Source: Candidatus Eiseniibacteriota bacterium
GTDB taxonomy: Bacteria; Arandabacterota; Arandabacteria; Arandabacterales; Arandabacteraceae
Assembly (NCBI GenBank): GCA_043810925.1
Contig: JBDRNT010000014.1
Coordinates: 1-49,744, forward strand
Length of the DNA: 49,744 nt
Reading direction: 5' to 3'
A program made the translations under genes and the position numbers. The notes below the pieces were generated by a model. That model had not been told where the DNA came from. It did not search any database and saw nothing but the letters and a program-made list of their open reading frames with translations. Of the stretch, positions 1-49,744 are shown one piece after another (positions within the stretch are counted from its first letter, which is position 1; each line of letters starts with the position of its first letter).

Positions 1-2
1 GG

Positions 3-884
3 GCTTCCCAGTATGTTTACCTGCTCTTGCGATCGGCGCAGGCACCGGCCTACCTACATCCTCAGGCCCACTTTTTCGAGATGATGCCGTTAACAGGCAC
101 TGATAATCCCGTTTACAACTGGGTACGGTTTGTCACCGGAGCGACCTGGCGCGCAAAGGCTGGTCTGTCCGTCGACAGGATGTTGGTGAAGTCGGGCCAG
201 CTGATGAGGGTGATCACAACCGATCTTTCCTTGCTGGTCTTGATACTTGCGGGGGTGGGTATTGGAGTCCATCTACTCTGGCATCGGCACAGGCGGATGG
301 GACTGTTTTTATCAGGTATTCTGGTCCTGCAGATTTTGTATTTCCTCACATACTGGCCGTCATTTGCAGCCATGGTAATACCCCTGTGGACCTGCATTTT
401 CATTTTTGCAGGCGTGGGCGCGGGTCTGGGCGTGCATTTGGGGTTCGCACACTTGCCTCCAAGACCCGCCCTGCGGTGGGGATCGTACCTTGTAGCTCTG
501 GTCCTCACCGGAGTTGTGCTCTTTCCGTCTCTTGCAGCCTACCGGGCACCTGACCAAGACCGTGATGGCCCGGCCGTACTGATATCAGAGATGATCAAGA
601 CCTTACCCGAAGGTACGATGGTTGACGGAATCACCTGGAAGTACTGGACCATGCTTGAGTATGTACGCATCGTCGAAGGGCGAGATCTGCCTTTTGAGAC
701 CGGGATATGTGATTCCGTGACAATCAACCAGGGAAACGGATACGTTCTTGGGACGCTTAAGGCTAAGACCCACTATCTGAGAGGTGGCTTCAAGCTGGAG
801 CCCGTCCTCTCCGTAGCAGGTGCCCACGTCCTTTACCATCTCCGAAGAGGACCCAGACTGCATGATAGTAGCCGACCGCGGTGA
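3..884 (+). CDS. Multi-pass membrane protein, DUF2723/TMEM260-like GT-C glycosyltransferase C-terminal part (5' truncated)
   Basis: Frame is open from the window edge (ASQYVYLLLRSAQAP...). It has several hydrophobic helices followed by a soluble C-terminal domain. The 'YxYLxLR' segment resembles DUF2723 proteins. Confidence 0.5.
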   Translation, partial: ASQYVYLLLRSAQAPAYLHPQAHFFEMMPLTGTDNPVYNWVRFVTGATWRAKAGLSVDRMLVKSGQLMRVITTDLSLLVLILAGVGIGVHLLWHRHRRMGLFLSGILVLQILYFLTYWPSFAAMVIPLWTCIFIFAGVGAGLGVHLGFAHLPPRPALRWGSYLVALVLTGVVLFPSLAAYRAPDQDRDGPAVLISEMIKTLPEGTMVDGITWKYWTMLEYVRIVEGRDLPFETGICDSVTINQGNGYVLGTLKAKTHYLRGGFKLEPVLSVAGAHVLYHLRRGPRLHDSSRPR

Positions 885-895
885 CCCTTTGGGCA

Positions 896-919
896 TAATT
901 CGGTAACAGTTTGCAAATC
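896..919 (+). repeat. Degenerate copy of the 24-bp RAYT-end motif
   Basis: TAATTCGGTAACAGTTTGCAAATC matches 2789..2812 at 20/24 positions and lies 11 nt after the TGA at 884. Confidence 0.75.
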
Positions 920-943
920 AGGGGCCGGATCACTCCGGCCCCT
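920..943. terminator. Hairpin between convergent genes, probable terminator
   Basis: AGGGGCCGGA-TCAC-TCCGGCCCCT forms a perfect 10-bp stem with T-rich flanks. Confidence 0.7.
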
Positions 944-979
944 CTTGTATAGCCTGTAATGTCTGACTGCCGTCGTCGG

Positions 980-2038
980 TCAGTCGGTGAACTCTTCCTT
1001 GACTTCGCCCAGGGTCTTCGATTCTGCCCCAGGTGCTCCAAGCACCGTACCGGCACCATCACCCGGACAGCAGCCATCACCAACGTCACCAACCTGGACG
1101 CGATAATAATCCCCGCAATCTTCGATCTCGATATTGGTCACATCCAGGCCCATGGCCTCTAGCTGCGCGCGAGCCTCGGCTTCAGCCTCTTCAAGCGTCT
1201 TCCCGGCGGCAACGATCCTAATCTCAATTGCACGCTTGGTCATGTACTCACCATCGGGAGGCTCCATGCCGTCGATACTGATCCTGACCGGCATGGCGGT
1301 GCAGTCCGCCCCTTCTTCAGCGCACTGCTCGATCCCGATTTCGATCCGCTTCTCGCCCTCGCTTGTCTGAACGTCTACCAGACAAGCTTCGAAGCCTGCG
1401 GCTTCGATCTGGGTGCGGATCTCATCCTCGATCTCTTCATCGGTCAGACCTTCGCTGTTTACCCTGATCTCGACGATCCCGTTGGCCGCCATGGCATAGA
1501 CGTTTCCGGTGACGCGTTCGGTCACAGGCTCGACCTCGGCAGTTGCGGCAACGCCCCTTTCGGTCAAAGCCCGGGCAAAACCTGAGGCCAACCCCTCAAG
1601 TGTGCCCGCCGATCGAACGGGCACTTCGGCGGAGATCCTTGCTCCCCGAGGTCCCGCGGCCAATTTCACGTTCTCCGTGTCCAGGGCTTTCCCGAACTCG
1701 CCTGCAACGGTTTCGATGTCGACACCGGTTGCATCCGATATCTCGAGCGTTGCCCGGTAACCGGTTGTCCTGGTGTAGGAGATCGGTATCGCAAGAAGCA
1801 CGACCGCAACAACAGCGACACCCATGACTGCTGCCATCGCCGGATGACTCTTTAGTGAATGAAGAACTTTCATCAGTGATCCCTCCTCGGACCTGTGCAG
1901 ATTGCGTTTCCATAGTCTCTGCGTGGTCTGGTCTATTGTCGGTAAATCCCGTTTGCTTCGCTCGCCAAACGCCTTGAGATCCGAACTGATTCTATCGGGA
2001 TCCATGCGTCTGCGATGCTTGTCGCTGGGGAAGTTCAT
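980..2038 (-). CDS. Membrane-anchored putative anti-sigma factor / hypothetical protein
   Basis: Overlaps the ECF sigma stop codon (ATGA). It has a short cytoplasmic N-terminus, one TM (AVMGVAVVAVVLLAIPI) and an acidic extracytoplasmic domain with an internal repeat (EIRVNSEGLTDEEIEDEIRTQIEAAG / EIRIVAAGKTLEEAEAEARAQLEAMG). Confidence 0.55.
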   Translation of the reverse strand: MNFPSDKHRRRMDPDRISSDLKAFGERSKRDLPTIDQTTQRLWKRNLHRSEEGSLMKVLHSLKSHPAMAAVMGVAVVAVVLLAIPISYTRTTGYRATLEISDATGVDIETVAGEFGKALDTENVKLAAGPRGARISAEVPVRSAGTLEGLASGFARALTERGVAATAEVEPVTERVTGNVYAMAANGIVEIRVNSEGLTDEEIEDEIRTQIEAAGFEACLVDVQTSEGEKRIEIGIEQCAEEGADCTAMPVRISIDGMEPPDGEYMTKRAIEIRIVAAGKTLEEAEAEARAQLEAMGLDVTNIEIEDCGDYYRVQVGDVGDGCCPGDGAGTVLGAPGAESKTLGEVKEEFTD

Positions 2039-2697
2039 GGCATCTCACCCTCCGGTAGGGGCGCGCTCCGGTTTCCACACCCTCTGGTCTTGAGGGCCCC
2101 ACTTGCCGGGACCGCCTTGAAGAGCGATGTGGCGCCTGATTCAGGGGTTTCCCGCCCCGGGAGTTCCCCTCGATTAGAAAAACCAAGTCTCTCGTAGTGC
2201 CGGCGGAGACGCTTTCGCGCCCGGGACAGTCTTGATTTCACCGCCGACAGGGAGATCTTCTGAATGGCTGAGATCTCTTCGACGGAGAATCCGTCCATCT
2301 CGAACAAGACCACGGCCTCACGCTGTTCGGGGGGAAGACCCGCAAGTGCCCGGGACACTCGCTCAGCCCCCCGTCGCTCGTCATCCCAGGACGCACCATC
2401 CTCGCCGGCCGCATCTATGGATTTTCCGTCCTTCCCCTCCAGGGAGAGAAAGCGACGCCAGAAACCACGCCGGGAACGATTGCGGTGCACCGAGAGAAGA
2501 ATCGAGTAAAACCAGGGCCGGAAGCGTGACTCGTCACGAAGGGCTGGAAGCTTATCGTACGCGCGTATCACGGCTTCCTGGAAGAGGTCGTCACCGTCTT
2601 CCGCCGAACGGCTAAGACGCCGTGCGGTCGCTGCAGCCCGATCGTGAAAAGGCCTCAATAGACCGATCAGTCGCTGCCAGGATTCCGTGGGTTCCAC
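2035..2697 (-). CDS. ECF RNA polymerase sigma-70 factor
   Basis: Region 2 (DDLFQEAVIRAY...FRPWFYSI) and region 4 (LPPEQREAVVLFEMDGFSVEEIS...AVKSRLSRAR). Confidence 0.92.
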   Translation of the reverse strand: MEPTESWQRLIGLLRPFHDRAAATARRLSRSAEDGDDLFQEAVIRAYDKLPALRDESRFRPWFYSILLSVHRNRSRRGFWRRFLSLEGKDGKSIDAAGEDGASWDDERRGAERVSRALAGLPPEQREAVVLFEMDGFSVEEISAIQKISLSAVKSRLSRARKRLRRHYERLGFSNRGELPGRETPESGATSLFKAVPASGALKTRGCGNRSAPLPEGEMP

Positions 2698-2747
2698 GAT
2701 TAGTCTCCATCCTCCGTCATAGCCAACATCCTCCTACCCTCAATTTA

Positions 2748-2776
2748 TAGACACCCGGAGCGTCCCCGCAAGTCGC
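2748..2776 (-). promoter_or_regulatory. Possible ECF-type autoregulatory promoter
   Basis: Minus strand GCGACTT-N17-GTCTA upstream of the ECF gene resembles ECF -35/-10 elements. This is inference. Confidence 0.3.
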
Positions 2777-2852
2777 AACAAACTGCGCTAATTCGGTACC
2801 AGCTTACAAATTCTTACTAATTCCGGTTCCAGCCCGGCAGTTAACTGGCGTA

Positions 2853-3521
2853 TCAGGGCTTGCGCCTCCGTGGGCCCTGCGGACCACGCTTCTGGGGCCG
2901 TAGGATCCTACCCGTCAACTGCTCACAATGTTCCACGAACGATATGTCACCCAGAGGCAGTCCTGTTCCCTCGTGCTTTTCATAAACACGGGTATTGCTC
3001 GACCCCTGCTCTAAGAATCCCCTCCAATCCGGCACAAGTTTGAGAAGGGGTCCAACTGCAACCAGTTTATCGTCGCAGGCCGACAGATGCGCCCTCGCAC
3101 TACTCCAGCGCCAACCTTCCGGTCTGGTTGTGAGACGCGCTACGACCGGGTTCATCTCTATGTAACGAGCAGCAGTCAGAAGGTGCTCCTCGTCCATGGG
3201 GTAAGATGCGAACCGCTGTCGCCAAAGGTGCCCGATCCAGTTTTTTTTCATGTTGACCCGCACGGCATGATAGCGGTGTGCTTCGCCGACTGCGCGGCCC
3301 AGTTCATCAGGCTTGTGGGGTACAGCTATCAGATGCACGTGGTTCGGCATCAGGCAGTATGCCCAGACCTCGATACTATGCCGGTCACACCGCTCCCGCA
3401 TGACCTGGATATACGCATCATAATCACTAGCTGAAAAGAAGATCTGCTGGCGGCGGTTGCCGCGCTGAATGATATGGTGGGGAATTCCCCCTATCACCAC
3501 ACGTCCCGTTTTCCCCATCAC
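2853..3521 (-). CDS. REP-associated tyrosine transposase (RAYT)-like Y1/HUH transposase
   Basis: PHHIIQRGNRRQQIF, HUH motif YCLMPNHVHL, GHLW..RF and catalytic-Tyr motif RYIEMNPV...WRWSS. Confidence 0.9.
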   Translation of the reverse strand: MMGKTGRVVIGGIPHHIIQRGNRRQQIFFSASDYDAYIQVMRERCDRHSIEVWAYCLMPNHVHLIAVPHKPDELGRAVGEAHRYHAVRVNMKKNWIGHLWRQRFASYPMDEEHLLTAARYIEMNPVVARLTTRPEGWRWSSARAHLSACDDKLVAVGPLLKLVPDWRGFLEQGSSNTRVYEKHEGTGLPLGDISFVEHCEQLTGRILRPQKRGPQGPRRRKP

Positions 3522-3525
3522 GAAC

Positions 3526-3555
3526 AGATTACCAGGAATCCAGGGGAGAAGTCAA
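3526..3555 (-). promoter_or_regulatory. sigma70-like promoter of the transposase (predicted leaderless mRNA)
   Basis: TTGACT-N18-(TGn)TAATCT. The ATG at 3518 lies 7 nt downstream and there is no Shine-Dalgarno. Confidence 0.55.
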
Positions 3556-3647
3556 TAGCGAGGACCGAACATTTCAGCCAGGTCTAATTAGCAATTGCTA
3601 AACTGGCACCAAATTAGCCCTGTAATTTGTAAGCTGGTACCGAATTA

Positions 3648-5090
3648 CTAGGTGCCTTTGCGGACAACGGTGCCCTGGGGGCGGTCTTCGAGGTAGTAAC
3701 CCTGGGCCGCAAGGCGGGTTCTTATGTCATCGGCCGCTGCCCAGTCCTTGGCCTCGCGGGCCTTATTGCGCTCACCGACCAGGTCCCTGACCTCTATAGG
3801 AAGGTCGTCGGCCCGGATTATCTCACCGCCCAGGCCACGGAGTATCCCTAAGACGTCGGCCAGTTCCTTGATCTTAACCAGCGCCGATGAAAGCACCAGT
3901 TTCTTTGACGGCGCCTCACCGGCCTTAAGATAGAGATTCACCTCTTTGGCGATGTCGAAGATACTCCCGATTGCGCCGGCGGAGTTGAAATCATCATCCA
4001 TCACCTGGCAGAACAGATCTGCCTTCTCCTTGACCTTGTTCCAGAATTCGAGATCGCTCCCACTTAAGTCCTCGAGTGAACCTTCGGGTTTGTCATCTCC
4101 GACATAGGACTCGACCGATCTGAAGGTATTGGCCATCCTCTGGACCGCCGACCGGTTCTCAGCAAGCCGCTCGCGGCTGAACTCCATCGGACTCCGGTAA
4201 TGCGATGAGAGAAGATAGAACCGGATCACGTCCGGATCAAATTCCTTGATGATGTCTTCGATGGCAAAGAAATGCCCCGTCGATTTCGACATCTTCTCGC
4301 CGACAAGGTTCAAGAGCCCGTTGTGGGCCCAGAAATTGACGAACTTCTGACCTGTTGCTCCCTCGGACTGCGCAATCTCATTTTCATGATGCGGAAAGAT
4401 CAGATCCTCCCCACCACCGTGAATATCTACAGTAGTACCGCAGTACTTGGTCGACATCACGGAGCACTCTATCGCCCATCCGGGTCGTCCCCGTCCCCAC
4501 GGACTCTCCCACGAGGGCTCGCCTTCCTTGGCTGCCTTCCAGAGTACGAAATCCACCGGACTTCGCTTATGCTCCCCGACCTCAACCCGCGCTCCCGCCT
4601 TAAGCTCGTCTATCTTCTTCTTGGATAGCCGGCCGTACGGTGCGAACTTGGCTATCTCGTAGTAGACATCACCACCCGCCTCGTATGCGAAACCCTTGGA
4701 GACGAGTGTCTCGACAAGATCGACGATGTCCTTGATGTGCTCGGTCGCCTTGGGATGGACGGTCGCACGCTTGATATTGAGGAGATCCGCATACTTGAAA
4801 TACTCAGCGGTGTACCGGTCCGCGATCACCGTATAGTCGACACCCTCAGCATTGGACCGCGCGATTATCTTGTCGTCGACATCCGTGAAGTTCTGAACAT
4901 AGGTAACCTCGTAACCCTTGTATTCGAGATACCGCCTTATCATATCGCCGCACACGAAGGCGAGCATATGGCCGACATGCGGTCTGTCCTGCACGGTCAT
5001 CCCGCACATGTACATCCCGACCTTGCCGTCCTTGACGGGAACCAGATCCTTCTTCCTGGCATCAAATGTATCGTAGATCCTGAGTGCCAC
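3648..5090 (-). CDS. cysS: Cysteine--tRNA ligase
   Basis: CG.TV...HVGH, NFTDVDDKII, GRPGW.IEC, DIHGGGEDLIFPHHENE, KMSKS and the DDFN anticodon domain. Confidence 0.97.
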   Translation of the reverse strand: MALRIYDTFDARKKDLVPVKDGKVGMYMCGMTVQDRPHVGHMLAFVCGDMIRRYLEYKGYEVTYVQNFTDVDDKIIARSNAEGVDYTVIADRYTAEYFKYADLLNIKRATVHPKATEHIKDIVDLVETLVSKGFAYEAGGDVYYEIAKFAPYGRLSKKKIDELKAGARVEVGEHKRSPVDFVLWKAAKEGEPSWESPWGRGRPGWAIECSVMSTKYCGTTVDIHGGGEDLIFPHHENEIAQSEGATGQKFVNFWAHNGLLNLVGEKMSKSTGHFFAIEDIIKEFDPDVIRFYLLSSHYRSPMEFSRERLAENRSAVQRMANTFRSVESYVGDDKPEGSLEDLSGSDLEFWNKVKEKADLFCQVMDDDFNSAGAIGSIFDIAKEVNLYLKAGEAPSKKLVLSSALVKIKELADVLGILRGLGGEIIRADDLPIEVRDLVGERNKAREAKDWAAADDIRTRLAAQGYYLEDRPQGTVVRKGT

Positions 5091-5092
5091 GT

Positions 5093-5914
5093 CTAACCTG
5101 TTCCCTCCTTCTTGATGCTGCCGATCTCGATGGCCCGCTCAAAGACTATCTCCTCACCGGCCCTTCCGTGTTTTCTTATGTAACTGCCGACAATTACACC
5201 ATCGCTTAACTTAAGCAATGCCCCGGCATTTGACAGCGTAATTCCGCTTCCGACCATCACCGGAATCCTGAGATCAGCCTCCTCAAGCCCCGCACCGACA
5301 GCCTTGAGATCCTCACCCGTGGGAGGGCTCCCGGTCCTCGGGCCGGTGACGATAAGACAGTCGGCCTTGCCACGTTCGGCGGCGTCGAGCGCGTCATCCA
5401 CGATCGTAGTGGCCGCAAGCGGATTTGCGTGTTTTACCATTACGTCTGCGAATATCAGGGTCTCCGGTGCAACCCGCCGACGCTCGCGCAAGACCCTTGC
5501 CGGCTCACCTTCAATTATGCCTTCAGGTGTTACAAAGGCTCCGACAAGTATGTTCACCCTGATGAATTCACATCCGCAGGCCGCCGCTATGGCCAACGCG
5601 GCCTCGTGGTCGTTCCTGAGGACATTGACCCCGACAGGGATCTCGACCACCCTGCGGACCTCACTTACGGCGACCGTCATGGCCGCGACAGTCTCCGGGC
5701 CGACCTTCGCTTTGAAGAACGGCAGGTCTCCATAGTTCTCGATTATGACACCGTCGAACCCGGCCTTCTGGAGAAGCGCGGCCTCGGCGACGGCACGTTC
5801 GACAACGGGTGTCAGGCTGCCGCCGAAATCGGGACTTCCGGGAAGGGCCGGAAGGTGAATCACACCTATACCGATCTTCCCCGCTCCGAACATATCCGTT
5901 AAGTGACTGGTCAT
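5093..5914 (-). CDS. BtpA/SgcQ family TIM-barrel protein
   Basis: IGVIHLPALPGSP, IENYGDLPF, GVNVLRND, FADVMVKHA, VTG..TG. Confidence 0.9.
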   Translation of the reverse strand: MTSHLTDMFGAGKIGIGVIHLPALPGSPDFGGSLTPVVERAVAEAALLQKAGFDGVIIENYGDLPFFKAKVGPETVAAMTVAVSEVRRVVEIPVGVNVLRNDHEAALAIAAACGCEFIRVNILVGAFVTPEGIIEGEPARVLRERRRVAPETLIFADVMVKHANPLAATTIVDDALDAAERGKADCLIVTGPRTGSPPTGEDLKAVGAGLEEADLRIPVMVGSGITLSNAGALLKLSDGVIVGSYIRKHGRAGEEIVFERAIEIGSIKKEGTG

Positions 5915-5920
5915 CGCTTT

Positions 5921-6985
5921 CTACAGGGATGCCACCGTCTTCTTATCCAGCGCCTTCACCAGCTCGGTCACCAGTCTGACGGCATTATCATAGTCGGAGC
6001 GGTGGATGATCCCCATGTGGCTGTGGATATACCGGGTCGGAACACCTATCACAAGCGAAGGGACACCGGCCCTGTTAAGATGGATCCTACCCGTATCGGT
6101 CCCGCCCTTGACAATCGAGGCCAGATGGAACGGGATCTTCCTTTTCGTGGCGACGTCCAGCGTGAGATCGAGCAGCTTGCGATTAGGAATCATGGTGCGG
6201 TCATAAACGAGTAGCGCAGGCCCCGCACCGAGCGCCTCGACCTCGTCGGTCCCGAAACCGGGAGTATCATGGGCGATCGAGACTTCAAGGGCAAAACCCA
6301 CATCCGGGTCGACAACGGCCGCACTCGTCTGCGCGCCTCTTAACCCCACTTCCTCCTGGACGGTGCCGACGGCATAAAGCGTGTTGGGGTGCTTGATCTT
6401 TGCAAGACGCTTCACAACATCTATCATGATCGCGCAACCTATCCTGTCGTCCCAGGCTTTGGCCAGGTAGGTCTTGGGGTTACCCATGATCGCAAACGGG
6501 CTCGAAGGCACTATGGCATCCCCGACCTTGACTCCGAGTTTCTTCTCTATATCGAACTTGCGTGTCGCACCTACGTCTATGTGCATGTCCTTTATGTCGA
6601 CCACTTTCTTCCGCTCGGCGTCCTCAAGCTCGTGCGGGGGCTTGGACCCCACCACACCGACAACATCACCCTTCCTGGTTTTGACAATCACCCGCTGACC
6701 AAGCACCACGTGACCCCACCAACCGCCGATGGGGAGAAATCTTATGTAGCCCTCGCTTGTTATCTGCTTCACGATGAAGCCGACTTCATCCATATGCGCG
6801 GCAAGCATTATCTTCGGGGCCGCCGACGTACCTTCCTTCTTACATATAATGCTACCAAGCCTGTCGTAGGATATCTTGGCGAAGGGTTTCATGTGTTTTT
6901 CAATCGCACGGGCGACATCATGCTCAAAACCGGAAATACCCATCACGTCGGTGAGGTCTTTCAAAAGCATCTGGGTTGAATCCAT
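5921..6985 (-). CDS. M42 family metallo-aminopeptidase
   Basis: AAHMDEVG, AKAWDDRIG, TVQEEVGLRGA, GGTD, PTRYIHS. Confidence 0.93.
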   Translation of the reverse strand: MDSTQMLLKDLTDVMGISGFEHDVARAIEKHMKPFAKISYDRLGSIICKKEGTSAAPKIMLAAHMDEVGFIVKQITSEGYIRFLPIGGWWGHVVLGQRVIVKTRKGDVVGVVGSKPPHELEDAERKKVVDIKDMHIDVGATRKFDIEKKLGVKVGDAIVPSSPFAIMGNPKTYLAKAWDDRIGCAIMIDVVKRLAKIKHPNTLYAVGTVQEEVGLRGAQTSAAVVDPDVGFALEVSIAHDTPGFGTDEVEALGAGPALLVYDRTMIPNRKLLDLTLDVATKRKIPFHLASIVKGGTDTGRIHLNRAGVPSLVIGVPTRYIHSHMGIIHRSDYDNAVRLVTELVKALDKKTVASL

Positions 6986-6989
6986 TGAT

Positions 6990-7955
6990 CTAACCTCCGG
7001 ATTTCTGATTCTTGACTCCGGCCGTCATAAGTGCAAGCGAGGTTATGCGATCAATAAGCTCGGGGAATGACATCCCCCGTGCCTTCGCAGCCATCGGGAC
7101 CAGGCTTGTCTCGGTCATCCCGGGAATCGTGTTGATCTCGAGGAAATAGGGGATATCATCCTCGTCAAGCCTCACGTCCACCCTTCCAAAACCGTCACAA
7201 CCAAGCACTTCATAGGCCTTCACAGCATCATCCTGTATCTTGCGGGACAGATCGTCCCCAATCGGAGCCGGGCATTCGTAGTGTGTCATTCCCTTGGTGT
7301 ACTTGCGCTCGTAGTCGTAAAAGCCCTGCTTGGGCCTGATCTCGACTACCGGGAATACCTCGTCCCCTACGATGGGCACGCTGAGCTCGCGCCCGCCTAT
7401 GTATTTTTCCAATATTACACATGTCGAGTAGCGTTGAGCAAGGCGAATCGCGGCTTCGAGCTCGCCCAGCGCTTTCACTATCGAGATTCCTATAGTAGAG
7501 CCCTGGTCGTTAGGTTTAACTACGATCGGCAGTCCGCCTATGCCTGAAATCGCTTGCATGGCGGCGTCCGGGTCTACGGAGTCGCCCTTGATACAGTACC
7601 ACTCAGGCGTCGGTATCCCGTGGCGCTCGAAGATGATTTTCGACACGGCCTTATCCATGCAGAGGGCGCTCGCACGGACTCCTGATCCCGTGTAAGGTAT
7701 TCCAAGAAGATCAAGCATCGCCTGTATTCTTCCGTCTTCGCCCTCTCCACCGTGAAGGGCTATGAATACCACATCGGCATCCCTGAGAACATGTGACGTT
7801 ACAAGATCGAAGACGTCCCGTCCGGCCCGCGGATCGAGATCATACATGGGTGCGCTGTGCCCGGCGGCCACCAGCGCCGTTGCGACCGCAGCACCCGTAC
7901 TGAGGGAGACGTCCCTCTCGGTCGACATTCCTCCCATCAGAACCAGAACAGTCAT
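6990..7955 (-). CDS. ddl: D-alanine--D-alanine ligase
   Basis: MGG.STERDVSL, ALHGGEGEDG, YTGS, MDK, FYDYERKY, LEINTIPGMT.TSL.P. Confidence 0.96.
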   Translation of the reverse strand: MTVLVLMGGMSTERDVSLSTGAAVATALVAAGHSAPMYDLDPRAGRDVFDLVTSHVLRDADVVFIALHGGEGEDGRIQAMLDLLGIPYTGSGVRASALCMDKAVSKIIFERHGIPTPEWYCIKGDSVDPDAAMQAISGIGGLPIVVKPNDQGSTIGISIVKALGELEAAIRLAQRYSTCVILEKYIGGRELSVPIVGDEVFPVVEIRPKQGFYDYERKYTKGMTHYECPAPIGDDLSRKIQDDAVKAYEVLGCDGFGRVDVRLDEDDIPYFLEINTIPGMTETSLVPMAAKARGMSFPELIDRITSLALMTAGVKNQKSGG

Positions 7956-7986
7956 GATGACCTCCCGCGCGGATTCGGCCGGACCA

Positions 7987-8457
7987 TCAGAGGTCTACCA
8001 GGGCCACCGCGTACGCTTCGATGGCTTCTTCCCTGCCCACGGGGCCCAGCCCCTCAGCGGTCTTGGCTTTGACCGATATCTTGTCGATCGGAATATTGAG
8101 CGCGTCCGCGATTGCCTCCCGCATCGCCTCGATGTGCGGAGCCAGTTTCGGCCGCTCCACGACAACGGTCGAGTCTATGTGCTCGACCCTGCCCATCCTG
8201 GCGATCTTGGCATGTATCCGTTCCAGAAGCTCACGCCCCGCGATTCCCTTCAACTCAGGATCATCATCAGGAAAGTTGTAACCGATGTCGCCCAAGGAAC
8301 ACGCCCCGAGTATTGCATCGATTATGGCGTGGGCCAGCACATCGCCGTCCGAGTGCCCAAGGAGCCCCTTGTCCGATGGGAGTTCCACGCATCCGATCAT
8401 CAATGCGCGACCCTCGGCAAGCCTGTGGATGTCATAACCGATCCCTGTTCTTAGCAC
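7987..8457 (-). CDS. ispF: 2-C-methyl-D-erythritol 2,4-cyclodiphosphate synthase
   Basis: GIGYDIH, GHSDGDV.AHA..DAILGA, VKAKTAEGLG. Confidence 0.96.
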   Translation of the reverse strand: MLRTGIGYDIHRLAEGRALMIGCVELPSDKGLLGHSDGDVLAHAIIDAILGACSLGDIGYNFPDDDPELKGIAGRELLERIHAKIARMGRVEHIDSTVVVERPKLAPHIEAMREAIADALNIPIDKISVKAKTAEGLGPVGREEAIEAYAVALVDL

Positions 8458-8460
8458 CGA

Positions 8461-9225
8461 CTATCTCCTCCGTGACCTCTGGCGCTTCCCGCGCGATGAC
8501 CTCTGTCTGGGCTTCTTGTTCTGGGCCGAATGAAGCTTCAGCCTGTTTTCCTGCCGCAGGAAATACTCAAACAGGGGCATGTCCTCATCCGAGGTTATCT
8601 TCAGATTGGTGTAGCTCCCCAAGGCCATCACCACCTTGGTCCCATACTTCTCGACAAGTGCGGCATCATCGGTGGCCTCAAAACGATCGCTCTGGGCTCG
8701 CTTGTGCGCATCCATGATGATGTCATAGTGAAAACTCTGGGGTGTCTGGGCCAGCCAAAGAAGTCGTCTGTCCAGTGTTCCGACTATCTCGCCGCTCTCA
8801 ACCTTCTTAACCGTGTCCCGTGGGGGAACACCGGTAATTGCCGCACCACCCTTTCGACATGCATCAAGCACACGCTTGATCAAGGTCTCTGAGACCAGCG
8901 GTCTAACTGCATCGTGGATGACGACAGTCCTGGTCTTGTCCTTAAGGGCCTTAAGACCGTTAAAGACCGACTGCTGTCGTGTCTCGCCGCCGTAGGCGAG
9001 GCCGTGGACCTTTTTGAATCCGTACGTTTCCACAACTTCTTCCTTCACCCAGTCGATCGAATCTCTGGGGATCACAAGTACAACGTGGTCCACAAGTGGC
9101 GACTGCTCGAACACCTCAAGCGTATAAGCAATGACAGGCTTGCCTCCAACCTTGGCAAACTGCTTTTTCCCCCTGCCCCCCATCCTCTTCCCCTCACCGG
9201 CACCTACTATCACTGTTCCAACCAT
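8461..9225 (-). CDS. ispD: 2-C-methyl-D-erythritol 4-phosphate cytidylyltransferase
   Basis: GAGEGKRMG..KQF, GGETRQQSV, IHDAVRP, AQTPQ.F, TDDA, NLKIT; adjacent to ispF. Confidence 0.95.
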   Translation of the reverse strand: MVGTVIVGAGEGKRMGGRGKKQFAKVGGKPVIAYTLEVFEQSPLVDHVVLVIPRDSIDWVKEEVVETYGFKKVHGLAYGGETRQQSVFNGLKALKDKTRTVVIHDAVRPLVSETLIKRVLDACRKGGAAITGVPPRDTVKKVESGEIVGTLDRRLLWLAQTPQSFHYDIIMDAHKRAQSDRFEATDDAALVEKYGTKVVMALGSYTNLKITSDEDMPLFEYFLRQENRLKLHSAQNKKPRQRSSRGKRQRSRRR

Positions 9226-9265
9226 GGCTCACTCTCCATGAAAACATCGAATCAGGCCAAAGGTT

Positions 9266-10276
9266 CTACTTGATTCGGGAAAAGATCATCCTGCCCACGG
9301 TCGTCTGAAGCACACTGGTTATAATTACCGGCACCGTCTTGTTCAAGAGCTGGCTGCCACCCTCAACAACAACCATCGTGCCGTCATTCAGATAACCCAC
9401 TCCCTGGTCAGGCTCTTTGCCTCGTTTCATCATCCTCACACTGATCTCCTCACCAGGCAGGACAACCGGCTTCAGCGCGTCCGCAAGCTCATTGACATTC
9501 AAGACCTTTATCCCGTGCAACTCCGCAATCTTATTCAGATTGAAATCGTTTGTAACGATTTTCGCACCGCGCACCTGTGCGAACTTTACAAGCTTCGAAT
9601 CTACTTCCCCGACAGCCACCGGGTCGTATTCATCAATAACGACCTCGAGGTCCTTCCTCAACTGCATCTTCCTCAATATCTCCAGCCCCCGCCTGCCGCG
9701 ATTCCTCCGGAGCGGGTCGGGTGAATCTGCGATCTGCTGGAGCTCATCGAGAACAAACTTCGGGATGACGAGTTTTCCTTCAATGAAGTGGCTCTGGCAT
9801 ATGTCGGCTATTCTCCCATCTATGATCACACTGGTATCAAGCACCTTCGGCGGCGCTCCATCCCCCTGGCGTCTACTCGAAAGCCTCAGGTCACCCCGCT
9901 TGCGTATCCCGACCACCGCACCAAGATATCCTAAAATCATGACCATGGCGACAATCACATAGGACTTGCCTCCGTAGTCGTTTATGGCCGGTATGAACAA
10001 CAGCACCCAGGTCAAGAGCAGCGTCACTATCAGGCCGAGTATGAGTCCCAACACACCGGCCAGAATCTCCCGCCCGGAACGGCCCTGGAGCCTGATTTCG
10101 CAGTAGATGATCACCGTGGCTGCCCCGAATCCCGCAGCAAGCCCGCCCAGACTCGGCCAGCTGAGCGAACGGAAGAAGAAGAAACCGGCAAGACTGAACA
10201 GCCCGAGTAAGACCATTCGTATGGCTAACACCGCCGTATCTACCTCCCGGACCACCCCACGCAGCGAGACTGTCAA
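9266..10276 (-). CDS. PIN/TRAM domain membrane protein (YacL-like)
   Basis: Four N-terminal TMs, KVLDTSVIIDGRI, RGRRGL, VTNDFNLNK, QGVGYL.DGTMVVVE. The start may be slightly downstream. Confidence 0.92.
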   Translation of the reverse strand: MTVSLRGVVREVDTAVLAIRMVLLGLFSLAGFFFFRSLSWPSLGGLAAGFGAATVIIYCEIRLQGRSGREILAGVLGLILGLIVTLLLTWVLLFIPAINDYGGKSYVIVAMVMILGYLGAVVGIRKRGDLRLSSRRQGDGAPPKVLDTSVIIDGRIADICQSHFIEGKLVIPKFVLDELQQIADSPDPLRRNRGRRGLEILRKMQLRKDLEVVIDEYDPVAVGEVDSKLVKFAQVRGAKIVTNDFNLNKIAELHGIKVLNVNELADALKPVVLPGEEISVRMMKRGKEPDQGVGYLNDGTMVVVEGGSQLLNKTVPVIITSVLQTTVGRMIFSRIK

Positions 10277-11148
10277 AAGATCTCTATGGTGAGATACCGC
10301 TTAGGGTGCTCCCTAATATCAGTGATCAGCCGGTTAAGATTATCAAGCGTGGCCCCGATCTCATCATGGACTTTTTTCTCTTTGATCAGTTTGCCAAGGG
10401 TACCCTCGCCGCTTTCCACGCTGTTTACGAGCAACTTAACCGAGAGCGAAAGAGAGTCAAGGCGCGCCGCAGCCATCGAGAAACGCTTTATCCCCTCGGT
10501 GAGTTCATCCTTGTTGACGCCGATTATGCCGTCCAGATCACCCGAGACCTTCTTCATGGTACGCGTTGTGGTCCTCACGTCACTCCTGCTCTCCCTGAGG
10601 AGAGCCAATAGCTCCGTCGCCACCGTGTCGATCCTGGCCATGCTCTTTGCCAGAGAGAAATTGCCGCCCTCGGTGTCTACCACCTTTTTCAGGGACTCGG
10701 CGGCTTCCCTCATCTCATCCATTATGTCCCCCATCCCGGCGGCAACCTCCGGCAACCCGGCCTTGTAGTCACCATTGAGCACGGTTCCCTGGAGGAGTAC
10801 TTCGCCCGACCTGCCGGGCAGTATGTATACGTATTTCTCCCCCATAAGGCCTATGCTCCGTATCTCGACGGAACAGTCCTTTCTGAGTACCACCTCCTGT
10901 TCAATCAGGAGTTCCGTTTTCACTCGCCCTTCCTCAAGCGAGATAAAGCCGACCTTGCCCATTTCAAGTCCTGAGACGGCTACGGGATCACCCGCAGACA
11001 GCCCGCCCACCTCCTCGAAATACGCAGTGTAGGTCTGCCACTTGCGGGCCAGGCGGAACTCTCCAATCCATAGAACACCGAGGATCAATATTATCACCGC
11101 GAGAATCACGGCAATGCCGACCTTCACCTCGGTTGTATTGACTGACAT
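10273..11148 (-). CDS. mlaD: MlaD/MCE family substrate-binding protein
   Basis: N-terminal TM (EVKVGI), GL..GDPV..SG..MGKV, GLMGEKYV, coiled coil and GTLGKL. The start was moved to the ATG at 11148, which follows an AGGAG. Confidence 0.88.
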   Translation of the reverse strand: MSVNTTEVKVGIAVILAVIILILGVLWIGEFRLARKWQTYTAYFEEVGGLSAGDPVAVSGLEMGKVGFISLEEGRVKTELLIEQEVVLRKDCSVEIRSIGLMGEKYVYILPGRSGEVLLQGTVLNGDYKAGLPEVAAGMGDIMDEMREAAESLKKVVDTEGGNFSLAKSMARIDTVATELLALLRESRSDVRTTTRTMKKVSGDLDGIIGVNKDELTEGIKRFSMAAARLDSLSLSVKLLVNSVESGEGTLGKLIKEKKVHDEIGATLDNLNRLITDIREHPKRYLTIEIF

Positions 11149-11158
11149 AGGCTCACTC

Positions 11159-11920
11159 CTAGCGCACGGGTATCGGTCCCTCGGCCCTACCCTCCACAAA
11201 TTGCCTTACTATCTCGTCCGGGGAGGCCCTGACTTCATCAGGGGTCCCCTCGAAGATGATTTTGCCACCATACAGCATGGCGAGTCTATCTCCAATTTTG
11301 TAAGCGCTCTTCATATCATGAGTCACCGCAACGGAAGTTCTCTCCAGGGACTTCTGAAGACTTCTCACGAGCTCGTTTATCACATCAGCCATTATCGGGT
11401 CCAGTCCCGTCGTCGGTTCATCATAGAGGATGACCGGAGGGTCCATCGCTATCGCCCGGGCCAGACCTACGCGCTTCTTCATTCCCCCGCTCAGGTCCGA
11501 AGGCTTCATGTCATCCATGTGATCAAGTCCAACCTGCTCGAGTTTCTGGCAGACCTTCTTTCGGATCTCGTCCTCGCTCAGGTCCGTGTGCTCGAGCAGA
11601 CCCAGTCCGACGTTTTCCCAGACCGTCAGCGAATCGAAAAGCGCCGCCCCCTGAAACAGCATCCCGAATCGCTTGCGGAAATCGTACATCTCATCGCCCT
11701 TGAGCGTCGTCACATCGATTCCATCGACAAGGATCTTCCCGCTGTCGGGTTTTATCAGTCCTATCAGGTGTTTAAGCAGAACGCTCTTGCCGCACCCGCT
11801 TCGCCCTATGACGACGACGGTCTCGCCCTTTTTTACGGTGAGATTGACTCCCTTGAGAACCTCAGAGTCTCCGAAGCTCTTCTTAAGATCAATCACCTCG
11901 ATCATCGCCTTGTCTTCCAT
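11159..11920 (-). CDS. mlaF: MlaF-type ABC transporter ATP-binding protein
   Basis: GRSGCGKS, FQGAALFDSLTV, LSGGMKKRVGLARA, YDEPTTGLDP. Confidence 0.92.
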   Translation of the reverse strand: MEDKAMIEVIDLKKSFGDSEVLKGVNLTVKKGETVVVIGRSGCGKSVLLKHLIGLIKPDSGKILVDGIDVTTLKGDEMYDFRKRFGMLFQGAALFDSLTVWENVGLGLLEHTDLSEDEIRKKVCQKLEQVGLDHMDDMKPSDLSGGMKKRVGLARAIAMDPPVILYDEPTTGLDPIMADVINELVRSLQKSLERTSVAVTHDMKSAYKIGDRLAMLYGGKIIFEGTPDEVRASPDEIVRQFVEGRAEGPIPVR

Positions 11921-11923
11921 AAC

Positions 11924-12709
11924 CTACCCCGCAAACACCGCGCTGAAAAGCAAAGACGCAAGGATGTAGTCCGTGATCAGTATCAGCAGACAGGATGATA
12001 CGACCGCTTTCGTCGTGGCAATGCCGACACCCTCCGCACCACCCTTGGTTCTTAGGCCGTGGTAGCAACCCATGATCGCTATGATCACGCCGAAGAAGAG
12101 CGCCTTGACCAGGCCGCTTAAGACATCGGTCGAATGGAGAAAAAGCTTCAGCCCCGTAAAATAGACATGGGTGCTGACACCAAGCCCGATACGCGCCACA
12201 ACGAATCCTCCGATAATGGCAATGAAGTCGGCGAATATCGTTATGATGGGCAGCATGATCAAACCCGCAAGCAGGCGAGGGGTAACGAGGTAGCGGATCG
12301 GATCGATCGCAAGCGTCTCGAGGGCGTCGATCTGCTCTGTGACCTTCATCGTTCCAAGTTCAGCGGCAATAGATGCCCCGACCCGGCCGCCGACGACAAG
12401 CGCGGTCAGGACCGGGCCGAGCTCGATCACAACCGACTTGCCGATCACGGTACCGAGGTATCTCATCGGGACGTAGTCCTGGAACTGGTACGCGGCCTGC
12501 ACAGCCGCGACACCGCCGGTGAATATCGAGGTCACAAGAACCAGCGGGAGAGACCCGATGCCGATCCTGAGCATCTGGTCTGCGACCAGCTTCTTCTGCT
12601 TTATGGCTTTGGGAATCGCCTTCACCGCCGAGCCAAGCAGCAGGAAAACCGCGCCGACCTCCGCAAGCGAGAAACCTACGGTTCTTCCTATATATTCGAC
12701 GGCGTTCAT
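11924..12709 (-). CDS. mlaE: MlaE-type ABC transporter permease
   Basis: ELGPVLTALVVGGRVGASIAAELGTMKVTEQIDAL, GGAEGVG.ATT.AVV. Confidence 0.94.
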   Translation of the reverse strand: MNAVEYIGRTVGFSLAEVGAVFLLLGSAVKAIPKAIKQKKLVADQMLRIGIGSLPLVLVTSIFTGGVAAVQAAYQFQDYVPMRYLGTVIGKSVVIELGPVLTALVVGGRVGASIAAELGTMKVTEQIDALETLAIDPIRYLVTPRLLAGLIMLPIITIFADFIAIIGGFVVARIGLGVSTHVYFTGLKLFLHSTDVLSGLVKALFFGVIIAIMGCYHGLRTKGGAEGVGIATTKAVVSSCLLILITDYILASLLFSAVFAG

Positions 12710-12716
12710 CCAGTAC

Positions 12717-14105
12717 TTATTCCGTTTCTATCCGGGCCCGGTCCTCGAAACGCGTGTATTCATCAAGGAAAATCAAGTCGACCTTCCCGACGGGGCCGTT
12801 TCTCTGTTTCCCGATTATGATTTCCGCGCGTCTCTTCTCCTCCATCTGCTCATGATCGGCCATCTCCATGCCGGCTTCGGTGGAGTGGCTGTAGACCGCA
12901 GGCCGGTAAATGAACAGGACGACATCGGCATCCTGTTCTATCGCACCCGACTCTCTGAGATCTGAAAGGATCGGACGCTTCTCCTTTCGCTCCCGCTGCT
13001 CGACCGCACGTGAAAGCTGAGAGAGCGCGACTACGGGTATGTTGAGCTCCTTTGCGAGAGCCTTAAGCGATCTTGAGATCAGTGAAATCTCCTGCTGCCT
13101 GTTCTCCGCCCGCCCGTGCCCTCTTACCAGCTGTAGATAATCGACAACCACAAGCCCCACATCAACGTCGGACTTAAGACGCCGTGCTTTCGCCCTCATT
13201 TCAAGAACATTGAGGTCGGCGCTGTCGTCGATGTAGATAGGAGCATCATGCAGCGTTCCGGCCGCAGTTGTCAGTTTTCCCCAGTCCTTCTTGCCGACAT
13301 AGCCGGTTCTAACGCTATGTGACTTGACCCGGGCCTCAGAACACAGCATTCTCAGCATCAACTGTTCTTTGGTCATCTCCAGACTGAACACGGCAACGGG
13401 AACCTTGTGCCTGATCGCCAGATGCCCGGCGATATTGAGTGCGAAACTCGTCTTCCCCATAGACGGCCGGCCTGCAATCACGATGAATTCGCCTTTCTGA
13501 AAACCGGACGTCATCGTATCGAGGTCCTTAAAGCCTGACTCAAGGCCTGTAACGTAGCGTTTCTGCTGATACAGCTGCTCGACGAGTTCAAAACTGTCCT
13601 TGACGATGTCTTCCATCGCAACAAAGCCCTGGCGGAGCTTTGAATCGGCGATCGAAAATATCCTTCGTTCCGCCCGGTCAATCAGGTCGCCGACATCCGC
13701 CTGCCCGCCGTAGGCATCGCTTATTATCTGGGTGGACGCTTCGATGAGCTTCCTCAGCGTTGATTTTTCCAGAACGATCTTGGCGTGGTGTTCGATATTC
13801 GCGGATGTCGCGACACTGCTGAGCACGTTTTCAATATAGAGGGCGCCTCCAAGGGCCTCGAGGTCGCCGCAGCGCTTGAGCTCTTCTGTCAGCGTGATCA
13901 GATCCACGGCCTCGTTTCGGTCATAGATCGTGACCATGCAATTGTACATCTTGGCATGCTGGTTCATGTAGAAGCATGTGTCATCTATGATCTCTACTGC
14001 CCTAGCAATAGCATCCCGGTCGAGCATCATGGCCCCGAGGACCGCCATCTCGGCCTCGACGGCCTGCGGAGGGATGTGGTCAGTGCTTGTTCTTACCTGG
14101 GCCAT
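12717..14105 (-). CDS. dnaB: Replicative DNA helicase
   Basis: PPQAVEAE.AVLG, GRPSMGKT, VDYLQL, ALSQLSR, DLRESGAIEQDAD, KQRNGP; no intein. Confidence 0.98.
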   Translation of the reverse strand: MAQVRTSTDHIPPQAVEAEMAVLGAMMLDRDAIARAVEIIDDTCFYMNQHAKMYNCMVTIYDRNEAVDLITLTEELKRCGDLEALGGALYIENVLSSVATSANIEHHAKIVLEKSTLRKLIEASTQIISDAYGGQADVGDLIDRAERRIFSIADSKLRQGFVAMEDIVKDSFELVEQLYQQKRYVTGLESGFKDLDTMTSGFQKGEFIVIAGRPSMGKTSFALNIAGHLAIRHKVPVAVFSLEMTKEQLMLRMLCSEARVKSHSVRTGYVGKKDWGKLTTAAGTLHDAPIYIDDSADLNVLEMRAKARRLKSDVDVGLVVVDYLQLVRGHGRAENRQQEISLISRSLKALAKELNIPVVALSQLSRAVEQRERKEKRPILSDLRESGAIEQDADVVLFIYRPAVYSHSTEAGMEMADHEQMEEKRRAEIIIGKQRNGPVGKVDLIFLDEYTRFEDRARIETE

Positions 14106-14838
14106 TTCTCATCGCTCCTCGGATAGGTAGATCAAGGAACCTCATAACCTCTTTGATATCCTCCCATACCAGCTTCTTGTTTGCAGGGAACCGGAGGCAC
14201 GCGGCCGGGTGAAAAGTCGGGATCACGTTTATGCCTTTGTAAACATGGATCCGGCCCCTCGTTGCGCCGATACCCCGTCTTGTTCCCGTGATCGTCTGTG
14301 TCGCCACCACTCCCAGCGTACAGATGATCTCAGGATGTATCATCTCAATCTGTTTTTCAAGGCAGGGGAGGCATTCACTGATCTCATCGAGCTCCGGGTT
14401 CCGGTTACCGGGCGGCCGGCATTTAACAATGTTGGTGATATAGACATCGTCCCGCTCAAGACCCATCGCCTCGATTATTTTGGTCAATAAGACGCCGGCT
14501 CTGCCCACAAATGGCCGGCCGCTCAGGTCTTCGTCCCTGCCGGGGCCCTCACCGACGAACATAAGCCGGCTTGACGGATTCCCCTCGCCGAAGACCATGT
14601 TCGTTCTGGTGCAATGGAGGCCGCACCTCGTACATGATGCAGTTTCTGCCTCAAGAGCAGCAAGCGGTGGTTCCCCGGGCGGCGGCTCCCCACCGGAACC
14701 GGCCTTCCCCTCACTTTGAGACCAGTCCTCCATAAGCAGGATATCTTCAGTTCCTGAGATCTCCAGAAGTCGCAGCCAGTTACACAGCTCGGTACGAAGA
14801 CTTTCCCGGTCTATTTCAGCGGTGTGTTCCCCTGCCAT
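14080..14838 (-). CDS. Uracil-DNA glycosylase, family 4
   Basis: CTRC, GEGPG..ED..GRPFVG, NIVKCRPP.NR.P, TFHPA. Confidence 0.93.
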   Translation of the reverse strand: MAGEHTAEIDRESLRTELCNWLRLLEISGTEDILLMEDWSQSEGKAGSGGEPPPGEPPLAALEAETASCTRCGLHCTRTNMVFGEGNPSSRLMFVGEGPGRDEDLSGRPFVGRAGVLLTKIIEAMGLERDDVYITNIVKCRPPGNRNPELDEISECLPCLEKQIEMIHPEIICTLGVVATQTITGTRRGIGATRGRIHVYKGINVIPTFHPAACLRFPANKKLVWEDIKEVMRFLDLPIRGAMRNGPGKNKH

Positions 14839-14856
14839 ATCAGAGTCCTTCCCTGC

Positions 14857-16041
14857 CTAAGCGACACTGCTGAGGCGGGCAGAGACTGCATCAAAGATCT
14901 TCTCCGACAGGTCGAGTTTGCTCATCAACGGGATCTCTTCAACCCGGCCGTCGGGGTAAATCAAATGGCCGCAGTTCGTATCACTGCCGAACCCGGCGCC
15001 CTCTCGTAACGGATTGTTCGCGATAATCAGATCGAGGTTTTTCTCTTTGAGTTTCCGCTTCGCGTTTTCAATCTCGTTGTTTGTCTCAAGTGCAAACCCG
15101 ACCACCAACCTGTCGCCTTTGCCGGCGGAAAGGCCGGCCAGTATGTCTTCGGTTGGGACCAGATCAAGCGTGAGATTACCTTCTCTCTTGATCTTTCCGT
15201 CTTTGACCTTCGCAGGCCTGAAGTCGCATACAGCCGCGGCCATTACTATGCAGTCCGCCGTCTCCCACTCCGGCGCGATTGCCTCCTTCATGTCACTGGC
15301 TGTTTCAACTTCGATCACCCTCACCCCCGCCGGTCGGGCTGTCCCCGAAGGTCCCGTCACCAGAACGGTCTCGGCTCCCCGCCGCGCGGCTACCCTGGCA
15401 AGGGATGCCGCCATCTTGCCGCTCGACCTGTTTGAAATAAACCTGACTGCATCGATCGGCTCGACCGTCGGGCCACCCGTTACGATGACCTTCTTGCCCT
15501 CAAGATCACGGTCCCGGCTGCCCGCCTCGGTAATGGCGGTGACGATCGCCTCAAGCGATGCGAGTCTTCCCACGCCTTCCGCACCACAGGCAAGCCATCC
15601 GGTTTCGGGCTCGACAAACCTGTAGCCCCTTGCCGTGAGCGTCGCCACGTTTTCCTGGACAACCTGGTTGAGATACATCATCTCGTTCATTGCCGGTGCG
15701 ATGACCACCGGCGCAGTGGTCGATAGGACAACCGTCGAGAGCAGGTCATCGCATATCCCGCAGGCGATTTTTCCGATGATATTCGCCGTCGCCGGGACTA
15801 TGGCGACAACATCGTGGTCTCTCGCAAGATCGATGTGAAGGGGCCGTTTCGTTCCCCCTTCGAAGAGGTCCGTCCTGACAGCGTTTCCCGTCAATCCCCT
15901 GAACGTGGCGGCGCCTATAAGGCTGGTCGCGTGCTCGGTCATTATCACGGAGACCTCGGCCCCTGATTTCTTTAGATCGCTGACCACCTCCGCGGCTTTG
16001 TACGCCGCGATGGAGGCCGTAACACCAATCAGGACTCTCAT
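14857..16041 (-). CDS. coaBC: Bifunctional phosphopantothenoylcysteine decarboxylase/ligase
   Basis: SIAAYKA, PATANIIGK, APAMN, LACG..G.GRL, GPT.EPIDAVRFISNRSSGKM, GFALET. Confidence 0.96.
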   Translation of the reverse strand: MRVLIGVTASIAAYKAAEVVSDLKKSGAEVSVIMTEHATSLIGAATFRGLTGNAVRTDLFEGGTKRPLHIDLARDHDVVAIVPATANIIGKIACGICDDLLSTVVLSTTAPVVIAPAMNEMMYLNQVVQENVATLTARGYRFVEPETGWLACGAEGVGRLASLEAIVTAITEAGSRDRDLEGKKVIVTGGPTVEPIDAVRFISNRSSGKMAASLARVAARRGAETVLVTGPSGTARPAGVRVIEVETASDMKEAIAPEWETADCIVMAAAVCDFRPAKVKDGKIKREGNLTLDLVPTEDILAGLSAGKGDRLVVGFALETNNEIENAKRKLKEKNLDLIIANNPLREGAGFGSDTNCGHLIYPDGRVEEIPLMSKLDLSEKIFDAVSARLSSVA

Positions 16042-16313
16042 TTTGACGTCCGGCGCCTCTTGCGGGCTTTCTTAGGAGGCGAGTCATCCTCGACCTCATA
16101 CTCGACTTTGCCCTGAACGAAATGCCTGACGGCTTTCGGTATCGCCTTCTCACCCTCCTCGAGAAAAACCTCGGGTGCAGTATTGAGCCGTCTTGCCTCC
16201 TTTGCGATAGCAACAACCGCCTCATAGGCACTCGGTGATCGCTTCAGGATATCCTCCTTGCTGAGCTGAGGTCTCTCCTCGTCGTCTTTGACCTTGCATC
16301 TCTTCAACTTCAC
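16038..16313 (-). CDS. rpoZ: RNA polymerase omega subunit
   Basis: SAYEAVVAIAKEARRL...KAI..A motif; lies between gmk and coaBC. Confidence 0.8.
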   Translation of the reverse strand: MKLKRCKVKDDEERPQLSKEDILKRSPSAYEAVVAIAKEARRLNTAPEVFLEEGEKAIPKAVRHFVQGKVEYEVEDDSPPKKARKRRRTSK

Positions 16314-16960
16314 ACCCCCTTGCCCTCAAACCCGATGTATTCCTTCCAGGTCATACCCTCCAGGATACGTCGGCGGCTGCATCTCTCTGCGTGGACGATG
16401 CTCCTCATATTCGAAACCGCCCGCTCGATTGTATCATTGGCCACCACGTAAGAGTATCTGGTTATATACTCCATCTCCCCGAGTGCATTATCAAGCCGCT
16501 GTCTTATCGCCTGTTCTTCTTCGCTCTTCCTGTTCCTGAGTCTGTCCTCAAGGATCCGGAAAGAAGGCGGGACCACAAAAATCGAGACGCTGTTCGGATA
16601 CGCGTCCAGGATCTGCACCCCACCCTGAACATCTATATCAAGCAGTATACTGATCCCCTGCGCGAGTTTCCGGTCGAGCCACTCTCTCGGAGTCCCGTAG
16701 AGATTGCCGTGAACAAGCGCCCACTCAGCCAGCCCCCCTTCCGCCCGCAGTTTCTCGAACTCCTGTTGCGATATGAAGAAGTAATCCGTACCGTCCTCTT
16801 CGATCGTTCTCGCCTGTCTCGTTGTGGCGGAAATTGAGAAGGCCAGCCTTTCATCGCCCTCCATCAGTCCGTGACAGAGGGTGGTCTTACCGACACCCGA
16901 TGGTCCTGAGACGACTATCGGAAAAGAAATCATATCACCGCTACTCATCGAACTTCCCAT
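16310..16960 (-). CDS. gmk: Guanylate kinase
   Basis: SGPSGVGKTT, SISATTR, DYFF, EWA.VHGNLYGT, DIDVQG. Confidence 0.96.
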   Translation of the reverse strand: MGSSMSSGDMISFPIVVSGPSGVGKTTLCHGLMEGDERLAFSISATTRQARTIEEDGTDYFFISQQEFEKLRAEGGLAEWALVHGNLYGTPREWLDRKLAQGISILLDIDVQGGVQILDAYPNSVSIFVVPPSFRILEDRLRNRKSEEEQAIRQRLDNALGEMEYITRYSYVVANDTIERAVSNMRSIVHAERCSRRRILEGMTWKEYIGFEGKGV

Positions 16961-17201
16961 TTGCGTCTTCCAGCCGTTGTGTAACCGTCTCCGCCCCGAT
17001 GGCCGAGAGCACTACATGATCGCTGTCCATCACGATCAGCGAACGAGTCCTCCTGCCCTGAGTGGCATCGACCAGTTTGCCTCTTTGTCTCGCCTGATCC
17101 TTCAGACGTCTGATCGGCGAAGATCCAGGTGTGATTATGGCAACGATTTTGTCACTCGCGACAACGTTACCAAATCCTATACTGATAAGATGACCTTTCA
17201 A
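16941..17201 (-). CDS. remA: DUF370 / RemA family regulator
   Basis: ISIGFGNVV...IVAI...SSPIRRL...LVDATQGRRTRS.IVMDSDHVVLSAI..ET..QR. A TTG start at 17201 was chosen after GGGGGTGA. Confidence 0.85.
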   Translation of the reverse strand: MKGHLISIGFGNVVASDKIVAIITPGSSPIRRLKDQARQRGKLVDATQGRRTRSLIVMDSDHVVLSAIGAETVTQRLEDANGKFDE

Positions 17202-17214
17202 ATCGTCACCCCCG

Positions 17215-18093
17215 TTACTCGATGTTCTGCACCTGCTCTCTGATCCGTTCAAGCTCTTCCTTGATAAGTACTACATGTGTCGATACGTCTGCGTCGCTCG
17301 CCTTCACGCCCATTGTGTTTGTCTCTCTGGCCATTTCCTGGAGAAGGAAATTGAGTTTCCTGCCTACGGCCCCCCCTTCTGCAAGGTAGCTCTTGAAGTT
17401 GTCGCAGTGAACCTGATAGCGCACGCACTCCTCCGTGCAATCGGATCTATCAGTGAAAAGCACAAGCTCCTGGGCCAGCAGCGCCTCACTGCATTCAGTC
17501 TGCTCTGCAACTTCAGCCAGCCGAGCCGCCAGCTTCTGCCGGACCTCCTCGATCCTCCTGGGAATCCGGCGTTGTATCGTCTCAAGGTAGGTCAGGGTCC
17601 GGTCAATCCTCTCGGCCAGATCCCTGGCAAGCGCACCGCCCTCTTTGGATTTCATTCGCACCATTTCTTCAAGTGCGATCGCCAGCGCTTCCTCGACAAG
17701 CGGCAGAGCCTGTGCCGGCTCCCACTCATCAATATCCCGCCTGAGGATATCGGGTAACGCGGTGAACGTCGAAAGATCTATATCTCCGGGAAGGTTGTAT
17801 CTTCCCTTCACGGCCTGGAGAAGGCCGTAGTAGTGATCGGCCAGCTCTTCATCCAGCGAAATCGTCTCGGCAAGGCCACCGGCGTCCTCCCAGCTGATAT
17901 TGACCAGGACCCTTCCTCTGGAGACCTGTCGATGAATCACGGTCTTGATCTCGCCTTCAAGCGGTGCAAGAAACCTGGGGATCTTCGGTGTGAGTTCCAG
18001 AAAACGATTGTTAAACGATCTCAGCTCTGCAGTAACTCGCACCCCGTCTCTTTCTATCTCGCCACGACCATACCCTGTCATACTCCTAATCAA
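17215..18093 (-). CDS. yicC: YicC/YloC family endoribonuclease
   Basis: MIRSMTGYGR, SFNNRFLE, GRKLNFLLQEM.RE.NT...K, ELERIREQVQNIE. Confidence 0.95.
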   Translation of the reverse strand: MIRSMTGYGRGEIERDGVRVTAELRSFNNRFLELTPKIPRFLAPLEGEIKTVIHRQVSRGRVLVNISWEDAGGLAETISLDEELADHYYGLLQAVKGRYNLPGDIDLSTFTALPDILRRDIDEWEPAQALPLVEEALAIALEEMVRMKSKEGGALARDLAERIDRTLTYLETIQRRIPRRIEEVRQKLAARLAEVAEQTECSEALLAQELVLFTDRSDCTEECVRYQVHCDNFKSYLAEGGAVGRKLNFLLQEMARETNTMGVKASDADVSTHVVLIKEELERIREQVQNIE

Positions 18094-18133
18094 CTCAAAG
18101 ACCTCACGATTTGTTCGTTAAGCCGCTTTCCTT

Positions 18134-18252
18134 CAAGGAGAGACCACCCGTTAGCCACACCCGCCCTACTTCTGCCCACAAGAGGATAACCCCAAAGCTG
18201 GGCGGTGTCAATCAAATACCCCTGAACCCACTATTTCAGTGGCTTCGCAGCC
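18134..18252. repeat. 119-bp direct repeat, copy 1 (contains the yicC-operon promoter)
   Basis: Aligns without gaps to 19528..19646 with 6 mismatches (manual count). Confidence 0.95.
18183..18211 (-). promoter_or_regulatory. sigma70 promoter upstream of the yicC operon
   Basis: Minus strand TTGACA-N17-TATCCT. Confidence 0.75.
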
Positions 18253-18326
18253 GACTCACCACTATACAATCTCCCCTCGGCGAGCGCAAAACCATACTAC
18301 TTGTCGTGCACTCTCTGGCAAATAGA

Positions 18327-19454
18327 CTACTCGTCGCTCGTGTTCCAGACAGCGATGCCGGGTCCTTCGTCGTATAGCCCGAGGTCGTCCTCGATTATCG
18401 GCATGGCCTCCTGAAATTTCACCGGTGCTGAGTCAAATCTACGTTTAGTAGATTGGCCGAGTATGCTTTTGTAACGCTCGGCCAAGCGCTCGTCTGGATC
18501 GAGAACCTTGAATTTCCTCAACCTAGTACTGCTGAACAACCCCACAGCCAGCAAGTACCTGAAGAAGTTATCAGCCTCCGGCATTGAGTATCCTATGACA
18601 TATACGTACTCAGCATCAGCAAGCTCCTCTGCAGCCCGTTTCCAAACTGGCGATATCCGTGCGTGATGTTGCGCTTTGTTCAAGGTCGGAGGAACAATGA
18701 AAGGCTGCCCGTCGAGCTCTTTGCCACATCTCTTGTGCACCAGTCCACGCAGGCTGGAAGAGACTGACATGCAGCATTTGCTGTCGCCCAGAGGATTTGG
18801 CCCTACATATACCCCCTGTTTGTACGCGTGATCGCCAACCTTGACGGCGTCGAGCTCTCCACAATTATCGCACAAGCCCCAATTCACTGACCCGTGTAAT
18901 TTCAGTACAGGCATTCCACCTGCCCGAGTTCCGTTCTTAAATCCATAGTCGATCCCGAGGCCAGCGCGATCCATCGCGAAATCGATCGCGATATCGTAGT
19001 TGAAAGTTATGACTGCAGAGCTCCAGGCGGATCCCCTTGTTTTCAACTCCCCAAGAAGGCGCACGAAATCGACGTATGTTCCGACCGGAATGATAGTGTT
19101 TCCCTCCCACTCAAACTGTATGCTTTTTTCGAGAGTACATACAATGAGCCTTCTGATCGCCCCGGCAAGCCCGTCGATCTGTTCTCCATCTAGCTCGCCC
19201 AGATGTCCGATGATCTGCCCCATTTCAATCGTGTTAAACACTTCTTCTATGTTATCTAGATTGATTAGGCACTTACTGTCTATCCCGCGTAGACGCCCCA
19301 GTGATTCAAATACATTCTCAAAACTTCCCCTGTCCTCGACGCTAAGTTTGTCACCTCTCTTAAGATCTTCCGCTTTGTCCAAGAAATCCGATATGAGTGG
19401 GGCTCCAATGTCTTCCGAAGCCCCGGCACCAAGGATAAAAACTACCCTAGCCAT
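18327..19454 (-). CDS. SIR2-like (SIR2_2-type) domain protein, candidate NAD+-consuming defence effector
   Basis: VFILGAGAS, ITFNYD, LKLHGSVNW, IVPPT..K, VIGYS.P..D. It has a strong RBS (GGAGGAGG) and looks AT-richer than its neighbours. Confidence 0.85.
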   Translation of the reverse strand: MARVVFILGAGASEDIGAPLISDFLDKAEDLKRGDKLSVEDRGSFENVFESLGRLRGIDSKCLINLDNIEEVFNTIEMGQIIGHLGELDGEQIDGLAGAIRRLIVCTLEKSIQFEWEGNTIIPVGTYVDFVRLLGELKTRGSAWSSAVITFNYDIAIDFAMDRAGLGIDYGFKNGTRAGGMPVLKLHGSVNWGLCDNCGELDAVKVGDHAYKQGVYVGPNPLGDSKCCMSVSSSLRGLVHKRCGKELDGQPFIVPPTLNKAQHHARISPVWKRAAEELADAEYVYVIGYSMPEADNFFRYLLAVGLFSSTRLRKFKVLDPDERLAERYKSILGQSTKRRFDSAPVKFQEAMPIIEDDLGLYDEGPGIAVWNTSDE

Positions 19455-19527
19455 TCCACTTACCTCCTCCCAAAATCAAAGGTATACTTGTCATGAATCC
19501 TATCGGTCTTCACGAGAATGCGTCCTA

Positions 19528-19646
19528 CAAGGAGAGACCACACGTCCGCCCCACCCGCCCTACTTCTGCCCACAAGAGGATAACCCCAAAGCTGGGCGGT
19601 GTCAATCAAATACCCATGAACCCGCTATTTCAGTGGCTTCGCAGCC
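19528..19646. repeat. 119-bp direct repeat, copy 2 (promoter in front of the SIR2 gene)
   Basis: Direct repeat of 18134..18252. Confidence 0.95.
19577..19605 (-). promoter_or_regulatory. sigma70 promoter upstream of the SIR2-like gene
   Basis: Identical TTGACA-N17-TATCCT. Confidence 0.75.
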
Positions 19647-19664
19647 ACAGCGCTGTCCGGCAAC

Positions 19665-19723
19665 GTAGTGTCGGGGTTCCACTCCCGACGGTCCATTCAT
19701 CGGGCACGGAGACCCGACGCTAC
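19665..19723. repeat. GTAG-type REP doublet (inverted pair)
   Basis: GTAG-TGTCGGGGTTCCACTCCCGACG...TCGGGCACGGAGACCCGACG-CTAC: two hairpins with outward GTAG tags. Confidence 0.75.
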
Positions 19724-19764
19724 AGATCGACCTATCGCACAACGTCGCAGCGGCCCCCTTTTGA

Positions 19765-19793
19765 TTGCGCGTCCTGAGTCGGAGTCTTAAGAT
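19765..19793 (+). promoter_or_regulatory. sigma70-like promoter of rqcH (predicted leaderless mRNA)
   Basis: TTGCGC-N17-TAAGAT, then 6 nt to the ATG at 19800. Confidence 0.5.
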
Positions 19794-19799
19794 GGAAGC

Positions 19800-21503
19800 A
19801 TGGCTATCGGACTTGATGGACTGGGAATAGCGCTTCTTACGCGTGAACTCGACCACCTGCTCAAGGGGCGGGTAATTCAGGGCGTGCATCTTGATGCAAA
19901 CAAGGTCTTTGCCATAACGCTTACCGGGTCCGAACCCGGATATCTTAGATTCCTACCCGACCAGGGATTTCCCCTTGTTGCGTTTGGCACGGATCCGGGG
20001 ATCCGCCGGCAGAAGCAGGGACCTCCGGCGATGCCCCGGTTTGAGGATCCGCTCACAGGCAGACCGATATCGGCAGTCGGGCAGGTCGATCTCGACAGGG
20101 TAGTCAAGGTCACTGTGGGTGACAGGAAGGACGAGCCGTTTCATCTCTACTTCGAACTCATACCACCACATCCCAACCTGTTTCTGACCGACCGGGACGA
20201 CACAATCATGGCGACCCTGTTCAAGGCAGGTACTCAGACACGTAGGCGAACACTCACCCATGGCAAACAGTACACGCCGCCGCAGGCGCAGGATAAGGCC
20301 GACCCTTTCAAGATCAGGATGGAAGACCTCGAGTCACTTCCCTGGTGCACCGATGATGAGGCGTTGAGCAGGGCCATCCACGGGATAGGTCCCTTCCTGT
20401 CCAAGGAGATCGTAAACCGTGCCGTAGATCGCGGCTCATTGGCAGAAGCTTTCCGCGGAGTGATCGAAGCTCACCGGAAGGGAGAGATAAGACCGGCGAT
20501 CTATACCGTTTGCCCGGACGTCACCAGGATGCCGCCGTGGATCGGTGTTACCTGGTACGAATCGTGCGCCCCGTGGGTAAGCAGGCGGGTTCCGATGCCA
20601 TCGCTCAATATGGCGGTCAATACCGCTATGAATGAGTTCGTTGTTACCTCCAGATTCGAAAGAAGCAGGGCCGCCGTTGCCAAAAGCGTTGCGAGAGAGA
20701 TAAAGAAATGCACGAGAGCTGAATGCGAGGCGAAGAAGGCGGAGACAGAGAGAGAGGCGGGTGAGAGGTTCAGGAAGTTCGGTGAGATCATACTCGCCAA
20801 CCTCAAGTCCATCAGGAAAGGCCTGGCCGAAGCCCGCCTGCCCGATATCTTCTCCGAGGGCCTGGAGGAAATAACGATCCCGCTCGAACCCCGTCTCAGC
20901 CCGCACGCCAACGCCGAGGTTTACTTCAAGAAATCACGGAAATCGCTGAGACGTGCCGAGCTCGCCCACGGTAACCTTGCCGCCGTACGTTCCAGACTTG
21001 AGGAGTTACACAATTTACAGAAGGAACTCAGGTCGGATGAGATAACCGAGAAACGCATCGAGGCGATGAAAGAACTGTTTGCGGGCGGCGGGCCCGCAGG
21101 CAAACCTACAAGCCCCGTCGATGAAACGGCCGAGCGCCTCGGGATTAGGCCAAGACGCTATACCGTCGCGGATGGCTGGACGGTCCTGGTCGGGCGTTCG
21201 GCAAAAGAGAACGACATCCTTACGCACAAGTACGCGACACCGGGCGATCTCTGGTTTCATGCCAGACAGGCCCATGGCTCCCATGTCGTGCTTAAGAAAG
21301 GAAGAAAGAAGACACAGGTTTCAAAGCAGGCGATACTCGAAGCTGCAGGCATCACGGCCTACTTCAGCAAGGCAAGAACATCAAAGCACGTTCCCGTCTC
21401 CTACACTGAGAAAAGATATGTGAAGAAAGTGCGGAAGGGCCCCCCGGGGCTGTGCACAATGCTCAGGGAAAAGGTAGTTTTCGTCAAACCCGCCCTCCCG
21501 TAA
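19800..21503 (+). CDS. rqcH: NFACT family ribosome quality-control protein (RqcH/FbpA/Rqc2)
   Basis: N-terminal LDG, DRVV, ELI..HPN, GIGP HhH, NAEVYFKK coiled coil, VGRSAKENDIL...DLWFHA...GSHVV NFACT-R domain. Confidence 0.88.
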   Translation: MAIGLDGLGIALLTRELDHLLKGRVIQGVHLDANKVFAITLTGSEPGYLRFLPDQGFPLVAFGTDPGIRRQKQGPPAMPRFEDPLTGRPISAVGQVDLDRVVKVTVGDRKDEPFHLYFELIPPHPNLFLTDRDDTIMATLFKAGTQTRRRTLTHGKQYTPPQAQDKADPFKIRMEDLESLPWCTDDEALSRAIHGIGPFLSKEIVNRAVDRGSLAEAFRGVIEAHRKGEIRPAIYTVCPDVTRMPPWIGVTWYESCAPWVSRRVPMPSLNMAVNTAMNEFVVTSRFERSRAAVAKSVAREIKKCTRAECEAKKAETEREAGERFRKFGEIILANLKSIRKGLAEARLPDIFSEGLEEITIPLEPRLSPHANAEVYFKKSRKSLRRAELAHGNLAAVRSRLEELHNLQKELRSDEITEKRIEAMKELFAGGGPAGKPTSPVDETAERLGIRPRRYTVADGWTVLVGRSAKENDILTHKYATPGDLWFHARQAHGSHVVLKKGRKKTQVSKQAILEAAGITAYFSKARTSKHVPVSYTEKRYVKKVRKGPPGLCTMLREKVVFVKPALP

Positions 21504-21578
21504 CATCGGGTCTCCGTGCCTGGCGTATCGATCGTCGGTGGTGGAAGCCTGATCGTGGGGGCGGAACCACGACGCTAC
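21500..21578. repeat. Degenerate GTAG-type REP cluster
   Basis: GTAACATCGGGTCTCCGTGCC...CGTGGGGGCGGAACCACGACGCTAC; inverted relatives of the units at 19665..19723. Confidence 0.65.
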
Positions 21579-21604
21579 ACAATTCCTACTCGCCGACCCC
21601 AGGC

Positions 21605-22369
21605 CTAGAAGAACTTCTTGCCGAGGCGTTTGAACTCCCGGACGTCTTCCGTGGTTGGAAACGAATAGTAGGTCTTATCCTCATCCCTGTTCTCGATAAG
21701 AGTGTAACCTCCTGCATGGATTAGCTCGACCGCCTCTATGATCGCGTCCATGCCTACTCGCTTGGTGTGCCTTATCAGCTCATCGAGGGTTCTGTTTTCG
21801 ATCGCCAGGCGTTTTTGAACAAGTATGGGCCCACTGTCGATTCCCTCATCGACAAAGAAAACCGACACACCCGTCTCCTGCTCGTCGTTCTTCATCACCC
21901 AGAAGGTGGGCATCAGTCCCCTGTACTTGGGCAGCAGCCCAGTATGAAGATTGAGACAGCCCCTCGGCGCAAGTTCGATCAGGGGTTTCTTGAAAATGAC
22001 ATTCGCCTGGATCGAGATCAAAAGATCAGGTTCATGAATCCCGAGTAACCTGATACTGCTCTTACTGTTGATGTTCGTCGCTATCTTGATTACGGGGACC
22101 CCGTATTTCTTAAGGACCGATGCGACCCTCCGTCCGGAAGCGAGTTTGCTCAGCATGAACTTCCAGGCATATCTCACAAAGAATTCCGGACCGAAGGTTC
22201 TGTAGGTATGAGCCATCTTCTGAAATATCGTTTCGTTCTTCCCGAAGGGGGAGGCCCCGAGAACAACACATCCGCAGACAAGTGAATGCTGCGGGATATG
22301 CGTGATCAGGTAGTCGATATTCTCAGCGAGATAGAACGGGCTGTCCTGCGTTATTATCAATATTCTCAT
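21605..22369 (-). CDS. Formyltransferase family protein (probably sugar/polysaccharide N-formyltransferase)
   Basis: NLHTGLLPKYRGLMPTFW, GVSV..VDEGIDSGPI; lacks the Fmt C-terminal domain and is coupled to a glycosyltransferase. Confidence 0.85.
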   Translation of the reverse strand: MRILIITQDSPFYLAENIDYLITHIPQHSLVCGCVVLGASPFGKNETIFQKMAHTYRTFGPEFFVRYAWKFMLSKLASGRRVASVLKKYGVPVIKIATNINSKSSIRLLGIHEPDLLISIQANVIFKKPLIELAPRGCLNLHTGLLPKYRGLMPTFWVMKNDEQETGVSVFFVDEGIDSGPILVQKRLAIENRTLDELIRHTKRVGMDAIIEAVELIHAGGYTLIENRDEDKTYYSFPTTEDVREFKRLGKKFF

Positions 22370-23508
22370 GTTACCTTCCGTTTCGATGATCCACTCATCA
22401 CGGTTTCGTAAAGATCTGTGACGGCCGAGAGCATCCGCTCCTTTGAGAACTCACGCGTAGTCCGGTCGAAACCGACACGGGCAAACTTATTGTAGAGATC
22501 TCTATCCGAGCAGATTCGCTCTATCGCTTTTGCAAGAGCCGTGGGGTCGGCCGGTTCTACGACAAGCCCGGTCTCGCCGTTCAGGTTGGCCCATGTCACA
22601 CCCGACCCCTTTATGTTGGTCGATACCACAGGCTTCTTAAAGAGCATCGCCTCGAGTTGAACAAGACCGAACCCTTCATTCCTTGAGATCGAACTCAGAC
22701 AGAAGAGGTCACAGGCCTCGTAGTATGACCCAAGGTCTTCGTGGTCTATCCGGCCCAGCAGAAAGACCTTGTCACCAAGCCCCTCGCGCTGGATCTGTGC
22801 GGCAAGTTCCGCATCGAGCGGCCCACTGCCGCCTATCAGGACCACGTATTGATCGCTCAGCAGCCGGGCGGCCCGGATGAGGTACTGATATCCCTTGTAC
22901 CTGCTGAGCCTCCCGACGGCGAAGACAATCCTGCGGTCTCTGTAGCGCTTCCGTATCTCCGACGCGGCTTGATCGGAGACTCTGAAAGAGGATTTATCGA
23001 CCCCGATCGGAACGACGTGACACTTGGCCCTGTGCCTGGCCAGGAAGGGAGAGCCGACTATGTAGTTGGGAGATGTTGTGATTATCGCATCGGCGCGCCG
23101 CGTCATCCAACTCTGAAATGGAAGAAACAACTTCAACAGGAACCGCTGCCTAACGATATCGTTGTGCCAGTGCAGTATTACCCTGGAGCGCGGTCGTGCC
23201 GCAAACAGTGCCAGGGTAGCAATGGGATCGGGCAGGTGAACATGTATGATGTCGTAATCACCCTGCACCGCTTTGAGTTTGAAAGCCAGCTGCGGACTTA
23301 TCGAAGTCGAGAAGTATCTTCCATAAGAACGCGTCCTCGTCACACGGTACTTGCCGACCGTCTCCTCGACATACTTCTTCTCGCTGTTGGAACACAGCAC
23401 ATCACAGCGGACGTCTCTCGCGTTGAGCCCCTCGGTGATATCGAACATCACCCGCTCGATGCCTCCGATGTCGGGAGGGTAGAACTTGCCGAACTGAAGT
23501 ACTCTCAT
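22366..23508 (-). CDS. Glycosyltransferase family 4 (GT-B)
   Basis: KFYPP..GGIE, HVHLPDP, VGRL..YKG, EGFGLVQLEAM...KPVV. Confidence 0.92.
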   Translation of the reverse strand: MRVLQFGKFYPPDIGGIERVMFDITEGLNARDVRCDVLCSNSEKKYVEETVGKYRVTRTRSYGRYFSTSISPQLAFKLKAVQGDYDIIHVHLPDPIATLALFAARPRSRVILHWHNDIVRQRFLLKLFLPFQSWMTRRADAIITTSPNYIVGSPFLARHRAKCHVVPIGVDKSSFRVSDQAASEIRKRYRDRRIVFAVGRLSRYKGYQYLIRAARLLSDQYVVLIGGSGPLDAELAAQIQREGLGDKVFLLGRIDHEDLGSYYEACDLFCLSSISRNEGFGLVQLEAMLFKKPVVSTNIKGSGVTWANLNGETGLVVEPADPTALAKAIERICSDRDLYNKFARVGFDRTTREFSKERMLSAVTDLYETVMSGSSKRKVT

Positions 23509-23540
23509 AACAACATCCTAATCCGACCTGGGGCAGGTAA

Positions 23541-24956
23541 TTACACTTCTTCAAGTTTAAGCAGATTCGTCTTACCGGTTATCCAGGGGGGCACGCCGGC
23601 CGTGACGACCACGAGATCGCCCTTCTTAACGATCCCTCGTCTCCGCGCAGCAGCAATAGCCAACCGGATCATCTCGTCGGTATTTCTTGCTTGTCTTATC
23701 TCCTCACAGATTACCCCGTGGGACAGCGCCAGTTTCATCCGCGTATCTCTTGACGGGGTAACGGCCAGGATCGGCACATCCGGTCTGAACTTGGCTACCC
23801 TCAGGGCTGTGCTGCCCGTTATTGTCGAGGTTATGATCGCGGTGGCACCCAGCCTCTCCGCTGCACCTGCCGCAAGATAGGCGATGTTCTCGTCTTTCCC
23901 CGGTCCGGGTACAAAGGGCTCCCTTACCCTTATCCATTCTCCCCTCTGAGCCATCTCGGTTCGCCTGGCAATTGAAGCCATTGTCCGTACGGCTTCCACC
24001 GGGAAAGCACCAATTGCGGTCTCCCCACTGAGCATAACCGCGTCCGTACCGTCCAGCACCGCATTGGCGACATCGCTTGCCTCTGCCCTCGTCGGCTGTG
24101 GGTTCGTCATCATGGATTCGAGCATCTGGGTTGCCGTGATTACCGGCTTGGCCATGCGGTTACATTTCTCAATCAGGAGCTTCTGGATAATGGGTAGCCT
24201 GCTGATCGAAACCTCTGAAGCAAGATCACCCCTGGCAACGAGGATTCCATCGGAACTTTCAATGATTGCATCGATTTCCCTGACGGCTTCACTCGTCTCA
24301 ATCTTGGCAATGATACCGACGCCCTTCTTCCGGATCTTCTTACGAAGATTGATCACGTCGGATGCCGCCCGCACAAACGAGAGCGCGATGAAATCAACAC
24401 CTTTTGATATCCCGAACCTTAGATCCCGCATGTCCTTCTCGGTCAGTGACGGAAAGTCGGACCGGGACTCCGGGAAGCTGATCCCCTTTCCGGAATGGAC
24501 GGTTCCACCCTTGACGACCCTGCACCTGAGTTTCCCCCCTGCCACGGATTTCACCCTGAGGCTTGTTCCGAGATCACCTATGGTGACCCTGTGACCGGCC
24601 CTGACACCGCCGAACGAATACCGTGGTGAGACCGGAATATCCGTCCCTTCCCCGACCTTTGCTCCAAGGGTGACCGTCGTTCCCCGCCGGAGGACAATCT
24701 GCCCGTCCGTTAACCGCCCCACCCGGAAACGCGGCCCCTGGAGATCCTGTATGATCGGGATGGGCCTGCCCTTGCTGCCGACAACTCCGCGGATGTTTCG
24801 AATCAAGGCTTCATGCGTGGCATGATCCCCATGCGAGAAATTAAGCCGTATCCCGTCCACACCCGCCCTAATCAGCGAACGGATTATCGTGCGGGAGCTT
24901 GACGCGGGTCCAAGCGTAGCTATTATCTTGGTTTGTCTTTGCAATGATCTTGCCAC
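23541..24956 (-). CDS. pyk: Pyruvate kinase
   Basis: TKIIATLGPAS, RLNFSHG, DLQGP, AKIE, VARGDL, TATQMLESM, DAVMLSGETA.G. Confidence 0.97.
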   Translation of the reverse strand: MARSLQRQTKIIATLGPASSSRTIIRSLIRAGVDGIRLNFSHGDHATHEALIRNIRGVVGSKGRPIPIIQDLQGPRFRVGRLTDGQIVLRRGTTVTLGAKVGEGTDIPVSPRYSFGGVRAGHRVTIGDLGTSLRVKSVAGGKLRCRVVKGGTVHSGKGISFPESRSDFPSLTEKDMRDLRFGISKGVDFIALSFVRAASDVINLRKKIRKKGVGIIAKIETSEAVREIDAIIESSDGILVARGDLASEVSISRLPIIQKLLIEKCNRMAKPVITATQMLESMMTNPQPTRAEASDVANAVLDGTDAVMLSGETAIGAFPVEAVRTMASIARRTEMAQRGEWIRVREPFVPGPGKDENIAYLAAGAAERLGATAIITSTITGSTALRVAKFRPDVPILAVTPSRDTRMKLALSHGVICEEIRQARNTDEMIRLAIAAARRRGIVKKGDLVVVTAGVPPWITGKTNLLKLEEV

Positions 24957-25061
24957 CGTATCGGGCCCATTTACTTAGACGGAATCAACTTGACGATCCG
25001 GACAACTCATTTGTGGCTCTACCGTAGCACGTCCCTCTTCTCATTGGCAACCGTTCTCCCG

Positions 25062-25167
25062 GATTCGGTGGCAGTTTAGAAGTTCCCTACCCGCTCCGCA
25101 TAAGTCCCGTGACAGTTCAGAAATTCCCCGCCTGCCACCGGGATAATTAGCTGACTGTCACCGGATC
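25062..25167. repeat. Cluster of three degenerate RAYT-end motifs
   Basis: GATTCGGTGGCAGTTTAGAAGTT (+), TAAGTCCCGTGACAGTTCAGAAATT (+) and AATTAGCTGACTGTCACCGGATC (-). Confidence 0.55.
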
Positions 25168-25245
25168 TTTCGCCTCCGGGCTCGTTCATTGAATATTCTG
25201 GATACTCCAATCGTATATGCTATGGTGGCAAAGAAAGGAGCCCCT

Positions 25246-27090
25246 GTGACAAGCAAGACCATCTTCTCGCGAATCCTGCTCGCTCTGCTGGCTGCCGCAA
25301 TTACGATCTACGGTCTCTTCAGTTCGGCTGCCGTCGCCAAGTCCTACCGCATTACACAGGTGGACATCGATGCAAGTCTGATGCTGGACGGAAGCATGGA
25401 TGTGAGGGAACTGCGGACCTATCGATTCAGCGGGTCCTTCACCTTCGCCTATCGGGACCTGCCGGCTGACCGGTCCGTTACGTTTGACGACTTCGAGGTC
25501 CTCGAGGGCGGCCGGCCCTATCGTCTCACGGGGTCTGAAGAACCCGGTACGTTCAGTATCTCAAGATCCGGTGGGTGGATCAGAGTGACGTGGTATTACC
25601 ACGCAAGCGATGAGTCAAGGACCTTCGAGTTCCGCTACCGTGCCAGGAACGCGATTGCGCGATACGATGACGCCGCGGTGCTCCATTACAAGTTCCTGAG
25701 CGAGGACTGGGATATCCCGCAGCAAAACATCGGTCTGGCTATTACACCCCCGGTACCGCTGACCTCAAGCGATGTCAACGAATGGCTTCACGGGCCGCTC
25801 TGGGCCGAGTCTGAGATCACTGCGGATGGCAGGATCCTCGCCCGGTGCCGGCACCTGCCGCCACACAAATACCTCGAGGTGCGTGCACTTTACGCACCGG
25901 ATGTCTTCCCCGAGGTCCGGCCGATGGCCGGAAGCGTACGCCGGGAAATCATGACTGAGGAAGCCGAATGGGCAGAAGAGACAAACCGCCGGCGGGAAGC
26001 GGCCATCCGGGACTCCGCCGCCCGGGAGAAGCGCGTGGAAATCGGCAGGCGCCTTGCGATCGGTATCGGTCTTGCAGGCCTGCTGGTTGCATGGTGGATC
26101 TTTAAGAAGTATCGCCGGAAGCCGGCGCTGCCACGCTTCCTTGAAATGTCGTCCGAGATCCCGGAGAAACTTCCTCCGGCCCTCGTTGGTTATCTCTTGA
26201 ACAGCCGGCAGGTCACGGGTGCGGCACTTATCGGGACCATGCTCAACCTGGCACGCCGCGGGTTCCTTGCGCTGCGTGAGGAGCAAGTGGAAAAGCGGAG
26301 CATCTGGGGCGGGACCAAGAAGAAACCTGAGTATCACTGGGATCTCAATCGCACCTACCGGGACCAGCATAGTTCGGATCTGCTTGACCATGAAACCGCT
26401 CTTATCGAGTTCATTTTCGGCGATCTGGCCGAAGGCGCCGATTCGATTTCGATAGACGCTATCAAGAAAAAACGAAGCAGGTTCATCAAGTTCTTCAGAG
26501 ACTGGAAAAAGGGTGTTGAGGAATCGGGCAAGAAAAAGGAATGGTTCGACACGGGAAGTATCCGCGGGATGTATTACTCGCTTGCAGTCGCCGGCGCATT
26601 GCTCGCGCTGGGTGCGGCTTCCGTTTTCGTGATTGGACTGTGGGCCCTGGTCCTCGCCGGTGCAGGTATCATTGTATTGATTCTCTCATTCTTCATACCA
26701 CACCGGACCCCTGAGGGAGAGACCAAGGCAAGGCACTGGAAAGCCGTTAAGAAATACCTGAAGACTTACGAGTTCGGATCGGCAGACCGCCAGGATCTGC
26801 TGGCTCAGATTTCGGATTATCTCGTTTATGGAGTTGTACTCGGACTCTCGACCAGGTTCTACGAGAAGATGGCGGCCGGCATACCCGAGGGGGAGCACGG
26901 CGCTTACTTCCCGTGGTATGTGTGCCATGGGCGGTCGGCAGGGAGCTTTTCTCCCGCGTCTTTCGGTGCTGCTTTCTCATCAATGGTCGCGACCACAACC
27001 TCTGCAATGAGCACGGCATCGGGTACCGGCGGTGGCGCTTCTGCCGGTGGTGGGGGTGGCGCAAGCAGCGGTGGCGGCGGCGCTGGCTAG
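25246..27090 (+). CDS. DUF2207 family membrane protein
   Basis: Signal peptide, KSY.I...DGS.DV.E..TY.F.G.F, WLHGPL, PPA.VG.L, W.A.KKYL, YLVYGV.LG and a Gly-rich tail GGGGAG. GTG start follows AAGGAG. Confidence 0.88.
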   Translation: MTSKTIFSRILLALLAAAITIYGLFSSAAVAKSYRITQVDIDASLMLDGSMDVRELRTYRFSGSFTFAYRDLPADRSVTFDDFEVLEGGRPYRLTGSEEPGTFSISRSGGWIRVTWYYHASDESRTFEFRYRARNAIARYDDAAVLHYKFLSEDWDIPQQNIGLAITPPVPLTSSDVNEWLHGPLWAESEITADGRILARCRHLPPHKYLEVRALYAPDVFPEVRPMAGSVRREIMTEEAEWAEETNRRREAAIRDSAAREKRVEIGRRLAIGIGLAGLLVAWWIFKKYRRKPALPRFLEMSSEIPEKLPPALVGYLLNSRQVTGAALIGTMLNLARRGFLALREEQVEKRSIWGGTKKKPEYHWDLNRTYRDQHSSDLLDHETALIEFIFGDLAEGADSISIDAIKKKRSRFIKFFRDWKKGVEESGKKKEWFDTGSIRGMYYSLAVAGALLALGAASVFVIGLWALVLAGAGIIVLILSFFIPHRTPEGETKARHWKAVKKYLKTYEFGSADRQDLLAQISDYLVYGVVLGLSTRFYEKMAAGIPEGEHGAYFPWYVCHGRSAGSFSPASFGAAFSSMVATTTSAMSTASGTGGGASAGGGGGASSGGGGAG

Positions 27091-27095
27091 AAAAA

Positions 27096-27191
27096 TCGAC
27101 CGGACCGGCCATCATTGTCGGAGGGTGGGCAATCTCCCGCCCCTGGCTCTTATGGGTTGCGCCAATCATTGGAGCAGTGCTTGCCGGATTC
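27096..27191 (+). pseudogene. aqpZ: Aquaporin Z C-terminal gene fragment
   Basis: Translates as STGPAIIVGGWAISRPWLLWVAPIIGAVLAGF, matching the MIP segment following NPAR. No upstream part of the gene is present. Confidence 0.7.
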
Positions 27192-27209
27192 TGCATGAAC
27201 ATGGAGCCG

Positions 27210-27229
27210 GTATTGAGTTCCCGAAATTA
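27210..27229 (-). repeat. Degenerate RAYT-end-like motif supplying the mobB stop codon
   Basis: Minus strand TAATTTCGGGAACTCAATAC resembles the copy at 35848..35873. Confidence 0.45.
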
Positions 27230-27889
27230 CCGAGCAGGTTTGTCCAGTTTGATGGAGAGTTCGATGGTGGAGGGGTCCTTTACGTCGCGGAGACTGGCGA
27301 GGAAGCCCTGGATCACGCCTGTAAGCGAAGTCTGAACGAAGTCGTTCATCCGGACGGGTCTGCCGTCTACCAGAAGCGTTGCCTGCCTGCCGGGCTCGCG
27401 GAGGATGCCTTCCTTGAGCAGGAACTCACAGAGACTATCGATCTCGTCAATTGTGTAGGCGGGGCAACCATGAGGCCGGGCGCCACGATAGACGACCGCG
27501 ACCACGTTTTCGATCCCCTCAGGCAGATCATTCCCATCTGAGACGACGGCGATCTTCGCAATACCGGATTGCTTGAAACCTTCAACCACGACGCAGTCGC
27601 ACAGCGAGAGATACCGCCCGGTCACCTGCTCGAGATCATCGTCCTCGCGCCTCAGAACCACGGATAGACCGCCACCGAGCGTAACGGTACACGCGGCTCC
27701 GGCATCGAGGTGCCTGGTCGAATCCTTGGCCCCGGGCTCAAGCGAGACCTCATCGTGAACATGCTTGACCGTCCCGACAACGAAGCCCCCGGCACCAAGT
27801 ACGCGGACAAGACGCTCCACAACCTGGGTCTTCCCGGAGTCTTTCCAGCCGACCACACCGATGATCCTGCCTTTGCTCGATGCCGTCAC
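27227..27889 (-). CDS. mobB: Molybdopterin-guanine dinucleotide biosynthesis protein B
   Basis: VVGWKDSGKT, VGTVKH, KDS.RH..AGA, VVVEGFK, plus a C-terminal extension. Confidence 0.88.
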   Translation of the reverse strand: MTASSKGRIIGVVGWKDSGKTQVVERLVRVLGAGGFVVGTVKHVHDEVSLEPGAKDSTRHLDAGAACTVTLGGGLSVVLRREDDDLEQVTGRYLSLCDCVVVEGFKQSGIAKIAVVSDGNDLPEGIENVVAVVYRGARPHGCPAYTIDEIDSLCEFLLKEGILREPGRQATLLVDGRPVRMNDFVQTSLTGVIQGFLASLRDVKDPSTIELSIKLDKPAR

Positions 27890-27910
27890 GCTATCACCTC
27901 CTCAGCATCT

Positions 27911-28007
27911 TAATTCGGTACCAGCTTGGTAATTTGGACTGTCACCGGATTACTGCTGTGGTCTTCACTGAATCCGCTTTCGAAATTAGTAAGCTGGTAC
28001 CGAATTA
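27911..28007. mobile_element. 97-bp non-autonomous MITE-like element sharing ends with the RAYT element
   Basis: Left end TAATTCGGTACCAGCTTGGTAATT (21/24) and right end AATTAGTAAGCTGGTACCGAATTA (23/24) give a 17-bp perfect inverted repeat. An internal motif copy lies at 27931..27952. Confidence 0.8.
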
Positions 28008-28008
28008 T

Positions 28009-29106
28009 CTAGCGGCGGCGGGGCTTGCCGCGCCGCTTGACAACCTGTTTCATCTCTCTAAAAAGTGCGTTGACCGCCTTTGAGGGTGCCACCTTCTTCA
28101 CGATTTCACCCTTCCTGAATATGAGCGCCGTGCCTTTCCCCACCGCAATCCCGACATCCGCCTCACGTGCCTCACCCGGTCCGTTTACAACACAGCCCAT
28201 GATGGCCACCACTGTGGGTTGTGTCTCGCCGGCGAGCTTCTTCTCGACCTGTTTGACGAGTCTCATAAGGTCGACCTCACACCTTCCGCAGGTCGGGCAT
28301 GAAATGATCATAGGACCGCTCTCTCTCAGGAAGAGCGATTTCAGGATCTCCATGCCGACCTCGACCTCATCTTCGACCGGAGCGGTCAGGCTCACTCTTA
28401 TCGTATCACCGATGCCCTCGGCAAGCAGTGTCCCGATGCCCACGGCAGACCTTATCGTACCTGAGGGTGGCGGTCCCGCCTCGGTCACCCCGACATGCAG
28501 AGGGTACCGAAACCGGTTGGCAATCATGCGATAGGTTTCGATGTTCACGGGAACCCTCGATGCCTTAGCCGAGAGAATCAAATCGGTGAACCCTATGTCC
28601 TCAAGAAGCGAGACAGACTTGGATATGCTCTCAACCAGAGCCTCAGGAATCGGGGCGCCGTACTTCTGGAGCAGTGATTTCTCAAGCGACCCGGCGTTTA
28701 CGCCTATTCTCAGTGGGACCTTCTGCCGGCGCGCAGCCTCGGCCGTCCTGATTATGTTCTCCCGGCCGCCGATGTTACCCGGGTTGATCCGCACGCAATC
28801 GATGTCCGCCTCAAGTGCCATCAGGGCCAGTTTGTAGTTAAAGTGTATGTCGGCGATGATCGGCATTTTGGTCTTCTGTTTGATGGGGACAAGGGCCTCG
28901 GCTGCTTCGTAATCCGGTACTGCCACACGCACCAGGTCGCAACCGGTCTTCTCGAGCTTCTTGATCTCCCTTACCGTTGCCCTTACATCACGGGTATCCG
29001 TCTTGGTCATCGATTCGATGGCAATAGGCGACCCGCCGCCAACAGGCACATCCCCCACATAGACCGTCCTTGTCGACTTTCTAACGTAGGATTCTCTGAG
29101 ATGCAA
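28009..29106 (-). CDS. ispG: (E)-4-hydroxy-3-methylbut-2-enyl-diphosphate synthase
   Basis: ADIHF, RINPGNIG, RIGVNAGSL, PLHVGVTEAG, GIGDTIRVSLT, SCPTCGR, MGCVVNGPGEA. Confidence 0.97.
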   Translation of the reverse strand: MHLRESYVRKSTRTVYVGDVPVGGGSPIAIESMTKTDTRDVRATVREIKKLEKTGCDLVRVAVPDYEAAEALVPIKQKTKMPIIADIHFNYKLALMALEADIDCVRINPGNIGGRENIIRTAEAARRQKVPLRIGVNAGSLEKSLLQKYGAPIPEALVESISKSVSLLEDIGFTDLILSAKASRVPVNIETYRMIANRFRYPLHVGVTEAGPPPSGTIRSAVGIGTLLAEGIGDTIRVSLTAPVEDEVEVGMEILKSLFLRESGPMIISCPTCGRCEVDLMRLVKQVEKKLAGETQPTVVAIMGCVVNGPGEAREADVGIAVGKGTALIFRKGEIVKKVAPSKAVNALFREMKQVVKRRGKPRRR

Positions 29107-29127
29107 TTTGCTCCCTCCTTGCCTTAC

Positions 29128-30141
29128 CTACACCGGCGGTTTGAAGTGGTCGAATCCGCCCTTCTCGATGCGGCTCTCCCCATCCCGACCGGCCATTCTG
29201 ACACCGGCGCCTTTTCGAGTTATCTTCCCTATCATGGTAAGTTTAGTCCCCAGCTTTTCCGCGATACCGGCAAGTCTGGCTTCAGCCTTGCTCTCAACAG
29301 TAAAGAGCAACTCATAGTCTTCACCACCGGCGACCGCACATGACAGCGCTTCCTCTCTACCGCCACCGAAGAAATCAATCACGCCCTGTCCGACCGGAAT
29401 CTCTTCGGCTTCAAGAACCGCACCCACATTGCTCGCATCGAGGATATGCCAGAGATCGGAGATGAGTCCGTCGCTTATGTCTATCATCGAAGAAGGCTGA
29501 AGGGCCTGAACGATGGCACGCGATTCATTGATCCTGGCGAGAGGCCGCCGGAACTTCCCGACACAGGCCTCTCCGGCGCTTCCCGTGTCCGGAACTCGTC
29601 CTTCCCTGAGATACTTAAGCCCCACCGATGCCTCCCCAAGTGAACCGGTCACGACTATGATATCACCATCCCGGGCACCCGACCTCAGTACCACTTCGTC
29701 CCGCTCGCAGGTGCCGGACAGCGTTATCGATACTGCAAATGGGCCTCTGGTTCTGACTATGTCGCCGCCGACAACGGAGACCCCCGTCACCTCACCACAT
29801 GCGTCAAGACCGTCGTAGAGCTCATCGGCCTGCTTCGTAGTAAAATCGAGAGGGAGAAACAGCGTCACCACGGCATGCCTCGGTACTCCCCCCATGGCGG
29901 CAACATCACTCACATTAACCGCAAGGGCCTTCCAACCGACGTCCTCCATACTGAGCCAGCCGTCCTCGTAATGAGAGCCTTCGACAAGACAGTCGGTGGT
30001 AAGTACCTCGAGCACAGGGCCGCGTCTTATGACTGCGCAATCATCCCCTATGCCGACCACAACATCCTCGTTATGCGCGGCCTTCCGCGCCCTTATCCGT
30101 TCGATGAGACCGAATTCGCCTATGTCGGTGACCTTGGCCAT
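29128..30141 (-). CDS. thiL: Thiamine-monophosphate kinase
   Basis: GEFGLIE, GIGDDCA, NVSDVAAMGG, VGGD, IDISDGL, GGEDYELLF, GFDHF. Confidence 0.96.
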   Translation of the reverse strand: MAKVTDIGEFGLIERIRARKAAHNEDVVVGIGDDCAVIRRGPVLEVLTTDCLVEGSHYEDGWLSMEDVGWKALAVNVSDVAAMGGVPRHAVVTLFLPLDFTTKQADELYDGLDACGEVTGVSVVGGDIVRTRGPFAVSITLSGTCERDEVVLRSGARDGDIIVVTGSLGEASVGLKYLREGRVPDTGSAGEACVGKFRRPLARINESRAIVQALQPSSMIDISDGLISDLWHILDASNVGAVLEAEEIPVGQGVIDFFGGGREEALSCAVAGGEDYELLFTVESKAEARLAGIAEKLGTKLTMIGKITRKGAGVRMAGRDGESRIEKGGFDHFKPPV

Positions 30142-30142
30142 G

Positions 30143-31348
30143 CTACACGTCCTTCTCCCGGCTCAAGTACCGGTAGGCCGAATATGCCAGAGCGGCAACA
30201 CCCAGCTTCAGCACAGGTTCGTCGATGTCGAATCGTGAGCTGTGAAGTGATTCGCTGCTGTCCTTCTTCTTATTTCCCACACCCACGAACATGAATGTAC
30301 CCGGTACCTGCCGGGCGTAGTATGCAAAGTCCTCACCACCCATCCTGAGCTCCTTGGTCTCAGTCACCCGGGACTTGCCGAGAATGTCGATACAGGCACG
30401 CCTCACAAGGCCCGAGAACTTCTCGTCACACACGATAGGCGGGTATCCGGCCATGAATTCAAACCTACCCTCCGCCCCAAAGCCGGAACATGTACCATGG
30501 AGCAACTTCTTGATCATCGCCGGCACCCGCCGCCTGAGGTCGGCCGTCTTCGTCCTTATGGTCCCCACCATCTCGACAGTCCCGGCGATTATGTTGTCGC
30601 GTTCACCACCGCTTATCTTGCCTATGGAGACAACCACGTTATCGAGACCGCTGACCCTTCTGGATACCACCGTCTGTAGCGCGGTGATAAACTGCGCGGC
30701 AACAACTATTGCATCCACGCACTCATGCGGGTTCGAGCCATGCCCGCCCCTTCCGACGATTGTCACCTTGAAATCATCCGCCGCGGCCGATATCGCACCT
30801 TCGTTGAATGCGATCTTGCCGCTGGGTACGGATGCTACCACATGGGCGCCGATTATGGCACCGACCTTCGGCGATCTCAAGGCCCCGTCTCTGATCATAC
30901 TGAGGGCCCCCCCGGGAGGGGTCTCCTCACCGGGCTGAAAGATCAGTCTCACCCGTCCCGGCAAATCGCTTCCGAGCCGTTTAAGTACGAGCCCGGCGCC
31001 GAGGACCATTGCCATGTGGGCGTCGTGACCGCAGGCATGCATGAAACCTCTGTTGCGTGACGCGAAACTGAGCCCGGTGTCCTCGGCTATGTTGAGGGCA
31101 TCCATATCCGATCTCAGGGCAATCGTCCTGCCCCTGGAGCCCTTGACGTCGGCGACGACACCGGTACCGCCTACGCCACGCTTGAAACCGATCTTTGCTC
31201 CTTTAAGGTACGAGCAGATCTTTGTCTGGGTTTGGTGCTCGGCAAAGGATGGTTCGGGGATGCGGTGAAACGCACGTCTCATCGAGATAAACCTGGCTTC
31301 CATTCCGTCACAGAGTGACAGGATGGTTTCCTTCAAGACGCACCCCAC
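30143..31348 (-). CDS. M20D family amidohydrolase
   Basis: H..PE, RSDMDAL, MHACGHDAH, FQPGEE, GGHGS.PH, GEDFAYY. Confidence 0.93.
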   Translation of the reverse strand: MGCVLKETILSLCDGMEARFISMRRAFHRIPEPSFAEHQTQTKICSYLKGAKIGFKRGVGGTGVVADVKGSRGRTIALRSDMDALNIAEDTGLSFASRNRGFMHACGHDAHMAMVLGAGLVLKRLGSDLPGRVRLIFQPGEETPPGGALSMIRDGALRSPKVGAIIGAHVVASVPSGKIAFNEGAISAAADDFKVTIVGRGGHGSNPHECVDAIVVAAQFITALQTVVSRRVSGLDNVVVSIGKISGGERDNIIAGTVEMVGTIRTKTADLRRRVPAMIKKLLHGTCSGFGAEGRFEFMAGYPPIVCDEKFSGLVRRACIDILGKSRVTETKELRMGGEDFAYYARQVPGTFMFVGVGNKKKDSSESLHSSRFDIDEPVLKLGVAALAYSAYRYLSREKDV

Positions 31349-31375
31349 TTTCCCGCGAAGGGAGAGTTGCTTGAG

Positions 31376-32923
31376 CTACTCCAGGACCATGGTTGCGAGA
31401 GCCTCCGGTATCATGGCCGAGAGTTCACCGGCAAGGTACCCGAAATAGCCCCTTTCCTCAAGCAACATATCGCCCAGGAGGCCATGAATGAAGACACCCG
31501 AGCAGGCAGCCTCAACCGGGCTGACTTTCTGGGCCAGAAGGCCTGCGATTATACCTGTGAGCACATCTCCCGAGCCCGCGGTCGCAAGTCCCTGGTTACC
31601 CATGGGATTTATGAATACGTCTCCGTCCGGATCGGCAATCACGGTCGGAGCGCCCTTGAGCACCATCACCACACCGAGATCCCGTGCGACGCTCCGGGCA
31701 AAATCAATCGGCTGCGAGACTATATCACGCTTGTCAATCCCGAGGAGCCTCGATGCCTCACCCGCATGAGGTGTAATCACCAGTGGGAACTTCAAGCCCT
31801 TGAGCTTCCCGGCATCCCCCGCGAATGCGTTGATCCCGTCGGCGTCGAGCACACAGGGTCTGCCGACCCGCGGCAAGAGTTCTTGTATGAGACTCACGGT
31901 CTCATCATTTTGAGATAGTCCGGGACCGATTGCCACGGCATCAACTTTCTTGATAAGACTCATAAGCTGCTGCTTCGCCGTAAGAGCGAGGGTCCCTTCA
32001 GGTGTTTCATCGACAGGAAGGGTCATTACTTCCGTCAGCTTCATCTCCATTACCGCATTGAGGCTCCGCGGTATGGCAAGGGTCACCACGCCCGCCCCCA
32101 CCCTGAGGGCTGACACGGATGTAAGTGCGGCCGCTCCGGTGAAACCCGTGGATCCGCAGATTGCCGCAACTGAGCCGCAGGTCCACTTGTGCGCCTGTGG
32201 CGACCGCTCGGGAAGCGCGGCCTGTATGTCGGGTTTCGTCAGTACAAACGTATCAGGATTGGATGTGACGATAACTTCCGGGGGGACCCCAATGTCGTGG
32301 ACGATCAACTCGCCCGAGAGCGCCCTCCCGGGAAAGAGCAAGTGTCCCCGCTTGGGAAGCGCCATTGTCACGGTAATGTCCGCCTCGACTGCAAGCGTAG
32401 CCTCCCCGGTCGACGCGTTAACGCCGGAGGGGATATCTACGGCAACAGTCGGGGCAGGGCAGCCGTTTATTATTTCGATCACGTCCCGGCTAAGACCGCG
32501 CGGGCTGCCTGCAAACCCGGTCCCGAAGATCGCGTCCACAATTACATGGGCGCCTGCGAGTGTCTCCTCAAGAGCGGATAGCCCTCCCCTGTCCACTTCA
32601 GTGATCTTGATCCGGTTTCTGACACATCTTTTGAGGTTCGCTTCCGCATCGCCTTTGACCTGCGACGATTTCCCCAGAAGGTAGACACGCGGCCGGTAGC
32701 CTTTCTGCTTGAGAAGCCTGGCGACCACGAAGCCGTCACCGCCGTTATTGTCCTTTCCGCAGATGATGACAATAGCGGACGCCTTCCGAGGCTTGATGTT
32801 TTTGATGATCTCTTCTGCAACACCCTTTCCGGCGTTTTCCATCAGCTTGATACCCGGAACATGGTTACGGATGGTCTCCTTGTCTATGCTCCGCATCTCC
32901 TCGGCAGTCAGAACAGGTATCAA
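31376..32923 (-). CDS. nnr: Bifunctional NAD(P)H-hydrate repair enzyme (epimerase/dehydratase)
   Basis: LMENAG, NNGGDG, VDAIFGTG, DIPSG, GPGL, LDADG, TPHAGE, LATAGSGDVLTG. Confidence 0.95.
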   Translation of the reverse strand: MIPVLTAEEMRSIDKETIRNHVPGIKLMENAGKGVAEEIIKNIKPRKASAIVIICGKDNNGGDGFVVARLLKQKGYRPRVYLLGKSSQVKGDAEANLKRCVRNRIKITEVDRGGLSALEETLAGAHVIVDAIFGTGFAGSPRGLSRDVIEIINGCPAPTVAVDIPSGVNASTGEATLAVEADITVTMALPKRGHLLFPGRALSGELIVHDIGVPPEVIVTSNPDTFVLTKPDIQAALPERSPQAHKWTCGSVAAICGSTGFTGAAALTSVSALRVGAGVVTLAIPRSLNAVMEMKLTEVMTLPVDETPEGTLALTAKQQLMSLIKKVDAVAIGPGLSQNDETVSLIQELLPRVGRPCVLDADGINAFAGDAGKLKGLKFPLVITPHAGEASRLLGIDKRDIVSQPIDFARSVARDLGVVMVLKGAPTVIADPDGDVFINPMGNQGLATAGSGDVLTGIIAGLLAQKVSPVEAACSGVFIHGLLGDMLLEERGYFGYLAGELSAMIPEALATMVLE

Positions 32924-33324
32924 GCCTTCACCTCCGGGGAAGTAACCACGATGGCAACTGCAAGTTCTCGATCATGTGAAATGCTGAGGGCGGCTCTCTC
33001 AGCGGCCAGGGCCTGCCTGGCCGGGCCGTGGGCGACCAGTTCCGGGTTTCCATTCTCACCGATCACGACCTCTATGTGCTTGAATCCGATCCCGCCGATG
33101 TTCCTCGGCGACACGGCCTTGAAGAAGGCCTCCTTCGCGGCAAACCGCGCAGCCAGTGACAAACCGGGCCGCGCCTTGCTCGTAGAATAGGCGATCTCAC
33201 CATCGGTGAAAACCCGCTTCAGGAACTTCGTCCCCCACCTGTCGACCATGCGCTCAATCCTGGCAACGGAAACGAGATCTATGCCTACACCGAGCTCCGG
33301 TCTATTTGTCACTCCGTTGTCCAT
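32920..33324 (-). CDS. acpS: Holo-[acyl-carrier-protein] synthase
   Basis: GVGIDLV, FT..E, LAARFAAKEAF.KA, SISHD. The start was reassigned to the ATG at 33324. Confidence 0.93.
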   Translation of the reverse strand: MDNGVTNRPELGVGIDLVSVARIERMVDRWGTKFLKRVFTDGEIAYSTSKARPGLSLAARFAAKEAFFKAVSPRNIGGIGFKHIEVVIGENGNPELVAHGPARQALAAERAALSISHDRELAVAIVVTSPEVKA

Positions 33325-33331
33325 CGTCGGT

Positions 33332-33360
33332 ATCATATTGGAGCGGCACCTGCGTTTCAA
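33332..33360 (-). promoter_or_regulatory. sigma70 promoter of the acpS-nnr operon (predicted leaderless mRNA)
   Basis: TTGAAA-N17-TATGAT, then 7 nt to the ATG at 33324; no SD. Confidence 0.65.
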
Positions 33361-33389
33361 GGATGATATGACCGCTTCCGTACAAATAA

Positions 33390-33419
33390 GGCGGGCAAAG
33401 GGCATCACCCTTACCCGCC
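33390..33419 (-). terminator. Probable intrinsic terminator
   Basis: Minus strand GGCGGGTAAGGG-TGATG-CCCTTTGCCCGCC followed by TTATTT. Confidence 0.55.
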
Positions 33420-33523
33420 GAAAAGAGATCAGAGAATGCTGCTATTCGCCTGAACCATCCGCAGCTTTCGTATGGGCTTTTAAAGACGTCTTTTTCAATA
33501 ACACAGGACTAATTGGCGAAATG

Positions 33524-33715
33524 CTATTTCATGGACTGGCCTATCGTCCGCCCGACACTTATCTCTCCATTATCAATCCTGAGATTGAACCCGCACTCAG
33601 GATTGGAGCACACCCATGCTTTGTAGGTAATGGGTGCCCCTTCACGACCGTAATCGGATAGGGGTATAAGGACCCCGTCGTGACACTTCCTGCATTTGGG
33701 GAATGAACCGTCCAT
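33524..33715 (-). CDS. Small Zn-ribbon-like protein (63 aa)
   Basis: CRKC...WVCSNPEC; GGGAGG RBS before the ATG at 33715; has its own promoter. Confidence 0.75.
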   Translation of the reverse strand: MDGSFPKCRKCHDGVLIPLSDYGREGAPITYKAWVCSNPECGFNLRIDNGEISVGRTIGQSMK

Positions 33716-33806
33716 TACGCTGACCTCCCATCCCTTCTCATTCACAGTTGCATTGGTCTCCTGCATAAGTCCTCTCATACCACCTTGACCAGTCCTGACT
33801 TCATAG

Positions 33807-33836
33807 AATATAGCATTGCCGCCGCCCAATAGTCAA
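33807..33836 (-). promoter_or_regulatory. sigma70 promoter for the small Zn-ribbon gene
   Basis: TTGACT-N18-(TGn)TATATT. Confidence 0.6.
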
Positions 33837-33847
33837 GCAGCCCGGCA

Positions 33848-34513
33848 CTATCGGCGCCGCTTTCCTTCAAGATTGACCCGCCTCCATTCCCTCTCCCAGG
33901 CATGCACTCTCGAGCCCGCACAGCGGACCGGCTCGGGCATGCGTGTTTCCTTTGCGCATGCTTTGACAAGTGCGGATGCATCCTTGAAGGTCACCAGATG
34001 CCCCGCAATAACGCCGACCCGGGTCTTGTGTCCCCGTATCTTGATCGATCCGGCCCTCTTCACACCCTCCCATTTGGAGAGCGACTTCAAATTGCTTGAC
34101 CTGTCGCTAACACCGATCGAGGGCCTCCCGGCGATCACGCCGACATAGCTTGCCAGTATCAACTCTTCCCTGAGCGAGAGTTCCTTTATCATGATCAAGT
34201 CGGTCTTCTGCTTGAGCATCTTGAGCACGCTGAGAACCAGCGGCACCAGGCTCACGTTTCCGAGCTCCGTCAGAACGGCGTCATCGAGCTCATCAGTTGC
34301 AATCGCCTCTTCAAGCACGACCAGCTTCGGGTAGGACAAGAGAGAAGCACAGACATGTATTTTCGCTGCCGCCGGTGTGAGCACTATATCGATCCCAGCG
34401 ATCCTCCGAATGCTTTTCGGCGCGGCCTTGAACTTGATTCTCCGCTCAACGCGCTCCTTCAGTGTAAGCAGCTCCCTTGCCCTCAGATCCTTGAGTGCAG
34501 CTACCTCAGCCAT
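33848..34513 (-). CDS. Endonuclease V-like protein with degenerate active site
   Basis: IAGID, LLSYP.L, LASYVGV...RPSIGV, GH.V, RMPEPVR. The start at ATG 34513 (GGAGG RBS) overlaps the upstream stop. Confidence 0.75.
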   Translation of the reverse strand: MAEVAALKDLRARELLTLKERVERRIKFKAAPKSIRRIAGIDIVLTPAAAKIHVCASLLSYPKLVVLEEAIATDELDDAVLTELGNVSLVPLVLSVLKMLKQKTDLIMIKELSLREELILASYVGVIAGRPSIGVSDRSSNLKSLSKWEGVKRAGSIKIRGHKTRVGVIAGHLVTFKDASALVKACAKETRMPEPVRCAGSRVHAWEREWRRVNLEGKRRR

Positions 34514-35690
34514 CCCGTCCCTCCAGGTTCCGTGACCATCGTCTGTAATCCCGCAGGGTGAAGTCCGTCCTACCCCCGCCCTTGCCCATTGCAAGGTCGT
34601 CTATGCCGCATGAAGCTTCCATGCAGCCGAGACATGCACCGGCACACTCGGCGGCCGGCTCGAACCTTCCGGCCCGCTTCACATATACCGGGACATCAGT
34701 CCCTTCGCAGTTCGTTGAGCTCATGAACTCCCTGTTGAGACCGACGGGCCTGTCACCCGCAAGTTCATACTCCATGCACAGCGCAAATGTGATACCCCGC
34801 GCTTCGCAGAGATTGCGAAGTACATCGAAGATTCTCTTTCGATACTCGATACTCGCATGCAGATAACCATCTATCTGTTCGGTATAAACCCTTACGAGAT
34901 CGTAACCGAATCCTACACCCAGCAGATTGAACTTTGCAAATACTTCTTTCGCGATCTTCGTTGGTATGTCCATCACGCTGGTGATTACGTGCCGCGCACC
35001 GGAGTCGATTCCCCTGTCAACAAGTTGCCTGAGGTCTGCTTTGGAGTCTGTGAGAAATGGGACCACCGGGTCTATCCTCAGAACAACCGGTAGTCCCGCT
35101 ACCGCGCATTCGGTCATCGATGAGAAGATCTGTTCCACACTTGCACCCCGCTTCATAAGCTGCGATCGAACACCTTCATTCGGAGTGGAAAGTGAGAATT
35201 GGCCGAATGAGTGGGCTTGGGTTTTCATGAGATCGATCACGGACCGGGGTACAACACACTTTGTGATGAACTCGATCGGGATGTTCCGGCTCACGAACTC
35301 CCTGACGATCTTCTCCGATAACCGGTACCTGGAGTCCACCGCCTGAAACGGATCACAAACCGGCGAGAGATAACCGCAGGAGGCGACGCGCAGCGAGTCC
35401 AGCTGATCGGCGACGGCTCTGTCGAAGTCCTCAAACACGGTGACGATCCCCGTATCGTTGAACAACCGGAAGTAGGCCGCGGGCAGCGCCCGCGCATAGC
35501 AGAAGATGCAACCCACGGAGCACCCGTTATAGGGATTCGCGAGCATCCTCTCGCCGGTACACTCCCGCTTACCCTTCCACCAGCCGTGAAGCTCCTTCCG
35601 CGATGGGACGAGAATGTGAGGATACGGTTTCTCGATCACGGCGAACTGCCTGATGGTCCTCCCGATTTTGAGGCCGACCTTCTTTGCCAA
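34506..35690 (-). CDS. Radical SAM protein, spore photoproduct lyase-like family
   Basis: NPYNGCSVGCIFCYA (CxxxCxxC), DPFQ..D, ITK, LRIDPVVP.LTD; Cys-rich C-terminus. Confidence 0.85.
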   Translation of the reverse strand: MAKKVGLKIGRTIRQFAVIEKPYPHILVPSRKELHGWWKGKRECTGERMLANPYNGCSVGCIFCYARALPAAYFRLFNDTGIVTVFEDFDRAVADQLDSLRVASCGYLSPVCDPFQAVDSRYRLSEKIVREFVSRNIPIEFITKCVVPRSVIDLMKTQAHSFGQFSLSTPNEGVRSQLMKRGASVEQIFSSMTECAVAGLPVVLRIDPVVPFLTDSKADLRQLVDRGIDSGARHVITSVMDIPTKIAKEVFAKFNLLGVGFGYDLVRVYTEQIDGYLHASIEYRKRIFDVLRNLCEARGITFALCMEYELAGDRPVGLNREFMSSTNCEGTDVPVYVKRAGRFEPAAECAGACLGCMEASCGIDDLAMGKGGGRTDFTLRDYRRWSRNLEGRDG

Positions 35691-35718
35691 AGTCTGTCCC
35701 CCGTATTGAGTGTCAGCC

Positions 35719-35833
35719 GTAACGGCGGGGTTTCATCCCGGACGAACCTCACGTCGAGCGCAGACGCCCGACATTACAATCTTCGCCAAGTGCTTCCCAC
35801 CGTTAGTGGTGGCATCGGTTTTCCGCCCCGACG
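35719..35833. repeat. Degenerate GTAG/GTGG-type REP doublet plus single unit
   Basis: GTAACGGCGGGGTTTCATCCCGGACG...CGTCGAGCGCAGACGCCCGACATTAC (35719..35777) and GTGGCATCGGTTTTCCGCCCCGACG (35809..35833). Confidence 0.55.
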
Positions 35834-35847
35834 ATCCAAGTTCCAGC

Positions 35848-35873
35848 AATTAAGTATGGTGTCACCGAAATTA
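35848..35873 (-). repeat. Variant RAYT-end motif abutting a stop codon
   Basis: Minus strand TGA|TAATTTCGGTGACACCATACTTAATT. Confidence 0.65.
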
Positions 35874-37433
35874 TCAATACGTATGCCGGACACGGTATAT
35901 CGTGAGGACCTTCACGCCCCCAACCTCCACTGAGTAGAATTCGTCTCCGGCGGCTTGCTTCTTGTCCTGCCACCTGAAGTTCGTAAGATAGTAATTCGCT
36001 TCGACGGGCTTATCCACCAGGACGAGCCGTTTCCTGTCGTCCGCACGCAGCATCTGAATGTTGTCCAGCCCGACATCCCCCGCAACATAGACCTTAATCC
36101 TCTCATGCTCGTCATGTTCAAGAATGTGTTCGAGGCCCGCCCGATAAGACAGACCCCAGTAGTCGAGTTCGAACCTGCCTTCGGCCCCCCGGATTCCTCC
36201 GACGAGGCCGTTGAAGTAAAGATGCTGATATGGATGATGCTTCACCATGAAAAAAGCAGCGTACCCCAGGTCAACTGCTATAAGAAGCGTCACAATCGAG
36301 ACTATCAGGTGACATGGAGTTCCCGCCAGCCTCTGACGCAGGTATCTGAACAACGAAACCAGGCCGGTGAGCGATGTCATCAGGAGCCCCGGATAAACGA
36401 AAAACGCCTGCCGCCACGAGTCGTAGAGCGTCGCACGCGACGCGAGCAAGTAGCCTACGGGCAGCAGGAACGACATCAGGACCAGCATGGTGTTACGCCT
36501 GGTCATAACACAGACCGCCTGTCCCCGAGCAAGACAGCGGACTGAGAACACAATGCCGCAGGCCAGAAGCGCCATCAGGCAGACAGGTGTCGATACGGCG
36601 ATCCAGACGGGAAGGTAATGCCACGGCAGGTCTCTTGCCGGCATCTCGGTTCCGAGATAGAGAACAGACCCCGGCCAGGGGTAGTGGGCCATCTGCCGGT
36701 ATGCTTCGAGGAAACCTGCAACCGGTGCCTTCCAGAGTGTCGGCCAGAGAAGGATAGTGAGACCGGTTGCAAGGATGGCATACATCCCCAGACTGAGAAT
36801 GGTCCGGCGCGCAGTACGGCCTGTTCGCCGGTCTGCAAAAGCACTGTGGACAAGGAACCCGACGGTTACGGCGGGGACCAGCCCTCCGACAATCCGGATA
36901 TCGATCAGGATTGCGCTGACAAGAGCGTGAACCGCGATCGCCCCGAAAGTCCTGCGATCGAGATACGTCACAAGTGTGTACATACTTATGATGAAAACCG
37001 ACATAAACGGGATATCTTTGGGGTTATAGAACCCGTGGGCGAAGATGCGCGGACTCAGAACCAGCAAAGCGCTTGCCAAAAGACCGGTCTTCCAACTTCC
37101 GAACAGCCGACTGCACAGCAGATAGAAGAAAACCACCCCGGTCCAGAACACGATGAATGTAACCAGATGCCGCATCAGGTATATCGATCTTGTATCCTCA
37201 AGGCCCATGACACGCTCGACCGATAGAAGCAACATCTGATAGACCGGCCCATAGTGTCTGCGGTGATGTGACAGCAGCTCGTCGTCTTGCCCCGCGACGT
37301 ATTTATGGACCATCTCACCATAGTCACGCTGGACGGTCTCGTCCCAGGATATGCCGTAATCGTCGAATATTGTGAGACCCACAACGAAGAAGGCTGCGAA
37401 GAAGAGGAAAACAACTGTGTTTCGATACTTCAT
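35874..37433 (-). CDS. GT-C (ArnT/PMT-like) membrane glycosyltransferase, paralogue 1
   Basis: DYGISWDE, SPRIFAH.FYN.KDIPF, LPWHY.PVW, LYD.WR, FELDYWGLSYR; many TMs. Confidence 0.8.
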   Translation of the reverse strand: MKYRNTVVFLFFAAFFVVGLTIFDDYGISWDETVQRDYGEMVHKYVAGQDDELLSHHRRHYGPVYQMLLLSVERVMGLEDTRSIYLMRHLVTFIVFWTGVVFFYLLCSRLFGSWKTGLLASALLVLSPRIFAHGFYNPKDIPFMSVFIISMYTLVTYLDRRTFGAIAVHALVSAILIDIRIVGGLVPAVTVGFLVHSAFADRRTGRTARRTILSLGMYAILATGLTILLWPTLWKAPVAGFLEAYRQMAHYPWPGSVLYLGTEMPARDLPWHYLPVWIAVSTPVCLMALLACGIVFSVRCLARGQAVCVMTRRNTMLVLMSFLLPVGYLLASRATLYDSWRQAFFVYPGLLMTSLTGLVSLFRYLRQRLAGTPCHLIVSIVTLLIAVDLGYAAFFMVKHHPYQHLYFNGLVGGIRGAEGRFELDYWGLSYRAGLEHILEHDEHERIKVYVAGDVGLDNIQMLRADDRKRLVLVDKPVEANYYLTNFRWQDKKQAAGDEFYSVEVGGVKVLTIYRVRHTY

Positions 37434-37448
37434 CGATGTCTCGCTTGT

Positions 37449-37533
37449 GAGATTGCCGCGGCCCCTACGGAGCCTCGCAACACCATCTCCATGTGTCGGA
37501 TCGCCGCGCTCCCTTCGGGAGCTCGCGATGACG
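37449..37533. repeat. Two tandem CGTC-type palindromic repeats
   Basis: GAGATTGCCGCG...CTCGCAACACC and GGATCGCCGCGCTCCCTTCGGGAGCTCGCGATGACG; the minus strand begins CGTCATCGCGAG. Confidence 0.6.
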
Positions 37534-37543
37534 AATTCTCCCG

Positions 37544-37573
37544 GTAGCGTCGGGGGTGGAACCCGGACGCTAT
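37544..37573. repeat. GTAG-type REP hairpin
   Basis: GTAGCGTCGGGGGTGGAACCCGGACGCTAT, same family as 19665..19690. Confidence 0.7.
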
Positions 37574-37579
37574 GGTTTT

Positions 37580-39133
37580 TTACGAGCTAATCCGGTGCAA
37601 CCTGTGTACAGCCATGATTCGAACGCCGTCTACCTTTATGGAAAAGACTTCCTCTCCCGGCGGGCTCGACCGCTCCCACCTAAAATTGGTCAGGTAGTAT
37701 TGGGCCCTGTTGGGCTTGCCTGAAAAGACCAGCCGTTTCCGCTCTTCGGGTCTCAGAATATCGGCATTGTACCAGCCGGGCGGGTTCGGAGCGTATACCA
37801 TGATTCTATCCTGCGGGTCGTTGGCAAGGACATGCTCAAGGGCCTGTCTGTACGATAAGCCCCAGTAATCCAGATCAAACCTGCCCTCGGCCCCACGTAT
37901 CCCGCCCGTGAGTGCGCTGAAGTAGACGTTCTGGTGAGGGTGGTTCCGCACCATGAATACCGCGGCCGATCCGAGGTTGAGAGCTATCAGGATGACCAGC
38001 CCCCATGCAAGTACACGGCGCACCGTTCCACGGAACCGCGCACCTATTACGCCCCACAGCCACCCGGCGCCCACCGCTGCAAGCAGGAGCATCGCGGGAT
38101 AGATGAAGAAGGTATGCCGCCACGCATCATAGAGAACCGCTCCCGAGAGAATCGAATAGACTAGAGGTAGAAAGAACCACGCAATGGCCAGCACCGCGAT
38201 CCGAGACCGGGTACGTATTGAGACCGCGAGCCCGACTATGAAAAGCACCGTTACGGCTAACGGTGTCGATACGGCGATCCATACAGGGATATAATGCCAT
38301 GGCAGCTGGGTCGACCACACGTCGGATCCCAGGTAGGTGACTGTCGCCTCCCAGGGGAAGTTACGCATACCTTCGAATACACGAATGAAGTTGCCCAGAG
38401 GATCTCGCCAGAGGGTGGGCCACAGGAGCACGGTGAGCGAAATCAGTATTACTATATAGAGACTGAAAGTCAGTCCGATGCGCCTGAGCTCGGACCTGGT
38501 CCCTTTCGACTTAAGCGCTTCCCGGAGTACAAAGCCGGCCGTCAGAACCGGTAGGAACACACCAACAATTCGGATGTCGATAAGGAGTGCGCAGATGACT
38601 CCGTGGGCCGCGGCCCTTATGAAGGACCGGACGTCAAGATACCTCACGAGCGTGAAGATCCCGATTATGAACATACACATGAAAGGAATGTCTTTCGAAT
38701 TGTAGAAGGCATGGGCGAATATCCTCGGACTCAGGATCAGCAGACCGCTTCCGAGGAGGCCAAGCTTCCAGCTCTTGAGCTCACGCTTCGAGAGAAGATA
38801 GAAGAAGACAGCGCCAAGCCAGAACGTAAGGAAGACCACCAGGTGTCTCATCAGGTAGACCTGCCTGGTGTCATCAAGACCAAGTGCCTTTTCGAGCGAA
38901 AAAAGCGCGAACTCAATTACGGGGCCGTAGTACCTGTGACGGTCGGTGAAGAGCTCGCGATCTCCGGCCGTCACGTAGTTATAGACCTTCTCGCCGTACT
39001 CGCGTTGCACCCTCTCATCCCACGAAACACCATAGTCCCTGAAGACACCGATCCCGACGAAGAGCAGAACAGCGAAGAAGACGAACGGGACGACCCGGCG
39101 AGCATCTGCAAAGCCCAACTTCATACCGGCCAC
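37580..39133 (-). CDS. GT-C (ArnT/PMT-like) membrane glycosyltransferase, paralogue 2
   Basis: Same motifs as 35874..37433 along the whole length; tandem duplicate. Confidence 0.8.
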   Translation of the reverse strand: MAGMKLGFADARRVVPFVFFAVLLFVGIGVFRDYGVSWDERVQREYGEKVYNYVTAGDRELFTDRHRYYGPVIEFALFSLEKALGLDDTRQVYLMRHLVVFLTFWLGAVFFYLLSKRELKSWKLGLLGSGLLILSPRIFAHAFYNSKDIPFMCMFIIGIFTLVRYLDVRSFIRAAAHGVICALLIDIRIVGVFLPVLTAGFVLREALKSKGTRSELRRIGLTFSLYIVILISLTVLLWPTLWRDPLGNFIRVFEGMRNFPWEATVTYLGSDVWSTQLPWHYIPVWIAVSTPLAVTVLFIVGLAVSIRTRSRIAVLAIAWFFLPLVYSILSGAVLYDAWRHTFFIYPAMLLLAAVGAGWLWGVIGARFRGTVRRVLAWGLVILIALNLGSAAVFMVRNHPHQNVYFSALTGGIRGAEGRFDLDYWGLSYRQALEHVLANDPQDRIMVYAPNPPGWYNADILRPEERKRLVFSGKPNRAQYYLTNFRWERSSPPGEEVFSIKVDGVRIMAVHRLHRISS

Positions 39134-39292
39134 CTGCCACTTACCCGTATCACCGTGGATGCCGAATCTGCGAATAACATTGAATCTCCGATCCAGGACC
39201 GTGCGGAGTATCGTCCCTGAGTTGGATTTATTGTAGCATCGTCAGGGCCGTGCTTAAAGCCGTTTCGCATGCCGTCTGGGATTGAATCCGGC

Positions 39293-42200
39293 CTACCTGA
39301 TAAGGAGGAGTTTGTGGCTGGCTGTAGTACCGGTGGCGGTCGTAAAACTGCAGAAGTAGATGCCGGTGGCGGCGCGGCGGCCGCTATCGTTCTCACCCAT
39401 CCAGACAGATTCATAGCGGCCCGGCCCGCGACTGCCTTCATATAAGACCCTGACAAGCGCGCCTGCCGCATCGTAGACCCTCAAGCTGATGTTATCTCGT
39501 CGGGCCAAGTCATACCGGATGATGGTCGATACGCCGAAGGGGTTGGGATAGTTCTGATGAAGTGCCGTGCGTGCAGGCGGACCGGGCAGCTCGTCGTCGT
39601 GCCGGTTGATGAATTCCCTGCTACCCACAAGAAGCATGAACCGTGCTTCCTCTTCCGGGACGATGAGTCGCTCACCTGAATGGAATGAGTAACCTGCTTC
39701 ATTCCGGAGATCCACTATGCGCTCCAGTTTCCGGTCGATGAGATATACGCGTGCTTCCTCCGGCAATGTCTCCAATCCATCGAACCCAAGCAATACGTTA
39801 TCCGCCACACCGGCATCGGAGAAGGTCTTCGCCACATCAAATATCCATGCGTGGCCCCAGAGATCCTCTTCACTCAGCTGGACCTCTAGTTGCCCGGTGC
39901 CCAGCGCCTCATACACTCCCCTGATATCAGTTGTGTACCTTCCAGGATGGTCCATCCAGGATTGATGCGGGAAGTATAGCGACATGGATCTCCCCGGGCA
40001 CATAGGCGGCTCCGACCGGTCATGCTTGTCCCACCCCGTGGCAGCCCCCAGCGCGGTCCCTGCTGAGTTTCCGGCATCAACAACGTCTCCGCATGATGAT
40101 ACAATCTCTATTCGCCACGTCTCGTCCCATCCGGAACCCCCACGGCTGAGAGCACCCGGCGCGCTTGCCGCAGTCATCCCCGGCCCAGCCTGCCGTGGTG
40201 GAACCGTAAGTGTAACCGGCCGGCTTTCGAGGTTTTTCACCCAATAGCCCCGGAACGGCTCCAGGATCTCAACACCATACGTGTAACCCTCGCCCGCATG
40301 CCAGGCGACCGCGGGTTCCACAAGAACCGACTCGACGTCCGCCATGGGTTGCCCACTGACGGCAAGTGAATCCCACGCAACGGGAAACACGAAGGGATTG
40401 CCGATCTGATTCCAGCCCGTCTCCAGGACTATAGAAAAGGCGCTGTCGGTCGCAGTGGAGTATCCTCTGACCGGTGCCGTGCTGATACGGCTTGCGCTTG
40501 AAGAGATCAGCCAGAAGGCCCTGCCCGGCACGGGCCGAAACCACGCGATGGTCTCGTCAGACAACTCTTCGTATTCATCCGGCCCAGGCCGGTAGCGGAA
40601 ACAGCGCCACCGCATCGGATCGTACGGGCCGAAAGCGCCCTGATCCGACAGGAGTGCTTCGAGAGTACCTGTGAAGTCTTCACCGAAGTCCAGCGGGATG
40701 GTCACCATGCGGTACTCGCCGGCCGGTGAAACCTCTTCCTCTTGAAGATCCGGCACCGTAACCGTAATGGCGGCGGGGAAGGCGGCCGGATCGACAGCGG
40801 GATAGGTCAGGTCCGTTGTCAGCGTCAGGACACGCACCCAGTATTCCACGCCCCTTGCCCCCACAAGACTGTCGGGGATGATCCCGATCGGAAGCGGCGC
40901 CGGCTCTTCCAGCGCCAGGGCCCCGTAGGCGGACTCACCGCCCATACGCATGTACAGCGTACCTTCTATGAATTCAGTTCCATCCGGTAGCGACACAAGG
41001 ACGGTTATGTCTCTGTTCTTCAGGAAATCCGAACCGGAGTTGGGACGAGGCGTCACGGATATCGCAGCGGGTGAGGCCACAGCCTGGTAGAAAAAACCTG
41101 AATGAGGTGCACCCACGGGGTCTGTGGCAAAGATGCCGCTGTTCTCAACCTTTATGTAGTACTCAAGTCCTGATTCCGTTACACCGCCGCCCGGGATCAC
41201 CGCTATGAAGTCGCCGGCAGATGCAGCAAGAGGTATGCTGTCCGCAAAAGCCCCGGCACCCGACGGGCGATGGTAAAGAAAACCTCTTTCCACGTTGACC
41301 CCCGGACCCGGCGTCACGATTGCCGTCAGCGCTTCGCCCAGTGGCACCTCCGGCGCTGAGGCCAGGAGGCGGGTTTCGATTTCAAGAGCCCGAATATCCG
41401 TCTCTATTTCAATGGCGGTAAACGGCGTCACGGGATCGGTGCTCTCGATAAGCAACTCGCCGGAGATCGTCAGTTCCATCCGTGGCATTAGAAACACGCT
41501 GACGTTAATGCTGTCACCGGAATCGATAACATGTGGGAAGCAAAGGTCACATCTCATCTCGACCGACGGCAGTCCCGCGTCTGTGAGGATCAGGAGCTCA
41601 TTACCGGTATTCGAGATCGTGAAGTGTGAAGAGGCGGTGTCGCCAACCGTTAATGTCGGAAACGAAAGCAGGGCCGTCGATGAGGCGATCTCCGGACGCA
41701 CGGGTTCCACATGGCCGACATCCGTGGTGTGCGATGAGATACGCCGGATCGAACTTACCCTGAGAGGAGTGGAGATTGTCCGCAGGCGAAGAATCACGCC
41801 CCGGGTATCAAACGGGAGCCTTGATACGTCCCAGTACCAGATATGCTCTTCACCCTGTGGAGATGTCTTGAGCGGTCCGACGCTGCCTGAGTATCCGGTC
41901 ATCTCTGCCGCATACCAGGTGGGAACTCCCCTGAACTGATACTCCGGCACAATCCAGACCGGATCCGATTCCACATCGAAGGCGCTTATCGAAATCTGAT
42001 AGGTGTTGTCCGCTTTCTCATTAACACTTACCGAGCCTAAGAACGCGGTGTTATTCGGCAGATGGTTCGCAGGATCCGCCGGATCTCCTCTGAAAACAGG
42101 GTTCATGATACCTTTATACAGATTGTTACTCTGGCCGGAGTTTCCACAAATCAAGTCCTGATCCCCGTCATTATCCATGTCGCAGAGGGCGATGCTCTTG

Positions 42201-44278
42201 GTGGAATTCGTAAGATCGGACAACCAGTCGGGACCGGTTCGAAGGGCGTTGCCATCATTGACATACAGCGTATTGCTCTGACCGTCATTTCCGCAAATGA
42301 GATCGAGATCGCCATCGCCGTCGATGTCAGCAAGAGCCACGCTCTCGGTTACATTCGCTGGACCGCATGACCAAGCGGGACCCGAAGAGAAAATGCCTCC
42401 CTCGTTCTCGTAGAGCATATTACTCTGGCTGCTGTTTCCGCAGACGAGATCGAGATCGCCATCGCCATCCACATCCCCCAGCGCAACGCTCAGAGTGTGG
42501 TTCGGCGGGCCTGCAGTCCAGACAGGCGTTTCCTCGAATATACCTCCTTTGTTCAGATACAGGGTGTTGCCCTGTGCGAAGTTTCCGCAGACCAGGTCGA
42601 GATCGCCGTCGCCGTCCACATCACCAAGAGCCACACTCTCGGTAAGATTGGCCTCTCCTGACGACCACGCTGCATCCTCTGACAGACTGTCGCCGTCATT
42701 AAGATAGAGTCTATTGCTCTGGCCGTGATCCCCTGAATTGCCGCACACCAGATCAAGGGCACCATCCCCGTTGATGTCCCCCAGTGCGACGCTGGTCGTG
42801 AAATCCGCTGAATCCGACGTCCAACTCGGATCTGTCGAGAACACTCCACCGCCATTCAGGTACACAATGTTCGGCGTCCCCCAGTTTCCGCAGACGAGAT
42901 CAAGGTCGCCGTCTCCATCGATATCACCGAGGCCCACACCCCTGGTGTCGCTTACGACACCCGAGAGCCACGTGGGGCTTGTTGCGAAGAGGTTCCCATC
43001 ATTCAGGTAAAGCGCGCTGCTATAGGTGGCGTTGCCGCAGACGAGATCGCGATCTCCATCCTGATCGACATCCCCGAGGGCTACGCTGTGAGTCACCCTT
43101 CGCGGAGCCGATTGCCACGCCACACCTTTGTCCAGGGCCGGAGTCTCATTGCGGTACATGGTGTTACTCCGCGCGGGGTAGCCTCCGTTTCCACATACGA
43201 GATCCGGGTCGCCGTCGCCATCGACGTCACCTGGTACTATGCACAACGTCCGGTCCTCCGGGCCCGACAGCCAGTCCGGGTCCGACGGGAAAGTGCCGCC
43301 TGAATTGAGATAGAGCGTATTGCTCTCAGCGAAGTTCCCACAGACGAGATCAAGATCACCATCCCCGTCAACGTCACTGAGCTCCACGCCATGGGTATCG
43401 CTGGCGGGCCCGGATGACCAGACTGAATCAGGGGAGAACACTCCACCGAGATTCAGATACAGCATGTCGCTGTCTTCCGAGTTTCCGCACACAAGATCAA
43501 GATCCCCGTCGCCATCAATATCGCCCAGGGCCGTAGCCGTCGTATGATTCGTCTGGAGCGAAGACCAAACAGGACCAGTGGAAAATGTGCTGTCGCTGTT
43601 CAAGTAGAGATCGTTGCTCTGAGCGAAGTTACCGCATACCAGGTCGATATCCCCGTCACCATCGATATCGCCCAGTGTTACGCTCTCGGTGAACTTATAG
43701 GACTCCGACGACCAGTCCGGCTCTGACGAAAATGCCGCGCCGGCATTCAAGTACAAGGTGTTCTTCTCACCGTCATTGCCGCAGACCAGATCGAGGTGAC
43801 CGTCACCATCGATGTCCCCCAGGGCAACGCTGGTGGTATGCAGGCTCTCAGACTCCCATACCGGAGAGGCCGAAAAGGTGCCGCCCTCGTTCAAATGCAA
43901 TGAGGCACCTTTCTCCCAGTCTCCAAATACAACATCCAGGTCACCGTCACCATCCACGTCTCCGAGGGCCATCCCGCGCGTGGGGGTTTCGGACGCCGAA
44001 GACCATACCGGGTTAATCGCAAAACTCCCGTGTTCGTTCAGGTAGAGCGTGTTGCTCTGAGCATAGTTGCCGCATACAAGATCAAGATCGCCGTCACCAT
44101 CAACATCCCCCAGCGCAATGCCGCTCGTGGAATTCGTATGTCCGGACGACCATACCGGATCAGGTGAGAAGACCTGCTCTCCGGCTTGTGCCGGCGGAGC
44201 CGGGACTATCACACACATGAGTATGAGGCAGACAATCACGCTGAGACCCGGCACCCGGCACCCGGCATCCTTATTCAA
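39293..44278 (-). CDS. Large secreted FG-GAP/VCBS repeat protein with Ig-like domains and FlgD/T9SS-like C-terminal domain
   Basis: Signal peptide; 14 repeats of about 50 aa with GD[VI]DGDGDLDLVCGN; ISNTGN Ig-like domain; C-terminal LHQNYPNPF...YDAAG.LVR.L...GIYF. Confidence 0.88.
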   Translation of the reverse strand: MNKDAGCRVPGLSVIVCLILMCVIVPAPPAQAGEQVFSPDPVWSSGHTNSTSGIALGDVDGDGDLDLVCGNYAQSNTLYLNEHGSFAINPVWSSASETPTRGMALGDVDGDGDLDVVFGDWEKGASLHLNEGGTFSASPVWESESLHTTSVALGDIDGDGHLDLVCGNDGEKNTLYLNAGAAFSSEPDWSSESYKFTESVTLGDIDGDGDIDLVCGNFAQSNDLYLNSDSTFSTGPVWSSLQTNHTTATALGDIDGDGDLDLVCGNSEDSDMLYLNLGGVFSPDSVWSSGPASDTHGVELSDVDGDGDLDLVCGNFAESNTLYLNSGGTFPSDPDWLSGPEDRTLCIVPGDVDGDGDPDLVCGNGGYPARSNTMYRNETPALDKGVAWQSAPRRVTHSVALGDVDQDGDRDLVCGNATYSSALYLNDGNLFATSPTWLSGVVSDTRGVGLGDIDGDGDLDLVCGNWGTPNIVYLNGGGVFSTDPSWTSDSADFTTSVALGDINGDGALDLVCGNSGDHGQSNRLYLNDGDSLSEDAAWSSGEANLTESVALGDVDGDGDLDLVCGNFAQGNTLYLNKGGIFEETPVWTAGPPNHTLSVALGDVDGDGDLDLVCGNSSQSNMLYENEGGIFSSGPAWSCGPANVTESVALADIDGDGDLDLICGNDGQSNTLYVNDGNALRTGPDWLSDLTNSTKSIALCDMDNDGDQDLICGNSGQSNNLYKGIMNPVFRGDPADPANHLPNNTAFLGSVSVNEKADNTYQISISAFDVESDPVWIVPEYQFRGVPTWYAAEMTGYSGSVGPLKTSPQGEEHIWYWDVSRLPFDTRGVILRLRTISTPLRVSSIRRISSHTTDVGHVEPVRPEIASSTALLSFPTLTVGDTASSHFTISNTGNELLILTDAGLPSVEMRCDLCFPHVIDSGDSINVSVFLMPRMELTISGELLIESTDPVTPFTAIEIETDIRALEIETRLLASAPEVPLGEALTAIVTPGPGVNVERGFLYHRPSGAGAFADSIPLAASAGDFIAVIPGGGVTESGLEYYIKVENSGIFATDPVGAPHSGFFYQAVASPAAISVTPRPNSGSDFLKNRDITVLVSLPDGTEFIEGTLYMRMGGESAYGALALEEPAPLPIGIIPDSLVGARGVEYWVRVLTLTTDLTYPAVDPAAFPAAITVTVPDLQEEEVSPAGEYRMVTIPLDFGEDFTGTLEALLSDQGAFGPYDPMRWRCFRYRPGPDEYEELSDETIAWFRPVPGRAFWLISSSASRISTAPVRGYSTATDSAFSIVLETGWNQIGNPFVFPVAWDSLAVSGQPMADVESVLVEPAVAWHAGEGYTYGVEILEPFRGYWVKNLESRPVTLTVPPRQAGPGMTAASAPGALSRGGSGWDETWRIEIVSSCGDVVDAGNSAGTALGAATGWDKHDRSEPPMCPGRSMSLYFPHQSWMDHPGRYTTDIRGVYEALGTGQLEVQLSEEDLWGHAWIFDVAKTFSDAGVADNVLLGFDGLETLPEEARVYLIDRKLERIVDLRNEAGYSFHSGERLIVPEEEARFMLLVGSREFINRHDDELPGPPARTALHQNYPNPFGVSTIIRYDLARRDNISLRVYDAAGALVRVLYEGSRGPGRYESVWMGENDSGRRAATGIYFCSFTTATGTTASHKLLLIR

Positions 44279-44314
44279 GCATGCTTCCCTTCTAAGGCGG
44301 ATTCAGACCCACCT

Positions 44315-46264
44315 TCAGTTTGTGCGTTTCCCTTTCCTTCCCCAGAGGCCCGAGAAGAACGGTTTCTTCTTCTCCGCTATCCTCTGGCTTTGCTCAAGCA
44401 CGAAATCTTTGAAGCTCGAGGCAAAGACGGCGAGGTCGCCGTCTTCTTCCCTTAAGAAACCCCTCCTGAGAAGGTCTTCGCTCACAAACTTGTGTTGCTT
44501 GCTTATGCTTCTTCCCGTGGCGACCCGGCAGAGGCTCTGCTTGGATACGTCATCCATCCTGCCCCAGATGAAGCTGTAGTGGGGATAGACCTCTTCCTTA
44601 AACGATCGCGAGACTTCCTCCCAGTCCGGTTCGGCCTCCGGGTTTTCGATGAAGAACTCAAAGAGATATGAACAGGCGACCTGAACGTAAAGCGGAAAGC
44701 ATCCGGAAAGTTCCAGCACCTTGTCGGCGTACCGGCCAAGCGGGACACCCTCCCTCTCCGAAGGGACAGTGACCAGTTCGACAGCCTCATCCCGGTTGAA
44801 GGGACGCAGCGGCAGGTTTGAGAAAATGTTGAAAAACGGGGAGTCCGCTATGTCCTTGTTGTGGCACATCTGCTGGAGCTCCATGTATGACGACGTCACA
44901 TACGCGACCATGAAGTTGTTGGCAAGAAACCGCAGGAATGAGAAGAACGGCATATCGAAGTTCTCGTTCTTCGTTATTGCTTCGAACTCATCCATCAAGA
45001 CAATTATCCGCTTGCCCTGCTCGTTCAGTTTCTGGATTACGTCCTTAAGCTGATCCAGACTCTTATCGCCGTCGGTTCCGCTTATCTCCTTCGCCTCTTC
45101 GTACTTGAACATGCTGAACAGGATATCTATGAACTTCGGGATCGTCAGATCGGCGCTCCGCTGGAAATCCATGAATATGAATATTGAGCTGTCATGGTTT
45201 TGCATGAAGCGCTTGCGGTTCTTTCTTTGATATATGTAGTTGAGTAGCGATGACTTCCCGATTCGCCGCTCCCCCACCACCGATATCGACTGCGGATGCG
45301 GGGCGTCCAGGCGTGAGTAGATTCTCTTGACCTCGCGGTCCCGCCCGAAGAAATCCTCGGGGTTCTTGAGCATAACCCTGTTGAGATAAGGGTTTCTCTT
45401 GCCACGCTTTACACGCGTTACCACCTCCGACGGGATGGTCACGCTTGAGTCCAGCGAACGCTCTTCGAGCCTCTTGAAGGCCTCGCCAAGCTCGGTGAAA
45501 TCCCTGTAGCGGTCGTCTGGATCCTTTTCCAGGCACCTCAGGATGATGTCCTTGAGTTCCGAGGGCATGTCTCCGGCGAACTTGATGTCACGTTCGTTCA
45601 CAATCTGGTACAGCACCGAGGCGGGGTGCTCGGCTTCAAATGGGAAATGCCCCGTCAGCAGGCGAAACAGGCCCACTCCGAATGCAAAAATATCGACCCG
45701 TTCATCGATGTCCCCGCCGGTTATGCCCTCGGGCGAGAGGTAATAGGGCGTCCCCATAAGATCGGCACTCGTCTGTCCGGTGGCACTCATAAGTTTGGCG
45801 AGGCCGAAATCCAGTATCTTGACCTGGTCGCGGCCGCCGACCATGATGTTCCTCAAGGACAGGTCCCGGTGGATGATCCCCTGACCGTGTGCATATGACA
45901 TTGCACCGCAGACCTGGCCCGCAAGCGTGATGACCTGCCCGGATGAGAGCGGCGTCTTCTGCGCCATCGCCATCAGCGAGGGCCCATCGACGAGTTCGAG
46001 CACCAGGTACGGGCGACCCTCAAACTCGCCGAAGTCGAAGACTGTTACGATGTTGGGGTGCATGAGTTTCGCCATCATCTCCGATTCACGAAGGAACCTT
46101 CGCTTGAAATCTTCCTCGTAACCGATATCAGTCAGGATCTTGATGGCTACGTCGCGCTTGAGATTGAGATCCGATCCGCGGTACACCTTGCCGAAGCCTC
46201 CCTGCCCGATCCTCTCATCTATGCGGTACTTATCAGCGATCACTTTGCCGATCATTCCATGCAC
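44315..46264 (-). CDS. Hanks-type protein kinase fused to a STAND-like P-loop ATPase
   Basis: GQGGFGKV, VAIK, HRDLSLRN, DFG, GTPYYLSPE; then NPY...FFGR, GERRIGKSS, VLMDEFE. No TM. Confidence 0.88.
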   Translation of the reverse strand: MHGMIGKVIADKYRIDERIGQGGFGKVYRGSDLNLKRDVAIKILTDIGYEEDFKRRFLRESEMMAKLMHPNIVTVFDFGEFEGRPYLVLELVDGPSLMAMAQKTPLSSGQVITLAGQVCGAMSYAHGQGIIHRDLSLRNIMVGGRDQVKILDFGLAKLMSATGQTSADLMGTPYYLSPEGITGGDIDERVDIFAFGVGLFRLLTGHFPFEAEHPASVLYQIVNERDIKFAGDMPSELKDIILRCLEKDPDDRYRDFTELGEAFKRLEERSLDSSVTIPSEVVTRVKRGKRNPYLNRVMLKNPEDFFGRDREVKRIYSRLDAPHPQSISVVGERRIGKSSLLNYIYQRKNRKRFMQNHDSSIFIFMDFQRSADLTIPKFIDILFSMFKYEEAKEISGTDGDKSLDQLKDVIQKLNEQGKRIIVLMDEFEAITKNENFDMPFFSFLRFLANNFMVAYVTSSYMELQQMCHNKDIADSPFFNIFSNLPLRPFNRDEAVELVTVPSEREGVPLGRYADKVLELSGCFPLYVQVACSYLFEFFIENPEAEPDWEEVSRSFKEEVYPHYSFIWGRMDDVSKQSLCRVATGRSISKQHKFVSEDLLRRGFLREEDGDLAVFASSFKDFVLEQSQRIAEKKKPFFSGLWGRKGKRTN

Positions 46265-46267
46265 CTC

Positions 46268-48460
46268 TCAATCAGCAAATCTGTGCCGTATGGTCACCGA
46301 TTCACCTGACTCCAGCGTTACTTGCTCGCTATGTGAACCCAGTTGCGGATGCTCAAGGACAACCGTATATGTCCCGGGGCGAAGCTCGATCTCGTGGTAG
46401 GTCACATCGTCCCGGATGAGGCGGCCGTCTATCGAAAGGGCCGCATAAGGCTCGACATTGAAAATGATCGTACCCGGAGGCAGCTCTTCAAGCGTCGCCT
46501 CGATCTTCTCATTCGGCTTCGAAACGTCTATGTTCTTCGCGTACCCGGCATAGCCCGGCTTGGCTATCTTAAGTTCATGGCGCCCGTAAGTTACCCTGTC
46601 CACAATACACGGCGTCGAGCCGACGTATTCGCCATCAAGCTCGACCCTCGCATCCGGCGGCAGCGACGTTATGCTGAGGGCACCGCCCATCCTCACAAAA
46701 CTGTGGCTGATTGTTATTGTCGAATCCTCGTGTATTCGAACCGCATCGAACGCCCCTGGCCGGTACCCCGGAAGCTCGAGCTGAACGCGGTGCGGAACAT
46801 TGGCGGAGAGCCGACTGACCACAGCGGGAGTGGCTATCCCGGTGTTCTCACCATCGATGTGTACGATCGCCCCGGGAGGGTCTGACACGATTTCAAGGTC
46901 GCCTGCATACTCCGCGAGTCCGAAAAGCAGGTCTCTGGACTCGTTCTCCTCAAGGGCCAGTATCTCGATGACGGTCTTATAACCGGTGAGCTCCGCTCTC
47001 AGGACCTTGCTGTCAACAGGGACCCGGGCTTCACTGACGGGTGACATCCCGATCCAGGCGTCATCGACGAACACGTTGGCTTTGGGTGGATCGGTCTCGA
47101 TGTTGAGGGTCGCGTACGCGACCGGCTCCCCGGGAGGCCCCCCCTCGCCTCGTGTCACAACCCGGACTAGAACTGCGGCGAAAACCACCGCGACCGTCAC
47201 CACTGCAAGTATCACGTTTCTCTTTCCGCGACGCTCCGCCTGAACAGCGCGAATGCCCTTCCCCGGCGCACCTTCCTCGATGCGTTCCATCTCATCGATC
47301 ACCTGCCAGATCGAGTGCATACGTGTCACCCAGAGACGCCACATATCCATCTTGAACTGGTAGGTGTCACCGTCGCCGTTTTTGATCAGCACATCGTGAT
47401 GGAAGAGGTTTTCAAGACACTTGCTCAACTCATTTACGTCGATCCGGTAGCCGATATTCTCCCGTTTCGCATAGCCTATGATGTCCTTTGCAGAAACCGG
47501 CCCAGGTCGCTCTTTTCGCATCTCGGCAATGACGGAGAGACCCAACTTTTCCAGGTCCTCGAGTGCGTTCCAGCTGAAGATCATCTGGGGAAGCGGGTTC
47601 TCGATGATCTCATCAACCACCCGCCTGACATCGGCGGAATCCACATCGTTCTTACGGTTTTCGTTCAAGTGATCGACCAGAGATTGACAAAGCACCTGGG
47701 TGTAGAAAGGCTGACCGGCGGTCAGCTTGAATATGCTGTCGGGGATGTCATCCCCGTAGTGGACCCGTCCCTCAACCGGCTTGAGCACCAGCCGCAGAGT
47801 GTCACCATGGCTCAGGAAACTTATCCTCTGGTGAAGCGCCTTGCTTAAGAAGACGTCCCAATACGGCTTGTTGCGGGCCTCAAGGTTGTCCGATCCCGTC
47901 ATTACGACAAAGACCTTCTTGTGTTCTACCAGATTCGCCAGCAGGTTGAGTATGTGAGTGCTTATGACCCCGGAGTCTATGTGGGTTTCGAAGAGCTCAT
48001 ACTCATCGAACATAAGGATCAGTTTCTTGCCGCCGACATGCCGGTTTATCTTCAGCACCAGGTTCTCGAACGCGGCAAAGGGATTGTCATCCCACTGCGG
48101 CTGTGTCGATTCGAGGGTGATGTCGCAGTGGCCGACCGCGGTAACGATCTCCCGGGCGACTTTGGTCAGGAAGTCCCGATCGTTGTTTATCATCATGGAC
48201 TGCATATCCGTCAACACGGGCAGGAAATCACCACCGAGCCGTCCACCGAGAATCTGGAAGAGTATCGAGGTCTTCCCGCTGCGGCGCGCCCCGCACAGGA
48301 CTATGATGCCCCCCTCTTTTCCGCCGAAGAACTTCCTCTTAACATAGGCGAAGTCATCTTCGCGCCCGAAGAACATCCCGGGGTCCCTGATCGGGTTTCC
48401 TACGATATAGGGATTGGCAATCGGCTGGAAGGCGTCCGGACCTGCACGCTCAGCGTTCAC
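46268..48460 (-). CDS. STAND-like ATPase with TM helix and four PEGA domains
   Basis: NPY.VG.P...FFGRE, GARRSGKTS, LMFDEYE, GQPFY.Q; TM VILAVVTVAVVFAAVLV; four repeats of L.I.S.PP.A.V.[IV]DG. Confidence 0.85.
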   Translation of the reverse strand: MNAERAGPDAFQPIANPYIVGNPIRDPGMFFGREDDFAYVKRKFFGGKEGGIIVLCGARRSGKTSILFQILGGRLGGDFLPVLTDMQSMMINNDRDFLTKVAREIVTAVGHCDITLESTQPQWDDNPFAAFENLVLKINRHVGGKKLILMFDEYELFETHIDSGVISTHILNLLANLVEHKKVFVVMTGSDNLEARNKPYWDVFLSKALHQRISFLSHGDTLRLVLKPVEGRVHYGDDIPDSIFKLTAGQPFYTQVLCQSLVDHLNENRKNDVDSADVRRVVDEIIENPLPQMIFSWNALEDLEKLGLSVIAEMRKERPGPVSAKDIIGYAKRENIGYRIDVNELSKCLENLFHHDVLIKNGDGDTYQFKMDMWRLWVTRMHSIWQVIDEMERIEEGAPGKGIRAVQAERRGKRNVILAVVTVAVVFAAVLVRVVTRGEGGPPGEPVAYATLNIETDPPKANVFVDDAWIGMSPVSEARVPVDSKVLRAELTGYKTVIEILALEENESRDLLFGLAEYAGDLEIVSDPPGAIVHIDGENTGIATPAVVSRLSANVPHRVQLELPGYRPGAFDAVRIHEDSTITISHSFVRMGGALSITSLPPDARVELDGEYVGSTPCIVDRVTYGRHELKIAKPGYAGYAKNIDVSKPNEKIEATLEELPPGTIIFNVEPYAALSIDGRLIRDDVTYHEIELRPGTYTVVLEHPQLGSHSEQVTLESGESVTIRHRFAD

Positions 48461-48472
48461 CCAAGAATCCTC

Positions 48473-49270
48473 CTACTGGCCCGGTGGCGGCGGCGGTCCG
48501 GGCAGGGGTTCCGCCCCGGCGGGCTCATCCCCACCCAGCCGGGTAGCGACCAGCACCCCCGTAAGCAATGCCGCGGGACCGATACGCATAAGCCACCATC
48601 CTCTTCCACGCTCCTTCTGGAGCGAGAGCGGAACACTCGTCTGGTATGAGGGCTCGATCCGAATTGGTGTCGATTCATCGTTGTATCCCGGTCTGGTCAC
48701 ATTCAGGATGTATTCACCGACGGGTACGTACTCGAGGTTCAGCGGAGAGAAGCCCACGAACTCATCGCCCAGGAAGATCCGGCAGGAGTCCGGCTTGGTC
48801 GCCACATTGAGTCCGCCGAACATCTCGTCCCTCAGCCGATCGTATGCCTGGTTGACACTGGGAGGGAAATAGACAGGATCGGCGGCAAGATCGGGAAAGC
48901 GGGTCAGTGCTTCCTTCGCACTCGCGGCGACGGCGGCCTCATCTCGTTTCGACAGCAATGTGAAGACAAGGTCATTGTATGCACGCCGCGCCACTTCTTC
49001 AGACACGGAATAGCCGCTGATGAGGGTCTCGAGCACACCGATCGCCTCATCATACCGGCCCTGGGAGCGCAGCGAACTCACTTCTTCGAACCAGTCATAG
49101 ATCGTAACATCATCCGGTGCGTCCGCGGGCTGGGCGAGAATCGCGGAGGGACCGGAGGTCATCAGGATAAATGAGAGAATCAACCCCAGATTGACAGCTC
49201 GTGCAAGGACCGGGATTGTGCCCTGACCCGGCATCCCGCCCACTCCTTTCAATCTCGCGCTCCAGAACAT
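48473..49270 (-). CDS. Exported TPR-like + PEGA domain protein with C-terminal hydrophobic segment
   Basis: Signal-like N-terminus, helical QGRYDEAI..LE, PEGA (GGLNVATKPDSCRIFL...VG.SP), WW..TM and LPGPPPPP tail. The start may be the ATG at 49234. Confidence 0.72.
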   Translation of the reverse strand: MFWSARLKGVGGMPGQGTIPVLARAVNLGLILSFILMTSGPSAILAQPADAPDDVTIYDWFEEVSSLRSQGRYDEAIGVLETLISGYSVSEEVARRAYNDLVFTLLSKRDEAAVAASAKEALTRFPDLAADPVYFPPSVNQAYDRLRDEMFGGLNVATKPDSCRIFLGDEFVGFSPLNLEYVPVGEYILNVTRPGYNDESTPIRIEPSYQTSVPLSLQKERGRGWWLMRIGPAALLTGVLVATRLGGDEPAGAEPLPGPPPPPGQ

Positions 49271-49386
49271 CCGACAACACTGGAGTTCCGTTCGCGTGTG
49301 CAGCAGCCACGTTCTAAGGGATGTGAGGATGATGCTGTCTACGCTCGCGCTCTGAGACAGCGTTCCCCGTGCGCACCTGCCCGGCT

Positions 49387-49416
49387 ATCTTACACCAGGA
49401 CAGGCAGATTGATCAA
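49387..49416 (-). promoter_or_regulatory. Possible sigma70 promoter for the PEGA/STAND/kinase locus
   Basis: TTGATC-N18-TAAGAT. Confidence 0.4.
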
Positions 49417-49482
49417 GAAAATAAGCGCACCGCAAGGTCTTGAGTGATCTCGTTTGCAGGTCAACGTGCGGATCGGGGCGGG

Positions 49483-49743
49483 CTACTCCAGCAGCGGTTC
49501 AACGACTCCGGGGTCGAGCCGAATCATCCTGTAAACCTGTACGCGCCGCCCTTCTTCAGTGGCGGGATTCAACCACTCCCAGACTATCTCACCCGCCATC
49601 GTGACTTCGATGGCCCTGCCGTTGTCCCCGTCACATATCAGGGTATTGCCGTTGGGCAACCTCTGGGCCGATCCCTTCTGTTCCGAATAGAAGCTCCGGG
49701 GCGGATCACCGATATACTGCCACTTGACCGTCTCTGTGACGGG
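49483..49743 (-). CDS. Arylsulfotransferase (ASST)-family beta-propeller protein, C-terminal part (5' truncated)
   Basis: Manual translation ...FYSEQKGSAQRLPNGNTLICDGDNGRAIEVTMAGEIVWEW...VYRMIR*; absent from the ORF track. Confidence 0.78.
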   Translation of the reverse strand, partial: PVTETVKWQYIGDPPRSFYSEQKGSAQRLPNGNTLICDGDNGRAIEVTMAGEIVWEWLNPATEEGRRVQVYRMIRLDPGVVEPLLE

Positions 49744-49744
49744 A

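Follow-up and report, generated by a model that had tools for sequence, protein, structure and literature searches.

A probable TIRtron with a multiplied cognate repeat in a Candidatus Eiseniibacteriota genome

TIRtrons and their TIRYT genes were named by Di Nocera, De Gregorio and Rocco in 2013 (BMC Genomics 14:522; PMC3733652). In their account, some of the TIRs of TIRYTs share the sequence GGGGWSAS and lie at about equal distance from the coding sequence, and the TIR families are described as "moderately abundant", occurring as singles, dimers or clusters. Koribacter and Stenotrophomonas are reported there to carry several TIRYT genes with different TIRs in one genome, and TIRtrons and TIR families to coexist in few genomes. 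Another description relevant to this locus is that of TnpA-Y1 subclass 2.1 by Quentin, Siguier, Chandler and Fichant in 2018 (PMC6006769), which equals RAYT Group 1 of Bertels et al. 2017 (PMC5581495). According to the 2018 report, it is the second largest Y1 subclass (present in 14.9% of the strains sampled) and is marked by the motifs NHVH, W[EQ] and YIELNP, an "SS" motif in the tail and a median length of 238 aa; its group 2.1.1 has a conserved C-terminal HTH-like domain (Bac_DnaA_C, HTH_23 or HTH_28). Quentin et al. state that they saw no REP-like repeats in the vicinity of genes of subclass 2.1 (PMC6006769). The same source characterises IS200/IS605 elements by hairpins in subterminal position, ends that are not inverted, many copies and, often, a tnpB gene. 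REP/REPIN-RAYT systems have been described by Nunvar et al. (2010) and by Bertels and Rainey (2011). A literature search for biochemical studies of any TIRYT (activity, binding or cleavage) found none.

Segment 2789-3647 of the window (the whole stretch of 49,744 nucleotides that was analysed, from a Candidatus Eiseniibacteriota bacterium) is very probably a TIRtron, namely a TIRYT gene framed by inverted repeats, in which the gene is a resident one and the cognate repeat has multiplied. The element is an example of an already published type, and an unusually repeat-rich one. Its gene (2853-3521, minus strand) encodes a RAYT-like HUH/Y1 tyrosine transposase of 222 aa and starts with GTG at 3521, an ATG following one codon later. 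The exact 24-mer TAATTCGGTACCAGCTTACAAATT lies on the 3' side of the gene (2789-2812, plus strand) and its exact reverse complement on the 5' side (3624-3647, minus strand). These outer repeats, the TIRs, are 100% complementary over 24 nt, stand 811 nt apart and bracket the open reading frame, giving a whole unit of 859 bp, and the right one directly adjoins the cysS stop codon (3648-3650). With up to three mismatches, the outer 24-mer has four matches in the window and none in each of 100 dinucleotide-preserving shuffles, which bears out the perfect repeats around a Y1 transposase that the earlier note had read from the letters. That note had also placed a degenerate copy just inside each end. 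The copy on the gene's 5' side (3593-3616, minus strand) stands, with agreement at 19 of 24 positions; the copy on the 3' side (2818-2842, plus strand) is weaker, since it needs a 1-nt gap to align, reaches about 17/24 when the gapped alignment is read by eye and was missed by an ungapped search at up to six mismatches. Each side of the gene carries two same-direction copies of a repeat of ~25 nt, and the two sides are mutually inverted. The motif is not a long hairpin and has no GTAG tag, as the earlier note had also said. Folded as single-stranded DNA with 4-nt flanks, the outer repeats give 0 and -2.3 kcal/mol (z = +1.06 and -1.60 over 200 shuffles), no better than the shuffles, and direct reading of the 24-mer finds neither GTAG nor GTGG. 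A promoter scan of 2700-3700 returned one weak site, inside the gene, and no more than in shuffles. No terminator was found in that interval, and the whole window has no Rfam family at the gathering threshold.

The 222-aa protein matches Pfam Y1_Tnp (PF01797) at E = 1.2e-13, with 51.7 bits against a cutoff of 23, and no second Pfam domain was found at E up to 0.01. The homologue search returned more than 7,800 relatives. The histidines of the HUH motif, H60 and H62 (NHVH), and the tyrosine Y119 (YIEMNP) are invariant in 24 homologues. A profile search matched TnpA-REP (4er8) at E = 8.6e-6, and the predicted structure (pLDDT 87.7) has the same entry as its best structural match in the PDB (target-normalised TM 0.72 over 151 columns), followed by ISDra2/IS608 TnpA. 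The C-terminal region extends ~80 residues beyond the 165-aa chain of 4er8. These data support a HUH/RAYT-like enzyme accompanied by inverted repeats of a non-REP kind, as had been claimed. The NCBIfam models REP_Tyr_transpos (NF047646) and transpos_IS200 (NF033573) gave 62 and 20.7 bits, under their respective cutoffs of 80 and 55. Judged from motifs only, TIRYTs, with the window protein among them, probably correspond to TnpA-Y1 subclass 2.1. The protein shares with the published description NHVH, YIE[LM]NP, the "SS" motif in the proximal tail (WRWSSARAH here) and a length of ~220-240 aa, as well as low copy number and broad taxonomic spread. It differs from that description in having WR for W[EQ] (WQ in the majority of the 24 homologues aligned), YIEMNP for YIELNP and 222 aa against the median of 238. 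It is also without a Pfam Bac_DnaA_C, HTH_23 or HTH_28 tail, which is compatible with the subclass because the tail is reported to be heterogeneous in group 2.1.2 (PMC6006769). A further difference concerns the repeats, which are plain at this locus and were not found by Quentin et al. in their survey.

The repeat is dispersed in the host genome (G000). The exact 24-mer has 32 genome copies at up to three mismatches (control 0), and a degenerate consensus has 98 at up to four mismatches, mostly intergenic (reversed control 0); these copy numbers are lower bounds because the assembly is fragmented (185 contigs) and 92% complete. Another paralogue, or an element with several copies, may be missing from the assembly. 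The 98 copies fall into 62 clusters, comprising 32 singlets, 17 head-out inverted doublets ("+-") and none of "-+" orientation, 7 tandems and 6 triplets. The longest open frame spanning a cluster has a median of 72 codons, compared with 442 for 1000 random positions, and copies are often placed just after stop codons. The family core is CGGT[GA][AC]CAG[CT]TTAC, set between short AATT arms. The core of the window element, GGTACCAG, fits the published GGGGWSAS at 5/8 positions and the commoner family variant, GGTGACAG, at 7/8; GGTGCCAG is another variant of the family. Within the genome, pairing beyond the invariant AATT arms (G1/C25 and C6/G20, by eye) gave no signal. The earlier note had allowed that the terminal TA might be a target duplication. 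Among 80 copies the repeat begins with T in 60 and with G in 15, a variability that speaks against this, and no recurring direct repeat was seen by eye at the flanks of 23 head-out clusters.

Further members of the family lie in the window. A solo copy at 896-919 (plus strand, cluster 24) has two mismatches to the degenerate consensus and is located at a synteny breakpoint relative to the same-genus genome G001. The repeat search also found a gene-less head-out doublet, a miniature of the element, at 27911-27934 (plus strand) and 27984-28007 (minus strand). This doublet (27911-28007, cluster 29) forms a long hairpin when folded (-27.4 kcal/mol, z = -9.2), and an orthologous doublet is present in G001. 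Three decayed copies, at 25061-25084 and 25103-25125 (plus strand) and 25145-25168 (minus strand), were recognised by alignment with a G001 doublet at the orthologous site (25061-25168, cluster 27). One repeat doublet was seen nested inside another. Contig ends near repeats were considered as broken IS copies and rejected, as they are 141-bp assembly overlaps.

The transposase gene itself is single-copy in this genome. Two Y1 paralogues, 55% and 31% identical to it, are on other contigs (C115 and C15, respectively). Around the C115 paralogue, a motif of its own stands in 3+2 inverted copies; this motif occurs 63 times in the genome (control 0), and its core, GGTGACAC, fits GGGGWSAS at 7/8. A solo copy of this second family is in the window at 35847-35870 (minus strand), with one mismatch to TTTCGGTGACACCATACTTAATTA. 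The C15 paralogue has flanking repeats of the GGGGTCAGAGCT type, with 72 genome copies (control 0). That each paralogue has its own flanking and dispersed family is the argument for one-to-one recognition between enzyme and repeat. By eye, the C15 paralogue seemingly has an HTH-like C-terminal tail.

The arrangement extends to homologues from many phyla, in which a flanking motif, AATTCC-GGGGACACCATAC-TTAATT, stands at a fixed distance from the gene. The relatives' core, GGGGWSAS-N-ATAC, is separated from the coding match by a median of 42 nt on the upstream side and 46 nt on the downstream side, and GGGGWSAS is fitted by 94 of the 125 flanking copies. The core is found in the flanks at 74 of 80 homologous loci and on both sides at 51, the pattern having been derived from the same 80 loci and counted without a reversed control. 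Within the genome, the repeats of the paralogues co-vary with their genes.

Among the genomes searched, the repeat is restricted to one genus. The degenerate pattern has 86 matches in G000, 68 in G001 and none in 39 other relatives (reversed controls 0), and the two congeners are the only genomes (2/41) in which family and orthologous gene are found together. Contig C145 of G001 encodes an orthologous protein that is 84% identical, and its flanks map to 2289-2778 and 3778-4267 of the window. The orthologous TIRtron of the sister species occupies the same cysS/ECF-sigma locus, with flank identity of ~85%. A similar left inner copy is present in G001, and the right inner copy of the window element aligns with the only right-hand copy there. 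Clean differences between the two genomes in the presence of the repeat number three, in a sample in which four of the 21 G001 clusters with both flanks mapped were aligned and four of eight G000 stretches were searched. Two G001 doublets (clusters 41 and 9) correspond to empty sites in G000; a 178-bp insert of G000 at C55 is missing from G001, with flanks 87-88% identical. Such differences would represent gain or loss, and as judged from these alignments they could be deletions and not insertions. No target duplication was seen in three filled/empty alignments, the cleanest pair included, and an intergenic divergence of ~15% between the genomes blurs the exact junctions. Region 29800-34500 of contig C52 matched G001 only beyond the repeats, and on contig C91 two repeat clusters are at the ends of synteny blocks.

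How far these observations are compatible with other kinds of element has to be considered. We regard it as improbable that the locus is an autonomous, currently active insertion sequence, in which the whole 859-bp unit transposes by IS-like ends. The perfect 24-bp inverted ends are what such an element would show, the gene-less head-out doublets resemble MITEs of the unit, other genomes hold several such units, core pairs 715-1650 bp apart being present in G041 and G042, and Group 1 is reported to have the highest duplicate fraction of the true RAYT groups, 6.3% (PMC5581495). However, the unit has one copy here, the other two Y1 genes being divergent and having different ends; its site is occupied in the sister species as well; no target duplication was found; and singlets (32 of the 62 clusters) and tandems are unlike the leavings of a cut-out IS. 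The "IS-like" character suggested in the earlier note does not hold for a single-copy gene at an orthologous locus, with an end repeat dispersed in the manner of REPs and REPINs. The likeness to TnpA of IS200/IS605 elements (IS608, ISDra2) is in the HUH/Y1 core fold, whereas the window element has no tnpB, has inverted ends and a single-copy gene, and is below the NF033573 cutoff. It is more doubtful still that the 24-mers derive, as MITE ends, from a DDE transposon elsewhere in the genome (IS630/Tc1-like, with a TA target) and that the Y1 gene just happens to lie between two of them. None of the six non-Y1 open reading frames inside "+...-" pairs spaced 400-4000 bp apart matches a transposase family in Pfam; they are CxxCxxCC, MFS, FGE-sulfatase and beta-helix proteins and two without a family, and no DDE/IS630 element with the same ends was found in the assembly, which is incomplete. 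The TA at both the start and the end of the repeat and the MITE-like doublets speak for this possibility, but the copies that begin with G, the motif type at a fixed distance from homologous Y1 genes in many phyla, and the two paralogues with motif variants of their own speak against it. The contig ends near repeats, being assembly overlaps, are not IS interiors.

A canonical REP/RAYT locus (a REPtron), whose repeats would be unrecognised REP hairpins of the usual kind, footed by GT[AG]G, is very hard to reconcile with a unit repeat that has neither GTAG nor GTGG and folds no better than its shuffles. The protein, with its REP_Tyr_transpos score below the cutoff and its ~80 extra C-terminal residues relative to 4er8, points the same way, even though a single-copy RAYT-like gene with inverted copies of a dispersed intergenic repeat is the REPtron layout as published (PMC6006769) and E. 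coli TnpA-REP is its best relative of solved structure. Features in common with REP/REPIN-RAYT systems are a single-copy, vertically inherited Y1 gene between inverted copies of a repeat that is dispersed in intergenic space, long hairpins formed by inverted doublets, one repeat family per paralogue and the closest solved structure; the missing GT[AG]G foot, the lack of a stable hairpin in the unit repeat, the score under the NCBIfam RAYT cutoff and the longer C-terminal region are differences. We consider equally remote a reading in which the repeat serves the host (as a binding site for a protein, a transcript end or a stabiliser), was spread or kept on that account and has no enzymatic link to the Y1 gene. 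The mostly intergenic copies, often just after stop codons, would suit such a role, and in the homologues TTGAC follows the upstream copy in 36 of 69 cases, against none of 56 downstream copies, which suggests regulatory contact. On the other side are the three paralogue-repeat pairs that co-vary within one genome, the company that the motif keeps with the gene across phyla, the joint restriction of family and orthologous gene to two congeners and the absence of a matching Rfam family in the window.

The TIRtron reading accommodates these features. In common with the published TIRtrons, the locus has a RAYT-like HUH/Y1 gene, inverted repeats unrelated to GTAG REPs and repeats that occur as singles, dimers or clusters, and the genome has several TIRYT genes with different TIRs. 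The distance of the repeats from the gene is similar, and related loci have a core of the GGGGWSAS type, of which the window element and its family carry a variant. Unlike most published cases, each of the three paralogues is accompanied by a family that has been amplified (98, 63 and 72 copies), and the host belongs to an uncultured lineage outside the coverage of PMC3733652. The suggestion of a distinct class of element fails because the REP literature already defines the architecture, which the earlier note had itself named as grounds for abandoning the idea: the TIRtron/TIRYT was described in 2013 (PMC3733652) and is probably the subclass 2.1 discussed in 2018 (PMC6006769). In this lineage the gene behaves as a resident, vertically inherited one, with a single copy and the same locus in both species compared, and its cognate repeat has multiplied to ~100 mostly intergenic copies as singlets, tandem pairs and head-out doublets, the latter resembling gene-less miniatures of the element. 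In the mechanism that we propose, the protein would recognise the conserved repeat core between the short AATT arms, and its HUH/Tyr site would cut and rejoin one DNA strand at the repeat. Such cutting and rejoining may spread or delete units of the repeat, similar to the action proposed for RAYTs on REPs and REPINs. What connects the enzyme with the spread of the repeat is a correlation.

A more speculative thought, to which we give only a small chance, is that the inverted repeats of TIRYTs are single-strand recognition modules and not duplex ends of the IS type, each composed of a loop and arms, with the three enzyme-repeat pairs active, nested and located at the borders of variable gene segments. 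The module may consist of a conserved 13-17-nt loop, GGGGWSAS-N-ATAC, closed by a short AATT/AATT arm pair that varies by compensatory changes. If this were true, the large subclass would be reconciled with the hairpin-reading chemistry of the other HUH/Y1 enzymes, and enzyme-repeat pairs may mobilise or remove host genes in addition to themselves. The known kinds of mobile element are unchanged by the finding. The genome and its congener are a compact natural data set, with three paralogue-repeat pairs of 63-98 copies each and some polymorphic sites, and the system is well suited to the question of the strand and the bases that the enzyme recognises.

The element at 2789–3647 is a TIRtron, a unit of a gene with flanking inverted repeats, and belongs to a known and barely studied kind. 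Its outer repeat, TAATTCGGTACCAGCTTACAAATT, occupies 2789–2812 on the plus strand, and the exact reverse complement lies at 3624–3647 on the minus strand, bearing out the earlier note's observation of 24-bp inverted repeats around a Y1 transposase. The transposase ORF between these arms (2853–3521, minus strand, 222 aa) matched Pfam Y1_Tnp (E 1.2e-13). Its best NCBIfam model was REP_Tyr_transpos, at 62 bits and below the cutoff of 80, and transpos_IS200 gave 20.7 bits, under the cutoff of 55. The second, degenerate copies reported inside each end fared unevenly: the right copy (3593–3616) agrees with the motif at 19/24, and the left (2818–2842) is weaker, alignable only with a 1-nt gap. The description of the repeat as having neither a long hairpin nor a GTAG tag stands, since single-stranded folding of the single outer copies gave 0 kcal/mol (z +1.06) and -2.3 kcal/mol (z -1.60) and GT[AG]G is absent from the 24-nt motif. 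The element adjoins a predicted ECF-type sigma factor ORF (2035–2697, minus strand), of which an ORF of 352 aa, predicted to span the membrane once (980–2038, minus strand), may be the anti-sigma partner.

The 24-mer is a member of a dispersed family and not a private end pair of the element. At ≤3 mismatches it had four matches in the window, compared to none in 100 dinucleotide-preserving shuffles; the two matches other than the element's ends form a head-out doublet, an inverted "+-" pair, at 27911–28007. In the assembly of the window (G000; 3.85 Mb in 185 contigs, 91.7% complete) there were 32 matches to the exact 24-mer at ≤3 mismatches and 80 at ≤6, with reversed controls of 0. The consensus of this family (family A), (A)TAATTCGGT[GA][AC]CAG[CT]TTAC[TA]AATTA, was found in 98 copies at ≤4 mismatches (control 0), which group into 62 clusters: 32 singlets, 17 "+-" doublets (30–140 bp from start to start), 7 tandem pairs and 6 triplets. 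None of the 62 clusters is a "-+" doublet. The polarity of the doublets is thus exclusively head-out, as in the gene-bearing unit, and the doublets look like gene-less miniatures. The window doublet folds into a long hairpin (-27.4 kcal/mol, z -9.2), a trivial result of its inverted-repeat structure. Family A copies shun coding sequence: the median length of the longest stop-to-stop frame over a copy is 72 codons, compared to 442 at 1000 random positions, and frames of ≥150 codons contain 19% of the copies versus 91% of the random positions. Contig ends near repeats were considered as interiors of insertion sequences and rejected; contigs C34, C154 and C184 start about 130–200 nt from a repeat copy and overlap other contigs exactly over 141 bp, which is an assembly feature. 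The assembly graph forks beside the repeats, and the repeat counts are therefore lower bounds.

G000 holds three enzyme–repeat pairs, all with the same layout. A tblastn search with the protein returned three loci: the window gene, C115:14880–15533 (55% identical) and C15:6424–6858 (31%), the latter two also Y1_Tnp. Three direct copies of ATTTCGGTGACACCATACTTAATTA stand before the C115 gene and two inverted ones after it; this second motif (family B) has 63 copies in G000 at ≤3 mismatches (control 0), one of them in the window at 35847–35870. The flanks of the C15 gene carry CTGGGGTCAGAGCTAAAAA-type repeats (family C), with 72 genome copies at ≤3 mismatches and a control of 0. Two further arrangements are of note. 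At C22:14476–15371, two direct and two inverted third-family copies (GGGGTCAGAGCT type) surround a segment of about 800 bp, arranged as in a TIRtron but around a gene other than a transposase; the enclosed ORF by eye resembles a putative TonB C-terminal-domain protein. At C148:49787–51244 (stretch L129), two family-A doublets 1.25 kb apart surround one gene for a secreted right-handed beta-helix protein (Beta_helix/NosD), and the orthologous site in the sister species has a single doublet and no gene.

An origin of the ends from a DDE transposon was rejected, since no "+...-" pair 400–4000 bp apart in the G000 assembly encloses a transposase other than the Y1 gene. Of the six non-Y1 ORFs so enclosed, two have no Pfam match, and the others match CxxCxxCC, FGE-sulfatase, Beta_helix/NosD and, below cutoff, MFS_1. 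Nor is there support for reading the terminal TA as a target duplication: the first repeat base varies (of 80 copies, 60 have T and 15 have G), and the flanks of the head-out clusters and of a filled/empty site pair have no recurring direct repeat.

Relatives of the protein are numerous, at least 7,887 at E ≤0.001 among 8,000 candidates scored, and are spread over many phyla; most are about 220 aa long and are named "transposase" or "REP-associated tyrosine transposase" at source. In an alignment of 24 homologues the HUH histidines (NHVH), Y119 (in YIEMNP here) and WxWSS are invariant or nearly so. Flanks were surveyed at the best 80 loci from a species-representative genome collection (L001–L080). 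Among the 69 loci with ≥250 nt on both sides, an inverted match between flanks scoring ≥14 was found at 38 and a direct one at only 9, a score that no shuffled flanks (best of five each) attained. The motif common to these matches is ...AATTCC-GGGGACACCATAC-TTAATT.... A 13-nt core pattern, searched at ≤3 mismatches in the same loci from which it was derived and there without a reversed control, occurred in a flank of 74/80 and on both sides in 51/80, the median distance from the coding match being 42 nt upstream and 46 nt downstream. GGGGWSAS fits 94 of 125 core copies. Five larger genomes with such loci contain the 13-mer pattern 4–18 times each (reversed control 0–1), many as pairs 0.7–1.65 kb apart and a few as short doublets, so that amplification to about 100 copies, as in G000, is not the rule.

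The protein model has an intact HUH/Y1 fold (pLDDT 87.7). Its best PDB match is 4er8, a complex of E. coli TnpA-REP with a REP hairpin (151 columns, TM 0.72 on the target); ISDra2 and IS608 TnpA come next, and the sequence profile ranks alike. The enzyme would read the conserved core and would nick and rejoin single-stranded DNA there; repeat units would be added, deleted or inverted in the process, in line with proposals made for RAYTs and REPINs. We consider it rather unlikely that the enzyme reads the repeat as a small stem-loop. The one hint of it is that the AATT arms around the core show compensatory changes across loci (e.g. AAAT/ATTT, AGTT/AACT, AAATCG/CGATTT). For 69 upstream copies, one per locus, arms paired in 78.6% of cells versus 71.8 ± 1.5% in shuffles, and the covariation score was 0.296 versus 0.202 ± 0.023 (0/500 shuffles reached either value; slid registers gave at most 0.216), a control that related sequences can pass without any structure. 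The signal is weaker for all 125 copies and six pairs (59.7% versus 55.8% pairing; covariation 0.200 versus 0.157). Against the stem stands the instability of a 4-bp A/T stem alone, and symmetric half-sites in duplex DNA would give the same arm pattern. The basic tail of the protein (residues ~203–222, window 2853–2915) has a conserved LRPxK[PR]GPKG..., which resembles an AT-hook-like minor-groove motif; the repeat arms are AATT. Model confidence in this tail is low (pLDDT 56, then 44, over the final two blocks).

A Y1 relative at E ≤1e-10 is present in 18 of 41 genomes (G000 and 40 relatives), a close one only in the same-genus genome G001 (86% complete; 84% identical protein, the next best being 50% and 42%). 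The repeat pattern at ≤3 mismatches has 86 copies in G000, 68 in G001 and none in the remaining 39 relatives (reversed controls 0). The G001 gene lies at the same locus, its flanks mapping to window 2289–2778 and 3778–4267. Gene and repeat family are thus older than the divergence of the two species (flank identity about 75–92%), since when the gene has stayed in place. By contrast, the two genomes differ in their repeats. The G001 stretches around repeat copies contain 43 clusters, 21 of which map with both flanks to one G000 contig. Among four of these that were aligned, two are absent from G000 (differences of 83 bp at C103 and 33 bp at C106), one lies opposite three decayed copies (window 25061–25168), and one, a family-A doublet (L119:1559–1632), faces third-family repeats at C7:27582–27822. 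At this last site, different repeat families landed in the same intergenic spacer. In the reverse comparison, for which four of eight fetched G000 stretches were searched in G001, one gave a clean empty site: 178 bp of C55 (24824–25001), in which a family-A doublet encloses a family-B doublet, are absent from G001 contig C132, with flanks 87–88% identical. Another is an old doublet common to both species, with one arm decayed. These differences are gains or losses since speciation, either direction being possible.

Two junctions in G001 deserve mention. On the right side of the element (C145, L114 ~3879–3910; compare window 3593–3780) there is one repeat copy only, which meets cysS some 38 codons sooner than is the case in the window; the CysRS frame there runs to ...RDLVDER and is closed by a TAA that belongs to the repeat itself. 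G001 thus seems to be without the outer right repeat and the usual CysRS C-terminal tail, which could reflect a repeat-adjacent deletion. At L114:1185, a single copy joins a left flank homologous to C146 to a right flank homologous to window 930–1412, and in G000 each flank has its own copy (window 896–919; C146:14344–14367). The solo repeat at window 896 therefore marks either a synteny breakpoint or a one-species segment.

The earlier note's proposal of a new class does not hold, since the architecture is already described in Di Nocera, De Gregorio & Rocco 2013 (PMC3733652), where the names TIRtron and TIRYT, the latter for a TIR-associated tyrosine transposase, were coined. According to that text, some TIRs have a common GGGGWSAS at about equal distance from the gene, families of moderate abundance exist, many TIR elements are organised as dimers or clusters, and a genome may hold several TIRYT genes with different TIRs. 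In Quentin et al. 2018 (PMC6006769), Y1 proteins form 12 subclasses; subclass 2.1 has NHVH, W[EQ], YIELNP and, in the tail, an SS motif, its median length being 238 aa, no REPs were found near its genes, and it takes in 20 of the 26 proteins named TIRYT by Di Nocera et al., whose flanking inverted repeats have the consensus GGGG[AT][CG]A[CG]. The same text equates it with Group 1 of Bertels et al. 2017 (PMC5581495), described there as the RAYT group of greatest size and widest distribution; its flanking 16-mer frequency is modest (12 occurrences), and duplicates make up 6.3%. In a full-text literature search the term TIRYT appeared only in PMC3733652 and PMC6006769.

TTGAC, a -35-like box, lies within 16 nt after the upstream repeat copy at 36/69 loci and after none of the 56 downstream copies. 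The upstream repeat end may overlap the promoter of the gene, in which case autoregulation would be possible. What is distinctive here is only the presence of three amplified cognate repeat families, together with a sister genome that exposes polymorphic sites.
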